Positions 1-64,000 of a DNA stretch of 64,000 nucleotides are shown here, one piece after another (the first letter of the stretch is position 1; each line of letters starts with the position of its first letter). The notes under the pieces were generated by a model. It did no database searches and was not told the origin of the DNA. It saw only the letters and a program-made list of their open reading frames with translations. The DNA is taken from contig NC_081387.1 in assembly GCF_030684315.1 (NCBI RefSeq), forward strand, positions 25,476,647 through 25,540,646, in the 5' to 3' direction. The translations under genes were made by a program, and so were the position numbers. Source of the DNA: Stegostoma tigrinum. Lineage: Eukaryota.

Positions 1-430
1 GGCTGGCTTATTCCTATGAAGGCAGATTTAACTGACTGGGCCTGTATTCACGGGAGTTTAGAAGAATGAGAGGGGATCTCACGGTAACCTATAAATTTCT
101 GATGGGGCTGGACAGACTGGGTGCAGTGAGGATGTTTTCCCTGGCCATGGTCCAATACAAGGATACTGGGTAGACCATTTTAGACTGAGATGAGGAGAAA
201 TATCTTCAAACAGAGGGTGGCATTCCTATGGAATTCTCTGCCATTAAAAGGCTGGGGAGGCCAAGTCACTGAATACATTTCAGTAAGAAATAGATTTTTG
301 GAAGTTACAAGTGTCATGGGGCATGGGTAGAGAGTGGGAGTGTTGGACCGAGACACAGGGTCAACTGTATTGAATGTAGCAGAGCTAGCTCAGTGGTCTG
401 AATGGCCTACTCATGATCCTAGTTTCTAGG
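1..430 (+). mobile_element. CR1-clade LINE 3' fragment
   Basis: Degenerate CR1 ORF2 C-terminus (ggcctgtattca...gagtttagaagaatgagaggggatctc) and 3' tail (aatggcctactc); similar fragments recur across the window. Confidence 0.7.
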
Positions 431-1124
431 CTTCGGTTATTTCCTCTGGTTTTTCATAAATTTAGCAGTTACAAGACCTTAAATTTTGAATGTTGTAGTA
501 TCATTGTGTGTATTTCTGATGGATGCAGATTGTAACTTAGTAAATGAACTCTAGATCAACAGTGGGTGTGGTATAGCAATTTGTTCCTATCTCTTTCTAG
601 TAACAACAGAGGGCAGTGAAGAATGAATGGCGCCCTCTAACTGAGAAAATTCAATTATGACCTGAGAGAGGTCTTTATGAACGTGAACAAGTTCAGTATG
701 GTAAATGTAACAAAGGCATTCCCACTCTTATAGACACAAGATGAAAGTGATTCGGTCACTCATTTTTCCCATCAGGAATTCAGGAAGTACCCAGATGCCT
801 GAAAAATGGTGAGGGTGTGGCCGTCACACCCACAGGGAGTAGTAGAAATGATGTGTATTGATACAGTTATTTGGGAAGCAGGATAGAGTTATGCAGGTGA
901 AAGGAATAGAGCAATATGTGGGTCAGCTTTGCTGAAGTGTCAAGTGGAATTTGAGCCTAGCCCCACCTATGGCCTACATTCTGTGTGAAAACACTGGGAA
1001 ATCCTCAGGTACAGAGTGCTGAGTCTATCATGTAGAATTGGTTGGGATTAGGGAGGGGGGGGGGGCGCTTTTATTACCCTTCAGTTATTATTCCTGCTGG
1101 GTTCTTTTTTACATATTCTTTCAA

Positions 1125-1430
1125 GTGGGTATCACTAGGAAGGCCCAAACCCAAACCCTAATTGCCCTTGAACTGAGTGATTTGCTCAGGTCATCACTGA
1201 GAATCACCCACATGCTGAGGGCCTGGAGTTATCTGTAGGCCAGACTGGGGTAAGGATGGTAGATTTCCCTCAGGATGAGCAAACAGGATGGAGCAAACGG
1301 TCCAATGATCTTTACCACAGTCACCATTGCCGAGGTTGGCCAGATTTATGAATTGAATTCCAATCCCATCAGGAATGGGATTTGAATCGTTGCCCTGGAT
1401 CCTACGGATGATGAGGACAGCCACATTACC
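1125..1430 (-). mobile_element. tRNA-derived SINE copy (family unassigned)
   Basis: Shares the block tgtaggccagactggggtaaggatggtagattt with copies near 25860-25930, 33830-33870, 41430-41490 and, in the opposite orientation, 12470-12520 and 46320-46380. Confidence 0.5.
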
Positions 1431-1565
1431 AATGAGCTAGTGTCTTCGTGAATCTACATGAATTTTGAGAGAATAATACAGTGAGTGACCACTTGGAGCA
1501 GGGGGTGAAAGGGTACAGGATACGGATGACAGTTCCACTTGACCTTGCTCTGTTTGTCCCCTCAG

Positions 1566-1732
1566 ATGGCTTGATGGCTTTCAAAGGCTTCCTGCGTACA
1601 GAGTTCAGTGATGAGAACATTGAGTTCTGGCTGGCATGTGAGGATTATAAGAACACCAAATCCAACGCCAAACTCACATCCAAGGCCAAGAAAATCTTTG
1701 AGGAGTTTATTGATACCCATGCCCCCAGGGAG
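1566..1732 (+). CDS. RGS3-like regulator of G-protein signalling (R4 family), penultimate coding exon
   Basis: Acceptor ccctcAG/ at 1564-1565, donor /GTaaga at 1733; 167 nt encoding [28 protein letters not shown]...[17 protein letters not shown], the RGS box core. I could not identify upstream exons in the window. Confidence 0.93.
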
Positions 1733-1778
1733 GTAAGAACCCATTGGGACACACACAGAGACCAAAATGATCTGGATT

Positions 1779-1990
1779 CGACTTCACAAGCTTCAAAATC
1801 TCCCCTCCCCCCTACCGCATCGCAAAACCAGCCCAGCTCGTCTCCACCTCCCTAACCTGTCCTTCTCCCACCTCAAGCCCCATCCCCACCTCCTATCCTC
1901 ATCCCACCCCCTTGACCTGTCTGACCCTCTCTGGACTGACCTATCTCCTCCCCACCTCCCCACCTGCACTCACCTTTACTGGCTCCAGAA
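1779..1990 (+). mobile_element. Penelope-like element 3' fragment in the RGS intron
   Basis: gacttcacaagcttcaaaatctcccc...aaaaccagcccagctc matches the 3' end of the Penelope copy at 18760-19040. Confidence 0.75.
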
Positions 1991-2419
1991 GGTGTCCGAA
2001 GGTTCAGTGACAGAGGTAGGTTCTGTGGATTGTTGTGGAAGACAGTGAGGTAGCAAACAGCAGAGAGGGCCTGAGATGTACAGGCAGCTGGAGGTTGAGA
2101 AAGGGACTGATCCCAAAGGGCTGAAATACCTGCAGTGATGTTACAATTGTAAGGGTAGCTTACGGACATGGCCCATGTGAATCACATCCAGCAACACCTT
2201 AAAGACAGGCCTGCAACCAGGTCAGGGGGGTGGGGCGAATGGAGTAACCACTGGTAAATGCACCGTCATCGTCAACACTGCCTTATCTCCAGGGCTGCGA
2301 GTGCAGGTGCAAGGGCAGTGGGGAGGGTGTGGGGAGAGCGGTGGTGTGTGGGGCTGGATATCTGGGAAACAGAAATTTAGCAACCTGAAAATCTAACATC
2401 CTTTTCCATTTGTGTTCAT

Positions 2420-2860
2420 TCACCCCTTCTCCCTTTTCTCTCTCTCACCCCCAATTCTCCCATCATTTCCTCCCTCTCTTTCTCCCACTGTCTTTCCCTA
2501 CCTCGTTCCCTCTCCCTCTCTTCTTCTCTCTTCCTCACTCCACTCTGCCTCTCCATCCCTCTGCCTCTCCCTCCCTCCATTTCTTTCTATATCTCTCATT
2601 CGCCCTCCCTTGTCTCTCTTTCTCTCTTTCTTTCTCCCTCCCTCTGTCTTTCTCTCACGCTCTCCCACCCTGTCTCTTTTTCTACCACCCACCTCTTGCC
2701 ATCTCTCTTTCTCTCCCTACGTCCCTCCCCCCCCCCCACCCACTTCTCTCCCTCCTTCCCTGCCCCTTGCCCTCTGTTTTTCTCTATCTCTCTATCTCCC
2801 TCTGTCTCCCTTTGTCCCCCCATCTCCCTCCCTCTGTCCCTCTCACTCTACACCCCCTCC
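2420..2860 (+). repeat. CT-rich low-complexity tract before the last RGS exon
   Basis: About 440 nt of almost pure C/T ending at the acceptor tccAG (2864-2865). Confidence 0.85.
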
Positions 2861-2865
2861 TCCAG

Positions 2866-3051
2866 GTTAACCTAGACTCTCACACTAGGGAAGTGACCTC
2901 CACTAACGTGCTAAGCCCAACTCACTCGACCTTTGACCTGGCCCAGAAGCGGATCTTTGGCCTGATGGAGAAGGACTCCTACCCTCGCTTCCTGCGCTCG
3001 CAATTCTACCTGGACTTGTCGAACCCCAAGAAGCTGAACGGGGTGATGTAG
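2866..3051 (+). CDS. RGS3-like protein, last coding exon
   Basis: Phase-0 acceptor; VNLDSHTRE...[39 protein letters not shown], very close to the RGS3 C-terminus as I recall it ([23 protein letters not shown]). Ortholog versus ohnolog is unresolved. Confidence 0.93.
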
Positions 3052-4966
3052 GGAGGATTCAGGGTGTGGTGCCAGTGGAAACGGGGGAGATCCTGACTCT
3101 CCGTCATCCACACCCACTTTCCTCCTCGCCACCCCCACCTCACCCCAGGGCTTGCATGCTGCCCCTAGCCCCCAACAACCACAGCGGCTCCACCGCACCC
3201 ATACGAGACAGAGCCACATCACATTGTCTTTGACACGTTGCCAGAGATGTGAGGAGGACAGTGAATGGCCACCTTCCTGGCTGGATGGAATGACGCTCAG
3301 TGATTGGCTGGTTTAAGACAGAACTGCAGTCAAGTCACACCCTCCCACCATTACCGCGGTGACCCTGTGGTGCCATGCATGCCTATTTATTTTCAGACTG
3401 TATTCAAGATGGCCAACAGTGAAGGCGATCCAGACAGGAGTATACTCCTCGGCTGTGATAAATGTCCATTTATTTATTGTTTCCTGTGCCACCCTCTGGG
3501 CAGAGATCATACTGAGAAAGGGTCGGCACATTTACAGACTCAGTGGTGTCAATGTTACCTCCCAGCCTGATGTGGACAGAGGCTGCAGACTCACGGAGTA
3601 TGGCTTTAACTTTCCCTGTGTTGTTGTCGCATTTTATTTATTGTATTCCAAACGGCCTGCATGTACCCACCTCCAATTTGCACACACACACAGGCCCTTC
3701 AGCCCTCCACACCTTTGCCCTATCTAACATTTCTGCACGTGTGCCGGCTGCAAGGGCGGGCGAGAAGGCCAGTGGAATGCAGGAAAACCTACCGCCCATT
3801 TGCTGTGTCCATCCTGTAACAGGTCCTTCAACTGTGGAACCAGAATAATTATCCCTGCAGAACAGGATTGGGGTGGCAGGATTGGGGAGTGGGGCTTGGT
3901 GCTGGGGCTGGGTGTGGGGGCTTGTTGTCACCACCTCGGCTGAGATGAAGCAATGTCATGGGCACCTGGGAAAGACAGCTGGCATCTTCCCAGTTTCTTC
4001 CGGGGTGGGGCACAGAGCCGTCCTGACATTGCTTCCAGCTATTGGTACAACCCAGCAGCTAGAGAGCTACCCACTGCTCAGTGTGAAGAAGGCTTCACCT
4101 TCAGTGCTATTGAGGGCGTGGAACACAGGCAGGAACAGCAACACTCAACAGCCTCCCAGTTTGCACGGATCCTGCTCTCTGGCTCCGTGATGAAGGAATG
4201 GTTGGTTGACTTTCGGCCAGGTGGTTATATCTTGGACTAAGTCGACAGGTTTCCCTGGTATCAGTCAAGAAGGTATCTATTGCCAGTGGAGCTGCAGGAA
4301 TATATTCCCAGGTGGAATGGCTCCTTCCCATATTTTTCCTTTTTTGGAAAGACTGATTCAAAACCCAATTCTAGATTCGGTTTCACCATCCTGGCTTCAT
4401 CTCTGGGAGATAATAGACACAGGAGGAGGCTTCAGTTGAAGGGAAAAGCTCCACTGGAATTCCCAATCTTGCAGTCACTGGGATTTAGAATCTCAGCCAC
4501 ATTCCCAATCCCACAGTCACTGAAATTCTGAATCTCATTCACATTCTCAATCCATTCACATTCTCAATCTGAGTCACATTCCCAACTCTTTCATGTTCTC
4601 AGTTTTATTCATATTGCCAATTCCAATATACTGGTAATCCCAATAAAATTTCCCATCCCATTGACATTCCCAATCTGATTCCCAATTTCAGCCCTATTTA
4701 TAATCTCAGCCCCAGAAACAATCTTACTCCCATTTACAGATTTAATTTAATATCCACCCTTCAACCTGTTCATAATACCAGACCAATTGATGGCCATATT
4801 CATGGCTCTTTGTTTTTTATTTATGGTACATTGGCATTGCTGGCTGGGCCAACATTTATTTCCCCTGTCCCATTCCAGCCTGAAATAGAAGATCTGATCT
4901 CCCCCCGCCCAACCCCTCCACCACCACCAAAGGTGTGGATGGCAGCTGGAGGGTGCATGGTTCATG

Positions 4967-7900
4967 TTAGAACAGAAGAACATAAGAGCTAGGAGCAGGA
5001 GTAGGCCATCTGGCCCCTCGAGCCTGCCTCACCATTTAATAAGGTCATGGCTGGTCTTTTTGAGACTCAGCTCCACTCACCTACCCACTCAACCTTAATT
5101 CCTTTACTGTTCAAAAACTTATCTAGCCTTGTCTTAAACACATTCAGCGAGGTATCTCAACCGCTTCACTGGCAAGGAATTCCACAGATTTACAATTCTT
5201 TGGGTGAAGAAGTACCTCCTGACCTCAACCCTATATCAGCTTCCCTTTATTTTGAGGGGATGCCCTCTAGTCCTACTTTCACCAGCTAGCAGAAACAACC
5301 TCCCTGTCTTATCTATTCCCTTTATATCTTATATGTTTCTATAAGATCTCCCCTCATTCTTCTGAATTCCAATGAGTATAATCCCAGTCTACTCGACTCT
5401 CCTCATAATCCAACCCTCTCAACTCTGAAATCAACTGAATGAATCTCCTCTGCAGCCCCTCCAGTGCTAGTACGTCTCTGCTCAAGTAAGGAGACCAAAA
5501 CTGCACACAGTACTCCAGGTGTGGCCTCACCAGGACCCTATACAGCTGCAGCATAGCCTCCCTGTTTTTAAACTCCATTCCTCCAGCAATGGCAGACAAA
5601 ATTCCATTTGCCTTTTTAATTGCCTGCTGCACCTGCAATCCTAATTTTAGCGATTCATGCACAAAGACACCCAAGTCCCTCTGCACAGCAGCATGCTGCA
5701 AATTTTGACCATTTAAAACATAGTCCATTTTGTTGTTTTTCCCACCAGAATGGATGACCTCACACTTATCAACATTGTACTCCATTTGCCAGAACTTTGC
5801 CCACTCACTTAGATTATTTATACCCCTCTGCAGACTTTCAGTGTCTTCTGCATACTTTGCTCTACCACCCACCTTAGTGTCATCAGCAAATTTTGACAGA
5901 CCACTCTTCGTACCCAATTCCAAATCATCTATATAAATTGTAAACAATTACAGTCCCAACAATGACCCCTGAGGCACACGACTAGCCACTGACCGCCAAC
6001 CAGAAAAATACCCATTTACCCCAACTCTTTGCTTTCTACTAATCAACCAATCCTCTATATCCATGCCAATACATTACCTGTAATACTGTGCACCTTTATC
6101 TTATGCAGCAGCCTTTAGTGTGGCACCTTGTCCAATGTCATCTGGAAATCCACATAAACCACTTCAACAGGTTCTCCATTGTCCGCCATGCAAGTAATGT
6201 CCTCAAAGAATTCCACCAAATTGGTTAACCATGACCTCCCCTTCATGAACCCATGCCGGGTGTTCCCAATGGAACAATTTATGTCCAGATGTCTTGCTAT
6301 TTCTTCCTTAATGATAGATTTACACATTTTCCTCACTACCGAAGTTAAGCTAACTGGCCTATTGCCACCTGCTTTTTGTCTACCTCCTTTTTAAAAAAGT
6401 AGCGTCACATTAGCTGTTTTCCAATCTGCAGGAACTACCCTAGAGTCTAGTCAATTTTGGTAAATAATTACTGATGCAGTTGCTATTTCTCCCATCACCT
6501 CTTTTATTCCTGGGGTGCATTTCATCAGGGCCAGGAGACTTGTCTACCTTTAGCCCCATTAACTTGCCCAGCATTGCCTCCTTAGAGATAATGATAGTTT
6601 CTAGGTCCTCACCTGCTATAACCTTCTTGCCATTAGTTTTCAGCATGTTATTTGTGTCTTCCACTGTGAAGACGGACACACAATAACAGTTTAATGTCTC
6701 AGCTATTTCCTCATTCCCAGTTGTTAAATTGGCCTTCTCATCCTCTAAAGGACCAATGTTTACCTTCGCTACTATTTTAAGATTTACATATTTATAGAAA
6801 CTTTTGCTGCTGGATTTTATATTCTGAGCTGGTTTACTCTCATAATCTTTCTTATTTTTCTTTGTAACTTTTTTCTTTGTGGCTTTCTGTTGATCTTTAA
6901 AGATTTCCCAGTCTACTAGTTTCACACTACTCTTTGCTTTTTTTGTAAGTGTTTTTTTTCAATCTGATACTTTCCTTTATTTACTTAGACATCCATGGCT
7001 GGTTGTCTGTTTTTCTACTGTTCTTCCTTGTCACTGGAATATACTTCTGCTGAGCAATGTGAAAAATCGTTTTGAAAGTCCTCAACTGACCCACCATAAA
7101 GTTTTTGCTGCCATTCTACCTTAGCTAACTCCTCTCCCATTCCTTCATAGTCTCCTTTGTTTAAGCACAGCATAGGTATTGGATTTAACCTTCTCATGCT
7201 CCATCTGTATTTTAAATTCGATCATACTGTGATCGCTCCTTCCGATAAGATCCCTAACTGTGAGATCATTAATTATTCCTGTCTCATTACACAGGACTAG
7301 ATCTATGATAGCTTGCTCCCTCGTAGGTTCCATTACATGTTGTTCAAGGAAATTATCGCAGTTGCATTCTATGAACCCTCCCCAAGGCTGCCATGACTGA
7401 CCTGGTTTGACCAATTGATATGTAGATTAAAATCCTCGATGATAATTGCTGTACCAATTTTTACATGCATTAGCTATTTCTATGTTTATCGCCTGTCCCA
7501 CCTCGGTGTCATTATTTGGTGGCCTATAGACCACATCTATCAGTGACTTCTTCTCCCTGCTATTCCTAATTTCCACCCAAATGGATTCAATGTTTTGTTC
7601 AGTAGAACCTGTACCATCTCTCACTGCCACCCTGATATCATCCTTAAAAATCAGAGCAACACCACCTCCCTTACCTTCCTGTCTGTCCTTCTGAATACCC
7701 TGGATATTTAACTCCCAGTCATGGCCATCCTGTAACCATGATTATGTAATGGCCACTAAGTCAGACCCATTTGCCATTATTTGCACCGTCAACTCATCCA
7801 CCTTGTTTCGAATACTCTGAGCATTCAGATAAAGTGTCCTTATGCCACTTTTTGCACCTTCTTTTTGGGTCCTATTACTTTCATTACTAATGGTTCTTGA

Positions 7901-8200
7901 CTGCTCCTTCACTTTAACATTTTTCCTAATTTTCAATGGAGTCGAAGCTTCCTCGTCACCTGCTAACCTGCTGCTTTGCCTTCCATTAATTGTTATTCTC
8001 CCTCTATGCTCACTTTTCCCTTTCCCCTACTTACTCATTTAAAGTCCTATTAACCGCTCTATTTATCCTTTTCGCCAGAATACTCTACCCATCCCTGTTC
8101 AGGTGGAGTCCATCCCAGTGGTATAGATCCCTCCTGTCCCAGAACTGATACCAGATCCCCATGAAAAGGAAGCCCTCTTTCTCACATCACTCTTTTAGCC
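4967..8200 (-). mobile_element. Degenerate CR1-clade LINE ORF2 (APE endonuclease + reverse transcriptase), frameshifted
   Basis: Collinear ORF pieces: 7742-7936 (LYLNAQSIRNKVDEL...DLVAIT, APE N-terminus), 7427-7630 (VYRPP), 7145-7414 (DLVLCN...SDH), 6440-6925 (KSPGPD), 6115-6336 (HGFMKGRS...VYVDF), 5354-5947 (YIDDL...KFADDTK); CR1-type tail at 4967-5030. Confidence 0.9.
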
Positions 8201-8932
8201 GCAATGTTCCTACCTGCTGCTGGTTTATTTGGGGGATACAAGGGCAGGAACAGGAGCTACCCCATTGTCTCAGGGCCAGTGTCATTCGGACCCTGAGGTG
8301 ATTGCAATAAACATCACTGCAACAATGGTTAGTACAGGAACTTCCCACCTTGGATCTCCTGTTCCCCTGACTGGCATAGCCCCACAATACCGATTTTGCA
8401 GCCCCCTCAACCCCTCACATCAACTCACTGACCCCGCAGCTGAGCTCAGTGACAGTTCGACCTGGATATGAAATTCCACTCCCCCATAATAGCCAGGTCT
8501 CAACAGGCTTTGGACAGAAAGTCCATGTTGGAACCATTTTTAACTGCTTCTCAGAGGCTTCAGACAAGCTGCCATGGAACACACTTCGACGCAGATTTAA
8601 TTCTGAATGGCAAAATGTACTAAAATTGCCTTTGAGGTGAGGCTTGTTGGAGGCACAATCCCCACTGGCAAGGAGAATTAAGATGACCCAAGGTGAGATT
8701 TTCGTAAAGTGTCTGCACTGATGTCTTTGTCCATGAGAAACATAAAATAAAAACATGTTCATTCTAAGTAACAACCGAGCTACAGCATCAGTGTATTCCC
8801 GGCTGGCGAATTGGCAAACCCAGGAAGGGTTGTTATTCACCCTCAGGATTGTGGGCATCATGGATAAGCCCCAGTTCCTATTGCTCTCAGTTGGCAAGCT
8901 CCCGCCCCCCGACCCAAGCTCAGTTAGGTCTA

Positions 8933-9502
8933 CCCCAGTCTTAGCTACAATGAGACTGTGTTGGTAAGCTCTCCCCCTGTCTCAGCTACAATGGGACTGC
9001 GTTGGTAAGCGCTCTCCCAGCCTCAGCTACAATGGGACTGCGTTGGTAAGCGCTCTCCCAGCCTCAGCTACAATGGGACTGCATTGGTAAGCTCTCTCCC
9101 AGCCTCAGCTACAATGGGCCTGCGTTGGTAAGCTCTCTCCCTGTCTCAGCTTCAATGGAACTACATTGGTAAGCTCTCTCCCAGCCTCAGCTACAATGGG
9201 ACTGCATTGGTAAGCTCTCTCCCAGCCTCAGCTACAATGGGACTGCATTGGTAAGCTCTCTCCCAGCCTCAGCTACAATGGGCCTGCGTTGGTAAGCTCT
9301 CTCCCAGCCTCAGCTACAATGGGACTGCATTGGTAAGCTCTCTCCCAGCCTCAGCTACAATGGGCCTGCGTTGGTAAGCTCTCTCCCAGCCTCAGCTACA
9401 ATGGGCCTGCGTTGGTAAGCTCTCTCCCTGTCTCAGCTTCAATGGAACTACATTGGTAAGCACTCCCCCCCGATTCAGCTACAATGAGACTGCATTGGTA
9501 AG
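8933..9502. repeat. 41-bp minisatellite, about 14 copies
   Basis: Unit cccagcctcagctacaatgggactgc(g/a)ttggtaagctctct; ggtaag recurs at 9004 and 9045 (period 41). Confidence 0.92.
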
Positions 9503-12023
9503 TTTTCCTGAGGTGGTGTTGACCCAGGGGGCTAGGAGCTGAGACTTTGTTCCTGAGCACGGTGTTTGGGTGAGTTTGCGACATTGCCAGAACACAACGG
9601 AGATCAGCCAGCCCCTGCCTTCCCACTTTACGAGCAACCTGGTTGGGACACAGAAATATTTGGGTTAAAATTTGCCTTGGGTTTTTTGCACTATGCTGGC
9701 CAGTTATAACCACCCTCCCACGCCGTGATCTTTAATTCTCTCAAAGTTGGTTCAATTGAATATCAAGTGGGAAACAAATTGGCATTTGGCCTGTTTCCAT
9801 GTTGCAGCCCAGAGGGTATCATTGCTGCATCATGTTGCAATGTGGCTACACATCAGGAAAGTAAAGCAGGGAATGGGCTGGAACAGCATGTCCCAACAGT
9901 TTCGCATCATCTCACTGACTGTGACAGTTCAGTGAGAGCAGCTCCCACCCTGACAGCCAAACCGAGGACCCAGAGTCTTCTGGACGGCCTGTGTGTGCCT
10001 CTGTGTGTGGCAGTGGTCGTGTATCTATGTGGTGTCTGTACGTGTGTGTCTGTGCATGAGGGTGTGTGCTTGTGGAAGTGCCAGGCAACAATGGGATGTT
10101 CACACATACACAGAGGAAGGGCATTGACAGGTCTGAGCCTATGGGGCCGCCTCTTGCCAGGTGAGAAATTCTCAATCAATTGACACCTATGGGTGCCACA
10201 CCTGGGGAAAGAACAGGGACACACAGATGGTGGGGAACTACAGCTAAAATTGAATCCTCTACTTTGAGTAATAGTTTGCTCTCCTCTCATAAACATCTTA
10301 CCCACTTCCAGAGACTCATCCAACATTCCCATGGAAATAGTGTCAATGAATCAGCTCCTTCTCCATGGGCTTCAACCGATCCCATGAGGACTGTCACCTC
10401 GGTAATACTGTCACTCCTTCACATGGTTATAAATCCAGTTTGTGGCAAGGAGTATTTCATCTTGTTCATTTTTTATTCATTTATGAAACCTGGGTGTCAC
10501 TGACTGTGCCCAGCATTTATTACCCACCCCAGTTGCCCCTTGAGAAGGTGGTGTTGAACTGCTGCAGTCTATGTGTTGTAGGCATGTTTACAATGTCATC
10601 AGGGAAAGACTGTGCCAGAGAGTGATGGAGCAGAGATAGATTTCCAAGACAGGATGGATGGGAACATATAAGCAAATAAAAAGCATTAAAAAAGGAGAGT
10701 TATAACTCTGCCACTCAATCTCATTATTAACTGATTCAACTTTGACCTTAACTTTGTTGCCTCTTCATTTTAATCCCTGTCACCCCTACAATTCAGGCTC
10801 TGTCTCTCAGCCTTAAACATATTCAATGGCATGTCTCCACTGCTTCAGCACAAAGGACAGTCCCCCGCACCCCTGTATTATATGGGAAATCTTTTGTTTT
10901 TAAACTGTCCTGATCCTAGTTTTTCTCAACAAGTGTTCATGTTCCAGGTTTATGTTCACTAATACCTTGTACAGTTACAGTCAGATGTCCCAATTTCCTC
11001 AGTATTTTCCTGAATTGACCTGTTCAGGACTGTTATGACACATTGCTAGATCAGCTGGGACCTAAAACACCCCAGATCCCCTGGGCTCAAACATAGGGGT
11101 ACTACATCTGCACCATGAGAACCCTTGTTCCAGTTTCGATGCTGCATTCTCCTGCAGAAAGGATTTGACCTTTCACTTGCCTGCCTGATCACTGATGTAT
11201 ATTAACATGGGCATTTTGTGATTCATTTCTTCTGACTCTCAGATCCCACTGTACCACAGTCTCCCTCTCTCTCCATTGTTCTTTTCTCTTTTTCAGTCCA
11301 ATGATGGCTGACACATTTCCCATTGTACATTATGGCTGCCAATCTTCCACCCTTCCACTGAACATTTCTGAAATAACTCCACTGAGGCCAATATCCCATT
11401 AGCAAGTCACCCTTATTTACACATAACTACTTGTTTAACACTGCCTCTTCAAAGCCAGCTCTCAAAGTGCCAGAATCTCTGACACTCCTGTTTGTAACTG
11501 TCAGTCAGGGCTCCTTGATTGTACCAGATGAAGAACCCCAGTCAGGGAGCTCATATTGTATGAGGTCCAATCACTACACTTTTCACATCCCTTTGTAGAT
11601 CCTAAGTACTCTGGCTAACTTCCATGTGGCACCCCACCTGTTCCAATTTATTAACCAGAAAAGGGAAGGGCCTCGACCTGAAATGTCAGCTTTCCTGCTC
11701 CTCTGATGCTGCTTGGCCTGCTGTGTTCATCCATCTCTACACCGTATTTTCTCAGATTCGCCAGCATCAGCAGTTTCTACTATCTCTGTAACCTTTTTAA
11801 TCCTGACTCTGTTTCCTGTTAAGTTGCCATTTCTGTATCTGTGTTGATACATTATCCCGAACACTATGTCTTTTTTTTTAACAATATGGCATCTAATCTA
11901 ATTCTTTTGGGAAATCCAAATACATTCCTTCTACTGGCTGCCTTTATTTGATGTTGCTCATTATATCAGGGGAGGTGGTGGCGTAGTATTGTCACTGCAC
12001 TCATAATCCAGAGAACCAACGAA

Positions 12024-12336
12024 ATCATAGAATTCCCTATAATGTGGAAATAGGCCCTTTGGCCCAACAAGTCCATACTGACCCTCAGAGCATCCCACCC
12101 AGACCCATCCATCTAATCTACAAATTCCTGAACACTATGGGAAATTTAGCATGGTCAATCCATCTAACCTGCACATCTTTGGGCTGTGGGAGCTAACCAG
12201 GGCACCCGGAGGAAACCCATGCAGACATGGGGAGAATATGCAAACTCCACACAGAGAGTTGCTTAAAGGTGGAATCAAACCTAGGAGCCTAGCGCTGTGA
12301 GGCAACAGTGCTGACCACTGAGCAACTGTGCCCCCC
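12024..12336 (-). mobile_element. HE1-like tRNA-derived SINE
   Basis: The reverse complement starts ggcacagttgctcagtggtcagcactgttgcctcacagcgc (A/B-box head) and has the same body as 26269-26583. Confidence 0.8.
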
Positions 12337-12949
12337 AAGATGTTTGAGGGTTGTGAGTTCAAACCCTACCAAAGCAGATGGCAAAGTGGGAATTCAATAC
12401 AGAACAATATCCGACTGCTGTCTTTTGTCATGAAATCCCATCTGGTTCACTTATGCCCTTTAGGGGAGGAAATCTGTCCTTCCCTGTCTGGCTGACATGT
12501 GACTCCAGACCCACAGCAATGTAGTTGTTTCTGAACTTCCCTCTCCAGAATGAGTTCTGTCCAGAATGAATGAGAAAAGGCATGCTCAGTGATGGTGGCA
12601 GGCCCATGTACCTGCTGCCCTTGCCCTGAAGTGGTTTAAAAGGTATTGCTGCAGTGCATTGTATATATGTTGCTGTTACTTGTGCCAGCAGTGTAGGAAG
12701 GAGTGAATTTGAAGCTGGTGGCACGTGCCACCCATGAAACAGGCAGCTTGACTCTGGATGGTGTTGAGCTTGTTGGTATTGGTTGGAGCTGCATTCATCT
12801 AGACAAGTGGAATGCACATGTACAGTTAGTGAAAGGATATTGAACTGGAAGGGCATCACAGTCGTCATTGCGAGAATGTGAAGGTTTAAAGTTATCATGA
12901 GAATCTGGTCAATTTCCAAACATGGTAATAACTTTTGGAATACTGACTT

Positions 12950-13480
12950 CAATTCCGATCTCCCTGCTATAGGAAAAATGTTGTAAAATGTGAAAGGGTT
13001 CAGAAAAGATTTACAAGGATGTTACGAGGGTTGGAAGATTTGAACTATAGAGGCTGAATAGGCTGAGGCTATTTTCCCTGGAGCATCGGAAGCTGAGGGG
13101 TTCCCTTCTTGAAGTTTATAAAATAATGAGGGGCATGGATAAGGTGAATAGTCAAAGTCTTTTCCCTAGGGTAGGTGGGTCCAAAACTAGAAGATATAGG
13201 TTTAAGGCGAGAAGGGAAAGATTTAAAAGAGACCTAAGGAGAAACTTTTTCACGCAGTGAATGACACGTGTATGGAACAAGCTGCCAGAGGAAGTTGTGG
13301 AGGATGGCACAATTACAACATTTAAAAGACATCTGGATGGGTACATGAATAGGTAGGGTTTAGAGGGTTATGGGCCAAATGCTGGCAAATGAGACCAGAT
13401 TAACTTAAGATATCTGGAAGGTACAGAACCGTTGGACTGAAGGATATGTTTTCATACTGTACATCTCTAACACTCTATAA
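12950..13480 (+). mobile_element. CR1-clade LINE 3' fragment
   Basis: gggttcagaaaagatttacaaggatgtt... through to the 3' tail; closely related copy at 23390-23890. Confidence 0.75.
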
Positions 13481-16167
13481 CAATCCCTAGAAAATAAGTT
13501 AAATTGTTACCTACTCAGCATATCCTGATTACTCTGTTCCCTCATTCATGCTCTGTCTAAACCAATAACTTGCAGTGCCTGCTGATCCTTCACCCTGAGC
13601 ATTTTCCCTTGGCAGTACCCCCACTCAGAGGCAGGACATGGAAGGCCAATGTCAACTCCACCTTGGCTAGAGCAAGAATTGAACCCACTGCTGTTCTTGT
13701 GAACATCTCTGTGAGCTAATCAGCCCTGCCGGCTTGGATATAACCATATTTCCCTTTTCTTGTTGGATAGCGCAGCTGTAACCCTGCTCCCTTCCCCTCC
13801 CTGGCGTGCCCTCAGCAAGATAGGAGTGGTGATACAGAATTCGTCTTCCTGCTCTCCCCCAAGCACAGTTCGGCCCCGAACCCCACCCTCTCCTTCGTTC
13901 TCACTGTTTACACCCTCCACGGCCTCTGTCTGCCTTCAGGTGACAGCAGCAAGGCAGAAATATTGCTATGGTTACCATAACAACCTCAAGCTGAATAAGT
14001 CAAACTGAAAACCAAACCAAACAGACCAGAAACGGAGAGGCATTGTACAAAGAAAATCGTTAGCTTCAGTGTATTGTCTGTGTATTATCCCCCTCCTTCC
14101 CTCCTCTCCGCATTCTCCAACCCTTCCTGCTGTTGCTATGACAACCTTGGACTGTTCACCCTGGGGTGGGGACTTGGGGAGGGAGCCCTGGGACAGGTGT
14201 ACATTCCAGAGTGGAAGTACCAGCCAATACAACACAGTAAATGTATGTGCCTTGCCTTAAAACCCGCAGGAAAACATGAGTTTCATTCTAATGAGGTAAA
14301 GCTGGCCCCTCTCCGAACAAACAGTGTGGCAGAAGCTTGCCATTCAGCCCATTGTGCTAATGCCAGCTCTCTGGATGGCCCTTCGTGCTTAGCCCCATGC
14401 TGCTCCTTGCTGAGTGCTGAGTGCCTCAGGAACTTGCCTGACTCCTCATAAAACTGACCTTCTGAAAGGAGAGACACATTATTGAGGTACTTTATTTCAC
14501 CCTCATCAGGTTAGAATGCAAGAGTGCCAAATTTCACAACAATTTATCATGCATGAAAATGGATTGGTCCACAGCTTGATTATGATTGGCTGAGGCAAGA
14601 GTGATGAACAAATATGAACTCCTCTAGTTCCCGTGTAATTCACAGAAACCTGTGAGGTTTAATGAGTCCCTTTTCATTTGCAGAGATGGGTTCCTTTTTA
14701 TGAACGTGTGTCACTTTGAGCAGGCATCAATGAGTTCAGCTGATGGTTGTAACATTGGCTTCCACTGATCTTCCCCTTCCTCAGGGCTGCACAAGAAAGA
14801 GGCCCATGTTTAAATTATTTACAAAAGCAAATTCTATCTCTGTTTTCAAAGAGATGATTTTGATATGGACAGCTCTGAGTGAGAAAACTTCTCGCTGTCT
14901 CCCCCTCAAATTGTTGCCATCGATGTTAATGATAATTTTTCCGCTCCTAATTGATTCATTCATGCAGACACTGTCTGCAGAAACACAGATCTGTTTCACT
15001 GTGAAAGGAGACCATTCAGCCCATTGTGTCTGGCTTTCTGATATCCTTCTACACCAAGGCGTGCCAGAGCTTGTGATTTCAGTAGTTTGCTTTGTCAGTT
15101 CCAGGCTGCCATGCCATGCATTGCGGAGGAAATCTGTACAGTCAGAGGACCTGTCTTCTACGCGAAACCTGAGGTCTCTTTGTCCTCTCAACTGGGTTCA
15201 AAAGATCTCACAGCCGCTACTTGGAGAGAAAAGGGAAGGTCTCTGTCTAGAACCAATACTCATCCCCTCACCAACACGCTGAATATTTCAGAATGGTCAG
15301 GAACATTCAGGATGTTTCTCCTGCATACATTCCTGATTTCTGATTTTTCATGAGATTAGCTGTGCTAGATTTAATTGAGGAAATGCTGCAAGAGATGAAA
15401 CGAGTCAAGTCACGTAGCATCCGCGGTTTTCCTCTGAGCAGAAGAAGTTACAAAGACATTTGATTGGGGTGTTCAAAATCAGGAGAAATTTCAACGGGGT
15501 CAGTTACTGGACCTAATGTAGATACATTGGAGAGAAAGATTGCTAGAGCAGGAATGAGAAACTTTAGCGATGTGGAAGGACTGAAGAAATTGGGACTGTT
15601 CTCCTTGGAAAGAAGAAAGACGAGAGGAGATTGGATTGAGGTTTATAAAACTGTGAGCGGGGGCTGGGTTGAATAGAAATGAAGCTGTACCTGCTCCTAA
15701 AATGCACAAGAACAAGACGGCATAGATTTGATATCATCAGAAAATGAAGCAGGTGTGAACAGAGGAAAAGCCTTTTAACACAGTGAATAGTTAGGGTCAG
15801 GAATTCACTGCCTGATAATTAGGTGGAGGCAGGTTTGATTGAGGCATTCAAGAGAAGCATTTGATATTGTGCAGGGAAGGTGGAGAAAGCAGGAGATTGG
15901 CATGAGGTAGCAACGATAATTTATATTCAGCTATGATGGGCTGAATGGCCTAATTCTGTACTTAACATTTCTGTGATTCTATGAATAGGTGATTGGAAAG
16001 GCCACATGAACAGACAGGACTCAGGCAGTGAGTTGCTATCATGTCCAAAAGAAGAAGTCTTCAGCAGTGGATTGAAATTTTGAGACAGAAGATGAAAGTC
16101 AGTGATAATAAAATGTGAGGCTGGATGAACACAGCAGGCCAAGCAGCATCTCAGGAGCACAAAAGCT

Positions 16168-16195
16168 GACGTTTCGGGCCTAGACCCTTCATCAG
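16168..16195 (-). ncRNA. Minimal hammerhead ribozyme motif (Penelope-associated)
   Basis: Minus strand reads CTGATGA-agggtctaggccc-GAAAC-GTC: core boxes, stem II and GUC cleavage triplet. Confidence 0.75.
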
Positions 16196-16419
16196 AGAGG
16201 GGGATGGGGGGAGGGAACTGGAATAAATAGGGAGAGAGGGGGAGGCGGACCGAAGATGGAGAGTAAAGAAGATAGGTGGAGAGAGTGTAGGTGGGGAGGT
16301 AGGGAGGGGACAGGTCAGCCCAGGGAAGACGGACAGGTCAAGGAGGTGGGATGAGGCCAGCAGGTAGCTGGGGGTGCGGCTTGGGGTGGGAGGAAGGGAT
16401 GGGTGAGAGGAAGAACCGG

Positions 16420-18396
16420 TTAGGGAGGCAGAGACAGGTTGGACTGGTTTTGGGATGCAGTGGGTGGGGGGGAAGATCTGGGCTGGTTGTGTGGTGCAGT
16501 GGGGGGAGGGGATGAACTGGGCTGGTTTGGGGATGCGGTGGGGGAAGGGGAGATTTTGAAACTGGTGAAGTCCACATTGATACCATATGGCTGCAGGGTT
16601 CCCAGGCGGAAAATGAGTTGCTGTTCCTGCAACCTTCGGGTGGCATCATTGTGGCAGTGCAGGAGGCCCATGATGGACATGTCATCAAGAGAATGGGAGG
16701 GGGAGTGGAAATGGTTTGCGACTGGGAGGTGCAGTTGTTTTTTGCGAACTGAGCGGAGGTGTTCTGCAAAGCGGTCCCCAAGCCTCCGCTTGGTTTCCCC
16801 AATGTAGAGGAAGCCGCACCGGGTACAGTGGATGCAGTATACCACATTGGCAGATGTGCAGGTGAACCTCTGCTTGATGTGGAATGTCATCTTGGGGCCT
16901 GGGATGGGGGTGAGGGAGGAGGTGTGGGGACAAGTGTAGCATTTCCTGCGGTTGCAGGGGAAGGTGCCGGGTGTGGTGGGGTTGGAGGGCAGTGTGGAGC
17001 GAACAAGGGAGTCACGGAGAGAGTGGTCTCTCCGGAAAGCAGACAGGGGAGGGGATGGAAAAATGTCTTGGGTGGTGGGGTCGGATTGTAAATGGCGGAA
17101 GTGTCGGAGGATAATGCGTTGTATCCGGAGGTTGGTAGGGTGGTGTGTGAGAACGAGGGGGATCCTCTTGGAGCGGTTGTGGCGGGGGCGGGGTGTGAGG
17201 GATGTGTCGCGGGAAATGTGGGAGACGCGGTCAAGGGCGTTCTCGATCACCGTGGGGGGAAAGTTGCGGTCCTTAAAGAACTTGGACATCTGGGATGTGC
17301 GGGAGTGGAATGTCTTATCGTGGGAGCAGATGCGGCGGAGGCGGAGGAATTGGGAATAGGGGATGGAATTTTTGCAGGAGGGTGGGTGGGAGGAGGTGTA
17401 TTCTAGGTAGCTGTGGGAGTCGGTGGGCTTGAAATGGACATCAGTTACAAGCTGGTTGCCTGAGATGGAGACTGAGAGGTCCAGGAAGGTGAGGGATGTG
17501 CTGGAGATGGCCCAGGTGAACTGAAGGTTGGGGTGGAAGGTGTTGGTGAAGTGGATGAACTGTTTGAGCTCCTCTGGGGAGCAAGAGGCGGCGCCGATAC
17601 AGTCATCAATGTACCGGAGGAAGAGGTGGGGTTTGGGGCCTGTGTAGGTGCGGAAGAGGGACTGTTCCACGTAACCTACAAAGAGGCAGGCATAGCTGGG
17701 GCCCATGCGGGTGCCCATGGCCACCCCCTTAGTCTGTAGGAAGTGGGAGGAGTCAAAAGAGAAGTTGTTGAGTGTGAGGACGAGTTCAGCTAGGCGGATG
17801 AGAGTGTCGGTGGAGGGGGCCTGGTCGGGCCTGCGGGACAGGAAGAAGCGGAGGGCCTTGAGGCCATCTCCATGCGGAATGCAGGTGTACAGGGACTGGA
17901 CGTCCATGGTGAATATGAGGTGTTGGGGGCCAGGGAATTGGAAGTCCTGGAGGAGGTGGAGGGCGTGGGTGGTGTCACGGACGTAGGTGGGGAGTTCCTG
18001 GACCAAAGGGGAGAAAATGGAGTCCAGATAGGTGGAGATGAGTTCGGTGGGGCAGGAGCAGGCTGAGACGATGGGTCGACCAGGGCAGGCAGGTTTGTGG
18101 ATTTTGGGAAGGAGATAGAAACGGGCCGTGCGGGGTTGGGGAACAATGAGGTTGGAGGCTGTGGGTGGGAGGTCCCCTGAGGTGATGAGGTCGTGAATGG
18201 TGTTGGAGATGATGGTTTGGTGCTCGGGTGTGGGGTCATGATCGAGGAGGCGGTAGGAGGTGGTGTCGGAGAGTTGGCGTCTGGCCTCGGCGATGTAGAG
18301 GTCCGTGCGCCATACTACCACTGCGCCACCCTTGTCTGCGGGTTTGATGGTGAGGTTGGGGTTGGAGCGGAGGGAGCGGAGGGCTGCCCGTTCTGT
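16420..18396 (-). CDS. Penelope-like retroelement protein (reverse transcriptase + GIY-YIG endonuclease), 5'-truncated but uninterrupted
   Basis: Part of the 731-aa ORF: ADKGG, MDVQSLYT, GVAMGTRMGPSYA, RYIDD, Cys linker CNRRKCYTC, and VVYCIHCTRCGFLYIGET...R...EH. The ORF portion above ~18396 is chimeric read-through. Confidence 0.93.
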   Translation of the reverse strand, partial: TERAALRSLRSNPNLTIKPADKGGAVVVWRTDLYIAEARRQLSDTTSYRLLDHDPTPEHQTIISNTIHDLITSGDLPPTASNLIVPQPRTARFYLLPKIHKPACPGRPIVSACSCPTELISTYLDSIFSPLVQELPTYVRDTTHALHLLQDFQFPGPQHLIFTMDVQSLYTCIPHGDGLKALRFFLSRRPDQAPSTDTLIRLAELVLTLNNFSFDSSHFLQTKGVAMGTRMGPSYACLFVGYVEQSLFRTYTGPKPHLFLRYIDDCIGAASCSPEELKQFIHFTNTFHPNLQFTWAISSTSLTFLDLSVSISGNQLVTDVHFKPTDSHSYLEYTSSHPPSCKNSIPYSQFLRLRRICSHDKTFHSRTSQMSKFFKDRNFPPTVIENALDRVSHISRDTSLTPRPRHNRSKRIPLVLTHHPTNLRIQRIILRHFRHLQSDPTTQDIFPSPPLSAFRRDHSLRDSLVRSTLPSNPTTPGTFPCNRRKCYTCPHTSSLTPIPGPKMTFHIKQRFTCTSANVVYCIHCTRCGFLYIGETKRRLGDRFAEHLRSVRKKQLHLPVANHFHSPSHSLDDMSIMGLLHCHNDATRRLQEQQLIFRLGTLQPYGINVDFTSFKISPSPTASPNQPSSSPPPTAPHNQPRSSPPPTASQNQSNLSLPP

Positions 18397-19135
18397 GGTT
18401 TTACTCTGCAGAAACCAGATACTGAAAGCAATGTGGATTTCTCCATGAAGTGATGTAGAAAGTCCCTCCACATCCAAACGCCAATGTGGTATACTGCATC
18501 CACTGTACCCGGTGTGGCTTCCTCTACATTGGGGAAACCAAGCGGAGGCTTGGAGACCGCTTTGCAGAACACCTCCGCTCAGTTCGCAACAAACAACTGC
18601 ACCTCCCAGTCGCAAACCATTTTAACTCCCCCTCCCATTCTTTAGATGACATGTCCATTATGGCCCTCCTGCAGTGCCACAATGATGCCACCCGAAGGTT
18701 GCAGGAACAGCAACTCATATTCCACCTGGGAACCCTGCAGCCTAATGGTATCAATGTGGACTTCACCAGTTTCAAAATCTCCCCTTCCCCCACCGCATCC
18801 CCAAACCAGCCCAGTTCATCCCCTCCCCCCACTGCACCACACAACCAGCCCAGCTCTTCCCCTCCACCCACTGCATCCCAAAACCAGTCCAACCTGTCTC
18901 TGCCTCCGTAACCGGTTCTTCCTCTCACCCATCCCTTCCTCCCATCCCAAGCCGCACCCCCATCTACCTACTAACCTCATCCCACCTCCTTGACCTGTCC
19001 GTCTTCCCTGGACTGACCTATCCCCTCCCTACCTCCCCACCTATACTCTCTCCACCTATCTTCTTTTCTCTCCATCTTCGGTCCGCCTCCCCCTCTCTCC
19101 CTATTTATTCCAGAACCCTCACCCCATCCCCCTCT

Positions 19136-19163
19136 CTGATGAAGGGTCTAGGCCCGAAACGTC
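19136..19163 (+). ncRNA. Minimal hammerhead ribozyme motif (Penelope-associated)
   Basis: CTGATGAagggtctaggcccGAAACGTC. Confidence 0.75.
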
Positions 19164-20895
19164 AGCTTTTGTGCTCCTGAGATGCTGCTTGGCCTGCTGT
19201 GTTCATCCAGCCTCACATTTTATCATCTTGGATTCTCCAGCATCTGCAGTTTCCATTATCTCTGCTCCTTGTTTCCCAATTGACTTGGGAATAGTGCCCC
19301 GATGATGTAGGTGTTTATTTGAGAAAGTGTTTGCACAAGAATTACTTGGAGGTGTTTCCTGTCCAGTGTTGAAGAGTTTGGTCCCTATAACCAGAAAGAA
19401 TCAAAATCTGCTTTTGATACTGTCAGATCTGAATGAATATTTTCAATCTGTCCACAAACAAAGAAATAAACTTGAGGGGTTTCCATTCTCACAGCACCTT
19501 TCATGACCTGGCAGTGTGTTTCCTGCAAGTGAAGTACTTTCCTGGAGCATGGTCGCTGTTGTGATGTGAGAATTCTAGGAGCATACGTACCACAGAAGCA
19601 GGCCATTCGGCCCAACCAAGCCATTTGGACTAACCAGGCTATTCAGCCTAACCGGGCCTTTCAGCCCAATCAGGCCATTCTGCGTAAACAGCCTATAACC
19701 AGCCTATGCTGGTGATTATGCTAATCCCCATGCCCATCCTCAGTATGGGTCATAGCGTAGTTCTTAAGTAACATCAAGTACTTCCACTTTTGAAAGATGT
19801 CAGATTGACAGGGATTCTGGGCTTTATTCTAACTGATGGCACAACAACACTAAATGCACTGTAACACTGACTTATGACAGTGTGACTGCTGAAGATAAGA
19901 TCCTTTTCACTACAATGTCATATGTCACCCCAGTGTCTGTATGTTGCAACTCTCTGGGTTCTAAGAAAAAAGAGGGTGATGACTGATTATGGTTTAATCT
20001 GACAGTCACCAGACTACAGGTGATGGGGAGGTTGAGAAGGACAGTCCTTCATGGTAACCTCTGTTGGTGCAGGAATTGAAAACTACATCACAAACCAGCT
20101 ATCCAGCTCACTGAACTAACCAACCCACACTGCGAACTGTATGCTCATACAGCAGTAACAATCCTTGAAATTTTCTCTACCCATCGCCAGTCTTTTTTGT
20201 TTAATGTGGTGACCAGAATGATACCTAAGGGAGTCTTTCCCTGCTCCTAACTGGTTTATTTCTGATATGGGCCTCGGCTAGGCCAGATTTTACTGTCCTT
20301 CGAATAAAAATAGTTTCAGAGTTAATAGCAGAAGTACTTTATAACTTCCCTTGATCTGAACTAATAGATATTTGAAAAAAGATGTAATTGTTTTCGAAGC
20401 CATTTGGAGAACATAAGAACTAGGAGCAGGAGTAGGCCATTCAATCTTCAAACTCAATCTGCCTTCTAACACTATTATGGCTGATCTCATCTCACCCTCA
20501 ACTCTACTTTTGTGCCCTGGACTGGACTACATGTGAGTCTAGGACCACAGCAATGCTTTTACTTCTTAGCATCTCCCAAAGGCATTTGGGGATGTGTATC
20601 TAATTTTCTGTTGAAGAGTCCTGACCCGAAACTTTCAGCTTTCCTGCTCCTCTGATGCTACCTGACCTGCTGTGTTCCTCCAACTCCACACTGTGTTATC
20701 TCTGACTGCAGCGTCGGCAGTTCTTATGATTTCTTTGTATCTAATGCTGGCCTTGTCAGTGACTCCCACATTCCATGAATGAACATTTAAAAATCTTCCA
20801 TCCTTAATTATCACATCCTTGATACCCTCACCACCAGAAGAGAGGGGGAGAGACAGAGAGAGACAGAGGAGGGAGAATAGTTTCAGATCATATAA

Positions 20896-20901
20896 TTTAT
20901 T
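20896..20901 (-). terminator. Candidate polyadenylation signal of the PTGES-like gene
   Basis: AATAAA on the minus strand about 540 nt after the stop, followed downstream by a pyrimidine-rich stretch. Confidence 0.55.
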
Positions 20902-21437
20902 AATAATCATTAAGGCAATCCAGGATTCTAACTTACACGTTTAACTTATATTAAATTAAAAATTAACATAAATACATAAATAAAACTCAAAATAGGGATA
21001 AAATATGACATAGCAACCTGGTGCATTAAAATGACAGACTGATATTGTAAATAACTGTACCATTAACTTATTATCATTTAATTTTTGTTGACTTCAATGA
21101 GGGGTGGATAAAACTGGATCAGATATTCCACAATACATGCAATCTAAATCTGCCCAGGTGCCACTGGTGGGGTAAGGGGTTGTTTTAAGCTGACATCAGT
21201 AAGGTGAGTAGAGTTGATGTGGGTCTAACACTGCACCCAATTATAAGCTTTGGTTAAATCATCAGAAAGGTGATTTGTCTGGTCCTTTGTCCAGGATCAC
21301 AGACTGAGCTCTGACCGGTCTGTTACTTCCTCAAGCCTCCAGTCCCAGAGATGTAGGCAGTTAAAGGGAATCCTGCAATGACCCAGTGGAATTGGATCAG
21401 ATTCATTCCTTCAAACAATGAGCAGTCCACCCTTCCT

Positions 21438-21687
21438 TCACCAGTAGGAGGCAACACTGATGAGAATCTTGAGGGCCATGGAGAAACATGGGATCTGCCC
21501 CACAGTGTAGGCCAGGGATCTGGTTGGGGCCTTCAGGGCGAACAGATAGGCCACGGTGTGAAGCAATCTGGCCAGGAAGAAAATCCTGAAGTGGATCCTT
21601 GCAATGGACGGACTGGGGTCCAGGAAACAGTACAGCACGCCCAGGAAGAAGAAGGGATAGATGCACTCCATATCGTTACGGTGAGCC
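21438..21687 (-). CDS. PTGES: Prostaglandin E synthase-like (MAPEG) exon 3
   Basis: Acceptor ttgcAG/ (plus-strand ct at 21688-21689); AHRNDMECIYPFFFLG...ARLLHTVAYL...PTRSLAYTVGQIPCFSMALKIL...W*, retaining the mPGES-1-type RNDME, HTVAY and RS..Y motifs. Confidence 0.93.
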
Positions 21688-22502
21688 CTGCAATGGTTAA
21701 AACAGAAACAACAGCTTAGTTGGAGGTGAGACACACCTGGCTATGGTGAATACATGGATGGAGACTGGTGGAGCTGCGTTTGGTGGTTGCTTGCGCCCAG
21801 GAAAGGGTGAGCCTATAGCATTCACTCCCACAAGAAGGAGGTGAGGTCAAAACATTGCAGGATTTCAACGGATAGGAAACAGAACTTGGGGCTATAGGGA
21901 TCAAAGGATATGGTGGGAGAGCAAGAGCAGGCTATTGAGATTAGTGATCAATAGCCTCCTCCTGTTCCTCTTTTCCATGTTTCGATGTGTTATTAACATG
22001 GGTGATGTCTGGGTGATGGGTTAAGGCCTTGGTAAAAGGAAATGCAAAGAAAGAAGGTTGTCATGGAGAGAGACAGAAAGAAAGAGAGAGAGAGACCAAG
22101 TGAGAGAGAGCAAGAGAGAGAGAGGGGCAGAGAGAAGGAGAGAGAGAACAAAAGAGAGAGGGAGGGCTTAATGAAAGTGAGAAGACCGTGTGAAAGCTGG
22201 AAGTTGTATTGTCTGCAGGAACACTGAGGGAGGTAAGCGATAGATCCCGAATGGCCAGGAAGGAAGTGTTTTGACTTTAACCAGCTCCTGGTCATTCAGA
22301 CCACTGGCAGCACAACACCCAAGCAGTGGCCACTTTGTCAAAAGGAGAAGGTAAGGGACTATCTGTGCTGCCCAGTACACAGTGACAGCTCCCTCCAGCC
22401 TGGGGAGACTAAGCAATCCCTCTGGCCAAATTGAAGGGAGCTGGAGGGACAGACTGGGTTCTGTGGTGCTCTGCAGCCCCCTCCCTGGTGTGAGATGCTT
22501 AC

Positions 22503-22585
22503 CTCCGACAACGCTCCACATCTGGGTCTGTTCGGCACAGCTTCAGGTCTCCATGCCTCAGAGCATCTTCTGGATTGGCGAAAGC
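22503..22585 (-). CDS. PTGES: Prostaglandin E synthase-like exon 2 (83 nt, not represented in the ORF track)
   Basis: ctcctAG/ ... /GTaag; encodes AFANPEDALRHGDLKLCRTDPDVERCR(R). Phases 0 and 2 join exons 1 and 3 in frame (117+83+250 = 450 nt, 149 aa plus stop). Confidence 0.93.
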
Positions 22586-23935
22586 CTAGGAGAGAATGGA
22601 CAGTTTGGTAAAACACAGTGTTAATTTCATCACAGCTAACAGTATGGGGAGGCCGAGACTTTCCCCTTATTTTCACTGTCACTGTCCTGCCATCCCTCTC
22701 CCTGTGTCTACCCTGACTCCTAAAGCACAGGCCGAGAGACCTGTTAGGCTAATACAGGTATCAATGCTCAGCTCCAACATAACAGGACCCCGTGAATCTG
22801 AGAGAGAAGGCACATGGCCGAAACCGGACCCAACTATAAGTGAAAAATAAAACATCTCCAGCTTAGCCAAGAGTATGGTCTATATCACAGTTAGGGGATA
22901 ATTTAAATCTGATTCCCTACTGTCTAGTACTTTTACCCCTGCCCCTCTGCTTTATCATGTAAAGCATACCAGTGTGTTTTTTTAATTCATTCAAAGGATG
23001 TGGTTGCCTCTGAGTGACAGAATGACCCCGCAGCACCAGGTAGAGAACTTTCTTTCTCTTCTTCCAAGACAAAGGGTCAGGCCCAGGAGAAATACAAACT
23101 TGTGGAATGTTATTCCACTCGGAGACCAATAGACCACTGCGGAAATGGTTCAGAGCATATCTCCTCCAGTTATACCACCCTCCTTTGTAATGGCTCTAAA
23201 TCTATTCCAGCACCGCATACGAACTCTCAGTCAACTTTGCACCTTCAACTGCCTCAGAGATGATCATCCTACACCATTGAGCAAACCACAATGTTGGGAG
23301 TGAGGAAAATTGACTGTAGTGAGCATTAAGAGGTTAATCAAACACAAACAATCACACACCTTCACTTGTATTAAGCCTGGATTGAACTGTATTCAATTCT
23401 GATCTCCCTGCTATAGGAAAAATGTTGTGAAACTTGAAAGGGTTCAGAAAAGATTTACAAAGATGTTGCTGGGATTGGGCGGTTTTGAGCTATAGGGAGA
23501 GGCTAAATAGGCTGCAACTATTTTCCTTGGAGCATTGAAGGCTGAGAGGTGACCTTATAGAGGTTTATGAAATCATGGTTTCATGAAATCATCCCAGGTT
23601 ACGTGAGTCCAAAACTAGAAGGCATAAGTTTATAGTGAGAGGAGAAAAAGTTAAAAGGGACTTAAGGGGAAACCTTTTCATGCAGAGTGTGGTGTTTATA
23701 TAGAATGAGCTGCCATGGTTGGAGGATAGTACAATTACAACACTTAAAAGGCACCTGGAAGGGTATATGAATAGAAAGAATTTAGAGGGATATGGGCCAT
23801 ATGCTGGCAAATAGGACTAAATTAATTTAGGTTATCTGGTCAGCATGGGCAAGCTAGACTAAATGTTTCTGTGCTGTACAATTCCATGACCCTAAGCCAA
23901 AGGAGGCTGAGCAAATCAATCGAAACAATTCCTAC

Positions 23936-24052
23936 CTTTTTACGTAGTCTGACTTGGCCTGTCAGCACCGCGAGAGCGAACATCTTAATAAGCAAGAGGA
24001 CGGCATAGAAGACAAAGGAACAGAAGACCTCATTTGTCAAATTCAGAATCAT
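23936..24052 (-). CDS. PTGES: Prostaglandin E synthase-like exon 1
   Basis: ATG at 24052 (ccaagATGa); MILNLTNEVFCSFVFYAVLLLIKMFALAVLTGQVRLRKK, then donor /GTagga. Confidence 0.92.
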
Positions 24053-24110
24053 CTTGGCTGATTTCTGCTCGTACACAGTTTGTTAAGGCACCGGGATACA
24101 GCTCAGCCTC

Positions 24111-24414
24111 TTATATGCTTTCTGTCAGCCACGGAGGATGTGACTGGACATTGAAGGGGGGAAGGAAGTGGTTTGTGAATCAGACACCTTGATCCAGCCT
24201 GCCAGGACTTGTACTGGAGTTACTCCACTGCGTTACATCGATTGCATCAGACCATGTGAGAATTTGAATGTTAATTCATGAGAAGGATTTTTCATGATTT
24301 CTGAACATCCTTTTGTGGGTCAGCAAACAACATAGGAATATTAGTTTAAGGGAAAGCTGCTATTTAGCAAATTGTGTGTAAAGTAGTCTGATGCAACCTT
24401 TTTTTGACTCAGCA
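24111..24414 (-). promoter_or_regulatory. Putative PTGES-like promoter: TATA-like box, C/EBP-ATF composite site, antioxidant response element
   Basis: ATATAA (minus) 24111-24116; TGATGCAAT (minus) 24241-24249; TGACTCAGCA 24405-24414. Confidence 0.5.
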
Positions 24415-26268
24415 GAGCTGAACTTTTATCCTAATACAATGCTGTACGTCACTCATAGGTTAAGAAAGCATAGAATGACCCAACACAGGAGAAGATCATT
24501 CAGCCCATCTTGCCCATACTAGAGCTTTTATCTATCTGTTCCTCTCATCCTACCCACTCCTCTTTCCCCAATTATTCCTTTTCTTTCCCCATTTTTTATT
24601 TTATAATTACCATTTAATCTGCTTTCACTCCCATGTCAGTGAATAATCCAGGTTGGAATAATTCCCTCGTACTTTCCTCCAGTTTGCACAGATATTTTGT
24701 AATCCTAATTATGTGGTTTAGATCCCATTGCCTCTCTCTCTCACTAAAATACACCCTTTCCTGCATTAAATTTCATCAGTTCATTTCAGTGATGTCAAAG
24801 TCCTGTCAAAGTCAGTTCAGGTCCACCACATTTATGAATTTTGTGGGACCTGAGAAACTTAAAAATAATACATCACAAGTTTTGACCAGAAAGTAGCCCT
24901 CTAGAGAATACTCTGGGCAGCGTCTGCTCTGAGTCTGCCAACATCCGTTCAGCACAATTCCGTTTTTTGTCCCACAATTCCAAAGCTGAATTAAAATTTT
25001 TGCACCTGTAGCTAATATTGTACCTTGAAAGCCTACAAGATCTGGCCTTCTAGCAAACCTGTCCTGATTGATGCAGAACAGGAAACAGCAGTCATGTTCA
25101 AGTTCTATTCAAACAAGCAGCAATTTAAGGTGCTGAGGAGCGTCCTCAGCGTTACTTTGCCAAATGACTTTTGAAAGCCTAGCTACAAAATGTGAGCAAC
25201 TCTGTCCTCGTTAAAACTCACTCGTCTTTCGAGTACTTGAGCAAGTTACTCAAACACAACTTGCCAATATTCTTTCATGAATATGAACTTACTTTTCTTT
25301 ATGAACCTGAATATCTTCAACAGCAACGAAATTTGCATCAAATTCTTGTCTTTCAAAGTGTCTCCATGTAAGTTACTTTAATGAACCTATGGGTTGCTTC
25401 CTCAGCTCTGACTGAAGCTCCACAAGTCCCTAAAAATATTAACATCTTTCAAAATCACAGGGTACATTACACCCAGAGCTAATTTGTTCTTGAATTTGAG
25501 GATGACCAATTCTCTTTGGATAGTATTTAATACCTCACATGAGCACTGCCTTCAAAAATGTGTCTCTATTTTCGCCCTTAAATGTGTATCTTTATAAAAT
25601 ATTATTGTGGGTTTTTAAAATAAAATTATTTACTGGGCTGCGACATCATAAGCAAGGTCAAAATGCGTTGCTCATCCTTAATCGCACCTTGAACCTCCCA
25701 GAAGAATAGATAAAACCAATTAAACTGCTAAATGTGATACACTGATCTGAATGGTCTTGTTGACTTCAGAAAGAGAAGCACTCCGACTCATTTTCCAGTA
25801 GGTAACACTTTTATACCTGGTGGATTCCTCAGGTAGTGAAGAGTCAATCACATTATTGTGGGTCTGCAGTCACGTGTAGGCCAGACCAGGTAAAGACAGC
25901 CAATTTCCTTCCCTAAAGGACATTAGTGAACCAATTTTTAAAACATATTCAATGATAGTTTCATGATCATAATTACTGAGACTCACTCTATACTTCCAGT
26001 TTTCATTGCTTTAATTGCAACATCTACTGGTAGTCATATTAGACAGAGAGGGCTGGTGGTGGTTTGACCTGAGGGTCATTGCACCTCAGGGAGGGGTGAC
26101 ATTGAAAAGGAGGGTGACACCTGGAACTGAACCTGCATTTTTGGCATCTCTGTCCATCGCAAGCCAGCTGTCCAGCAAACTGCACTAAGCAACCAACAAG
26201 GACACCTCCGTGCCATTTGAACTCATTCTGCTGGAATATTATCCTGGGCCTTATGGTTATACATCAAC

Positions 26269-26583
26269 GGGCAGCATGTTGGCTCAGTGGTTAGCACTGC
26301 TGCCTCACAACGCCAGGGACCCGGGTTCGATTCCTGCCTCGGGCGACTGTCTGTGTGGAGTTTGCACATTCTCCCCGTGTCTGCGTGGGTTTCCTCCAGG
26401 TGCTCCGCTTTCCTCCCACAGTCCAAAGATGTGCAGGTTAGGTGGATTGGCCATGCTAAATTGCCCGTAGTGTTTAGGGGTGTGTGGGTTATAGAAGGAT
26501 GGGTCTGGGTGGGATTATTCAAGGGGCAGTGTGGTCTTGTTGGCCAAAGGGCCTGTTTCCACACTGTAGGGAATCTAATCTAA
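26269..26583 (+). mobile_element. HE1-like tRNA-derived SINE, full length
   Basis: Pol III A box tggctcagtgg, B box ggttcgattcc, central tgtgtggagtttgcacattctcccc domain, LINE-like 3' tail ending aatctaatctaa. Confidence 0.85.
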
Positions 26584-26654
26584 CCATCTCCTCTGTCTTC
26601 ATGTCAACCAAAAGTCCATTCTCATACTCTACCTAAAACAAAGAAAGGCAAGAC

Positions 26655-27390
26655 TTTTCCAAGTAAAAGTAGAGTCTTGGTCAGTGTTGAGGAACAAGGA
26701 GACCTAAGGGGTCAGGTACATAATTCTTTGACGTTTGCATCACATGTAGATTTTGAGCACACTTGCCTTCATTGCTGTGTCCTTTGGAGTACAGGAGTTG
26801 GAACATTGTGCTGAGGTTGTACAGGACGTGGTGAGGCCTCTTCTGGAATACTGTGTCCTGTTCAGGTCACCCTGTTACAGGAAGGTTATTATCAAGATGG
26901 AGATGGTTCAGAAGAGAATAACCAGGATGTTGCTGGGAATGGAGGGTTTGGATTGTAAGGAAATGCTGGACAGGTTAGGGCTTTTTCGTTTGACTATAGA
27001 AAGTTAAGAAATGACCGTACAGAGATTTATAAAATAATGAGGGGTATAGTTGAGGTGGATGGCAGGTGTCTTTTACCTGAGATAGGAGATTTAAAGATTA
27101 GGGGGCATATTTTTAAGGTGAGAGGCGAGAGATTTATGTAAAACATGAGCGGCATTTTTTTCTTTCCAGAGAGAGTGGTTTATGTACGGAATTAACTTCC
27201 AGAGGAAGTGGGGAATGTGGGTACAGTTACAAATGTTTAAAAGTAATTTAGATAAGTACATGAATAAGAAATATTTCGAGGAATGTGGGTCAAATGCAGC
27301 AGGTGGAAATGGTTTAGTTTGAGTTTATGGTAAGCATGAGCTAGTTGGACTGAAGGGCTTGTTTTCATGCTGTATGACTTTCTGACTGTA
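26655..27390 (+). mobile_element. CR1-clade LINE 3' fragment
   Basis: ORF 26753-27007 VRPLLEYCVLFRSP...VQKRITRML, plus 3' tail; related copy at 61760-62410. Confidence 0.75.
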
Positions 27391-30300
27391 TCCCACCATT
27401 TCCTTTCTTGATACCCTTCATATTTTCTACATTCTGTTCACTTTGGTCATTATAAACCCTATACTTATTCAAACCCTCATTGCCTGTCTCCCTTTAATCA
27501 CTCTATCATGTGGCACTTGTATAAAGCACAGTTTCTGCCTCAGCTGGAGGACCGTGTCCAGTTCTGGGCACTGTACTTTTGCAACAATGCAGAGGCATCA
27601 GAGGGAGTGCAGAAAAGATTCATGAGATGGCTCCCGGCGTGAAGAAATTTGGTTCTGTAGGGAAATTGTGAAACTGTCTTCCCTGGAGATGCTTATGAGG
27701 AGATTCAAGTGATATTTTCAAAACCATGAAAGTTCTGGACAGAGCAAGTCAGGAGAAGCTGTTCCTATTGGCACAAGGATGATACAGAAGGATGGCAATT
27801 ACAGACAGTTAATAAAAGAAGCAACAGTGATAGGACGAATCATTTTCTCTTGCAGTGAGAGCTAAAATGCACTGCCCAAGATTATGACGGGGGCAGGTTT
27901 ATTCGAGGCACTCCAACAGGGTTTAGATGATGTTAGGAAATGGAGAATGTATGGGGACAGTGAGGACACAGTGGGAAACTGCCACTGACTGAATTTCTTC
28001 TTTGCTCAGCTAGCACAGAGTCACTGGGCCACAGTATGCTGCAATCCTTCTCTGATTCTGTGTCACCCTAAAAGCTCTGCCTTTGGATACCTTCCCTTAC
28101 CTCCTCTTTGGGGATGCATTCTTTCTGTGCCTGAGCCTACTTCTCTTTGAATACTCCCTCAGTTACTGCATTGCCAATCAATGTTGGATTCTGATCAAAT
28201 CTCCGAGAAAGCTGATGGCTTCATAATAACTTGATAACTGAGATTGATAGATTGTAGTTGGGTAAGGGATTATGGAGCCGAGGTTTGTAAATGGAGTTAG
28301 GATATTATCTCTTTGAATAGCAAGAGTTATGAGGGCTGAATAGACTCCTCCTATTCTGTAGTTGATCTGGGCCTAGTCCAGCCCAATCTATACCTGATCT
28401 TTACATGGTCTAGTTCAGTCTGTGCCTGATCTGTACCTAGTCCTGCCCAGTCTGCATCTGATTTTTACCCAATCCAACTCAGTCTGTACCTGGTCTGTAC
28501 CCAGTCTGGCCCAGCCAGTAACTGATCTGTACCCAGTCTGGGCTGGTCTACACCCAGTCTGGTCCAGTCTTGCTGTACACAGTCTGTGCAATGACTTTGC
28601 CTGTGACTTGGCCTTTGGGATATTGATGTATTTGAGAAGGACACTGTCCCTCCTAAGGGGCAGTTCAGGAGGGACACTACACATTGGTATAATGACCATG
28701 ACCACATCCTGTGAATGAATAAAGGAAGGCCTGCCTGGGACAGAAGCTTCCACTCTGAGCACGTGGTTTGGATAAACAGAGATCCTGAACAAGACTGGGC
28801 AGGATCGGAATGGGATAAAGCACGCGATCCAGCAGTGCTGCCAATGTATCGCTCAATTCCAGAACAATCAGCGTTGTTATCTTTCAGAGTTTGCCCTCAT
28901 CTGCCTCAGGCAGGGCCCCATGATGGTGATGCTTTGGCTTCCGTGTTTATTGGATGAGTCACTTTATAAACAGCCACGTTAGACCGAACACGTATCTCCC
29001 ACCACGCACAGCATATTTCCCACCTCTCCAAGCCCCAGCTTCCACCTCCTTCTCTGTCCTACCCACCAACATTAGCTGCTGCTTGTGGTGAGCAGTGCAA
29101 GAGACTCAGTTGTCTCTTTTTCATGCCTGTGTATTCTGGAGTTAAACCCAGAAAAAAAAAACAACAACTGGCATTGATTTAGCAGCTGTCACCACCTCAG
29201 GACTGAATTTGATGCTGATAAGTGTGGAGCTTCTATTGCCAGTCACTAGTTGCCTTTGAGAACGTGGCTGTGAGCTGCCTTCTTGACCACTGCAATCCAT
29301 GTGCTGTGGGTAGACCTATGTCATTAGGCATGGAATTCCAGAATTTTAATGCAGCGACCCTGAGAGAGTGGTGATACATTTCCAAGTCAGGATTGTGAGT
29401 GGTTCGGAGGGTACCCTGCAGTGGGTGGTGTTCCCATGTATCTGCTGCCCATACCCTTCTGGATGGAGCGGGAGGAAAGTGTCAGAATTACCCTGGAGCT
29501 GTCCGATATCAGTGGCAGAGAGTCGGATGGAGTGTTGAGGGCATTATTTCAGCTGCACAGAGCCAGGATTGTCAAAAGTTTTCCATTTTATATCTGATTT
29601 ACACAGCCTTCCCAGAATGTGCTGGGCAGAAAGAGCTATTCAGCCCAACTTGTTTCTCTGTGTGTCTCTCTCTTTGTCTCTCTCTCTCTCTCTCTCTCTA
29701 TCCCAGTCTATTGATATCATCTTCACTTCACTATCCCCCATACTTACCCAGATTCCCCTTCAACATTTCACCTGAACCAAGACAGGAGTGAAGTTGATAT
29801 CACACTGTGGTCTGATAAGGATGATACTGCAGCATTCCTATCAGATTTATGAGTAACTCTTGTTACGCAATGGAACGCAATGACCTTAAGGGTGGTAGAG
29901 GCAGAAACTCTCATAACAGTTAAGAAGTATTCAGTGTGCAATTGCAAGGCCAAAGTATACAGGGCTACAGGCCAAGTGACAGGAAATGGGACTCGGGAAG
30001 TTAACTGGTGGTTTTTGACCAGTGCAGATGCAATGGGCTGAAGAACATTGTTCTGTGCTGCACATCTCGATGAGTCAATTACATCCAGTCATGGTCCTGG
30101 AAAAGCATCTGATTTGAAAATAGCACCTCTGGCAATGCAGTGTACCCTCAGTGTGTTTTTGGGAATTGTCAACCTGCTTTAATATGCTGAAACAGGCATC
30201 TTGGACTCACGAGTTAGTGCCTCAGTGGGGAGGAGAATGCTTCCATCTATAGCCATGGCAGATGCCAGGAGGGGTCACCAGGGTGATTGAGGGAACCCTC

Positions 30301-30779
30301 ATGGTAGTTTGTAACCGGATGATGTTGACTTAGTACAGACTCAAAATGGAAGCTGAGAGATCTTGCTCAATGAAACATAAAGCAGAAAGTTCCTTCAGCA
30401 ACTAATGCCATTATACAGCAACTCCCAAACAAAAAGCAGCTCTTCATTTTCCTTTGCCTGGGTTGTGTTCGTAAATGTTTAGGCCTGTTGTCAAATGACT
30501 GCAAGTGAGGAGTGAATGACAAGTTGTTTTGTTTGTCCTTCCACGCCCTCAGCTTTGGCACATTAAGCTGCTGTCTGTCTCTCCAAGCCTTGGCTGATCA
30601 AATATACTTTTTCACTCAGTGTCCAGGAAGGTGGGGTGCATCATGTGCAAACCTGTGCTCATTGCAAGCTTAACTGTTTTGGCTGTTTGTCATAAACTGA
30701 ACGTTTTGAAGCTGGCTGAACAAGAATAGATTTTACTTGTAGTGTTAAGTTCAACCACTAGCCGATGTGGCATGTTCCT

Positions 30780-31845
30780 TTTTTTAATGTTTATTCACGG
30801 GATGTGGGCATTGCTGTCTGGGCCCAGCATTTATTACCCGCCCCCAGTTGCCCCTTGAGAAAGTGGTTGTGAGTTGCCTACTTGAATTGCTGCTGTATGT
30901 GCTGTGCATAGACCTACAATGCCCTTAGGGAGAGAATTCCAGGGTTTTGACCTACAACAGTGAAGGAACAGTCAGGATGGGGAGTAATTTGGAAGGGAAT
31001 TTGAACGGGGTGATGTTCCCATATATCTGCTGTCCTTGCCCCTAGGTGGAAATGGTCGTGGATTTGGAATGTGCTGTTTAAGTATTTTTGGTGAATTTCT
31101 GCAGTGCATCTAGTAGATTATAACGCTGCTACTGAGTGTTGGTGGTGGAGAGAGTGGATGTTTATGTATGTGGTGCCACTCAAGTGGGGACTGCTTTGTT
31201 CTTGATGATGCTGAAGCTTCGAGTGTGGTTGGAGCCACTTGCCGCCCAGGCAAATGGGGAGTATTCAATCACACTCCTGACTTGTGCCTTGTAGGTGGCT
31301 GACGGTGCTCAATGCAGGATGTCTGGTCTCTGACCTGCTATTGTAGACATTGTATTTACTATGGCTGTTGCAGTTCAGGTTCTGGGCAATGACACCCTCC
31401 CAGGAACTTGATTGCGCGGGATTCAGATCATAATACCATCAATTCAACATTCAGTGGCTATGTTTTGTCTTGTTGGAGATGGCCATTGCTGAGCATAAAT
31501 GTTACTTGCCGTTTTGCCACCCAAGTCGGAATATTATCCCGGTTTTACTGAAATCAAACATGGACTGCTTCAGCATCTGAGGGTTGGCAAATGATGCTGA
31601 ACATTGTGAAATCATCAGCAAACATCCCCACTTCTGACTATCTGATGGCGGCAAGGTCATTGATAAAGCAGCTGAAGATGGTTGGGCCTAGGACTCAATC
31701 CTGAGGAACTCCTGTAGAGATGTCCTGGAGCTGAGATAACTGAGCTCCAATATCTTCCTATGTGTCAGGCATGACTCCAACCAGTGGACTCCAACCCCGA
31801 TACCCATTGATGCCAGCTTTGCTTGGGCTCCTGATGCCACACTTC
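30780..31845 (-). mobile_element. Degenerate LINE (CR1/L2 group) 3' portion
   Basis: Homologous to 36890-37300 (cagctgaagatggttgg...ggaactcctgtagagatgtcctggagctgagat) and, inverted, to 39995-40700. Confidence 0.7.
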
Positions 31846-32010
31846 TCTATACTTAATAGCTTCTCTGCTGTTTCCCTATTTCCATTGTAAATTGTCCTGC
31901 CTTGGCCATTTTTTAAAGAAAGGAATCCTGTTCTTAGTCCCTCTTTATTTCTCAATCAAACTGAATAATATTACTGCTGCTCCTTCCCAATGAGGCCATG
32001 AATTAATCCT

Positions 32011-32754
32011 GTTCACCTGCACATCTGCCAATGTGGTATACTGTATCTACTATACCCATTGTGCTTTCCTCTACATTGGGGAAAACAAGCAGAGGCTTGG
32101 GGCCCGCTTGGTTCGCAATTAGCAACTGCACCTCCCAGTCGCGAACCATTTTAACTCCCCCTCCCATTCCTTAGACGACATGTCCATCCTGGGCCTCTTG
32201 CAGTGCCACAATGATGCCACCTGAAGGTTGCAGGAACAGCAACTCATATTCCGCTTGGGAACCCTGCAGCCCAATGGTATCGACGTGGACTTCACAAGCT
32301 TCAAAATCTCCCCTTCCCCCACTGCATCCCAAAACCAGCCCAGCTTGTCCCCTCCCCCCACTGCATCTCTAAACCAGCCCAGCTCATCCCCACCTCCCTA
32401 ACCTGTTTTTCCTCTCACCTATCCCCTCCTCCCACCTCAAGCCGCACCTCCATTTCCTACCTACTAACCTCATCCCACCCCCTTGACCTGTCCGTCTTCC
32501 CGAAATGAGCTATCCCCTCCCTACCTCCCCACCTATACTCTCCTCTCCACCTATCTCCTCCTCTATCCATCTTTGGTCCACCTCCCCCTCTCTCCCTATT
32601 TATTCCAGAACCCTCACCCCACCCCCCTCTCTAATGAAAGGTCTAGGCCCGAAACGTCAGCTTTTGTGCTCCTGAGATGCTGCTAGGCCTGCTGTGTTCA
32701 TCCAGCTCCACACTTTGTTATCTCGGATTCTCCAGCATGTGCAGTTCCCATTAT
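32011..32754 (+). mobile_element. Penelope-like GIY-YIG and 3' tail fragment with mutated hammerhead
   Basis: Aligns with 18480-19260; the hammerhead core reads ctaatga at 32631. Confidence 0.85.
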
Positions 32755-33679
32755 GTGTGATCCCAACATTAACCTGCAGACTCTGGATATCTGGCACAAT
32801 GACATTATCAACACTACAAAGCCTCAAGGGCCGGAAACTGAACTGAAACAAAGCTCGGGGTGCAGAGGGCACAGATGTGTACGTGATCGCAGCCACGTTG
32901 TTGAATCGGTTTCTCTCCTTCCTCCAGCCGGCTGAATCAATCACTTTGTGCTCTGATAGTAACTGGGTGGAGCGTGTCAAACAACAGTTTCATCTCACAG
33001 TTAATACCAAGTAGGGACACGGGCTGTGGCAGCACTGATATCTGGAAGCTGTTTGCTGGAGGCTAACAACAGCAACTTACAGCAATATAGCACCTTCACC
33101 GCAATAAAATATCCCCGAGGCTCTCCACAGGAGCTTGATAAGCGAAATGACAGCTGCGCGAGGGTGATATCAGGGCAGATGGTGTATGAAGGAGGTTTTA
33201 AGCAGACTTTTGCGAGGAGGGAAATGAATCAAAGAGGAGAGGTTCAGCGAGAGACTCTCGGGGTTTTCAGGGCTAACGAGCTGGGTCTCAGTAATGACAG
33301 AGAAATAAATGCACAGAAGGTCAGGAGAGATCGCAGGGAATAAGGTCACAGAGACGGAAGAGAGCCACAAATTGAGCGAACTAGGCCCTGTCCAACCAAG
33401 GCTCCGTGTAGGTCAGTGAGCACGGAGTTTTTGGACAATCTTCAGTGTACGGGAAACGGGACAGTCACAACTAGAAGTTAAAATACTGCAGCAATGAGGA
33501 TTTCCACAGGGGACACGCTGATGCAGGACCGAAGTTGGGCAATAACATGGGGGCAGAGAAGGCCTGCCACAGTGATGATGGCTAACCTCGGGAATATACC
33601 ATAGGCTGGTACCGTCCGGCAAGAGTGGGACGCAGTCAGTAGCTCTGGAATTGGATCCTGGTCTGGGTGGAAGAGTTTT

Positions 33680-33757
33680 CTGATGAAGGGTCTAGGCCCG
33701 AAACGTCAGCTTTTGTGCTCCTAAGATGCTGCTTGGCCTCCTGCGTTCATCCTCCAG
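33680..33757 (+). mobile_element. Isolated Penelope 3' hammerhead module
   Basis: CTGATGAagggtctaggcccGAAACGTC at 33680-33707 followed by the Penelope tail. Confidence 0.75.
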
Positions 33758-33915
33758 CTTTCTCGATATTTGTTGTGAAGAGGGTGGAATCTATTTGAAG
33801 TTAAGACGACATCTCAATGATGCGGGTTTGGAGTCACATATAAACCAGACTGGGTAAGGATGATGATTTTCAATTCCTATTCAACCAGATAACAACCGTA
33901 GGAGAAAGCAGTGAG

Positions 33916-34200
33916 TGGCCCAGTGGCTCAGTGGTTAGCACTGCTGCCTTACAGTGCCGGGGACCTGGGTTTGATTTTGCTCTCAGGTGAATGTCTGTGT
34001 GGAGTTTGCACATTGTCCCTGTGGTCTGTGTGGGTTTCCTCTACAGCCCAAAGATGTGCAGGTTAGATGGATTGGCCATTGTAAATTGCCTATCGGATTG
34101 GACATGGGAAATGCAGGATGGGGTGGGTCTGGGTGGGAGGCTTCTCAGAAGATCAGTGTGGGCTGAATGGCCTACTTCTACACTGAAAGGATTCTATGAA
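33916..34200 (+). mobile_element. HE1-like SINE, degenerate
   Basis: gtggctcagtggttagcactgctgcc head and ctgtgtggagtttgcacatt body. Confidence 0.75.
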
Positions 34201-35574
34201 AGAAAGCCGGAAAAACCTGACAACATTTGACAAGAGGGAAACAAAGCAAACATTTTGAGCCTGGAATTACTTCTTCGAAGCTGGAAAGTAGATTTTGTTT
34301 CACAATATTGACGAAGGCAAAGGAGGAGCAAGAGTGTAGATGGTATTGGGGGTGGGATGAAAAAGGACAAAGGAGTTGTTAATGGTGAGGAAAGGAAAAA
34401 ATTGTCAAATCTGAAAAGGAGAGCATTTGTCCTTTCTACTCAGAACAAACAAGAAAAGATATGTGCGGAGGGAGTCGGAATTGTGAGGATGTGGATGGAG
34501 AAGTTAGGGGGAAATGAAAAACAGACATAATGTGGTCAGCTCCTGAAGGTATCCATTTCAGTAATGAGAGGGTCCTGGGCTGGATCCAGGTGGGATGCTC
34601 TGCAGAGGGACAGCAAAGTCTTGATGGGCTAAATGGCATCTTTCCACACTGTAGGGATTCTGATTGTCTGATTGAAAGCTGTCCATGTTGGAGAGGGAAC
34701 TGAATGTTTTCTTCATGGCAAAGAGGCTATTCCAAGAGGAACTGAAGGATATAAACAGAATGGACAGTTACAACGTTAACTAGACCATGGTCCCAGTCAA
34801 ACAGCACAAACGTACTGTGCACTATCTTTAGTGGATTGAGATGAGGAATAAATGTTGGTGATTTGTGTGACTTTGGAAGGGCAAAGGCTTTGCAGCTTGC
34901 CAAATTATCTCATTTGTTGCCTCAGGATCTTTGACCATCAGAGCTTTACTCAAACTCCCAAGGAGATGGACACATTTATCTGTTTTGATTTAATTCATTC
35001 CTGGGCATCGCTCGTGAGGCCAGAATCTACGAGCCATCTTTCATTGGCAATGGGAAGGTAGTGAGCTGCCTTCTTGAACGGCTGCTGTCTACCTGAGGCT
35101 GGCTATTAAAGCCGGGGGAGGGTGGGGCGTAGACTGCTGTTCATTCTGCACTTCTCCCCCCGCCTCACCACCCCCCCACCCCACCCAGATATTGGTTGTG
35201 AACCAACATCCTTTAAAAAGGAGTTGCGCTGTCCCTCAGCAACACACCTCAATGCCGATCCCTCCCTGCAACGATGAAGCCAGTATGATCCCAGACTTGG
35301 ATTATTTCCAGAGATTTGGATGGGGGAACATTGGGGAGACCTCAAGAGCAGTGAAAGTAGTGGGGTCTGTAAAAGAATTTGGAGTTTGATATCAAGAGGT
35401 GATGAGTGTCCTAAAGGAGATGGTGATGCCCACTGATGCGTAAAAGGCACCACCCCCTTTCCATCCCACCTTCATAGTTTGTTTGTGAAAGTATTGGCTG
35501 ATTAATTTCTTCCATTATCCTCACTGCAAACCATCACCTGATGCTAGCCCCGAACCAGCCATTCATTGGTCAAT

Positions 35575-36685
35575 GATTTGATTTGATATGATTTATTGTA
35601 GTCACATGTACCTTAGTACAGTGAAAAGCTTTGTTTGTGAGCAGTACAGGCAGATCATAGAGGAGAAGGGCATACAGATCATAGGGTGCTTAGACAGAGT
35701 GAGGTATACAGGATACACTTCACAGGAAGTGCATGAAGCAAGGTCAACATTATTTTGACATTATTAGAGAGTTCATTCATCAGTCTAATCATGGTAAGGA
35801 AGAAGCTGTTCTTGAACCTGATGGTGCATGTGCTCAAGCTTCCGTATTCTTCTGCCTGACGGATGGGATTAGTGGAGAGCATTAGCAGGTGGGAGGGGTC
35901 TTTGCTGATGTTGGCAGCCTTTCCACAGCAACAAGAGGTATAAATGGAGAGAATGGATGGGAAATTTGCTTCTGTGATGGTCAGGGTTTGCATTCAATCT
36001 TCTGTAGGTTCTTACAGTCCATGACAGAACAGTTGCCAAACTCGGCCGGGATACAGCCCTAGAGTATGCTTTCAATGCTGCTTCTGTAGAAGTTGGTGAG
36101 GGACCTTATGGAGATGCGAAATTTCCTGAGACGCCTGAGGAAGAAGAGGCATTTTTAGGCCTTCTTGACCATTGCATCTATGTGAGAAGTCCAGGGCAGA
36201 TTGTTGTTTATCATCATTCTGAGGAACTTGACACTCCAATGTCTCAACTTCTACTCCGTTGATGTAGATGAGTGCATGAGCTCCTCCTCTCTTTATGAAG
36301 TCAATGATCAGTCCTTTAGTTTTGCTGACACTGAGAGGGAGGTTGTTCTCATTGCACTACAACACCAAGCCCTTTATCTCCCTTCTCTATTCTGATTTGT
36401 TGTTAGACATCCATCCCATTGCGGTGATGTCATCAGCAAACCTGTAGATGGTGCTCATTTGGGATTTGGCAACACAGTTGTGAGTGGAAAGGGAGTACAG
36501 CAGGGGACTGAGGCCGCATCCTTGGAGGGGCTCCAGTGTTGAATGTGATCGTGGAGGAGGTGCAGTTGTCTATCCTCACTGATTACAGTCTGTAGGTTGG
36601 GAAGCTGAGGAACCAGTTGCAGAGGGTGAAGCTGAGGCCGAGGTCTCGGAGTTTTGAGATAAGCCTGGAGTAGATAATGGTGCGG
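35575..36685 (-). mobile_element. Rex1/Babar-like LINE 3' fragment
   Basis: Minus-strand peptides KDPSH and IRFKNSFF (ORF 35679-35993); RT motif KFADD at plus-strand gtcatcagcaaac (~36429); microsatellite-like tail tgatttgatttgat at 35575. Confidence 0.6.
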
Positions 36686-36889
36686 GACATCATCAATAAC
36701 TGGGTGGCTAGTTGATAACTTTGTTGTTCATTGGATTTTGATGCTGGAGTTAGTTTTAAATCTTATTATTATAGTCATGGTTGGTGCAGTTCGGACTCTG
36801 GTCAATGATCACCCCCTGCCACCCCCACCCCCCTGCCCACTAAGTTGTTGCTGGAGGGGAATTCAATGTATGAATACCATTGAAACTTT

Positions 36890-37665
36890 AAAAGGAAGTT
36901 AGATTCTCTCTTATTGGTGATGGTCATTGCCTAGCATTTGTGTGGCGTAATTGCTACTTATCAATTGTCAGCCCAAGCCTGGATATTGTTCAGATCTTCT
37001 TTGAACACGGACTGCTTCAGTATCTGAGGACTTGTGAATGATGCCAAATGTTGTTCAATCATTGCGAGCATTCCCACTTCTGATGCTTTGATGGAAAGAA
37101 TGTCATTGATGGAGCAGCTGAAGATGGTTGGATCTAAGATACCACCCTGGGGAACTCCTGTAGAGATGTCCTGGAGCTGAGATGACTGACCTCCAACAAC
37201 CACGACCTCTTCCTATGTGTCAGGTATGACTCCAGCCAGTGAAGAGTTTGCCCCCGATACCCATTGATTCCCGTTTTGCTTGAGCTCCTTGATGCCACAC
37301 TCTGTCAAATGCAGCCTTGATATCAAGGGCTGTCACTCTCACCTCACCTCTGGAGTTTAGCTCTTTTGTCCATGTTTGAACCAAGGCTGTAATGAGGTCA
37401 GGAGCTGAGTGGCCCTGGCGAAACCCAAACTCAACATCACTGAGCAGGTTATTGCTGAGCAGGTGCTGTTTGACAGCACTGTTGATGACACCTTCCATCA
37501 CTTTACTGATGATTGAAAGCAGACAGATGCGACAGTAATTCGCTAGGTTGGATTCATCCTGCATTTTCTGTAAAGGATATATCTGAGCAATGATTCACAT
37601 TGTTGGCTAGATACCAGTGTTGCAGTTGTATGAGAACAGCTTAGCGAGAGGAATGGCAAATTCTG
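36890..37665 (-). mobile_element. LINE reverse transcriptase fragment (CR1/L2 group)
   Basis: ORFs 37220-37564 (FGFRQGHSAPDLI...ALDIKAAFDRVWH) and 36961-37203 (GVPQGGILDPTIF). Confidence 0.88.
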
Positions 37666-39994
37666 GAAATTAAATGATGAAAATTAAAGAATGCCCAATC
37701 CAACTTGGGGAAATGGATGAGTTTGCTGTGTACACACTTCATTAAAATATCACGAAACTGTAGAAAAAGTAATCTGAAGCACCAATGGAATGCTGGCCTT
37801 TAAATCCAGAGAACAACTGACAGAAGCAGTGCTTCAGCCAACATTCTTTTGACAGCATGTTCCAAACTCACAATTTCTACCACCAAGAAGGACAAGGGCA
37901 GCAGATATATGGGAATACCAGCCCCTGCAAGCCACTCACCATGCTGAAATGGAATATGTCACTGTTCCTTCAAAATCCTGCACTTTTCTCTTGAACGGAT
38001 TGTGGATCTGCTTATACCATTCAGAAAGTAGTGGTTCAAGTGGGCTGCTTACCAATGGCAGATACAGGAAGGGAATCAAATGTCAGGCTTACTACCACCC
38101 ATACCCCAGGAATTGTGGCAAAAAGAAAACCATCTCAAAGCCCTGTTCCACCCACCTTGGGAGGATGGTGAACAGTCCTGACCTCCATGTTTGGAAAGAC
38201 TCATTGGCCTCATTGTGTGCAGTGTGGGTTTGCCTGTGTGATACATGGTTTCTGAGGGTTAAAAGGTGGAATTGATTGTAGAAGGTGAAGAGGTGACTTG
38301 AATGAAACTTTTCCAGGTATCAAGGGAGGCTGGCGGAACAAAATGTGAGAAGGCATTTTTGCTGAGTGCAAAACCTAGTACCAGGAAACTCACCCCGGAA
38401 GACAGATTCTGACCTTTCCGGAGGAAAATCAGGAAGCACTTCAATATCGAGGCAATGATGGGAGATGGGAGTTCTCTTCCAACAATGGTACTTGATCAAG
38501 TGTCAACTTTAGATATGAGTTTTATGTTTTTTTTGGTCAGCTCAGTGTAACAGCATAAAGGTCGGGGGGAAGGCTGCTCCATGAAGTTTTCCAGTCACAG
38601 ATCAGCCTGAATCCAATTGGCAGGCAGAACAGCTGTCTAACATCTGTCTCTATGCTAACAACAGAACTGAGGTGCAGCGTTGTGGTGCACCCCAGCCAGT
38701 AATGGGTGAGAATCGAGCAAATAGCAGCATTTATCCCATTGCCTTGGACCTGCTCTACATTTAATACGATCATGACTGATCTCATCTCGGCCTCAACTCT
38801 ACCTTGCTGCCCACTCTCCGCAAATTCTCATCCTGTTACTAATTAAAAATGTCTATCTTCTCCTTCAAGTTAATATTCAGCATCCATCGCATTCTGGGTG
38901 AGTGAATTTCACAGATTCATGACCTTTTAAGAGGAATAGTTTCTCCCCATCTTTATTTTAAATCCACTACCCCTTATTCTAAATCTTGTTCTAGATAAAC
39001 CCACAAGAAGAAATATCCCCTCTGCGTCTACTTTGTCAATCCCCTTTAGCTTCTTATATCCCTCAATCAGATATCCTCTCATTCTTCTAAACTCTAAAGA
39101 GTATAACCCTAAATTGCTCAATTTCTCATCATAAAACAAAACCCTCATTTATGGGATTAAGAAAATTGCAGCAATTTATGGGCAGAGTTGAGCTCGGTCA
39201 TTAGGAAATGATGACATTTTGGGCTAAGTTGTGGTGAGTGCGGTGTACCGAAAGGAAAGGAGGAAGTGAGGGCTGTGGCAACACACACTCAGGGAGAGCT
39301 GTGAATGTGAGTTGCATGGTATTGCATAGCTGGCTCATCAGGGAAATGCAGAAATCTTACTAATTACAGTGTTGTACTTCATTGTACCCATATCAGATGA
39401 TGTCATTAACTGTACACATCATCTGATCCCTGAAGCCCTCAATGATATTGTCAAGAATGTTGTAAGCATTCAGGGTGATACACTATGACACCTGAAGAAT
39501 TGTTCATGTGCAAATGTTCTTTGATAACACGGTCCTGAATCCTGAGATAATGGCTCAATCATTTGATAAATAAAAATTATTATTCCAATGCCTTGGTTTC
39601 TATGCAATGCAAATACAAAATGTGTTTTCATTTATGAACAGCAAATCGACTAGCATTTCAAATAATCCACAGTACTTTTCTCCTCCAAACCAAGAAAGAG
39701 AATTAAATACCTAATAAATATGTACTTCCTTGCTCAGTTAATAGACCTGAGGGAGACCAGTGCATACTCAGCTCACCACTTAAGCCGTCTTGTGAAGATT
39801 ATTCACTGATTGGTAATTTAGTTTTCTGATTGATTCTCTTCTTTGTGATTTACAACTGTGTATCAGGTTCTGTCAAATAAAACAGCAGGGTTTTTTTTTA
39901 ATCAGCCAGAATATAAAGCAACTCTGGAAAGATCTGGTTAGGCATTAGCTGTTCTGATGGTCCAAATGGCCTGAGCCATTAACTCTGTTTTCCT

Positions 39995-40700
39995 TGATAT
40001 GCAATGGTGTTACCATCACTGAATCCCCCAATATCAACATCCTGGGGGCTACCATTGATGAGAAATTCAACTGGACTCACCACATTAACACAATTGTTAC
40101 AAGAGCAGGTCAGAGGCTGGGAATACTACGGCAAGTAACTCACCTCCTGACTCCTCAAAGCCTGTCCCTATATCTACAAGGCACAAGTCAGGAGTGTGAT
40201 GGAATATTCCCCACTTTTTGCCTGAATAGGTGCAGCCCCAACAACACTCAAGAAGCTTGACACCATCCAGGACAAAGCAGCCGACTTCATTGGGCTCCAC
40301 TTCCACAAGCAGACACTCCTTCACCAACACTCAGTAGCAGCAGTGTGTCCTATTTAGTAGAAGCACTGCAGATGTTCACCTTAGATAGCTCCTTTCAAAC
40401 CTGTGATTTCTAATAACCAGAAGGACAAGGGCAGCAGATACATGGGAACACCACACCTGCAAGTTCCTCTCCAAGCTACTCACCGTCCTGACTTGGAAAC
40501 ATATTACTTCATTGTTCCTTCACTGTCACTGGGTGAAAATCCTGGATCTCATTCCCTAATAGTACTGTGGATCTAACTATAGTACATGGACCACAGTGGT
40601 TCAAAAAGCAGCTCACCGTGGCCTTCTCAGGGCAACTAGGAATGGGCAATAAATGCAACACTGACATCCAGCCCCACATTCACTTTAATGAATAAAAATT
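39995..40700 (+). mobile_element. LINE 3' fragment (same family as 30780-31845)
   Basis: ORF 39994-40260 NILGATIDEKFNWTHHI...AGQRLGILR, followed by the family 3' UTR. Confidence 0.75.
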
Positions 40701-41960
40701 AACATACTGCCAAACTTGCTGAGTTTCTCCAGCTTTTTCAAATGTTATTACAAAATGGTCTTCTATTTTGTGGCTTAGCGAAGGTTAGGGAGTGATTACA
40801 GTGAGGTTTTGATAGTGAAGATATGGAGAAACAAGTTCTGCTGGGGATGGAATTTTTGTAAATTCTGTTATGGGATGTGAGTGTTATTAGAGTCACAGAA
40901 TCATACAGCACGGAAACAGGCCCTTTAGTCCAACTTGTCCATTCTGAACATAATCCCAAACTGAACTAGTCCCACCTGCCTGCTCCTAGCCCATATCCAT
41001 GCAAACTTACCCATTCATGTACTTATCCAAATGTCTTTTAAATGTCTTATCCTTATCCAAAAATTTAAAGTCTGTAATGAATGGCTAAGGGTTTTTTTAT
41101 TCTGAATTCAGAAGTTTAAAAAGACGATGTATTTTAAAGGAATTTTATTCTTACAATGAAATTAAAAAAGAACTGGACAGTCTTTTTCAAAAGTAAGGAG
41201 TTGTGTTTTCATTTCAGGGAGTCCTACATGTGGTCAACTCTGGAGAAGATATTTTTCTTTGAGGAATTTATTGGAGGAGATTTTTAAAAATTGAGCTAAT
41301 CTGCGATGTGGTTGATTTTATTTTATTTATTATGGTTTTATTTACATGTGTGATGGGCAAGGCTGGCATCTGCTGCCCATCTCTAAATGCCCTTGAACTG
41401 AATGGCTTGCTTGGCCATTTCATAATCACATTGCTGTGGGTCTGGCCAGACCAAGTAAGGATAGCAATTTCCCTTCCCTAAGGGACGTCAGGTGGGTTTT
41501 TACAAATGAAGCCAGTTGGCCTGGTCACATGACAGAGAGTAACCTTCAAGTCACAATTCTACTTTTGGGACATGACCAAAATTTAAGACATTATTCATTA
41601 AATTGAAATGTTATCAGCAGCCATGGTAGGATTTGAGCTTGTGTCCCCAAAACATTTGCCTGGGCCTCTGGGTTACCAGCCTGAGAGGGATTACCACTAT
41701 TTCATAATCTGCCCCTGAATTTCAGGCAAAGGGACTTCAGAACCTGGTGATTTGGGAAAGATTAACCACTATGTCCTCCCTCAAAAGCAAAGGATGCTAA
41801 CTTGCTGAACCTGCTGAAATCTGAGATTTTTGCTCATTATGGATTCCAGAAGAATTAGGATCTTACAGCCAGCACAAGCAGAATGAATTAACCTCGAACA
41901 TGATTGATGGGCTGAATGGTGACCTCCAACTCCCATGTTCCAACCACCAATTGATTTATA

Positions 41961-42060
41961 ACCCTCTCTGATGAAGGGTCCAGGCCCGAAACGTCAGCTT
42001 TTGTGCTCCTGAGATGCTGCTTGGCCTGCTGTGTTCATCCAGCTTCACACTTTGTTATCT
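41961..42060 (+). mobile_element. 100-bp solo Penelope hammerhead module flanked by a 10-bp direct repeat
   Basis: Hammerhead at 41968-41995; ttgatttata at 41951-41960 and 42061-42070. Confidence 0.8.
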
Positions 42061-42489
42061 TTGATTTATAGCACGGGTAGCTTTGTTCTCTTCCTTGTTG
42101 TTTGGCCGGAATTAGAAACCTTACTCCCCAATCCCTCTCCCTGTCTTTAGGGGGCAGTGAAGTCCATCATGTACTCCCCATCCTCCCATATTAGCCATGG
42201 CCCACCACAAAATGCTTGAAGCCTCCTTCATGCTAACGGCAGGGAAGGTGATAAGCACTGGGAATTTGATTTGATAGCTGTCAATAGACCGCAAACAGAA
42301 CAAAATGTGTGGTCAACCCCTTTGCAGTTTTAACTCCCAACTCTGTAACAGGCCAAGCATGGAGGTTGCGGGAATTTTGTGTGGAATGTCCACAGATATC
42401 CTGTCTGGATTCTGCCCTCAGTATCTCCTGTCCTGCAGCAATATTCTGAACACCGTCTTAGCAGTAATGTCAATACCTCCCAGTCAACA

Positions 42490-42910
42490 GTGGACACCTG
42501 GTGATCCCACTGCATATTCTCCAGAAGATCCACTGGAGACATCTGAGGTGTGTTTAAGTTCTGACCCATAGCACACGAACATGGCACAGTGACCAGGTAT
42601 CTCCAGGAACAGTAATACATTGCTGATTGCAGAGATAGGAGCAGAAAGATCAGTCTGCATCCTCCTCCTTTCCAGTGATATCCTAGGACACCTTGGCATT
42701 GATTGGTTTGTGTTCAAGAGAATGATTGGTCTCTTGTTGGTCAGTTATGACTCCCAATGGATTGAGGGAACCATGCTGCAAATCTCCCTGAAGACCATGT
42801 TTTTAACATATGGAATCCCGGATGTTGACCCACACTTTACCAGTGAATGGCGCCCGTCTTCAGCAGCCTCTCAATTACAAGTTCACCAAGTTATCCCCAA
42901 GCGCTTAGTG
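42490..42910 (+). mobile_element. Decayed Gypsy-type LTR retrotransposon integrase remnant
   Basis: Fragments LQKIHWRHL, (stop)PGIS and SYDSQWIE...LKTMFLTYGIPDV...PHFTSE resemble the integrase Zn-binding and core motifs, in the expected order. Confidence 0.45.
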
Positions 42911-44167
42911 TGATCATTTAGTCTTAACTGTGCAGTGTCCAACATTAAATTGGAAACAAAAGCTCCCCAGCAATCACCAACCACTGAGTATACTGAGGAT
43001 AGGTCAGACACAGGCATTACAATTTGCTGGGAAGAGCATTTTCAACATTTCACACTGAAGTCTGAGGGATATCTTGAGCCCGAAGTTTATTGGAAGTACC
43101 CCACACAGCAGGAATGTCTGCTTTTAACAGAGCAGAACACCTCTTGGCACAACGTGAGAGGGCACTGGAGGATAAACGTGCAGGGATCTCTGGACTTGAT
43201 TACTTTCCAAGAGAGCTAGAATGATCTCAATGGGCTGAATGGCTTGACCTGTTGTGCCACTAAGGACTCTTAAGACCAAGATTACATGAGCTTTGGATGC
43301 AGATGTTACTTAAGCAAGAAAGCACAGGGTGGCTTACATTTACCATCGTTATTCATGGCGACCAGAGGCTGAAAAGGGCTTTGCAGACAACTAGGTCTGT
43401 TACTGAACACACTGCTGTGTATACTGTCATTCTGTGCAAACCTTGGCAAACAAAGATGGCCAATATTCCAATGGCTTGACTCTTTGTTCTGTCTGGTAAC
43501 ATGAGAAAACAAGCTGCCTCAGATGGTGGTGTCTAACCCTGCTGTCTGCCAGAAAGTTTAAAGCATTGGCCACTGAAGACAGAACTGTGGTTTCAATTCT
43601 GATCTAAGCCCCATTGACAGGAGGCAATGGCGTTGCGGAGATGGGGAGCGTGGGGGGAGGTGAGTGGGGATGGCAGTCCTTCTCACCACCTATCCAGCAG
43701 CAACATCAGTTTCTCAGGCAGTGAGAAAACAGCATTCAGTGAGAACAGGCTCCAGGGTAAGTTGGAAATCAGCAGAGAGCTGGAAACGTTTCCAATGTGA
43801 GGTGTGCGTGTGATGCAGCTCCACCCATCAGTGTCACTGAGAACGGAAACGTTTCCATCTGGTCCCAGCAGACAGCCCCAGGGCTCACATCAATTAATCA
43901 CAGAAATCAGGACCAGACTGACTCACAAACAGTAAGATCTTTTAGAAAAACATCTTTAAATGCTGCCATTAACCTGCAGTAGCCTGCAATAGCAGTACTC
44001 CAAGATGGTCACTGTTGCTCCTTTCATACAACTGATTTGCCCCAAGTAATGCAGAACAGACATGATACAGCGATGTTTATTTTCTGAGTTTTATACATTC
44101 CTTTAATGTTGCCTGTTCACTTTACGCTGGGTCCATACTGAGTTTTAAACAATCAAGCACAGTAATG

Positions 44168-44364
44168 AGAGATAATGAGAACTGCAGATGCTGGAGAATC
44201 CAAGGTAACAAAGTGTGGAGCTGGATGAACACGGCAGGCCAAGCAGCATCTTAGGACCATAAAAGTTGATGTTTCGGGCCTAGACCCTTCATCAGAAAAG
44301 GGGAATGGAGAGAGGATTCTGAAATAAATAGGGAGAGAGGGGGAGGCGGACTGAAGATGGATCT
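44168..44364 (-). mobile_element. Penelope 3' tail fragment with variant hammerhead
   Basis: Reverse complement of the 19070-19262 tail; core at 44268-44295 ends GAAACATC. Confidence 0.75.
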
Positions 44365-44814
44365 GTAATGCACCGGCCTCATGTAATCAAATTCAGAACA
44401 GTTGAGCCATTGTAAACCGAAGACCCTGTCACATTTGGTGAATGTAGTGCTTGAGGGCTCAGGGAAGTGAATTGTTTGGAGCTTTATGTAATCCCTGCAC
44501 ATTTCCAATGAGGTCTCAATATGTTCAGTGCCTTCTGAAGGAGCCTTCACATTTTGGTTGGCTAGAGATGACTCTGAGTTAGTGGGGTATTGGGTCACTA
44601 TATAAGAATTATAGAATCCCTACAGCACAGGCAGAAACCATTCGGCCCATCGAGTCTGCGCCAACTCTGCAAAGAGGTCTCCCAGACTCAGACCCCTGTA
44701 TCCCTGCATTTCCGATCGCTAAGCTACGTAGCTAGCACATCCCTAGACACTCATGGGAAAATCTACCATGGCCTTTACACCTATCCTGTAACGTTTTGTA
44801 CGTGGATACAGATA

Positions 44815-45129
44815 CACTCTAACACGCACACACACACTCATACACACACTATCTCTCACACTCTCACGATCTGTCACACACACACTCTGACTCACAGACA
44901 CGCAGATGCACCCACACACACAGTCACACACACATATGTACACACACATGTACACACACTCACACATACACACTGACTTACAAACACACTTNNNNNNNNN
45001 NNNNNNNNNNNNNNNNNNNNNNNNNNNNNNNNNNNNNNNNNNNNNNNNNNNNNNNNNNNNNNNNNNNNNNNNNNNNNNNNNNNNNNNNNNNNNNNNNNNN
45101 NNNNNNNNNNNNNNNNNNNNNNNNNNNNN
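44815..45129. other. CA-rich microsatellite running into an assembly gap (138 N, 44992-45129)
   Basis: Seen directly. Confidence 0.97.
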
Positions 45130-47586
45130 TTTGCCAGGATACTGGAAGAATGCGTTGTATTCAAGACTTCATGTGATCTGGGTGTGAACATTGAAGATTC
45201 CACGGGACTGTTTTGATGAAGAGAAAGGATGTCCTCCCTGTTGAGTGGCAAATAATCAGCACACAAGCTACAGTACATAAAACACATGAACTGCTTATGG
45301 GATCTTGCTTTGTCTGCATGGTTTATCCTATTGCCAAAGTGCAAGGCAGTTCAGAAGTACTCCATCATCTGTGAAAAGCACTTTGCAACATCCTGAAGTT
45401 ATGCTACCTTTCTTGTACAGAGCTTTTGCATTCGCTGTACTCCCAGGAACATCCAATTCATGAACATCCTTAGCATGTGATTCTTTTGCAACGGGGAGTT
45501 TCTCACAGTTGAGTGATAACAGGGAATTTCTGAAACTTACCCAGTCATGACCAAGGCCAAAAAAATCCAGATATATTACTCATGCCATTTTGTGGCAAGA
45601 AATTGAGTGGAAAAATGTATTCTTGGCAGATTTACAACCTCCCACATATCAATTCTGCCTGCTAGTCTTTGCCCCACTCCCCACCTTCTCTCTCCCTATT
45701 ACAACTGGAAATGTTCAACCTTTTCAGGACTGATCCGGCTTCATGGAGGATGTTTAAACATTGCGAGTGTCTGGGGCTGTTCCTGATGCACGTTTCTCTT
45801 CTTGACTTGTTAGGAGCAGAGGTACAGGAGTAGTCCATTCAGCCCATCAAGCCTGTCCTGACAGTCAATACAATTGTGACTGATTCAATGTCTATTACCC
45901 ATCCTGTTCCCATAACCCTGTCCACCACTGGCAATCAGTAAATCCATCAATTCTCTACCTTAAACATACTCAAACATAAACTGATCTGCCAGTGCCCACC
46001 GGAGATTTCTAAAGGGTCACTCCCCTCTAAGTAATTATCTCTGACCTTAGTGGCATCATCCCCCTTAGTTTTCAGTTGTGCTCCTGGCTCTCGTCTGCAA
46101 CCAGGGCAACAACACACCTCATCTCCCACATATAAGCCTGATGAATCTTAAGGAAAGGTGATGACATAGTGGTATTGTAACTGCGCTGTTCATGTTCCAG
46201 GAAGCTGGACTTCATTCCTGGTAGTGGAATTTGAATTCAATTTTTAAAAAATAAAACTGGAGCCTAATGATGACAATGAATTAATTATCAGAAAAAAAAC
46301 CATCTGATTTCTTCAGGGAAGGAATCTGCCATCCCTACTTGGTCTGGCCCAGACATGACTTCAAACCCGCAACAATGGGATTGAATTTAAAAAAAACTTT
46401 TGTTACACTCTCTCTGCCTTACTGATATAAGTTCTGACATAAAGAATCTAAACTACCCACAACATCTTGAGGATTGACCTTTGGCCCCAATAATTCTCAT
46501 TGAGGTGCTGCCCGCAATGGCACAAGGTGTGGAAACACAAGTTGAGGAGGTACAAGTGAGGGGGGCACAGGGTGAGCGTCCAGAAGAGAGGGGTGGATGA
46601 GGTGATCAAGAAATCAAAAGGAATCCTTTCCTTTCATGGTGGAGGCCTTGGAGAACATGAGCCTGAAGGTTATACCTGGAACAGTGAGGTCCCTCCAGCT
46701 ACTGCAGCCTGTTCCATTTCCATTGCAGGAAGGAGGTGATGTCACTTGAGTGAGATGGGAACAGAAGAGATTCATGAGGGTATGGATGGAGAAAGCTTTA
46801 ATCCAGGGGAAAGATCAGCTCAGTGAGATTAGAGAGGCTGAGGGGAAATGTACTGAGAGCTCGATAAGTTTTAACAAAGATGGGTAGAGTGGACATACCT
46901 ACTTGGAGGTCTTGGCAAAAAGGTCAGGGGACAGAGATTTAAAATGAAGGGGGGGGCGGAGGATTAGACAGAGGTCCCTCCCTGATGTGGATGGATTGTC
47001 TGATGAGCAAAGGCTAAACAAGTTGGGTCTCTTCTCCATGCAGTTTAGTAGAATGAGAAGTGATCTGATCAAAATATACAAGATTCTTAATGGGCTTGAC
47101 AGTGCAAATGCTGAGAGGATATTGCCTTGCATGGGAGTGAATAAAAAGGGGCCAATTTAAGACTAGAGATGAAGAGGAATTTCTTCTCTCAGAAGGTTGT
47201 GTCTTTGGAGCTCCTTGCCACCAGGAGCTGTGGGGAGGGAGTCCTTGTGCATATTTAAGGCTGAGAGCAGTAGATTCTTGACCAGTCCAGGAATCGGGGG
47301 TTTCAGAGAAAGCTCAGGAAAGTGGGCGTGATGAATATCAGATTAGCCATGTTTCATTTGACTGGCGAAGCAGACTGGAGTGGCAGAATGGCCTGTTCTT
47401 GTTTCTTCTGGTCTAAAGTTAAGAATTTCTCTCAACCAAGGATTGGTGGGAGTCAGGAACTCACTGTCTGAAAGGCTGAAAAAAACCTCAGTGCATTTTT
47501 TAAAAAAAAAGCATACTCAGATACTCACCTGAGTGCTGCGATCTACAGAACTATAGATCAGGAGTTGGATGATGGGATTAGACTAC

Positions 47587-48011
47587 AAAGTGTGGAGCTG
47601 GATGAACACAGCAGGCCCAGCAGCATCTCAGGAGCACAAAAGCTGACGTTTCGGGCCTAGACCCTTCATCAGAGAGGGGGATGGGGAGAGGGAACTGGAA
47701 TAAATAGGGAGGGAGGGGGAGGCGGACCGAAGATGGGGAGAAAAGAAGATAGGTGGAGAGGGTGTAGGTGGGGAGGTAGGGAGGGGATAGGTCAGTCCAG
47801 GGAAGACGGACAGGTCAAGGAGGTGGGATGAGGTTAGTAGGTAGATGGGGGTGCGGCTTGTGGTGGGAGGAGGGGATGGGTGAGAGGAAGAACAGTTTAG
47901 GGAGGCGGGGCGAGCTGGGCTGGTTTTGGGATGCAGTGGGTGGAGGGGAAGAGCTGGGCTGGTTTTGGGATGCAGTGGGGGAAGGGGAGATTTTGAAGCT
48001 TGAGAAGTCCA
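47587..48011 (-). mobile_element. Penelope 3' fragment with intact hammerhead (47645-47672)
   Basis: Closely similar to 16112-16575. Confidence 0.85.
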
Positions 48012-48193
48012 CACGCTCCTTTGAAACCCCCGATTGACCAAGCTTTTGTTACTCAGTCTAATAGTCTATTTGATAACGCTTTCGTAAAATGCCTTGGTGC
48101 ATTTTGTTTACGATGTCCAAGGCGCTAGATGAATACAAGAGGTTGTTGGTCTGTTTTATCGTCATTTGAAGTGACATGGCTTACAATGTGCGA

Positions 48194-48209
48194 CAGCGCC
48201 ACCTGGGAG
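48194..48209 (-). promoter_or_regulatory. CTCF-like motif
   Basis: Minus strand CTCCCAGGTGGCGCTG versus consensus CCACCAGGTGGCGCTG. Confidence 0.35.
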
Positions 48210-48878
48210 CGAAGGATAGGAATTACACTAACTCAAATCTTCCTCAAAAATCACTGATTATCGCTGAAAGAAAGTCTCGCATTTGTACGGAGCTGTTCCC
48301 TACCCCTAATATGTTTTTTTTGTGATGTCTTCCCACAGCAGAATTACCTCTCTTATTCACGACAAATAAATGCGGTGAGTCCAGCTTTTGTAAAACTCGA
48401 AGATAGGTTTGTTCGCCAGCTGGATATTTCAGTCCTTGTAGAGGGCCAGATCATCATATTCTTCCACACGCTCACTGCAACCCCATCCCCACCTAACTGC
48501 TAGCAGAAAGGTCGCACCCTGGTCCCTGGCCCTTGAGCTTACTCACCCCTTAAAGCCACTATATTACTTTGAACAAATAATTAAGCCAAGGAATTTTTTT
48601 TATTTAATGCTTGCAACATCTCTAAGATGAATTCACAACCCTCAGAGATCAGTTTGTTTAACATTCAGTTAAGGGGAAAATATTCTTTTATTATTAATAG
48701 TTTCAAATCACCATGAGTGGAGAAGAATGGAATAGCTCCGTCTGTTTCCGACTGGGAATGTCACTCCAGTGTTTCACTGGTGAAGACATATGAAGATTTC
48801 AGATGATTGGATCAGTCCTTGGTAGGAATGTCAACTGAAAGAGAAACATTGGTTCAAGAGCAGGTTCGTAATCGGCCG

Positions 48879-48996
48879 TTAACGGAGCATAATTTCTACT
48901 GAAGAAGGGAGCCAAGCTGAGGCCATTAAATAGTCACTGATTGACCACTTAGGGGGCTTAGTTACTATTGGGCTGAGACTGTTACCCTCTGATCTT
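48879..48996 (-). CDS. Candidate terminal exon of the Ig-like gene (speculative)
   Basis: Phase-2 acceptor gatAG/ compatible with the phase-2 donor at 55404/55403; open for RSEGNSLSPIVTKPPKWSISDYLMASAWLPSSVEIMLR*; AATAAA at 48687-48692 (minus). The acceptor is weak and no homology is recognised. Confidence 0.25.
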
Positions 48997-49869
48997 CTAT
49001 CACAGGATTTAGATTCAGAGGGCACAGGAAGAATGTTAGGCAGGCAGTGGTGAGATGACATCTTTCCAGGGCAAATATGTCCACATATTGGCCCTGGTTT
49101 TGGACCCAGCGACAGTGAAGGAACAACGATATATTTCCAATTCTGGATGGAGTGAGGGTGAGAGGAGTAGTGAGAATAAGGGAGAGAGTAATGGTGAGAG
49201 GGGGAGTGAGTATGAGAAGGGGAGTCAGGGTTATGGAAGTGAGTGTGTATGGGGAGTGTATGGCTATGAGTGTGAGGGGGATGCGAAGGTGAGGGAGAGT
49301 GAGGATGAGGGGGTGGAATGAGTGTGAGGGGGAATGAGTGAGGGTGACGAGGGTGAGAGGTTAGTGAAGGCAAGATTGAGGAGTGTATGTGGGAATAGTG
49401 ACATTGGGGTTGAAGAGTGAGTTGAAGGGTGTTTAGTGATGATGAGGTTGAGGAGTATGTGAGGGGGTAGTGATGAAGTGAAGGAATGTGAGGGGGTTAG
49501 TAACTGTGAGGTTATGGAGTGTGTGAGAGCAGCAGTGAGGTTAAGGAGTGCGTGGAAGGGGGCTAGTAAGGGTGAGGTTGAGCAGTGTGTAAGAGGGTAG
49601 TGAGGATGACGTTAAGGAGTGCGAGGGGTTTAGTGAGTGTGAGGTTATGGTATGAATGAGAGTGGTAGGGATTATGAGGTTGAAGAGCATATGTGAGGGT
49701 GGTAGTGAGGGTGAGGTTAAGGAGTGTGAGGGGTTTCATGAAAGTGAGGTTATGGAGTATATGAGGGCAGTAGGGAGGATGAGGTTAAGAAGTGAGTTTG
49801 GGGGAAGTAGGGAGTGTTAGGTTGAGGACTATGTGAGGGGAGTAGTGAGGGTGAGATTGAGGAGTATGT

Positions 49870-52800
49870 GAGGGTGGTAGTGAGGGTGAGGTTGAGGAAT
49901 GAGGTTGGGGGTGGTTAGTGAGTGTAAGGTTGAGGAATGAGTTTCGCCGGGTTAGGGTGAGGTTGAGGAATGAGTTTGGCCGGGTTAGTGAGGGTGAGCT
50001 TGAGGAATGAGTTTGGCGGGGTTAGTGAGGGTGAGGTTGAGGAGTGAGTTTGGCGGGGCTAGTGAGGGTGAGATTGAGGAGTGAGTTTGGGGGGGTTAGT
50101 GAAAGTGTGGTTGAGGAGTGAGGTGGGGGATGGGTAGTGAGGGTGAGGTTGAGGAGTGAGTTTGGTCGGGTTAGTGAGGGTGAAGTTGAGAATTGTGTGA
50201 AGGGATTGGTGAGGGTGAGGTTGAGGAATGAGTTTGGCCGGGTTAGTGAGGGTGAATTTGAGGAATGAGCTTGGCAGGGTTGGTGAGGTTGAGGAATGAG
50301 TTGGCCGCGTTAGTGAGGGCGAGGTTGAGGAATGAGTCTGGCCAGGTTAGTGAGGGTGAGGTTGAGGAATGACTTTGGCCGGGTTAGTGAGGGTCAGGTT
50401 GATGAGTGAGGTTGGCCGGGTTAGTGAGGGTGTGGTTGAGGAATGAGTTTGGCCGGGTTAGTGAGGGTAAGGTTGAGGAATGAGTTTGGGTGTGGATCGT
50501 GAGGGTGAGGTTGATGAGTGAGTTTGGGTGTGGTTCATGAGGGTGAGTTTGATGAGTGAGTTTGGCCGGGTTCGTGAGGGTGCGGTTGATGAGTGAGTTT
50601 GGCCGGGTTACTGAGGGTGAGGTTGATGAGTGAGTTTGGCCGGGTTAGTGAGGGTGAGGTTGAGGAATGGGTTTGGCAGGGTTAGTGACGGTGAGGTTGA
50701 GGAATGAGTTTGGCCGGGTTGGTGAGGGTGAGGTTGAGGAATGAGTTTGGCCGGGTTAGTGAGGGTGTGGTTGAGGAATGAGTTTGGCCGGGTTAGTGAG
50801 GGTGAGGTTGAGGAATGAGTTTGGCCGGGTTAGTGAGGGTGAGGTTGAGGAATGAGTTTGGCCGGGTTAGTGAGGGTGAGGTTGAGGAATGAGTTTGGCC
50901 GGGTTCGTGAGGGTGAGGTTGAGGAATGAGTTTGGCCGGGTTAGTGAGGGTGAGGTTGAGGAATGAGTTCAGCCAGGATAGTGAGGGCGAGTTTGATGAA
51001 TGAGTTTGGCCGGGTTCGTGAGGTTGAGGAATGAGTTTGGCTGGGTTAGTGAGGGTGTGGTTGAGGAATGAGTTCGGCGGGGTTAGTCAAGGTGTGGTTG
51101 ATGAGTGAGTTTGGCGGGGCTAGTGAGGGTGAAGTTGATGAGTGAGTTTGGCCAGGTTAGTGAAGGTGAGGTTGAGGAATGAGTTTGGCCGGGTTAGTGA
51201 GGGTGAGGTTGAGGAATGAGTTTAGCCGGGTTAGTGAGGGTGAGGTTGAGGAATGAGTTCGGCCGGGATATTGAGGGTGAGTTTGATGAGTGAGTTTAGC
51301 CGGGTTCGTGAGGGTGAGGTTGAGGAATGACTTTGGCCGGGTTAGTGAGGGTGAGGTTGATGAGTGAGTTTGGCCGGGTTCGTGAGGGTGAGGTTGAGGA
51401 ATGAGATTGGCCGGGTTAGTGAGGGTGTGGTTGAGGAATAAGTTTGGCTGGGTTCGTGAGGGTGAGGTTGAGGAATGAGTTTGGCCGGGTTAGTGAGGGT
51501 GAGGTTGAGGAATGAGTTTGGCCGGGTTACTGAGGGTGTGGTTGAGGAATGAGTTTGTCCGGGCTAGTGAGGGTGAGGTTGAGGAATGAGTTCGGCCGGG
51601 ATAGTGAGGGCGAGTTTGATGAATGAGTTTGGCCGGGTTCGTGAGGTTGAGGAATGAGTTTGGCCGGGTTAGTGAGGGTGTGGTTGAGGAATGAGTTCGG
51701 CGGGGTTAGTGAAGGTGTGGTTGATGAGTGAGTTTGGCGGGGCTAGTGAGGGTGAAGTTGATGAGTGAGTTTGGCCAGGTTAGTGAAGGTGAGGTTGAGG
51801 AATGAGTTCGGCCGGGATAGTGAGGGTGAGGTTGATGATTGAGTTTGGCCGGGTTCGTGAGGGTGAGGAATGAGTTTGGCCGGGTTAGTGAGGGTGTGGT
51901 TGATGAGTGAGTTTGGCGGGGCTAGTGAGGGTGAGGTTGAGGAATGAGTTTGGCTGGGTTAGTGAGTGTGAGGTTGATGAGTGAATTTGGCGGGGTTAGT
52001 GAGGGTGTGGTTGATGAGTGAGTTTGGCCGGGTTAGTGAGGATGAGGTTGAGGAATGAGTTTGGCCGGGTTAGTGAGGGTGAGGTTGAGGAATGAGGTTG
52101 ACAGTGTTAGTGAGGGTGAGGTTGAGGAATGAGGTTGGCCGGGTTCGTGAGGGTGAGTTTGATGAGTGAGTTTGGCGGGTTTAGTGAGGATGAGGTTGTG
52201 GAATGAGTTTGGCGGTGTTCGTGAGGGTGAGGTTGATGAGTGAGTTTGTCCGGGTTCGTGAGTGTGAGGTTGAGGAATGAGTTTGGCGGGTTCAGTGAGG
52301 GTGAGGTTGAGGAATGAGTTTGGTCGGGTTAGTGAGGGTGAGGTTGAGGAATAAGTTTGGCCGGATTAGTGAGGGTGAGGTTGATGAGTGAGTTTGGCGG
52401 GGTTAGTGAGGATGAGGTTGAGGAATGAGTTTGGCCAGGTTAGTGAGGGTGAGGTTGATGAGTGAGTTTGGCCGGGTTAGTGAGGGTGAGGTTGAGGAAT
52501 GAGTTTGGTGGGTTTAGTGAGGGTGAGGTTGAGGAATGAGTTTGTCCGGGTTCGTGAGTGTGAGGTTGAGGAATGAGTTTGGCGGGTTCAGTGAGGGTGA
52601 GGTTGAGGAATGAGTTTGGTCGGGTTAGTGAGGGTGAGGTTGAGGAATAAGTTTGGCCGGATTAGTGAGGGTGAGGTTGATGAGTGAGTTTGGCCAGGTT
52701 CGTGAGGGTGAGGTTGAGGAATGAGTTTGGCGGGGTTAGTGAGGGTGAGGTTGATGAGTGAGTTTGGCCGGGTTAGTGAGGGTGAGGTTGAGGAGTGAGT

Positions 52801-55170
52801 TTGGCCGGGTTAGTGAGGGTGGGGTTGAGGAATGAGTTTGGGTGTGGTTCATGAGGGTGAGGTTGATGAGTGAGTTTGGGTGTGGTTCATGAGGGCGAGT
52901 TTGATGAGTGAGTTTGGCGGGGTTAGTGAGGGTGAGGTTGAGGAATGAGTTTGGCCGGGTTAGTGAGGGTGAGGTTGATGAGTGAGTTTGGCCGGGTTAG
53001 TGAGGGTGAGGTTGAGGAATGAGATTGGCCGGGTTAGTGAGGGTGAGGTTGAGGAATGAGTTTGGGTGTGGTTCGTGAGGGTGAGGTTGATGAGTGAGTT
53101 TGGGTGTGGTTCATGAGGGTGAGTTTATTGAGTGAGTTTGGCGGGGTTCGTGAGGGTGAGGTTGAGGAGTGAGTTTGGCCGGGTTCGTGAGGGTGAGGGT
53201 GATGAGTGAGTTTGGCCGGGTTAGTGAGGGTGAGGTTGAGGAATGAGTTTGGCCGGGTTATTGAGGGTGAGGTTGAGGAATGAGTTTGGCCAGGTTAGTG
53301 AGAGTGAGGTTGAGGAGTGAGTTTGGCGGGGTTAGTGAGTGTGAAGTTGAGGAATGAGTTTGGCCAGGTTCGTGAGGGTGAGGTTGAGGAATGAGTTTGG
53401 CGGGTTTAGTGAGGGTGAGGTTGAGGAATGAGTTTGGCCGGGTTAGTGAGGGTGAGGTTGAGGAATGAGTTTGGCCGGGTTACTGAGGGTGATGTTGATG
53501 AGTGAGTTTGGCGGGGTTAGTGAGGGTGATGTTGATGAGTGAGTTTGGCCGGGTTACTGAGGGTGATGTTGATGAGTGAGTTTGGCCGGGTTACTGAGGG
53601 TGATGTTGATGAGTGAGTTTGGCAGGCTTAGTGAGTGTGAAGTTGAGGAATGAGTTTGGCCAGGTTCGTGAGGGTGAGGTTGAGGAATGAGTTTGGCGGG
53701 TTTAGTGAGGGTGAGGTTGAGGAATGAGTTTGGCCAGGTTAGTGAGAGTGAGGTTGAGGAGTGAGTTTGGCGGGGTTAGTGAGGGTGATGTTGATGAGTG
53801 AGTTTGGCCGGGTTACTGAGGGTGATGTTGATGAGTGAGTTTGGCCGGGTTACTGAGGGTGATGTTGATGAGTGAGTTTGGCCGGGTTAGTGAGGGTGAT
53901 GTTGATGAGTGAGTTTGGCCGGGTTACTGAGGGTGATGTTGATGAGTGAGTTTGGCCGGGTTACTGAGGGTGATGTTGATGAGTGAGTTTGGCCGGGTTA
54001 GTGAGTGTGAAGTTGAGGAATGAGTTTGGCCAGGTTCGTGAGGGTGAGGTTGAGGAATGAGTTTGGCGGGTTTAGTGAGGGTGAGGTTGAGGAATGAGTT
54101 TGGCCGGGTTAGTGAGGGTGAGGTTGAGGAATGAGTTTGGCCGGGTTAGTGAGGGTGAGGTTGAGGAATGAGTTTGGCCGGGTTAGTGAGGGTGAGGTTG
54201 ATGAGTGAGTTTGGCCGGGTTAGTGAGGGTGAGGTTGAGGAATGAGTTTGGCCGGGTTAGTGAGGGTGAGGTTGATGAGTGAGTTTGGCCGGGTTAGTGA
54301 GGGTGAGGTTGAGGAATGAGTTTGGCCGGGTTAGTGAGGGTGAGGTTGATGAGTGAGTTTGGCCGGGTTCGTGAGGGTGAGGTTGAGGAATGAGTTTGGC
54401 CAGGTTAGTGAGGGTGATGTTGATGAGTGAGTTTGGCCGGGTTACTGAGGGTGATGTTGATGAGTGAGTTTGGCCGGGTTACTGAGGGTGAGGTTGAGGA
54501 ATGAGTTTGGCCGGGTTAGTGAGGGTGAGGTTGAGGAATGAGTTTGGCCGGGTTAGTGAGGGTGAGGTTGATGAGTGAGTTTGGCCGGGTTAGTGAGGGT
54601 GAGGTTGATGAGTGAGTTTGGCCGGGTTAGTGAGGGTGAGGTTGAGGAATGAGTTTGGCCGGGTTAGTGAGGGTGAGGTTGATGAGTGAGTTTGGCGGGG
54701 TTAGTGAGGGTGAGGTTGATGAATGAGTTTGGCGGGGTTAGTGAGGGTGAGGTTGATGAGTGAGTTTGGCCGGGTTAGTGAGGGTGAGGTTGAGGAATGA
54801 GTTTGGCGGGTTCAGTGAGGGTGAGGTTGATGAGTGAGTTTGGCCGGGTTAGTGAGGGTGAGGTTGATGAGTGAGTTTGACGGGGTTAGTGAGGATGAGG
54901 TTGATGAGTGAGTTTGGCCGGGTTAGTGAGGGTGAGGTTGATGAGTGAGTTTGACGGGGTTAGTGAGGGTGAGGTTGATGAGTGAGTTTGGCCGGGTTAG
55001 TGAGGGTGAGGTTGATGAGTGAGTTTGGCCGGGTTAGTGAGGGTGAGATTGAGGAATGAGTTTGGCCGGGTTAGTAAGGATGAGGTTGATGAGTGAGTTT
55101 GGCGGGGTTAGTGAGGGTGAGGTTGATGAGTGAGTTTGGCCGGGTTCGTGAGGGTGAGATTGAGGAATGT
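49870..55170. repeat. 37-bp G-rich tandem satellite, roughly 140 units, with degenerate flanks reaching ~49150 and ~55275
   Basis: Unit gagtttggccgggttagtgagggtgaggttgaggaat (variant ending gatgagt). Confidence 0.97.
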
Positions 55171-55399
55171 GTGTGAGGGAAGGACTGTTTGTGAGGGAAG
55201 TAGTTCGGGTGAGGTTGAGGAGTGTGTGAAGGTTTTAGTGAAGATTCATGTTGAGGAGTGTGTGAAGGGATTGGTGATGCTGCAGCCCTCTTCATTAGCA
55301 CTCACACAGGACACAGCTAACCTGGCTTCCCATTGAGGTGTAAAATACTGATCTAAGGCCAGCTCATCACTGTTTACACGTCCCATCATTTTGAGGCAT

Positions 55400-55722
55400 T
55401 TACCTTATCTGAAACCGTTCCATTAAAGGGTTGGTGAGAGACTCGTGCCTGACCTCACATAAATACGTCTGACCGGGGTCCACATCCACAAAGGCAATGG
55501 TCATCTGACTGACTGTACTGTAGGTCCCACTCACGTCCCTCACCACTGGGAAGTTGGTCACGCTGCCCGGAACTTGCAAATCCCTCTCTGTTCTCCAGTT
55601 CACATAGATCCCGGCGGGATAGAACCCCGAAACAAAACATGCCAACGTCACAGCTTGTGGCCGACGGGAGTCACGTGACTGAACCTTGATGGGGGTTATC
55701 GTCGGTTGGAGGAAAATAAATT
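55400..55722 (-). CDS. Non-rearranging Ig-like gene (UrIg-like), constant domain 3 (C1-set)
   Basis: Acceptor taacAG/ phase 1; EFIFLQPTITPI...VTLACFVSGFYPAGIYVNW...GTYSTVSQM...TYLCEVRHESL...FQIR*, with C1-set CxVSGFYP, W and YxCxVxH motifs. Confidence 0.9.
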
Positions 55723-55860
55723 CTGTTACAGGCAGAGATAAAACATTTCAATCAACAGACATTTTCCCTTAAGGTCAACGCCACTGTTAACTCTACCTGA
55801 GCATTTTTATTGACTCACTAAACCTTGTGTTCACAAAAACAAAATCAGCCGGAAACATCG

Positions 55861-56089
55861 AAGTGCGGAGTTGGATGAACACAGCAGGCCAAGCAGCATC
55901 TTAGGAGCACAAAAGCTGACGTTTCGGGCCTAGATCCTTCATCAGAGAAAAAGCTTTTTTCTTTTCTGCTGAAGGGTCTGGGTCTGAAACGTCAGCTTTT
56001 GTGCTCCTGAGATGCTGCTTTGCCTGCTGTGTTCATCCAGCTCCACGCTTTGTTATCTCGGAATCTCCAGCATCTGCAGTTCCCATTAC
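55861..56089. repeat. Head-to-head inverted pair of Penelope hammerhead modules (hairpin) in the C2-C3 intron
   Basis: 55861-55950 is the reverse complement of about 55960-56050; centre agaaaaagcttttttct; hammerheads at 55918-55945 (-) and 55966-55993 (+, mutated). Confidence 0.85.
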
Positions 56090-56226
56090 CCCAGCCAGAG
56101 GCATGCTTACCTCACTGAGTTGACAAAGCAGGATTACATCGGCTGCCTGACATAGACCTGACCTGTTACTGAATTCCAGTCACAGTTACAGGAGGTCAGT
56201 GTACAAATATCTTACAGAACATGTTT

Positions 56227-56505
56227 CAGGCAGTCAATGCCTGAACATGAGAGCAGATGTGCAACAGGCAGTCAATGCTTGAAAATGAGACAAGGTGTGT
56301 AATGGGCCATCAGTGCCTGATTGTGAGATAGGATGTGTAACAGGCAGTCAGTGCCTGAACATGAGAGCAGATGTGCAACAGGAAGTCACTGCCTGAAAAT
56401 GAGATGGGATGTGGTACACGTGGTCAGTGTTGAATATGCAAGGGAGTGTATAACAGGCAGTTAATGCCGGAATATGTGAGGGGTATATAACCGGTGGTCA
56501 ATGCA
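56227..56505. repeat. Degenerate 38-bp tandem repeat, about 7 copies, intronic
   Basis: caggcagtcaatgcctgaacatgagagcagatgtgcaa-type units at 56227, 56265, 56341 and onward. Confidence 0.75.
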
Positions 56506-57131
56506 CAAATCTAGGTATTTTTTATCAACTGTCTGAGATGCAATTCAATCTGATTGTTAGAATAAAAGCAGTTGTACCAGCAGTGAATTAGCACCATTTA
56601 CAACAATCGATGGTTTATGTATTTGGTAACTTAGTCTTGCTCAGCTCACAATTTCTCTGATAACTGTACATTTACAACCTGTTCTCCCGTCAACAAACCC
56701 ATACATTTACTGCCTGTTGTTCTATGCTGATACTTATAAACCTATTACCTGTTCCTGACCAACACCCCAATACTTGTATATTTCCTGCCTGTTCTCTATT
56801 ATCCTGACACCTGTAGATTTACTGGCTGTCCTCCATTATCCCGATACCTGTACATATACTGCCTGTTCTCCACTATCCTGATATCTGTATATTTACCACC
56901 TGTTGTCTATTTCTCTGTTATCTACATCTGTTCTCCTCTCCGAGTAATTCCATGCACTGATCACTTGTTATCCATCCATTCCCCACCTCACCTGATATCC
57001 CTGCCGATGTATTCCGTGATCAAGTCAGAGATGTATCAATCAAATGGCCTATTTGTGGAAGAACACCTGGTTACTTTGCAATGGAACAGCAAGGGGGTAA
57101 AAAGAGAAACCCTGAAATAGTACTGTCTTAC

Positions 57132-57452
57132 CCCGGGTTTTATTGATGGTTTGAATGATGCTGTCTGGGACTGACATGTGTTGACTCTCACACGTATATT
57201 TTGTACCCCGGTTCCACATTTGATCGGACGTGGTCAGTTCACTCTGGGAAGAGTAGGTGCCATTGATATTGAGAATTGGTGGGTAGGTCTTGATGTTGTC
57301 GACCACTGGATTGCCATTGATGAACCAATGGAAAGAGATCTCTGCTGGGTAGAAGCCAGTTGCTAGGCAGACCAGGGTTGCTTTTTCCATTGTCACGAGC
57401 TCTTCTAAAGTCGGTGACAGGAGATACAGCTTTGGCTCCATGGGGTACCGCT
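57132..57452 (-). CDS. Non-rearranging Ig-like gene (UrIg-like), constant domain 2 (C1-set)
   Basis: acacAG/ ... G/GTaaga, 321 nt, phase 1-1; PKLYLLSPTLEEL...ATLVCLATGFYPAEISFHW...NGTYSSQSEL...WNRGTKYTCESQH. Confidence 0.93.
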
Positions 57453-58714
57453 CTGTGTAACAATCACAACTGAGTCTGTCTCAGAGTAAAGTGGCAAATC
57501 AACAAGGTATCCTGGCAAGAAAGGCCATACTAGGAGATTCACACTGAGATCCAGTGGCCATGAGGCTACCATTACCACTGAAATGATGACATACAGCAAT
57601 GGGCCATCTCATATCACTTGATCCTGTGATAGCATACTATCTGTGTGGCGCAGCAGTAGTGTCCCTACCTGTGAAATAGGAGACCCAAGTTCAAGTCCTA
57701 CCTGGTCCAGGGATGTGTCATAACTTTTCTGGACATGTTGATTAGAAAATCTCAAAAGTAAGGTTGACAGTTTAAATTATTCACCCCTCTAGCTAACTCC
57801 TGGAGCTAGTTGTAACTATTTGCGTGTCTTTTAAGAATACTGTATCCATCTGACTATTTTCCCATGATGGTGCCAAGTTGTTCCTGGAATGACTCCAGTA
57901 CTTGAGACTCATTCACCTTCTTCACAAAGCAACTAGATTGCCCTCTTTGCAAGGAAAGTATTTTTGAATGCATTCATTAAGATGCATGAGGGGGAATCTC
58001 ACAGAGATTTATAAAATTCTAACAGGATAGATGCAGCGAGGATGTTCCCAATGGTGGGTGTGTTCCGAACCAGGTGTCACAGTCTGAGGATTCGGGGTAG
58101 ACTATTTAGGACAGAGATGAGGAGACATTTCTTCACCCAAAGGGTGATGAGCCAATGGAATTTATTACCACAGGAAGTAGTTGATGCCAAAACATTGAAT
58201 GTATTGAAGAGGTGACTAGATATAGCACTTGGGGTGAATGGGATCAAAGGTTATGGGGAGAAAGCAGGATTAGGCTATTGAGTTGCACAATCAGCCACGA
58301 TTGTGAAGAATGGCAAAGCAGGCTCAAAGAGCCAAATGGCAACCTCCTGTTCCTACCTTCTATGTTTCTATGTGGCCATTGACCTGAAGAAGGTGGAGAG
58401 ACTGATGAGCTGCCCTCTTGAATTGTTGCAGTCCTTGGGATATAGAAACACTCACAATGCTGTTTGGAAGGGAGTTTCAAGATTTTAACCCAGTAACACT
58501 GAAGCAATGGCGACATATTTTCAAGTCTGATTCCAGTACTGCTATATTAAGAGAGACCATTTATTCACTGGAGTTTAGTAGGGTGGGGAGCTATCTCATT
58601 GAAAGTGATGAAATTCCACCAGACTAGACAGGATAAACACAGAAGAATGTCCCTGATGTCCGGGAGTCCAGAGCCAGGGGTCACAATTTAAAAGTATTTC
58701 CTTTTTTTCCTTTG

Positions 58715-59021
58715 TGGAATCCCTACAATGTGGAAACAGCCCCTTCAGCCCAATAAATCCACACATCATCCCACCCAGACCCATCCCTATATAATTCACC
58801 TAATCTACACATCACTGAACACTATGGGCAATTTAGACTAGCCAATCCCCCTAACCTGCACATCTTTGGACTGTGGGAGGAAACTGGAGCACCTGGAGGA
58901 AACCCACACAGACACGGGGAGGATGTGCAAACTCAGCACAGACAGTTGCCCGAGTGTGGAATTGAACTTAGGTCCCTGGTGCTGTGAGACAGCTGTGCTA
59001 ACCACTGAGCCACCGTGCTGC
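58715..59021 (-). mobile_element. HE1-like SINE in the C1-C2 intron
   Basis: Reverse complement of the 26269-26583 type. Confidence 0.8.
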
Positions 59022-59706
59022 TCATATCGGGTACATATGGGTAAGCCATTTCGGGTTGAGATAAGTGGGGAGCCTGTGGACTCTCTATCACAGGAAGTGG
59101 TTGAGGCAAAAGAAAACTGAATGTTCTCAAGAAAGTTCATGGCTAAAGGGATCAAAGGGAATAGGAAGATAGCAGGAACAGGGTATTGAGTTGGATGATC
59201 AGGCACGATCATGTTGAATGGGACAGTGGGCTTAAAGGGCTGAAACAGCCTGCTCCTGCTCCAACATTTTGTAGTTCTATGTAAATGACTCAGAGGGGAA
59301 CTTGCAGGGTGTGGTGTTCTCATGGATCTGCTCCCTCATGATGGAAGTAATCGTGGATTTGTAAGGTGCTGTCTAAGGACCCCTGGTGAGTTGCTTGAAT
59401 GCATCTTGTAGATGGTACACACTGCTGCTACTGAGCGTTTGTGGTGGAGGGAGTGGATGGGAAGGCGGATAGCCAATCGAGTGGCTGTTAATAAGCTGTG
59501 TCATCATTTGCATTGTCCTAACATCCAGGTATGAGATGAGGAAAACTGGCAAGAAGCTCTGTGTTGTTGGAAATCATTTTGGGGAGAGGATGCGTAGGAG
59601 TGAAGTATGGGCACTGGTGCCATTTGGAATGGACTGTTTGAATTCAATGAAATTGGAGTGAGCAGGTGAGTCTGGTGAGAAATAGCTTTGCCAGTGTGTT
59701 ACTTAC

Positions 59707-60024
59707 CAGTGTTACTTATGTGTTTGATGATGGGTGAAGGCAGTGCCCCATGTGATACTTGGCAGCTGATAATAGATCCTTTGATCCACTGGGATGTATC
59801 GATCACCAGCTTACTGATCGCTGTGTAGGTGCCATTGTCTCCCAAAAGTGAGGCAGAATGCGAGACCCCTCTGTAGACCTGCTCACCATCAACACGCCAG
59901 GTAAATGAGAGGTCGTCCGGGTAGAAGCTTTCTGCTGCGCAGAGCAGTGAGATGTTCTTCTGGAGAAAGACATCCTCAGGGTGTGGGTTTTGGAAATAAA
60001 CCAACGGAGGAGATGCTGAAGGAG
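59707..60024 (-). CDS. Non-rearranging Ig-like gene (UrIg-like), constant domain 1 (C1-set)
   Basis: tttcAG/ ... G/GTaagt, 318 nt, phase 1-1; APSASPPLVYF...ISLLCAAESFYPDDLSFTW...NGTYTAISKL...QWIKGSIISCQVSHGAL. Confidence 0.93.
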
Positions 60025-61759
60025 CTGAAATGGAAAAGAATCTGTTACTAAGTGGCCAACAAGTTAATTACGGCCTGACACTGATATTGCAAAGATTCAC
60101 TGCGCCAGGCTGAAGCTCCTCTGTCATGTTCAAAGGTGGCAAGATATTATGCTGGTGGGCCTCAGGAACCAATGTGCAGATTGGCATGGCACAATGGACC
60201 TCCTGGGACGGGAGTGCAGTCACCTGAGCTCAGCCTGAAGGATGCAACAGTGTGAGATACAGATTCAGATTTGGCACTCTCCATTCATTCCTGGGATGAG
60301 GGAGGTTAGACAATGAGGAAAGGTTGGGGCAGACTGCGTCCGTAACATTGGGATTTAGAAGAACAAGAGGCAACTTATTGAAGACTCGGGGGTGACTGAA
60401 AGAGGCATCTACCCTGAGGAATAGGGCTGGGGGAGACCAGAACCTGGGAGACAGTTTAGGAATAAAGGGATTTCCCATTTCAGACGGAGCTGAGGAGAAT
60501 TTCCTCTGTCAGCTGATGCTAATTCTGTGGAACACTCTTCCCTAGAGAAGAGTGGAGTCTGAGCACTTGAACAGTTTCAAGACTGGGTGACAGTAAGAGT
60601 GACAGATTAGGGAGGCAATGATTATTGGGGAAATGAGGCCAGGAATCTGAAGTTCTTTCAACAACCAGATCGGCCATGATTGTACTGATGCGTCTATAAG
60701 ACCCCATTGGGACGAATGGCCTGATTCCACTCCCATGTCCTGTGTTTCTAATTGATGCAGTGACTCAAAGGACGTAGACAATCAGAAGGCAGAGGATAGC
60801 CTGTGATTCTGGTCCTGATGATTGCCCAGTGACCCATCTTGAAAATTATTTGATGGTGGGTTGGTGAAAAAGGCCAGGTGAGAAGGGAATATCAGACCTG
60901 TTTAGATCGGAACAGGAGTTGGCTTTTTGCCACTCCTGAGCCTTCTCATTGGTCAGAATCCCCTGTCAGATTGAGCAGATTGCCTCATGGGAAAAGGATC
61001 GACAGGTTCATCCTGTATCCTCAGGAGTTTAGAAGAGTCAGGTGTGACTTAGTCAAAACATACAAAATCCTGAGGGGACTTAACCATGGGGATGCGGAAG
61101 GGATGTATCCTCTTGTGAGAGGATCTAGAACTCAGGGTCAAAGTTTAAAAATAAGGGGCTACCTGTTTAAAACAGAGAGAGCAAAGAGTTTTTCTCTCAG
61201 ACGGTTGTGAGTCAGTGGCGTTTCCTTCCACAAAAGGCAGTGGATGCAGAACCTTTAAATGTTGATAAAGCAGAGATAGAGAGATACTTGATTGATGCTG
61301 ACAGATTAAATGATTATCAGGAATAGGTGGGAAAGTACAGCTAAGGTCAAAATCTGATCAGCCACAGTCTTAGTGCCCGGTGGAGCAGGATCAAAGTGCT
61401 TGTATATTTGTTGGGTAATTAGCTAATATACAATTGCAATAAGGTGGGAAGCACTGGGACTCATTTGCGAACAGCTCTGTGGCTGACGTGGGGAGGCTGA
61501 GAGTTTAAAGTGCACCTGCTGAGAGATGTTCACACAAGCCACACTGAAACACTCCTGTGCCACACTCTGAAAGGTCGCTGGGTACAGATATTCAGGGCAG
61601 CAGGAGGAGGGGTTGTGTTTGTACAGGATGTTGCAATTAAATACAGAGCCAATGCTCACTGGCCTAGGGTATGTTTTGTAGCCGAATGGGAAGTGAAAAT
61701 GTGCTCTGTCAGAGGCCTATGGAGTAAGCAACGATCAACCTCTGAATGCAGTTTGGTAT

Positions 61760-62410
61760 AAAAAGACGTTTAGAACGCTTGCCTTCATTTCTCAGTCCTT
61801 TGAGTAAAGCAGTTGGGAAGTCATGATAAGGTAGTACAGGACATTGGTGAGGCCTGCTCTGGAAAACTGTCCAGTTCTGGTTGCCCAGTTATAGGAAAGT
61901 TATTATTAAACTGGAGAGGGTTCAGAAGACATTTACCAGAACGTTTCGGGGTATGGGACATTTGAGGTAGAAAGAAAGGCTGAACAGGCTGCAACTTTTT
62001 TTACTGGAGCATAGGAGGTTGAGAGGCAACCTTATCAAAGTTATACAAAACAATGAGAGGTATACATAGAATTAGTGGTCTTTTACATAGAATCCTTTCC
62101 CTAGGATGCGGGATTTCAAGACAAGGGGACAAATTTTTAAAGTGAGAGGAGAGAGATTTAAAAAAAGACATGAAAAGCAAATTTTTTTACACTGAAGGTG
62201 GTTTGCATGTGGAATAAACTTCCTGAGGAAGTGGTGGATGTGGGTACAATTACAACATTTTAAACACCTTTGGATAAGGACATGAATAGGAAAGGTTTGG
62301 AGGGATATGAGCCAGGAGCAGGCAGGTGGGACTAGTTTTGTTTGGAATTATGGTCAGCATGAACTGGTTGGACTGAAGGATCTGTTTCTGTGCGGTATGG
62401 CTTGATTGAC
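61760..62410 (+). mobile_element. CR1-clade LINE 3' fragment in the V-C1 intron
   Basis: Same family as 26655-27390. Confidence 0.7.
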
Positions 62411-62642
62411 TTTGAATGTTGGCCAGGAGACCAAGACAATCCCATTTACAGGTAGAAGGGGCTTAAGGACAAGTCTGCAGCAACAGGATAGCAAGGCTCA
62501 ACTCATAAACGTTTGAAGGCTGGCGCCCTTGATCAGGCAGTGTCACTTTCCACTCCCACCTTGACATTGTCCCAGTGAATCACGTGATGAAGTTCTGTCA
62601 GACAGCAAGGCATAAGAAGAGACAGGGTCAAAAATGACCTAC

Positions 62643-63020
62643 CTGCTTTAACAGTGAGTGTGACTCCACATCCACTCCAGTCTGTGCTGAATGGGAAGTA
62701 AGTGTTAGAGCTGCCACAGTAATATCTGGCTGAATCTTCTTGTCGGAGACCTTTTATTGTCAGTGAGAACTTCTTGCTGGTCCAGTCCTTTGAGCCAATA
62801 AAACGATCGCTTACCACGGATGGGTAAAGAGCAGCACTCGATCCCGGCATCCAGTAAAGAATCCACGAGATCATGAGATCTCCCGGCTTGGCGGATCCCC
62901 AGATGAGGTAATAATTATCCATGGTCCTGGAGGTGAAACAATTCAACGTCACCGTTTCATTTTCCCAGCGACTCAGAGATATGGGCGAGATATAGAGAGT
63001 GTCATCAGCTATCAAAGGGC
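62643..63020 (-). CDS. Non-rearranging Ig-like gene (UrIg-like), single-exon VJ-type variable domain
   Basis: ttgcAG/ ... G/GTaggt, 378 nt, phase 1-1; TVTLNC, LIW, SDRFIGSKD...FSLTIKGLRQEDSARYYC, then a CDR3-like loop and the G strand SGCGVTLTV in the same exon. Leader exon not found in the window. Confidence 0.93.
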
Positions 63021-64000
63021 CTGCAAGGAAAAAGACCACATTCATGAGTCAGCTCACCGTCAACCAGACTTAAAGTCATTGGCAAAGACGCCAAAGAAAT
63101 GCCAAATTGTTTGTTTTGACACGGCGAGTTATAGAATTAAGAAGGTGTTGCATTGAAATAAAGTGCATTTCACAAACATCAGACTTCTCCAAATACTTGA
63201 TAGCAATGGGCTTCTATCCACACTGAACTGAAACCCTACTCTGTAAAAAAATTCTCCTGAACATATTTCAGGAACACATGGCTCTGTCTGCTCTTCATGC
63301 TGGTACTATCCCTGTCTATATTTGGATAGTTCCGTTTCAGCTGCTTTAAAATTCTGTCATTTCCTTGCAGATTTGTCCGTCCGTACCTTTCCCATTGCCA
63401 GTTCCCTGTAGAATACACCACGCAATGTAATGATTCTTCTGTCATCCCCTAACTCTAACCAAACATATTCTCTCCTTGATGCTTCTGTCCACACTGTCAT
63501 GTTCAGATTTGCCTCCCTTTCTGCTTTCATTCCTTCCCATTTTTCTTAGAACAGCTTGTATCCAGGAGTATTCAACACCCAGTCCTGCCCTTCCCGGATT
63601 CAGGTCCTCACTGTTGTCCCACCATCAGGTTTCAAAGGGACTAACTGTCCCAGTAATCTGGGAATCATATTTATCACACACTATTCATGCACAATAAACT
63701 GAATTTGGTTTATTCCACTCCCGTTTACTGTGATCTCAATCCTGTTTATTATCATTTCCTCCTTTAATATTACCTGTCTTTGCCAAATCTCTGTGTATCT
63801 TTCATCTCCAGTATGACCTCCTTGTTCGCCCAACGCTGCCATGTTTGCTTAACATCTACTTGATATGCAAGCTGCCTCACAAGGATCTCAATGCTGTTTT
63901 TCTCAGAAGCAAACTGTCAGGCCTGAGCACACCCTAACAACCAATGAATCCAAAACCTCCCTCCTGCACCAACCCTCCACCTGTGCTCTGAGTTGTTCCA

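What the first reader, a model, noticed from the sequence alone, without database searches (positions are those of the whole stretch)
62643..62720. Atypical J-like strand (DWSGCGVTLTV) carries the only unpaired cysteine of the four domains
Seen: the diglycine bulge GxG is kept, but the usual F/W before it is Ser (Trp sits one residue earlier) and x is Cys. Each of the four domains otherwise has just its canonical Cys pair. The C-strand region (WGSAKPGDLMISW) also departs from the residues that pack VH on VL. Inference: the V does not pair with a light chain in the usual way, and this Cys could form an inter-chain disulfide giving a covalent homodimer.
Basis: partly seen in the sequence, partly recalled or inferred. 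Interest (0 to 1): 0.7.

Follow-up and report, generated by a model that had tools for sequence, protein, structure and literature searches.

The report
Disulfide-linking cysteine of shark UrIg
This is the single spare cysteine of UrIg, a published shark antibody-like protein whose gene does not rearrange; it likely bonds two identical chains together, as the matching cysteine does in the solved structure of the sister protein UrIg2, so the feature is real but largely known, although the same motif led to two further, apparently undescribed sister genes.

Summary
Observation confirmed (minus strand). The gene is UrIg/tsIgH: a single-exon VJ plus three C1-set exons, single-copy, on the contig that carries the MHC class I matches. 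Cys counts per domain are 3/2/2/2. The extra G-strand Cys (62670-62668) is invariant in 6 of 6 UrIg proteins and in every UrIg2 and related V found, and absent from 26 of 26 other VJ domains. [quoted passage not shown] In the UrIg2 crystal (9DMX) the aligned Cys114 forms a symmetric V-V bond in a non-Fv dimer packed through the A and G strands. The Ser that replaces the usual F/W aligns with UrIg2 Cys112, a second inter-chain bond. One correction: GxG is kept in sequence, but a bulge is not shown; UrIg2 lacks it and my model test was uninformative. Side finding: two head-to-head, membrane-type UrIg-family genes on contig C15 (V 33-50% identical to UrIg and UrIg2) have orthologues in four other sharks and were not found in the papers I could search.

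The parts
62643..63020 (-). UrIg fused V-J exon (V-set domain, no rearrangement)
   Evidence: AG/GT ends; Pfam V-set; 98% to whale shark P0002, 90-91% to Triakis tsIgH P0003; no RSS-like site in 62401-63300
62650..62682 (-). J-like G strand DWSGCGVTLTV
   Evidence: STDWSGCGVTL invariant in 6 of 6 UrIg
62668..62670 (-). Cys117, the only non-canonical Cys; likely symmetric inter-chain disulfide; aligns with UrIg2 Cys114
62674..62676 (-). Ser115 (AGT) at the J F/W position; Cys in UrIg2 and in the C15 genes (UrIg2 Cys112, second inter-chain bond)
62716..62718 (-). Canonical F-strand Cys101 (pairs with B-strand Cys27 at 62940-62938)
62863..62901 (-). C strand / CC' region WGSAKPGDLMISW; WGSAKP invariant in 6 of 6 UrIg, W-G-(Y/S)-V-(P/T) in most relatives
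62977..63006 (-). A strand DDTLYISPIS (mature N terminus), invariant in 6 of 6; predicted part of the V-V interface by analogy with UrIg2
59707..60024 (-). C1 exon (C1-set, two Cys only; lacks the UrIg2 Cys182 inter-chain Cys)
57132..57452 (-). C2 exon (C1-set, two Cys)
   Evidence: C1-to-C2 join seen as a loose end in run X5
55400..55722 (-). C3 exon ending in TAA; no transmembrane tail in the five orthologous proteins

Best explanation
This cysteine is the only spare one in shark UrIg, and it likely forms a symmetric disulfide with the same cysteine of a second UrIg chain, which would join the two V domains edge-on through their A and G strands instead of by antibody-type heavy-light packing. 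Shown here: the gene is UrIg, the Cys is unique and invariant, and it aligns with UrIg2 Cys114. Shown in print: UrIg is a secreted, liver-made, disulfide-linked homodimer, and UrIg2 Cys114 and Cys112 make V-V bonds. Inferred: with one spare Cys per chain, the UrIg bond must be Cys117-Cys117'. The Ser at the F/W position is the place of the second UrIg2 bond, so UrIg has one stitch where its relatives have two. The constant domains likely pair without covalent bonds, C2-C3 as in an Fc. More speculative (about 0.4): the face that packs VH on VL in antibodies is left free, and its invariant WGSAKP patch helps bind a fixed ligand in the extracellular matrix.
For: Cys counts 3/2/2/2. Cys117 invariant across the 15 aligned family sequences: 6 of 6 UrIg, 11 of 11 UrIg2 records (isoforms included), 4 of 4 further paralogue proteins, 2 of 2 C15 exons, against 0 of 26 other VJ domains. 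Alignment to 9DMX, DWSGCG over DFCSCG, with a numbering offset of 5 read from fig. S3, maps Cys117 to 114 and Ser115 to 112. PMC12227049 passages: inter-chain bonds A112-B112 and A114-B114, contacts largely between A and G strands, UrIg a disulfide-linked homodimer recombinantly and in vivo. The first 10 mature residues and STDWSGCGVTL are fully invariant in 6 UrIg V domains, against 76 of 121 positions overall (the sequences are related). The V model matches 9DMX with the lowest rmsd of the listed rows (1.6-1.7 A).
Against: No structure of UrIg itself came up in the PDB searches. UrIg and UrIg2 V domains are only 31-39% identical, and UrIg keeps G-x-G where nurse shark UrIg2 has S-C-G, so the geometry may differ. 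By Z or E-value 9DMX is only tied with ordinary antibody V domains (ranks 5 and 9). The primary UrIg paper was not held, so its evidence is seen only through PMC12227049. The ligand step has no direct support.
Confidence: 0.87

Rival explanations
1. Cys117-Cys117' forms, but the UrIg V domains keep a true G-strand bulge and pair differently from UrIg2, either loosely tethered by one bond or closer to an Fv.
For: G-C-G is invariant in 6 of 6 UrIg; the C' Trp and a Leu-like residue are kept; there is one bond instead of three; PMC12227049 says AlphaFold modelling of UrIg resembled IgG.
Against: In an Fv the two G-strand x positions face the partner's C-C' region, not each other (recalled from disulfide-stabilised Fv design, not tested). 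A- and G-strand invariance fits the UrIg2 interface. The residues after the core Trp are non-Fv in both paralogues.
Confidence: 0.08
2. In tissue the Cys bonds mainly to another protein (a matrix protein, a light chain, UrIg2 or a C15 paralogue) or stays a reactive thiol, and the homodimer is a side product.
For: UrIg is found in extracellular matrix, and UrIg2 is also expressed in liver. Kondo 2023 notes a Cys between VH and CH1 in IgM and IgW too. All paralogues carry the same Cys.
Against: Homodimers are reported both recombinantly and in vivo. C1 has no extra Cys of the kind that bonds a light chain. The protein is made by liver, not lymphocytes.
Confidence: 0.05

Closest known systems
UrIg (Flajnik et al. 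2023, seen only through PMC12227049 and PMC10751288) = tsIgH (Kondo et al. 2023, PMC10331284)
   Same: This is the orthologue. V is 90-91% identical to tsIgH and, compared by eye, differs at one residue from nurse shark UrIg V in fig. S2. Same VJ-C1-C2-C3 exon plan, same single extra Cys, MHC chromosome.
   Different: Nothing of note. Kondo placed the Cys in a 'hinge/linker'; it lies in the J-like G strand inside the V exon.
UrIg2 (PMC12227049; PDB 9DMX)
   Same: Fused VJ; Cys at x forming a V-V bond; W-G-x-x-P C strand; best PDB sequence match for the four-domain protein (E 2.5e-78).
   Different: UrIg2 has C-x-C (two V-V bonds), a C1-C1 bond, extra C domains and a transmembrane region, and lies in the IgH/TCR complex. 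V identity is 31-39%.
Rearranging IgH/IgL/TCR J segments (F/W-G-x-G; motif recalled)
   Same: Position and G-x-G-x-x-L-x-V spacing.
   Different: Ser for F/W, Cys at x (0 of 26 in other VJ domains), no recombination signal found.

Membership tests
UrIg | V and J joined in one exon, no recombination signals | tested here: met
   One open exon with AG/GT ends; RSS scan of 62401-63300 found none; spliced straight to C1 in 4 of 4 runs
UrIg | Three C1-set domains, stop after C3, no transmembrane region | tested here: met
   orthologues end at the same place. Alternative downstream exons were not searched by reads.
UrIg | High V identity to described UrIg/tsIgH | tested here: met
   71-98% to five orthologues; 90% to the Triakis protein; near-identical to fig. 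S2 nurse shark UrIg
UrIg | Single copy, MHC-linked | tested here: met
   One DNA match and one close protein match in G000; 36 of 36 MHC_I matches and one of four PBX genes are on the same contig C44. Class III position was not mapped.
UrIg | One non-canonical Cys, in the V G strand | tested here: met
   described in PMC10331284
UrIg | Disulfide-linked homodimer | not testable with these tools
   Stated for UrIg in PMC12227049
UrIg | Liver expression | not testable with these tools
   Runs carry no tissue label; published for orthologues
UrIg2 | C-x-C G strand, C1 inter-chain Cys, transmembrane region, V in the UrIg2 clade | tested here: not met
   S-G-C, two Cys in C1, stop after C3, outside the 100/99 UrIg2 clade
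Canonical antibody/TCR J strand | F/W before G-x-G | tested here: not met
   Ser in 6 of 6 UrIg
Canonical antibody/TCR J strand | Beta-bulge in the G strand | tested here: inconclusive
   Continuous strand in the model, but also in the control model of an FGGG light-chain V

The most novel reading that the evidence does not exclude
The G-strand Cys is the signature of a larger UrIg family than the two published genes. Two more intact, head-to-head, membrane-type members (VJ-C1-C3-TM and VJ-C1-C2-C3-TM) lie on a third chromosome, G000:C15 at 76.96-76.98 Mb, about 35 kb from a cytochrome P450 exon, with orthologues in four other shark species. All known family V domains would then be disulfide-stitched A/G-strand dimers. 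The published two-paralogue scheme for the origin of antigen receptors would need revising, with more candidates for the gene that the RAG transposon invaded and a W/F-C-G-C-G strand as a possible forerunner of the F/W-G-x-G J motif.
Probability: 0.55. Interest if true: 0.68.

Novelty: already known. Interest (0 to 1): 0.32.

Why it matters
For the finding itself, little is new: the Cys and the covalent dimer are in print. What this work adds is the residue mapping (Cys117 = UrIg2 Cys114; Ser115 = UrIg2 Cys112), which predicts one V-V bond and a non-Fv geometry for UrIg and can be tested with one mutant. The UrIg family is the proposed relic of the V gene from which antibodies and T-cell receptors arose. 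Two more conserved members on another chromosome would bear directly on that reconstruction and could supply membrane partners for secreted UrIg.

Tried and rejected
Homodimer prediction of the V domain: no answer (0.03 against a mark of 0.32; the alignment was not used, no controls folded); not evidence either way. Bulge test by secondary structure: the UrIg model shows an unbroken G strand, but so does a canonical FGGG control, at low confidence, so the test was dropped. The primary UrIg paper was not held under three ids; its text and supplements may already map or mutate this Cys. Expression: no RNA holder listed. The MHC class II beta search gave nothing in G000 or the controls, uninformative. 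A UrIg2 V query found no close copy in G000, only the window gene and the two C15 genes at 33-35%; this does not show absence. Direction of the Ser/Cys change cannot be read from the V tree, since one change explains either direction; AGT is one base from TGT. Naming the C15 neighbourhood: 150 of 2103 open frames from 220 kb were scanned and gave one P450 exon and retrotransposon frames; its only PDB match under the cut-off was cyanobacterial CYP120; the Atlas did not hold it. The chromosome's human counterpart is unresolved. Earlier scan notes: three look-ups empty, and one gave 8 notes on other VJ genes that do not bear on this. Rejected: germline-joined IgH or IgL (V 33-36% to a joined light-chain exon, separate clade) and chance or read-through artefact. 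The C3 boundary was off by one base and is corrected.

Full report
Observation. The finding lies on the minus strand at the 3' end of a 378-base exon (63020-62643) with AG and GT ends. It encodes a V-set domain with its J-like strand built in. Three C1-set exons follow at 60024-59707, 57452-57132 and 55722-55403, then TAA. A leader exon lies about 0.9 kb beyond the window at G000:C44:25541581 and has no Cys. The domains hold 3, 2, 2 and 2 Cys, so Cys117 (codon 62670-62668) is the only extra one. Contigs of 4 of 4 runs laid join 62643 to 60024 across a GT-AG intron; three of them match both exons without a difference. Against VH domains, Ser115 takes the place of the J Trp, and Trp114 sits one earlier.

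Identity. The V is 98% identical to a whale shark protein (P0002), 94% to a bamboo shark protein (P0006), 90-91% to the Triakis heavy-chain-like protein (P0003), 74% to an unnamed record (P0004) and 71% to a stingray model (P0005). P0003 carries the name and species of the tsIgH of Kondo 2023, which PMC12227049 cites as UrIg. By eye it differs at one residue from the nurse shark UrIg V in fig. S2 of PMC12227049. The gene is single-copy. It shares contig C44 with 36 of 36 MHC class I matches (1.1-11.1 Mb) and a PBX gene (19.0 Mb); the gene is at 25.5 Mb. No RSS-like site was found. It is UrIg.

What is in print. Kondo 2023 (PMC10331284; abstract passage and Results section read) reports only one extra Cys, between VH and CH1, and liver-only expression. 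Flajnik 2025 (PMC12227049; passages, parts 1-2 of 3 of Results, Discussion and part 1 of 2 of the supplementary PDF read) calls UrIg a secreted disulfide-linked homodimer without light chains, seen recombinantly and in vivo. It gives the UrIg2 crystal: inter-chain bonds 112-112, 114-114 and 182-182, V-V contacts largely between A and G strands, unlike an Fv, and no bulge in the G strand. PMC10751288 (passages) places UrIg in the MHC class III region. The 2023 UrIg paper itself was not held.

Mapping the Cys. The whale shark orthologue's best PDB match is 9DMX, with DWSGCG aligned over DFCSCG. The construct begins with five leader residues, so chain positions 117, 119 and 187 are the paper's 112, 114 and 182. 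Cys117 of the window is therefore UrIg2 Cys114, and Ser115 is UrIg2 Cys112. The Cys is present in 6 of 6 UrIg proteins, 11 of 11 UrIg2 records (isoforms included), 4 of 4 further relatives and 2 of 2 related exons in this genome, and in 0 of 26 other VJ domains matched by pattern in 17 of 139 other proteins. The position two before it is Ser in all UrIg and Cys in all the others. The A strand (10 of 10 residues) and STDWSGCGVTL (11 of 11) are invariant in six UrIg V domains, against 76 of 121 overall. A confident V model (pLDDT 87.6) matches 9DMX with the lowest rmsd listed (1.6-1.7 A), but ties with antibody V domains by score.

Mechanism. A covalent homodimer with one spare Cys per chain implies a Cys117-Cys117' bond (inference). 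By analogy with UrIg2, the V domains likely meet edge-on through A and G strands, held by one bond rather than two, and the constant domains likely pair without covalent bonds. The face used for VH-VL packing would be free. Its WGSAKP stretch is invariant and lacks the Val-Arg-Gln of VH, although the downstream Trp is kept; a role in binding a fixed matrix ligand is speculation. Against: no UrIg structure was found, V identity to UrIg2 is 31-39%, and UrIg keeps both glycines.

Where the motif led. The protein search of G000 returned two more fused VJ exons on C15 with W-C-x-C strands. Gene A (minus; L009, L008) has VJ, two C1-set exons and a hydrophobic exon. Gene B (plus; L010, L011) has VJ, three C1-set exons and a hydrophobic exon. 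The matched exons show no stops. Orthologous V domains occur in whale shark (89% to A), Mustelus (61%), Scyliorhinus torazame (61%) and Chiloscyllium (64% to B). Whale shark and S. torazame also have true UrIg2, so these are extra paralogues. In a 32-row V tree they form a group (88/87) beside UrIg2 (90/95), and the whole family stands apart from 15 other V domains (93/77); none of these three forks reaches the tool's starred level, and the outgroup is mostly mammalian. Their C domains sort by position with those of UrIg and UrIg2, without IgH outgroups. C15 is not one of the four PBX contigs. Searches for 'UrIg3' (0 papers), 'UrIg' with 'shark', 'UrIg' as a whole word and two multi-term searches listed only PMC12227049 and PMC10751288 as relevant (20 of 31 and 25 of 357 results listed). 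In the parts of PMC12227049 that I read, only two paralogues are described. Subscription papers were not searched, and transcripts of these genes were not tested.

Verdict. Interest 0.32, raised by the side finding.

Noticed in passing
G000:C15:76.957-76.985 Mb (L008:6829-6969, L009:1492-9234 minus; L010:7158-8334, L011:495-4277 plus): Two head-to-head UrIg-family genes with fused VJ (W-C-x-C strand), two or three C1-set exons and a predicted transmembrane exon; distinct from UrIg and UrIg2; orthologues P0021, P0025, P0033, P0067; not found in the papers searched. Their last C exons are nearly identical to each other.
   Followed up: partly
L025:3386-3757 (G000:C15:76.923 Mb, plus): Last exon of a cytochrome P450 about 35 kb from gene A; best PDB match CYP120. 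It resembles the CYP26 family (recalled, not tested) and could serve as a synteny marker.
   Followed up: partly
window 59707-60024 and 57132-57452, minus: Both C1 and C2 carry an NGT glycosylation site in the D-E loop; the C1 site aligns with the glycosylated Asn region of IgG CH2 (role recalled).
   Followed up: no
window about 2863-3048, plus: Last exon of an RGS-domain gene (Pfam RGS, E 8.9e-12), about 52 kb from the UrIg stop and convergent with it, on the MHC contig.
   Followed up: no
P0005 (Hypanus sabinus model): UrIg fused behind a RING/B-box TRIM N terminus; probably a gene-model fusion with an upstream TRIM gene.
   Followed up: no
G000 whole genome: No close UrIg2 V found in this assembly; may be an assembly gap.
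   Followed up: partly
window 16423-18621 and 5357-6958, minus: Retrotransposon frames, one open for 733 codons with a weak reverse transcriptase match.
   Followed up: no
L013:7637-7996 and L014:827-1132 (G000:C60): Germline-joined light-chain VJ exon with a canonical FGGG strand and a C exon 3 kb downstream; used as a control.
   Followed up: no
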